This document shows, in pieces, positions 1-16,694 of a DNA stretch of 16,694 nucleotides. Source of the DNA: a virus (taxonomy: Duplodnaviria > Heunggongvirae > Uroviricota > Caudoviricetes); IMG/VR virus record IMGVR_UViG_2563366825_000009, positions 1 through 16,694 of that record. One strand, given 5' to 3'. The stretch's first letter is position 1. The number at the start of each line of letters is the position of its first letter. Below the pieces are notes generated by a model that did not search any database, was not told the origin of the DNA, and saw only the letters and a program-made list of their open reading frames with translations. Made by a program: the position numbers and the translations under genes.

Positions 1-95
1 GGTCGCTGGTCGCTGGTCGCTGGTCGCTGGTCGCTGGTCGCTGGTCGCTGGTCGCTGGTCGCTGGTCGCTGGTCGCTGGTCGCTGGTCGCTGGTC
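1..95. repeat. Tandem heptanucleotide repeat (GGTCGCT) x13 perfect copies (1-91) plus a partial copy; truncated by the window start
   Basis: Direct reading: GGTCGCT repeats without interruption from position 1 to 91, then GGTC TGGCA. Unit length 7 is not a multiple of 3; no stop codon in any of the six frames of the array. Confidence 0.95.
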
Positions 96-104
96 TGGCA
101 GCAT
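1..104 (-). CDS. Hypothetical protein, 5' end only (runs off the window start); reads through the heptanucleotide array as repeated QRPATSD heptapeptides
   Basis: ATG at 104-102 (minus) preceded by AAGGA with 7-nt spacing; translation MLPDQRPATSDQRPATSD... No stop before the window edge. Not in the ORF track because it is incomplete. Confidence 0.3.
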   Translation of the reverse strand, partial: MLPDQRPATSDQRPATSDQRPATSDQRPATSDQR

Positions 105-278
105 AAAATCATCCTTTTATGAAAATCAACGTTTTTTGAGCACTCGCACACAAAAAATTACCGCATTGGTTGCAACGACAACCTGCATTTTGCGGAGCAT
201 ATGACAAATAAAGTACGGGTGCGTTGAGGATGCCAGACACATCAGAGGTGGCGGGAGATTACTCCCCTGCCTGGTCTC

Positions 279-434
279 TTACTTCTCAGATTCGTAGTCT
301 ACGAAGACAGCGACCTCCGTCTGGCCGGTTCGGATTCGTACCTCGCAGAAGTCTTTCCTCGTTACCAGTGCTATCACTACGACGGTAATACAGATGACGA
401 TCATGGCGATTAACATCGCCTTTTGCTGCTTCAT
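279..434 (-). CDS. hok: Hok/Gef-family type I membrane toxin (51 aa), closest to HokD/RelF
   Basis: Manual translation of the minus strand: MKQQKAMLIAMIVICITVVVIALVTRKDFCEVRIRTGQTEVAVFVDYESEK, near-identical in pattern to E. coli HokD/RelF as recalled. AAGGAG lies 9 nt upstream of the ATG. Below the 60-aa cutoff of the ORF track. Confidence 0.8.
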   Translation of the reverse strand: MKQQKAMLIAMIVICITVVVIALVTRKDFCEVRIRTGQTEVAVFVDYESEK

Positions 435-609
435 AGCCTACTTCTCCTTGCCTTTCGGCACGTAAGAGGCTAACCTAAGTTTGTAAGTCATAGATTTGGC
501 CTCAGATTAATGTTAAGCGTCCTGCAAGACGCGTAATGTTAACTGGGGCTTTTCTCTGTCTGCCTTACGGCTGCATGCCCGAGGCAGACAGCCTCAAGCA
601 CCCGCAGCT

Positions 610-637
610 ATTCTACAGTAAAAACTCGCGCTTTCAA
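610..637 (-). promoter_or_regulatory. Candidate sigma70 promoter on the minus strand (TTGAAA-N16-TAGAAT) overlapping the Q stop codon; possible Q-dependent late promoter (pR'-like)
   Basis: Minus-strand -35 TTGAAA at 637-632 and -10 TAGAAT at 615-610 with a 16-nt spacer. Position immediately 3' of Q is where lambdoid pR' lies. No Q-binding element or pause site was identified. Confidence 0.3.
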
Positions 638-1059
638 TTTCCCGCACGTCCGGCAAACTGACTGGCCTGTGATCCTGATGGTTCACGCTCAACGTACCTG
701 TCCATTTCCAGCTTTACTCCCTGCATGATCAACATCCCCTCAATAACACCTTCTGCTTTTTGCAGTACCCGCCCGGCCCAGCAATCAGAGCGCCCATGCT
801 TACGGCCCAGTGACATAAGCGTCATCCCGAACACATAATAATCATACAGAAAATCATGCAAATCGCTGTTGTTGACGTTCAGTTGCGCCATGCAATTGCT
901 GATAATCAGCGCATCGTCATCGGTACACTGAGGCCGTGATTTAACCTTTGACGGGATCAGCCCCTTAAATCCGGCGGCAATGGGCGACCAGCTCACATCC
1001 TCATGATTATTGGCCACCCATGCGCCCCAGCGTTCAAGCACCTGCTGAATATCACGCAT
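634..1059 (-). CDS. Q: Antitermination protein Q (Q82/933W-type family), 141 aa
   Basis: Located directly after ninH, the canonical Q position. Protein begins [24 protein letters not shown]..., which matches my recollection of the Q82/933W-type antiterminator family. The track ORF 634..1164 overlaps ninH; the start was moved to the ATG at 1059, 2 nt after the ninH stop. Confidence 0.65.
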
Positions 1060-1252
1060 CAGAGTCTTTACCCCTATCCCATCCACGATGGACCATAAGG
1101 ACACCGTTGACGACGGCGTGCCGTTTGCCTTCTTTATCGCCAATATATTTTCTGACCGTGGCACGATTACAGTTCAGTATTCGGGCCACTTCGGTCTGAT
1201 TTCCATATGCCTCAACAAGCATGTCAGGAATGATTTTTACGGTGAACGTCAT
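1052..1252 (-). CDS. ninH: NinH (66 aa)
   Basis: [58 protein letters not shown] closely resembles lambda NinH. Its ATG overlaps the ninG stop (ATGA). Confidence 0.85.
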
Positions 1253-1815
1253 GCGGCCTCACTTCTGCTGTTTCGCAGGCCTTTAAGTTTCTGTTGATAC
1301 TCTGCCTTGATCGCCTTGCACTCTTCGACAGTCCAGCGGTGGCGACTATGGTTTGATTCGATTTCGTCTACTGCTTCCTGCCCGATGCGGTTAATCAGTT
1401 CGACGCGATACGGAACGAGATTTCCGCTTTTGTATTGGTTACACACCACGCATTGCTTATGGATATTGCGTTCATCAAATCTGAGCTGAGGTGCCGCAGC
1501 TGTTGTACGGTAATGACCAGCATCCCACTGGGCTGAATCTAACGTCCCGCATGAAACACACGGCAAATGACGGTCCCGCTCCCTGATATAAGCATTCACA
1601 GCCTGTTGTGCCTGCTTAATCCAGTAACTGCGGGGCTGTAAGTCCCTCCTGCGCGCTTTCAGCTTGTCTGCCTGCTCTTTTGCTGAAGTTATCGCCTTTT
1701 CTTTTCTGACCAGTTCCAGTGCGCACTGACCACAGCAAACTATCTGATATGAGCGGAACGGCACAAACGAGGAGCCGCACACTTTGCATTTTTTGGGTTT
1801 ACGTTGCTTCATCAT
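1249..1815 (-). CDS. ninG: NinG/Rap recombination-associated protein
   Basis: C-terminal two-thirds ([32 protein letters not shown]...[22 protein letters not shown]) is near-identical to lambda NinG as recalled. The track start at 1818 is a GTG; the ATG at 1815 or 1812 behind a GAGG Shine-Dalgarno is the more likely start. Confidence 0.9.
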
Positions 1816-1819
1816 CACC

Positions 1820-2269
1820 TCAGAAAAACGACAGCAGGCGGTTATTCAGTTCAGGGCTGTTTGAGCGCCCAAACACATGCTTTAACGCGGCATTAATCAT
1901 TGCGTTGTAGCAACGTTCAAACTCATCCTGATCCATATTCGCGTAACTCAGGCTTTTTGCCCGATATCTCACCTCGCCTCTTATGGTTGTGACCACATCA
2001 TAGAACCCGGCAAGAATTGTCAGATTTTTACGAAACTCATCAAACTGCGTCGCTTCATCAGAGAATTCGTATCCAGCATGTTCAGCGCACCAGTACTGAA
2101 AGCAGAAATTAAGAAAAGCGAACATCTTCCGGTGAAAAGATGGGTTACGGGTAAGTTTTGCTTCCAGTGTATACAGCTCACCGTTTTTAAATTTTGCCAG
2201 TCGGGGTAAATCGCGCTCATACGCCGGTACAAATACGCCATTAGCCGCCTTGATCATCTCTATTTCCAT
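1820..2269 (-). CDS. DUF1367-family phage protein (149 aa)
   Basis: ORF of 149 aa between the primase-like gene and ninG; sequence pattern recalled as the DUF1367 family. Start overlaps the upstream stop by 1 nt (TGATG). Confidence 0.55.
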
Positions 2270-3240
2270 CAGGCAGCCTCCGCTTTGAATTTGCGCGTCA
2301 ACACATGTTCACGGGCTTCACACCCCTGAATGAGCATGTCGTTAAAATCCGGCAAGTCAGGCCAGCGAATGCTGACCTTCTCAACGTCATTACGACTCAT
2401 GAGATTCTTATGCCCACATTTAAAGGCAGCCGCCAGACCTGCGCCGTGCTCATCATTGTCTGCAAAGATAATCAGGTGATTAACGCCTGGTGGCGCAATA
2501 AACTTCTCCATAAAACCGGAGTTCATTGTTGACCACACATTGCAGCGGAAGATTTGACGGCATGAAAGCGCAGTTTCGATACCCTCGGCTATCCCCAGAG
2601 TGGACGACACCGGATACAGGCGTATTGCCACCGATTTGGCATGCTGCAAACCAGGCAACTCCTGTAGCGCGGTCATTTTTTTAGCCGCCTCTACATTCGC
2701 CTTGCGATCACCATCCAGCAACGTACGATGCAGATAGCAAAGAGAACCTTTGTCATCTGTTGCAATGGCGTAAATTGCCTGATATTCGCGCCCGCTGGCG
2801 ATCTGACGGTCACAAAAACGCACGGATTCGGTCGGTAACTGGAGTATTCCCCTCCCCTGCAGGTACGCCTCACCTGTTGTACCCCGCAGACACGGGAGTC
2901 CGGCAAACTTATCTATGACCAGCTCCCGCTTTCTGCTTATCTCTGTTACAGGCTGGCTGACTTTCTCCCTCTTCCAGGTATTTCCGATCAGCCGATCGAT
3001 TTCATCACACAACGTCACCCAGGGCTTACCCGTGGCAAGTTGCAACAGATTCATCCCGTCCCCGTGACCACAGACACAAATCCATGAACCGGAACCATCC
3101 TTATCATCACAGCGAAATTTACCTCTGGCACCACATATCGGGCAGGGGCCGCTATAATGTTTCAAGCCAGTAACAGGAGGCATGCCGTAATATTCAAAAA
3201 TTCTCCCCCAATGCCCGGCCGCTGCCTTCTTAGTCTGCAT
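2269..3240 (-). CDS. Primase-like replication protein (N-terminal zinc ribbon plus Toprim domain), 323 aa
   Basis: N-terminus has a CPICG...C.CGH zinc-binding motif (GPCPICGARGKFRCDDKDGSGSWICVCGHGDG); C-terminal region has a Toprim-like acidic motif (IIFADNDEHGAG). Start overlaps the helicase stop. Confidence 0.7.
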   Translation of the reverse strand: MQTKKAAAGHWGRIFEYYGMPPVTGLKHYSGPCPICGARGKFRCDDKDGSGSWICVCGHGDGMNLLQLATGKPWVTLCDEIDRLIGNTWKREKVSQPVTEISRKRELVIDKFAGLPCLRGTTGEAYLQGRGILQLPTESVRFCDRQIASGREYQAIYAIATDDKGSLCYLHRTLLDGDRKANVEAAKKMTALQELPGLQHAKSVAIRLYPVSSTLGIAEGIETALSCRQIFRCNVWSTMNSGFMEKFIAPPGVNHLIIFADNDEHGAGLAAAFKCGHKNLMSRNDVEKVSIRWPDLPDFNDMLIQGCEAREHVLTRKFKAEAA

Positions 3241-4750
3241 GCTGGCCTCCTGTCATGGCTTTCTTGCGCCCTTTGGCATAGGCAATGGTCTTTGACCTGA
3301 TGAAGTTGTACACTTCAACTGAGGTTTGCAGCGGCGCATTACTGAAGCCTTTAGGCCACACACCGAACTTCTCCTTGTAGGTATGAGCGCACCATCCGTC
3401 ACTCAGGGGTTTACCCGTCGCGTTGCGGTAATTCTGATACCCCTTGATCTCACTCCACCAACGCTGCTTTTCCTCGCGACTGTATTCGCGTTTCCCTTTG
3501 TTTACGCGAGAGAGTTTTCGATCGCGGTCTGTTGCCACATCATCGCCACCAAGAGGACGAAACCCACATTTGGGACACATGTGTACACCAGCAGGCTTCA
3601 TGAAGTGGCATTTGGGGCATTCTCTGGGAAGTTTCTCAGCCTTAACCTCGCCACCGCCAGCAGACGCTTTCATTCCGTCATTTTTACCCGGCAGTTCGTC
3701 ATACTCGATATCCTCGGGGAAGCCCAGCCGATGAACCGTACCAGAATGGTCAAAAATCAACGCACGTTTTTTACCTGGGGCTGTACGTAACGCTCTACCT
3801 ATGCACTGCAACCAACGGATTTCTGATTTTGTCGGACGGGCGTAGATCAGGCAGCGAACATCGCTGTCAAATCCCGCAACCAGTACACCAACGTTGACAA
3901 TTATTTTGGTCGCGCCCTCTTCAAAACGGCGAATGATGTCCTGTCGTTCATCATGGAGGGTATCTGCCGTCATCACCTCTGCACCAATACCGGCCTGTAA
4001 AAACTCACGGGTAACAAAATTCGCATGCGCAACATTCACGCAGAAGCAGATCGTCGGCAAATCCTCGCCATTCTCAAGCCAGTTGCGAACGATATCGCCA
4101 ACCAGATCCGAACTCCCCATGATGGATGCGAGCTGCTCCTCGTTGTAATCCCGTCCAAATACGGTGTTACTGGTTTTTACGCCAGCCAGATCAGGCATTG
4201 AGGGGGCAAAAAACTCGTAATCGCTCAGATCACCACGCTGAATAAGTTCACGAATCGTTGTAGGCTTGATCAGGCATTCGTAGTACTTCCCCATCCAGGC
4301 TGCGAACGGGGTGCCGGAAAGTCCAAGAACCCTGATGTCTCTGTCCCGGATAACCTCAAGTAACGCACGACGCTTCATGTGTGCTTCATCGATGATCAGC
4401 AGATCGATGTTGTCAGGAAACTCACGACGGATCAGCGTGTCGGCACTGGCAATCTGAATCAGTCGTGACGGGTCATAGTTAGGGTGATCACGCCATACAA
4501 AACTGATTTCTTCCCACGGCAAACCGTATTCGGTGAAACGTTCCGCTGTCTGGTTCAGCAGGATGGTGTACGGACAGACAAACATCACCCGCATACCACG
4601 TTCAACCATTCCGGCAGTGACGAATGCTGCAAGACCAGTTTTGCCAGAGCCAGTGGGTGCATACATCAGGTACGTGCGATGCTGTTTCCACTGGTGCCGC
4701 AGCTGGTTTAAACCGCGCTCCTGAGCAAAGTTTGGGGTGATTTTCAGCAT
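3230..4750 (-). CDS. Superfamily-2 (DEAD/DEAH-type) helicase, replication-associated, 506 aa
   Basis: Walker A motif APTGSGKT, DEAH-type motif LIIDEAHM, and a C-terminal CPKC...CPKC zinc ribbon. Confidence 0.8.
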   Translation of the reverse strand: MLKITPNFAQERGLNQLRHQWKQHRTYLMYAPTGSGKTGLAAFVTAGMVERGMRVMFVCPYTILLNQTAERFTEYGLPWEEISFVWRDHPNYDPSRLIQIASADTLIRREFPDNIDLLIIDEAHMKRRALLEVIRDRDIRVLGLSGTPFAAWMGKYYECLIKPTTIRELIQRGDLSDYEFFAPSMPDLAGVKTSNTVFGRDYNEEQLASIMGSSDLVGDIVRNWLENGEDLPTICFCVNVAHANFVTREFLQAGIGAEVMTADTLHDERQDIIRRFEEGATKIIVNVGVLVAGFDSDVRCLIYARPTKSEIRWLQCIGRALRTAPGKKRALIFDHSGTVHRLGFPEDIEYDELPGKNDGMKASAGGGEVKAEKLPRECPKCHFMKPAGVHMCPKCGFRPLGGDDVATDRDRKLSRVNKGKREYSREEKQRWWSEIKGYQNYRNATGKPLSDGWCAHTYKEKFGVWPKGFSNAPLQTSVEVYNFIRSKTIAYAKGRKKAMTGGQHAD

Positions 4751-5121
4751 GACGCCCCCTTGCCATTCGCCGGGATGATATCGATCCCAGCATCGCTATA
4801 ACTGGTCAGTTTCTTTGGCATTCGAAGCAACACAAAGCCTTCAGTGCCACGACGTGCCAATTCACGCAATTTCATGACTGAGCGGGGTCGCGGAGAGCTA
4901 CGATCGATCTCGATAGCCACACTCCCACCAGTTTTTGCTGTTGCGAGAATATCAACACGGAAATTTCTGCCATCGATTCTTACGGTGACATCTCTTGCCA
5001 CATGCATCCCCTGTGACTTAAGGATCGTTACAACATCAGCCAGAAAGCTGTAACGGTCCTCTGTTCTCAGTGGTACAGTGCTCAGTGTACGGATCAGTGT
5101 CGATTTTGTTGCTGCTGACAT
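4744..5121 (-). CDS. Hypothetical protein (125 aa), first gene of the replication module
   Basis: ORF with protein-like composition, overlapping the helicase start by 7 nt. No recognisable motif. Confidence 0.5.
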   Translation of the reverse strand: MSAATKSTLIRTLSTVPLRTEDRYSFLADVVTILKSQGMHVARDVTVRIDGRNFRVDILATAKTGGSVAIEIDRSSPRPRSVMKLRELARRGTEGFVLLRMPKKLTSYSDAGIDIIPANGKGASC

Positions 5122-5213
5122 AGTTTATCACTCAATAATTAGCTTGATAATCATTTCACCAGAAACTATCGCGCTCTTATACAGTGATCTACCTAACCTA
5201 TGTACCTGCCTTC

Positions 5214-5282
5214 TGGCCTAGGCCAAGGGATACAGGCCTTTCCAACGACTCCACCCCCCAACCCCCCTCCTCTCTTCCTTTC
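5214..5282. repeat. 12-bp perfect palindrome TGGCCTAGGCCA followed by a 34-nt homopyrimidine tract with two C6 runs (G-rich on the minus strand)
   Basis: Direct reading: palindrome at 5214-5225; 5249-5282 contains only 3 purines; CCCCCC at 5254-5259 and 5262-5267. Lies in the 208-bp gap between the cII-position gene and the replication module. Confidence 0.9.
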
Positions 5283-5329
5283 AGGAAATTAGTTGCATAC
5301 GTAACTATTTCTGACGCAACTAACCGCCA

Positions 5330-5623
5330 TCATGGTGTCGGGGGAAACTTCCGTACCGCTACTGGCGAAAGCATCCAGCCACGGCTGGCTCTCGCGTACT
5401 TCTGGACATACACCCGTAACCGGGTGTTGGCGCTCCGTCTTGCCCTGTTGCCCTTCCTGAACGATACAGGCTCCTTGTCCCACTCTTCCTGGTACACTCT
5501 CGCGTACTCTGCTGCAATTTTTACCCTAGTGGTCGGGTCTAGCTGTAACAATTGCTCCTGTATCCAGTCCCGATCAGCATCACAGTACTGCTCGGGCATA
5601 ACCGTTTTGATTTGCCTGTTCAC
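5330..5623 (-). CDS. Hypothetical protein (97 aa) in the cII position; not recognisably lambda CII
   Basis: GTG start at 5623 preceded by GGAGG with 5-nt spacing, 30 nt downstream of the cro stop. Basic C-terminal half; no similarity to lambda CII as recalled. Confidence 0.55.
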   Translation of the reverse strand: MNRQIKTVMPEQYCDADRDWIQEQLLQLDPTTRVKIAAEYARVYQEEWDKEPVSFRKGNRARRSANTRLRVYVQKYARASRGWMLSPVAVRKFPPTP

Positions 5624-5653
5624 TCACACCTCCGATGGGCTGTGTGTCCAGGA

Positions 5654-5857
5654 TTAATCATCGCCTCTTACGAACGCAGGGAACGGTCGAACCTCTTCCG
5701 CCTCAACTCTGCCGTCATCAAAGGTTTTGACGTAAATTTCACGTCCGACGAGAAGCGCTTTACTGATCGCGCTCTGCGCCACACCAAAGTCCTTAGCGGC
5801 TTTCTTCTGACCGAACCTGTATACGTAATCAGCCAGGGTCTCTTTTTTCATCGCCAT
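5654..5857 (-). CDS. cro: Cro repressor (lambda Cro family), 67 aa
   Basis: [60 protein letters not shown] parallels lambda Cro (..[53 protein letters not shown]). Start set at the ATG at 5857 behind AAGGAG rather than the track start at 5893. Divergent from cI. Confidence 0.85.
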
Positions 5858-5952
5858 AACTGACTCCTTCAAAATGCCCATATCATTACGCACAGTTATT
5901 AAAATGTCAACACCGCTGATATTTCAATAAATATAACCAAAGGTGATATGGT
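5858..5952. promoter_or_regulatory. OR-like operator region with divergent PR (minus strand) and PRM (plus strand) promoters
   Basis: Three about 17-bp sites spaced about 24 bp apart with lambda-type half-sites: 5932-5948 ATAACCAAAGGTGATAT, 5908-5924 CAACACCGCTGATATTT (cf. lambda OR2 TAACACCG...), and 5880-5897. Minus-strand PR: -35 TTGACA (5910-5905), 17-nt spacer, -10 AATGAT (5887-5882). Confidence 0.7.
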
Positions 5953-6666
5953 ATGAACATGAAAAAGAAACCGTTAACCCCTGAACAACTGGAAGATGCT
6001 AAGCGTCTGAAAAGTATTTTTAACGCGAAAAAGAAAGAGTTAGGCTTATCTCAGGAGTCATTAGCCTATGAATTAGGTGTTACTCAAAGCGCTGTTAATC
6101 AGCTAATGGCTGGCATCAACGCCATAAATGCCAGCCACGCAGCACAGCTTGCTAAGATACTGAATGTAAAGGTTGGTGATTTCAGTCCCAGCCTGGCAAA
6201 ATCTATTGCAGAAATGGCGCTCGCAATTGAAGAGCCATTAACTCGTGTCCCCGCTTACGAATATCCGTTACTCTCCTGCGTACAAGCTGGCGCATTCTCA
6301 ATGGATGATATTTCGTACACCGCAAAAGATGCGATTAAATGGATCTCCACCACCACAAAAGCCAGTGACAGGTCGTTCTGGCTGGAGGTCAAGGGGCATT
6401 CAATGACCGCACCGCAGGGTGGTAAACCCAGCTTCCCTGAAGGTATGCTGATACTCGTTGACCCTGAACGGGAAATCGAGGATGGCGATTTTTGCGTGGC
6501 CCGAATGAACGGCGATGAATTTACCTTCAAACGATTCATTCGTGAGAGCGGTAAAGCGTACCTGGAGCCGCTCAACCCACGATTCGAGATGATTGAGTGT
6601 AACGAAAACTGCCAGTTTGTCGGAAAGGTCATCAAGTCGCAGTGGAATGATGAGACTTTTGATTGA
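5953..6666 (+). CDS. cI: CI repressor (lambda CI family; HTH N-domain plus S24 peptidase-like C-domain), 237 aa
   Basis: Co-linear similarity to lambda CI over the full length, including the N-terminus [20 protein letters not shown], the hinge and the C-terminal domain ([12 protein letters not shown]...[18 protein letters not shown]). Same length as lambda CI. Confidence 0.95.
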
Positions 6667-6680
6667 GCTCACAGAGTGAT

Positions 6681-6720
6681 TTGACATCCTTCACGTCCTT
6701 TGGGGCGTGGAGGATGTCAA
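6681..6720 (+). other. Long hairpin / inverted repeat (15-bp stem with one G-T position, 10-nt loop) 15 nt after the cI stop
   Basis: TTGACATCCTTCACG (6681-6695) pairs with CGTGGAGGATGTCAA (6706-6720). No U-tract follows on either strand, so it is not a canonical intrinsic terminator. Confidence 0.6.
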
Positions 6721-6895
6721 AGCCATCAAGGGGGGTGAGAGGGGTAGCTAGATACTTAGAATCTCAATAATTAGCCTGTTAACTGTTTTTGTGTGCAATT
6801 TGCCATTCAACCACTGGCTTCAGGTGTTGTCATTCAGGCTGTGCATCATGTTTGAACTACCAAAGCCTTAGCCAGGGCCTAGGCTAGGTGTTGAT

Positions 6896-7198
6896 GTGGA
6901 TTCACACGGTAAAATGCCAGATGTGGTGCTACATTTTACTGCGAAAAACTGGCTGCTACTGGTTGAGTCTGTCACCAGTCATGGACCGGTTGATGGGAAG
7001 CGGCATGCTGAGCTTGCCAGGCTGTTTGCCGGATCAACAGCCGGACTTGTCTATGTGACCGCTTTTCCAAATCGCTCCATCATGGGACGATATCTTGGTG
7101 AAATCGCATGGGAAACAGAGGTATGGGTGGCTGATGCACCTTCTCATCTTATTCACTTCAACGGAGTGCGATTTCTTGGCCCCTACTCTACTGAATGA
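6896..7198 (+). CDS. Hypothetical protein (about 94-100 aa) in the rexAB position, followed by an intrinsic terminator
   Basis: ORF with GTG at 6896 (alternative ATG at 6914); in-frame stops lie at 6881 and 6869, so no longer frame exists upstream. Protein-like composition (..LLLVESVTSHGPVDGKRHAELARLFAG..). Function not recognised. Confidence 0.5.
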   Translation: MDSHGKMPDVVLHFTAKNWLLLVESVTSHGPVDGKRHAELARLFAGSTAGLVYVTAFPNRSIMGRYLGEIAWETEVWVADAPSHLIHFNGVRFLGPYSTE

Positions 7199-7218
7199 GT
7201 ACAGGACCAGATAAATAG

Positions 7219-7245
7219 CCCGGCCCATGCGCCGGGTTTTTCTTT
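7219..7245 (+). terminator. Rho-independent terminator after the rex-position ORF
   Basis: CCCGGC (7219-7224), loop CCATGC, GCCGGG (7231-7236), then TTTTTCTTT. Lies 21 nt after the stop at 7198. Confidence 0.6.
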
Positions 7246-7324
7246 GCATATCCCCTCCTGCTATCTGTCCCCTTCAAAAATAAATCACTTTAAAAATCAG
7301 TTAAGTAATATTTTTTTGCCCACG

Positions 7325-14598: not shown

Positions 14599-15347
14599 TT
14601 CATTTTCACGGTGGTCCAATAACTCCCGATACCTGTGCGTTGAAAGCCTGGAAAGGCAGACACGCATTCATCAGTTTTGCTAATCCAGCTCAGATTGATC
14701 TGGCTTCCGAAGTCACCCAATCATTTGCTCTTGATAATGGTGCATTCACATTCTGGACAAAAAACAAGGCCATAGACTGGAATGAATATTACAGATTTGT
14801 TGAACGCTGGGGTAATCACCCTCGTTTCTCATTCGCGGTTATCCCGGATGTTATCGGCGGAACCAGTGAAGAGAATGACGCCCTGATTGCGGCATGGCCT
14901 CACGGTAAATTTATTGGTGCTCCGGTGTGGCACATGAACGAACCAGATGAGCGATTTATTCGTCTGTGCCATGAGTTTCCCCGCGTCTGCATCGGCTCGA
15001 TGGGGGAATACGATGCAAAACGACCGAGAGCGTGTCGGGCTAAACTACGCGATCTTATACGTCATGTTGTAGATCAGTACGGCTACCCAATCACCAAGAT
15101 TCATGGGTTACGGATGTTAAATAAAGACATTTTTACTCATGTACCGCTTTCGTCTGCAGACAGCACGAACGTCGCAAGAAATATAGGCATCGACAAATCC
15201 TGGGTAGGTTCGCCATATGCTCCCGCAAGTAAAGAAACCCGTACGCAAGTTCTTGTGGAACGCATTGAATCATTCAACAGTGCCAGTTCACTTAATTACA
15301 ACGCTGAACGGGACGTCTTTACCCCTCAACTGGCATTCGAAGTGTGA
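14595..15347 (+). CDS. TGT-superfamily protein lacking the zinc subdomain; DpdA-like DNA transglycosylase candidate (250 aa)
   Basis: Co-linear matches to recalled tRNA-guanine transglycosylase motifs: ALDNGAF (cf. LTDSGGFQ), IPDVIGG, CIGSMGEY (cf. GGLAVGE), KIHGL (cf. LMGVG), SADSTNVARN (cf. MFDCVMPTRNARNG). The protein ends at about 250 aa with no CxCxxC..H zinc motif. Confidence 0.5.
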   Translation: MIHFHGGPITPDTCALKAWKGRHAFISFANPAQIDLASEVTQSFALDNGAFTFWTKNKAIDWNEYYRFVERWGNHPRFSFAVIPDVIGGTSEENDALIAAWPHGKFIGAPVWHMNEPDERFIRLCHEFPRVCIGSMGEYDAKRPRACRAKLRDLIRHVVDQYGYPITKIHGLRMLNKDIFTHVPLSSADSTNVARNIGIDKSWVGSPYAPASKETRTQVLVERIESFNSASSLNYNAERDVFTPQLAFEV

Positions 15348-15354
15348 GGCCAAT

Positions 15355-15570
15355 ATGACAATAGAACATAATAACGCCCTTCGCAGCATTGCCCGTCAGG
15401 CTAATTCTGAAATCAAAAAAGCCAGACAGCAGTTTCCGGATAAAAACGTCGATGACATTTGCCGTAGTGTACTGAAGAAGCACCGCGAAACGGTAACGCT
15501 GATGGGATTCACACCGACTCACTTAAGTCTGGCAATCGGTATGTTAAACGGCGTCTTTAAGGAACGGTGA
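15355..15570 (+). CDS. Hypothetical protein (71 aa)
   Basis: ATG at 15355 with a GAGG-type Shine-Dalgarno upstream, 8 nt after the DpdA-like stop; followed by an intrinsic terminator. The track ORF 15217..15570 overlaps the previous gene and was shortened. Confidence 0.5.
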   Translation: MTIEHNNALRSIARQANSEIKKARQQFPDKNVDDICRSVLKKHRETVTLMGFTPTHLSLAIGMLNGVFKER

Positions 15571-15590
15571 ACATGAAAAGCAAAATCATC

Positions 15591-15616
15591 AGGGAGCTAC
15601 AGGCTCCTTTTTTATT
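15591..15616 (+). terminator. Rho-independent terminator
   Basis: AGGGAGC (15591-15597), loop TACAG, GCTCCTT (15603-15609), then a T-run; about 20 nt after the stop at 15570. Confidence 0.55.
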
Positions 15617-15668
15617 ATTCGCATTCACCCTCAAGCGTATTAACCAACAATTCAGGGATTAATGGAAG

Positions 15669-15890
15669 ATGGCAGACCTCATTGATTCAGCATCAGAAAT
15701 TGAAGAATTACAGCGCAACACAGCAATAAAAATGCGCCGCCTGAACCACCAGGCTATATCTGCCACTCATTGTTGTGAGTGTGGCGATCCCATAGATGAG
15801 CGAAGACGCCTGGCCGTTCAGGGTTGTCGGACTTGTGCAAGTTGCCAGGAGGATCTGGAGCTTATCAGTAAACAGAGAGGTTCGAAGTGA
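15669..15890 (+). CDS. TraR/DksA-family C4 zinc-finger protein (73 aa)
   Basis: CCECGDPI...CRTCASC four-cysteine motif and size typical of phage TraR-like proteins. Confidence 0.75.
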   Translation: MADLIDSASEIEELQRNTAIKMRRLNHQAISATHCCECGDPIDERRRLAVQGCRTCASCQEDLELISKQRGSK

Positions 15891-16694
15891 GCGAAATTAA
15901 CTATCAGGAACTGCGTGAAAAGGCAGAGAAAGCAACTAAAGGAAGCTACATCGTAGGGCATACATCTGTTAACCAGCACGGCAATTTAACAGGAGTTTTT
16001 GTTTGTCAAAAATGGAAAGGAGAACCCGGTGGCGTGATTGCCGAATGTCATGTTAACTGCCTGATTGAATCAGATGCTCAGGCTTATGCAAACGCTGAAT
16101 TTATAGCAGATGCTAACCCAGCTACCGTACTGGCGCTACTGGATGAACGGGAAAGAAACCAGCAATACATCAAACGCCGCGACCAGGAGAACGAGGATAT
16201 TGCGCTTACGGTTGGGAAGCTGAGAGTTGAGCTTGAGGAAGTAAAACAACACGCTGAAGAATTATCCGAAACCAAGGCTGTTCGTAACCAATGGCGGCCA
16301 GATATTTGCCCAATAACCGGACGTGCATTTTTCATGTGGATTGAGCATCCAACATTGGGAAATGTGCCGACATATGGTGGCCCATTAGATAGTTACACCA
16401 TTCCAACAAAGGACGGTGACGGTGAGTTTTCATGTGAGCGTTACGATCATGATTTTGGCGGTTGGGTAGAAAGCGAATGTCTTGGGTTATATCTGATTGA
16501 TGATAGAGAACAATGCAGGGTCTACGAACTGGAGGAACGCGTTAAGGAACTGGATGCTCGGGAAATATCGCTCCCGGAACGTAGCAGCATGCTTCATCGA
16601 ACAGATTTTCACGATGATTACCAAACGGTAATGGCATACAAAGTTTCTGAAGTCATCGCTGCAATCCGCGCCGCAGGCATTCGCATCAAAGGAG
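15887..16694 (+). CDS. Ead/Ea22-like protein, 3'-partial (runs off the window end)
   Basis: Open frame from a GTG at 15887 (overlapping the TraR-like stop, GTGA) to the window end, at least 269 codons; begins VSEINYQELREKAEKATKGSYIVG. Family assignment is from memory. Absent from the ORF track because no stop lies in the window. Confidence 0.45.
   Translation, partial: MSEINYQELREKAEKATKGSYIVGHTSVNQHGNLTGVFVCQKWKGEPGGVIAECHVNCLIESDAQAYANAEFIADANPATVLALLDERERNQQYIKRRDQENEDIALTVGKLRVELEEVKQHAEELSETKAVRNQWRPDICPITGRAFFMWIEHPTLGNVPTYGGPLDSYTIPTKDGDGEFSCERYDHDFGGWVESECLGLYLIDDREQCRVYELEERVKELDAREISLPERSSMLHRTDFHDDYQTVMAYKVSEVIAAIRAAGIRIKG

Follow-up and report, generated by a model that had tools for sequence, protein, structure and literature searches.

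A heptanucleotide tract at the predicted 5′ coding end of a prophage BcgI-like restriction-modification gene is a probable slipped-strand translational switch

What does a long tandem repeat at the edge of a viral sequence belong to, and could changes in its length decide whether a gene is translated? The window that we analysed, a stretch of 16,694 nt of viral DNA (IMGVR_UViG_2563366825_000009:1-16694), opens inside a 7-bp repeat. An earlier note on this DNA had described 13 copies of GGTCGCT at positions 1–104, and had offered two readings: a slipped-strand switch or a gene for a repeat protein. Analysis with TRF bore out the perfect repeat (period 7, 13.6 copies, 100% matches, no indels, consensus GGTCGCT) but moved its end to position 95, since positions 96–104 hold a start codon and non-repeat codons. 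Read on the minus strand, positions 1–95 are the promoter-proximal end of an (AGCGACC)n tract of 13.6 perfect units that encodes (QRPATSD)n. The edge of the window truncates the tract, as the note had said, and the restriction-modification ORF lies beyond the edge, outside the window.

The minus strand enters the tract as ATAAAAGGATGATTTTATGCTGCCAGACC(AGCGACC)n or, read from further upstream, as ...TTGATTTTCATAAAAGGATGATTTTATGCTGCCAGACC(AGCGACC)n. The note had also proposed a minus-strand ORF with a good Shine-Dalgarno (S-D) sequence that starts at position 104 and runs into QRPATSD repeats, and this ORF is indeed present. Its main start codon, ATG (104–102), is followed by CTG CCA (together positions 96–104) and then by GAC at 95–93 to give the first four codons, MLPD, after which the repeat register begins, such that the ORF reads MLPD(QRPATSD)n. 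The S-D-like sequence, AAGGA (112–116, minus strand), lies 7 nt upstream of this ATG and is invariant in all seven aligned leaders. A second ATG (112–110), overlooked in the note, lies 8 nt upstream of the first in another frame and overlaps a TGA (111–109) within an ATGA at 109–112 on the minus strand. The frame of this second ATG is open into the tract; the codon lacks a properly spaced S-D sequence and is kept in six of the seven aligned leaders, being ATA in L006. The third frame is closed by the TGA at 111–109 and has no start codon. The AGCGACC unit is free of stop codons in all six frames, and the same heptapeptide in permuted register, which the note had expected of every frame, is encoded by all three frames of the coding strand.

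Upstream of the start codons, an alignment of leaders from divergent lineages contains a conserved block, GTAATTTTT ... TTGATTTT.N.AAAAAGG (117–160, minus strand), which may be a weak promoter or a 5′ UTR. A promoter scan found no consensus promoter between hok and the ATG, this block included; the sole consensus promoter-like site that it found is a sigma-70-like site at the end of Q (637–610, minus strand), where the late promoter, or the hok promoter, is expected. For the tract RNA, which is C-rich (three C versus two G per unit), no structure is predicted (z = +1.3).

Over its first 1300 nt, the window matches prophages of E. coli G1/2, G6/7, G8 and SCU-104, and phage PhiR12_3 (ECOR13), with 100% identity. 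Extending the sequence past the window edge by means of identical prophages indicated that the array is coding, as the 5′ end of an enzyme ORF, rather than non-coding. The full tract comprises 93, 83 and 76 units in the sequences L001, L002 and L003, respectively, and the gene order is Q, hok/sok, leader, tract, enzyme, specificity subunit, (SASA esterase/DUF6645, DUF1378, DUF826), holin, lysozyme, Rz and terminase. The restriction-modification genes therefore lie between hok and the holin/lysozyme genes, in agreement with the late-gene location after Q and hok that the note had suggested. Within the window, the hok toxin gene (279–434) directly precedes the tract with respect to transcription; the sok/hok leader RNA (429–603; Rfam sok, 118 bits) and the antiterminator Q gene (634–1059) are on the same, minus, strand, the two genes being placed by PGAP annotation of identical DNA. 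We take the position of the tract and enzyme to be the accessory-gene (‘moron’) slot that is used by stx genes in Stx phages. Both STEC/EPEC and commensal strains have the carrier prophages, which are lambdoid and related to Stx phages; the tract-bearing lineages occupy different prophage backbones with different Q genes, and one lineage is found in Salmonella.

Coverage of the window by any one complete genome or phage record does not exceed 66%, which appears to be due to an IS21 insertion and mosaicism. The IS21-family element (8055–10357, plus strand) is in the early-left region and consists of an istA-like transposase gene (8055–9596; rve and Mu-transposase C-terminal domains) and istB (9608–10357). 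Since prophages that are otherwise 99% identical (G1/2, SCU-104, PhiR12_3) match only ~62% of the window, this insertion may be specific to the window's source. Imperfect short tandem repeats just upstream of the transposase gene (7752–7791 and 7879–7954; periods 20 and 23, with 2.1 and 3.3 copies by TRF) could be IS21 multiple terminal repeats or phage operator-like repeats. The early-left region of the G1/2 prophage (L158, 11802–12104) holds a remnant of a PstI/BsuBI-family endonuclease and an Eco57I-type methylase; this pair is complete in O111/O157 relatives and resembles the EcoGIII system of Stx phages. Given the PstI/BsuBI-type system in related prophages, some of these phages carry two restriction-modification systems.

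In the identical and related prophages, a protein of 683 aa (excluding the array) continues from the tract without an in-frame stop. The protein matches PADLOC REase_MTase_IIG (E = 3e-232; profile positions 15–717 of 721 against residues 10–675) and Pfam N6_Mtase (E = 5e-21), with a weak VRR_NUC match at residues 31–87 (E = 9e-4, below the Pfam cut-off). Its translation includes ..NRPDVK..IEYKG.., a motif of the PD-(D/E)xK type in the N-terminal nuclease, and NPPY. Endonuclease and N6-adenine methyltransferase domains are thus combined in one polypeptide, and target-recognition domains are carried by a separate specificity subunit, both as in type IIB (BcgI-like) systems: the neighbouring protein, of 361 aa, has matches to Pfam Methylase_S (E = 2e-19) and to PADLOC Specificity_II (‘Type II specificity subunit’; E = 2e-20). 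We conclude that the enzyme and specificity subunit are predicted to have a BcgI-like type IIB architecture. The alternative in the note, a stand-alone repeat-protein gene, is not supported, since the ORF continues into this 683-aa restriction-modification enzyme.

A sequence search of solved structures with the enzyme gave no matches. An AlphaFold model of the enzyme has a mean pLDDT of 59.9, which is too low for the model to be fit for a fold search; its fairly confident first helix, at residues 11–24, lends weak support to the coding status of the region after the tract. Between lineages, specificity subunits are 27–80% identical and enzymes 83–99.8% identical (L001, L004, L033, L034, L035, L156, L157, L025, L028). 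Diversity of this kind would be as expected if DNA specificities change. The specificity subunit is split into two short ORFs in 04-00955 and 2012EL-2448, and the overall pattern suggests shuffled target-recognition domains or half-size specificity subunits.

The enzyme frame, read both by hand and by script, is open upstream through the whole tract. Tract-less homologues (72–73% identity, 677–686 aa) occur in Neisseria, Providencia and a Methylophilaceae genome, where the proteins start MTQASKKSNKSIEPNIADLANGWLKSY, MARLQSVEPNIADLANGWL and MAQSIEPNIADLANGWL, respectively. The E. coli frame exits the tract as ..SSKSRKSVKSVEPEITELANSWLKSY, and the Neisseria and Providencia homologues begin exactly at that exit point. 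In an alignment of 23 homologues, N19, W21, L22, S24, L27 and Y29 are invariant. PGAP annotates a 653-aa ‘HsdM family methyltransferase’ with a TTG start ~90 nt past the tract, followed by a ‘restriction endonuclease subunit S’; however, this TTG is not conserved, being CTG in L004, L156 and L025, and starting there would drop the invariant residues N19–Y29. Among the lineages compared, the interval from the tract to the conserved enzyme body lacks a conserved canonical start codon. Three database proteins extend from the start region into the full enzyme: P0006 and P0009 begin MLPDQRPATSD..., from the ATG at 104–102, and P0010 begins MILCCQTSDQRP..., from the ATG at 112–110. A repeat unit that is not a multiple of 3 nt is thus located inside an ORF, downstream of the start codon, as in translational phase-variable loci based on simple-sequence repeats (SSRs). 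We conclude that the tract is, to judge from the sequence, the 5′ coding end of a fused endonuclease-methyltransferase gene.

Tract lengths were determined with a query consisting of the 250-nt leader joined to the 250 nt downstream of the tract, for which the match span gives the tract length; 15 loci were read directly, and the remaining lengths are from the match span. Of 5426 complete E. coli genomes, 28, which come from many laboratories, have the locus, with tracts of 16–98 units; tracts in IMG/VR contigs have 8–102 units, and many IMG/VR or short-read contigs break inside the tract, as does this window. Comparison of copy number among related strains, which the note had recommended, showed that it is not invariant. 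G6/7 and G8 have the same 20,500 nt of flanking sequence (100% identity), whereas their tracts consist of 82 and 98 perfect units, respectively; G1/2, whose flank differs by one mismatch and two gaps, has ~92 units. G6/7 is out of frame, G8 is in frame with ATG(104), giving a 917-aa ORF, and G1/2 is in frame with ATG(112), giving 905 aa. Strain E7-1N7 likewise has the enzyme in the frame of ATG(112). Lengths also differ within other isolate sets, grouped by strain-series name and source: an O111:H8 trio (55/82/57), a UCPROB pair (75/82) and an OkiPb trio (23/30/23). Copy number is thus polymorphic between close relatives, as in SSR phase-variable loci, and these isolate differences are polymorphism rather than a measured switching rate or reversibility. 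Four sources that differ in country and host (G6/7, O111:H8 7-32 9A, UCPROB-002 and phage PhiR12_3) share a tract of exactly 82 units (574 nt).

Over the 28 loci, the enzyme is in frame with ATG(112) in 8 cases, with ATG(104) in 7, and with no start codon in 13, a distribution that does not differ from uniform (chi-square, p = 0.26) and that is also expected from a tract without effect on expression. Frame calls were withheld for another two loci, which have indels in their flanks. In-frame ORFs have 707–926 codons, the body ORF is intact wherever it has been sequenced or annotated, and the two wrong frames meet a stop codon 1–8 codons past the tract. Changes in tract length therefore shift an otherwise intact ORF in or out of frame, as in SSR phase-variable loci. 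Taken with the ORF running into the enzyme in one of three frames and the variable copy number, the occurrence of all frame states supports the slipped-strand option that the note had raised. Odd units (AGCGAC, ACC, GCACC and AGCGCGACC), which change the frame, occur in six of the 18 fully read arrays, one or two in each (L001, L006, L029, L030, L031 and L033; five complete-genome assemblies and one IMG/VR contig). These could be assembly or consensus errors, which would blur the frame calls. The G-series assemblies also have frameshifted terminase or DUF6645 genes.

To what extent the enzyme has been selected was assessed by comparing L001, L004/L035, L156 (strain E7-1N7), L025 and L028 from IMG/VR, and L157 from Salmonella. 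Between divergent tract-bearing lineages (dS 0.6–2.5), dN/dS of the enzyme body is 0.04–0.08; for the closest pairs (dS <0.1), it is 0.09–0.24. These values indicate strong purifying selection on the enzyme body. The identical 7-nt unit and the leader ..AAGGATGATYYTATGCTGCCAGACC are kept in each lineage with readable upstream sequence. The Salmonella contig begins ACCAGCAAATTAAG, and hence appears to be broken at the last bases of the tract. No tract-less lineage was seen in the E. coli/Salmonella group among the lineages compared. Given that the unit and leader are kept across lineages and that the enzyme is constrained, the association of tract and enzyme is old, with the enzyme selected throughout, which argues against a dead gene.

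We propose that the tract is a slipped-strand translational ON/OFF switch on a prophage restriction-modification gene of BcgI-like (type IIB/IIG) architecture, and we consider this reading probable. Translation would start at the ATG at 104–102 and proceed through four codons into the tract, read as (QRPATSD)n, and the endonuclease-methyltransferase body would be reached only at tract lengths that put start and body in frame. Slipped-strand mispairing during replication would add or remove units and, because the unit has 7 nt, each unit gained or lost would shift the frame by one. One-third of length classes would be ON by way of ATG(104). A second class, in the frame of ATG(112), could be weakly ON, making the switch possibly three-level; given that ATG(112) has no spaced S-D sequence and is ATA in L006, this state is uncertain, and perhaps weak. 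The third length class, with no start codon, would be OFF. Individual cells of a lysogen population would then be expected to differ in whether they have the enzyme, and with it in their restriction of incoming DNA and in how host and phage DNA is methylated. When untranslated, the C-rich tract RNA might additionally load Rho, adding polarity on the specificity-subunit gene. High-rate slippage within a clone, use of ATG(104), enzyme activity and adaptive switching are components of this proposal that we infer. The well-placed ATG(104) is in frame at only about one-quarter of loci; a disordered extension of 40–230 aa ahead of the nuclease domain might impair the enzyme; and an unmethylated cell could damage itself by turning a fused endonuclease-methyltransferase ON.

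Other readings of the tract have to be weighed against a switch. The slippage-prone tract might knock the enzyme out and restore it by accident, with switching itself unselected. Such drift differs from the proposed switch only in whether switching is selected, the molecular mechanism being identical, and it would be in keeping with a frame distribution that is indistinguishable from uniform, with tracts of 80–100 units that exceed the needs of known switches, and with the status of a restriction-modification system as a prophage accessory gene. We nevertheless regard drift as unlikely, since the tract, the exact unit, the leader and the start codons are kept across lineages with saturated synonymous sites, in a group where a tract-less lineage was not seen, and purifying selection on the enzyme body has been strong throughout. 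It is more improbable still that the tract is a non-coding leader element, either a Rho-loading C-rich site or a length-dependent spacer, with the enzyme starting downstream and the frame irrelevant. Such an element would account for an unstructured, C-rich tract RNA, for a PGAP start ~90 nt past the tract, and for all frames being equally frequent; however, the TTG in question is replaced by CTG in three lineages and would remove family-invariant residues, homologues start at the position of the tract, a conserved S-D sequence and ATG directly precede it, and the PADLOC profile alignment extends to residue 10 after it. The stop-free unit, which encodes the same hydrophilic, proline-containing heptapeptide in every frame, and the existence of in-frame ORFs of 707–917 aa would also suit a disordered N-terminal domain that is always present and that tunes enzyme activity, at the protein level, through its length. 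Homologues, though, function without such an extension and, since no usable start is in frame at roughly one-half to three-quarters of loci, constitutive attachment of the repeat peptide is not possible, leaving this a very unlikely reading.

RefSeq/PGAP places a gene on the opposite strand of the tract in many genomes, namely a ‘YXWGXW repeat-containing protein’ that reads (GRWSLVA)n (L001 3437–4204, corresponding to window positions 1–204, plus strand), and this ORF matches Pfam WXXGXW (PF12779; 21 bits) and an antifreeze beta-roll model (E = 5e-15). That this is the real gene is highly improbable: the ORF owes its existence solely to a unit without stop codons; its name (‘YXWGXW’ or ‘hypothetical’) and its end (4204 versus 4122) vary with tract length; and its TTG start is inside the antisense of the conserved N-terminus of the restriction-modification gene. 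Moreover, GRWSLVA does not contain the W-x-x-G-x-W motif, and the Pfam matches are low-complexity, with no stretch passing alone, such that the ORF is not a genuine conserved motif-repeat protein of the YXWGXW/WXXGXW kind. Both this ORF and the start of the methyltransferase at a non-conserved TTG or later codon look like systematic mis-annotations caused by the repeat. An artefact of assembly or sequencing might be suspected, in that the window, like many short-read contigs, ends in the tract and some long-read assemblies have odd units; but the same tract and flanks occur in 28 complete genomes obtained independently in different laboratories and on different platforms, in the genome of the isolated phage PhiR12_3, and in many IMG/VR contigs. 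The array, for which the note had considered such an artefact, can be taken as real, and we give this explanation almost no credence. The translational switch is thus the reading that we carry forward.

How does the proposed switch compare with known systems? Among host-adapted bacteria, Haemophilus, Neisseria and Moraxella have type III mod genes with phase-variable tetra- or pentanucleotide tracts, and known SSR switches typically have fewer than 40 units. Type I hsdM/hsdS genes with repeats are likewise phase-variable, and a 2019 survey of type I systems makes no mention of Escherichia, prophages or heptanucleotides in its main text (Atack et al. 2019, PMC7383803). Like the SSR phase-variable mod and hsd genes, the E. 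coli locus has a repeat with a unit that is not a multiple of three in the 5′ part of an ORF, its copy number varies, and the frame would set the ON or OFF state. Unlike them, it has a unit of 7 nt, as opposed to 1–5 nt, and reaches ~100 units (~690 bp, ~230 aa); the gene encodes a BcgI-like type IIB enzyme, the hosts are E. coli and Salmonella, and the location is the late region of a lambdoid prophage. The lic1 and lic2A genes of Haemophilus influenzae, which function in lipooligosaccharide modification, have CAAT repeats and alternative ATGs in different frames. The prophage gene resembles them in having more than one start codon in different frames upstream of the repeat, such that strong, weak or no translation would be possible; it is an unrelated gene, however, and use of its second ATG (112–110; ATA in L006) is something that we infer. 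A variable 7-bp repeat is found in the promoter region of the HMW adhesin genes of H. influenzae, where it grades transcription. The two cases share a heptanucleotide unit with a variable copy number that affects expression, at the prophage locus presumptively; there, in contrast, the tract is downstream of the start codon and would act on the reading frame. The type IIB enzyme BcgI is described as having an A2B organisation (cited in PMC12707154). Type IIB enzymes cut DNA to either side of a bipartite recognition site and require AdoMet. To judge from its sequence, the prophage enzyme shares with BcgI a nuclease and an N6-adenine methyltransferase (NPPY) in one polypeptide and a separate specificity subunit with type I-like target-recognition domains; BcgI itself is not known to have a repeat tract.

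The exact repeat is also found at the 5′ end of a second Enterobacterales DNA methyltransferase gene. In Pectobacterium carotovorum DSM 30168 (NZ_FQWI01000003.1; L044 6480–7662), 17 copies of AGCGACC begin three codons after the ATG of an adenine methyltransferase of the EcoRI family (Pfam PF13651, E = 1e-130) that is unrelated to the E. coli enzyme; the gene is in frame (MSTSDQRPATSD...NITTNKTLSKAKKAKKDEFYT). A two-ATG design was rejected for this gene, in which an upstream ATG is followed by TTA TAA and forms a 2-codon mini-ORF. A genome-wide scan for four units otherwise returned mostly short, unrelated GC-rich tracts (Planctomycetota, Streptomyces and others) in intergenic or unrelated contexts, with only the Pectobacterium case relevant. 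A protein search with the bare repeat peptide gave 14 short matches and no new families, and a search of E. coli genomes and phages with the Pectobacterium methyltransferase gave no further tract-bearing relatives. A full-text literature search, whose reach excludes REBASE and subscription journals, found no description of the locus, the repeat or the heptapeptide.

Phase variation in E. coli and Salmonella is classically due to DNA inversion and Dam methylation, and not to simple-sequence repeats. To our knowledge, these species are generally regarded as having no simple-sequence contingency loci, and such a switch is hardly known in E. coli; the prophage locus may be an exception. A working switch would make clonal lysogens heterogeneous in their defence against phages, in their uptake of foreign DNA, and in the methylation of host and phage DNA across the genome. 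In that case, the recurrent assembly breaks at this locus would also be explained by the tract, as would the mis-annotation of the locus in RefSeq, both as an opposite-strand ‘YXWGXW’ ORF and through the truncated methyltransferase start. In addition, the tract is a ready-made hypervariable typing marker for carrier strains.

A more far-reaching reading, which we put forward tentatively as a possibility that may well not hold, is that a temperate phage carries its own hypermutable epigenetic switch, with the two ATGs setting the enzyme to strong, weak or off in each lysogen cell, as bet-hedging for both lysogen and phage. The methylation of the progeny phage from each cell would also depend on the switch, since the genes belong to the Q-dependent late region. 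If this is true, the lysogen would hedge defence against cost or self-damage, and the phage would hedge its host range against related restriction-modification systems. The locus would then represent simple-sequence contingency behaviour, perhaps a phasevarion, in which the state of a methyltransferase alters the expression of many genes, in E. coli and Salmonella.

Follow-up and report, generated by a model that had tools for sequence, protein, structure and literature searches.

An open reading frame between cI and a pL-like promoter of a lambdoid phage as a probable remnant of an EcoGIII-type endonuclease gene

The immunity region and its cargo slot

The DNA analyzed here, a viral sequence of 16,694 nucleotides referred to below as the window, carries a lambdoid immunity region whose orientation is inverted relative to the usual lambda map. 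The cI-type repressor, labelled cI / LexA family protein in identical relatives, is encoded divergently from cro, which is annotated in identical relatives as a 204-bp gene equivalent to window 5654-5857. On the other side of cI lies a slot of variable content. The features of the region are as follows.

5654-5893, minus strand: Cro (PF09048), from the ORF listing, divergent from cI
5953-6666, plus strand: cI-type repressor, 237 aa (Pfam HTH_3 and Peptidase_S24)
6680-6721, no strand assigned: palindrome of 42 bp with a 19-bp stem, directly 3′ of cI, left edge of the cargo slot
6722-6881, no strand assigned: filler of 160 bp where the intact phages have 2143 bp (blastn)
6882-7198, plus strand: probable 3′ remnant of a BsuBI/PstI-family (EcoGIII-type) endonuclease gene, assigned by homology
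6896-7198, plus strand: callable ORF of 100 aa, GTG start at 6896 and stop codon at 7196-7198
7217-7247, plus strand: predicted intrinsic terminator (pattern scan and fold), right edge of the slot
7341-7369, plus strand: putative pL-like promoter, TTTACA-17-TATATT (promoter scan, 10/12 matches)

The pL-like site lies inside a block conserved in all relatives (alignment A1). An operator-like motif is shared in inverted orientation, with 13 of 15 positions matching, between this site (7362-7376) and the cI/cro intergenic region (5923-5937). Judged from these sequence features, the site at 7341-7369 may act as a promoter and the shared motif as an operator. The initial annotation had placed the ORF between cI and pL, and this placement holds, with cI upstream, Cro divergent and the pL-like site downstream. 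Transcription entering the slot likely originates from cI.

Roughly 600 bp 3′ of the pL-like promoter (7245-7855) contain neither a convincing ORF nor an N-like gene; a boxA-like sequence, TGCTCTTTAACAA, is present in this region at 7449-7461. A structured RNA was rejected for the leader (7376-7640), which folds no better than shuffled sequence (z = -0.66). The sole Rfam match at E <= 1 between 5600 and 8100 was a spurious plant miRNA on the palindrome.

Further downstream, an IS21-like element of the ISEc12 family (2581 bp, window 7862-10442; istA at 8055-9596, istB at 9608-10357) is inserted within the early-left transcription unit. It is bordered by a 7-bp target duplication, GTCAGTC, at 7855-7861 and 10443-10449. 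The empty site is present in two related loci (L020 and L004), and the insertion junction was found in no complete RefSeq E. coli genome. The element ends 26 bp upstream of an ORF of 183 aa (10469-11020), which matches no Pfam family and gave a weak, probably spurious PADLOC match to Csx23 (E = 0.0011). This ORF is followed by an AntA/AntB antirepressor gene (11043-11921).

The clean terminator that had been described after the ORF was recovered by pattern scan and folding. An 8-bp stem with six G-C pairs (7217-7238) is followed by TTTCTTTG, with a folding energy of -16.2 kcal/mol and z = -3.1. It had been read as the ORF's own; however, the stem and T-run are kept in relatives that carry other cargo in the slot. 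The sequence directly upstream of the terminator varies with the cargo, and about 400 bp downstream, including the pL-like promoter, are conserved. Thus, the terminator is a phage backbone element. It is predicted to close a transcription unit formed by cI and the cargo.

The slot holds a restriction-modification system in relatives L003 and L007, a 56-aa ORF together with hicAB on the opposite strand in L004 (3389-4263), and a 245-aa protein in L005 (3364-4101, E. coli STEC1585). The 245-aa protein has no match in Pfam or PADLOC and is a better candidate for an unknown factor expressed in the lysogen than the window ORF. This range of cargo supports the proposal, made before relatives were compared, that the slot between cI and pL is a hotspot for defence genes expressed in the lysogen. 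In lambda, rexAB lies between cI and pL, and sieB-type genes are further cargo expressed in the lysogen. The occupants of the window and of these phages are alike in position and in slot logic, being downstream of cI on the same strand. There is, however, no sequence relationship to RexA or RexB, Pfam finding only PF06616 in the window ORF, and unlike those systems the window occupant appears to be a dead remnant.

Homology and missing domains of the open reading frame

The ORF had been described as 94 to 100 aa long, and both lengths can be read: 100 aa from the GTG at 6896 and 94 aa from an alternative ATG at 6914. As described, about 230 bp upstream are non-coding; the 229 bp between cI and the ORF (6667-6895) contain no ORF that runs into it. 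Two in-frame stops had been reported in this interval. The TAG at 6869-6871 is in frame, whereas the codon at 6881-6883 is AGG, the nearby TAG (6880-6882) being out of frame. The sequence AGGTG lies 5 nt upstream of the GTG start, and the reading frame is uninterrupted.

The product matches Pfam PF06616, the BsuBI/PstI restriction endonuclease domain, at profile positions 65-153 of 154 with E = 9.6e-39, so the features of the ORF are not due to chance. It also aligns to residues 226-322 of the 323-aa restriction endonuclease SdaI (E = 1.3e-34), whose structure represents the BsuBI/PstI family in PDB (2ixs), and to positions 219-316 of 317 in the PADLOC REase_II profile. In all profile and structure comparisons the fragment corresponds to the C-terminal part of an enzyme roughly threefold its length. 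Hence, the ORF, initially considered an uncharacterized gene with no assignable function, is a piece of a known enzyme. A homolog search with the 100-aa query gave, among its best 120 matches, only proteins of up to 174 aa, mostly from short contigs. The identical full-length enzyme is absent from these 120 matches, which are thus no guide to the natural length of the family; that length was taken from PDB, PADLOC and syntenic phages.

Syntenic phages provide the parent gene. In phages phi346 and P13374, a 489-aa methylase and a 317-aa endonuclease are encoded directly 3′ of cI, followed by the same terminator. The methylase belongs to PF07669 (Eco57I-type m6A methyltransferase), and the endonuclease consists of a PF17728 HTH domain (7-143) and a PF06616 domain (155-307). 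The order cI, palindrome, methylase, endonuclease, terminator is retained in the Stx2a phages P13374, TL-2011c, PA2 and phi346. In P13374, the Stx2a phage of E. coli O104:H4, the endonuclease is ORF30; the protein is identical in phi346. The product of the window ORF is 100% identical to the last 100 residues (218-317) of this endonuclease. Over the 317 bp of shared endonuclease DNA a single base differs, at 7087, and the change is synonymous. By tblastn the homology begins at residue 214, and parent-gene homology starts 14 bp upstream of the ORF start codon, at an evident recombination junction.

Taken together, these data make it very likely that the ORF represents codons 218-317, the 3′ third, of an EcoGIII-type PstI-family endonuclease gene and is an inert remnant. 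The suggestion that it might be the leftover of a larger gene that had lost its 5′ part was thus borne out by the full gene and methylase in the same slot of the Stx2a phages, and the comparisons that had been proposed, with longer proteins sharing the C-terminal part, agree. The alternative idea that the ORF is a whole gene of roughly 100 aa, belonging to a family without a known function, had in its favor only the ORF itself and the tidy terminator. It is extremely improbable and is refuted by the fact that the product is identical to the C-terminal part of the complete enzyme in syntenic phages; the end-to-end alignment with the C-terminus of enzymes of 317-323 aa and the start of homology before the start codon also stand against it. 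The feature is already known and annotated. The ORF is labelled as a BsuBI/PstI family endonuclease in RefSeq (WP_016232233.1, PGAP, as an ordinary CDS) and in the record of phage PhiR12_3. It is an ordinary gene remnant and no new defence factor.

The intact system is presumably the one published as EcoGIII. PMC6602927 and PMC3893438, both citing Fang et al. 2012, describe EcoGIII as a PstI-like system carried by the O104:H4 Stx2 prophage; it methylates CTGCAG, cleaves at this site and guards against lambda-like phages. PMC6602927 also reports that the intact system changes host transcription. CTGCAG cleavage is reported only for the intact enzyme (PMC3893438, PMC6602927). The P13374 enzyme is presumably R.EcoGIII, a PstI isoschizomer, an assignment drawn from the shared O104:H4 Stx2 prophage. 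The window shares with the R.EcoGIII-type enzymes of P13374 and phi346 the last 100 residues, the position after cI, the terminator and the pL region, but lacks residues 1-217 and the whole M.EcoGIII-type methylase gene, and 160 bp of unrelated DNA stand in place of the missing parts.

The extent of the loss was analyzed by tblastn against the window. The PF17728 HTH recognition domain is absent in any frame, the 489-aa methylase gave no significant match in the whole window, and no endonuclease homology exists in the window beyond the remnant. The nuclease domain itself is incomplete, the first 64 of the 154 positions of PF06616 (about 41%) being missing. An AlphaFold model (pLDDT 83.6) of a 170-aa homolog that spans the whole nuclease domain and is 93% identical to the fragment superimposes on SdaI with a TMq of 0.87. 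In this model, helix 24-40 and strand 45-49 precede residue 71, which corresponds to the first residue of the window ORF. Judged from the model, the remnant lacks the first core helix and strand of the PD-(D/E)XK fold. It keeps the strands with the family-invariant PD and E (P8-D9 and E24 of the fragment). In SdaI the catalytic residues are D233, E248 and K251. SdaI, with 323 aa, has both domains complete, whereas the fragment corresponds to no more than the C-terminal 30% of SdaI. With the HTH domain, the first core helix and strand and the methylase all gone, the architecture suggests that the remnant is no working endonuclease and would be unable to restrict DNA.

A small defence or exclusion factor had initially been considered for this ORF. 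A translated fragment could still have acquired a new role in the lysogen, either in anti-restriction, by interfering with endonucleases of the PstI family, or as a small factor in exclusion. The open frame with its plausible Shine-Dalgarno sequence and GTG start, and the location in a slot expressed in the lysogen, are in line with this idea, and a 100-aa peptide might be made from the remnant. However, the sequence is identical to residues 218-317 of the parent enzyme, so there is no sign of adaptation, and a large part of the nuclease domain as well as the whole HTH domain is gone. Moreover, the fragment resembles C-terminal remnants in plainly decaying restriction-modification loci. At one of these (the P0059 locus, L011/L012), a 115-aa C-terminal PF06616 fragment lies near a shortened Eco57I-type methylase gene and intervening genes; it represents an independent event in an unrelated chromosomal context and, unlike the window remnant, not in a prophage immunity region. 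We consider a new role of the fragment very unlikely.

CTGCAG sites, recognized by PstI and EcoGIII, occur in the window at 2857, 8346 and 15154. Three sites in 16.7 kb is about the number expected by chance, and the window phage, which has lost the cognate methylase, shows no sign of CTGCAG avoidance.

Junctions and distribution of the truncated allele

The boundaries of the replacement were determined by blastn. Window 5801-6721 corresponds to L003 3402-4321 and window 6882-7636 to L003 6465-7220; relative to the Stx2a phages phi346 and P13374, the flanks are 97.3% identical up to 6721 and 97.6% identical from 6882. The 2143 bp lost in between comprise a short spacer, the entire methylase gene and 637 bp from the start of the endonuclease gene. 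With 87.7% identity, the filler matches part of an integrative element at tRNA-Pro of E. coli 2013C-3033, namely the final ~29 bp of a Rha-family gene together with the DNA beyond it. The filler has no Rfam match, and neither strand folds better than shuffled sequence. A derivation of the filler from degraded restriction-modification DNA was ruled out by the tblastn result, in which endonuclease homology begins only at residue 214. A simple internal deletion was also rejected because of the 160 bp of foreign DNA at the junction. At either junction, possible microhomology extends over a few bases at most, which points to illegitimate recombination.

Of 5426 complete E. coli genomes, 134 have the whole of the segment missing from the window. 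The truncated arrangement was found in 5 of these 5426 genomes, in PhiR12_3, an isolated phage with host ECOR13, and in two IMG/VR contigs. A literature search on PhiR12_3 returned nothing relevant, and no exact match to the junction was obtained among genomes sampled at one per species. Six further contigs have exactly the two junctions but differ downstream, where three arrangements occur; one of these contigs, GCA_000407805.1 (KE136655.1), is 100% identical to window 3896-10198. Identical junctions in combination with three downstream arrangements indicate that the truncation arose once and was later spread by recombination. With about 99.9% identity among all copies, the allele is too young for selection on the fragment to be tested.

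We also considered whether the truncation arose by faulty assembly or sequencing of an intact restriction-modification locus. A separate artefact-like class does exist, as some assemblies have the gene split by a single base inserted into a G-run. For the truncation, however, the chance of an artefact is negligible, as the same junctions occur in several independent complete genomes, in an isolated phage genome and in metagenome contigs. The artefact-like class is represented by L016 2349-3303 (GCA_052214815.1) and 12 similar places, which are complete methylase-endonuclease loci with one extra G. The additional base (GTGGGGC to GTGGGGGC) splits the endonuclease gene into parts of 216 and 100 aa and leaves the methylase intact. 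Either the extra G is a second way of inactivating the endonuclease, or it is a sequencing error in a homopolymer. Exactly the 100-aa product is on record for 173 contigs, a number that could be taken in favor of a new role of the fragment. This count overstates the truncation, because part of it consists of full-length loci in which the +1 frameshift gives the same ORF call, and these loci also count against reading it as support for such a role.

The left junction coincides with the end of the palindrome. The palindrome, of the form TTGACATCCTNCNCG(N8)CGNGNAGGATGTCAA, folds with -34.4 kcal/mol (z = -6.9) and has no U-tail. The bases at its end, ...GGAGGATGTCAA, coincide exactly with the right terminus of an IS605-family (TnpB) element, and 29 of its final 30 bases are identical to the right end of such an element on a plasmid (L014). 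One IS copy in L014 and two in the metagenome contig L010 end at ...GGAGGATGTCAA and then diverge. All phage cargo variants, including the truncation, likewise diverge at the base after ...GGAGGATGTCAA. The palindrome is also found at about 4280-4320 in L003 and L007, 3282-3321 in L005, 2001-2040 in L013-L015 and 120-183 in L010. Stand-alone copies on E. coli plasmids account for 97 of 269 places, and in plasmid L013 a group II intron is inserted within one copy. In L010, one such IS end directly adjoins a BsuBI/PstI-family endonuclease that was truncated independently. L010 is a public metagenome contig (ENA ERZ27257978 k141_134896), whose positions 1-65 carry an adapter-like sequence, GTCTCGTGGGCTCGGAGATGTGTATAAGAGACAG, presumably a Nextera sequencing adapter. 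These observations raise the idea that the palindrome is a site of recombination that swaps or deletes cargo in the immunity region of Stx-type phages, either single-stranded in the manner of a Y1 transposase or directed by the hairpin, with the endonuclease remnant as a by-product. We regard this as improbable.

Probable loss of the restriction-modification system

The data suggest the following origin for the remnant. An ancestor phage would have carried an operon of cI, palindrome, methylase, endonuclease and terminator. One illegitimate recombination event would then have put 160 bp of foreign DNA in the place of the methylase gene and of 637 bp at the 5′ end of the endonuclease gene. The remnant is probably transcribed as the tail of the cI message, which would end at the original terminator. 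This terminator may insulate the neighboring pL/OL region, and its insulating role may be the reason why the deletion stopped short of it.

The assignment removes a false lead, since there is no new small defence protein at 6896-7198. The RefSeq name of the 100-aa product, "BsuBI/PstI family type II restriction endonuclease", could mislead automated defence surveys. For the phages, the locus illustrates one route by which an EcoGIII-type system is lost from a prophage, namely a single replacement that spared the backbone terminator. Lysogens carrying the truncated allele should, via this system, neither methylate CTGCAG nor restrict incoming lambda-like phages.
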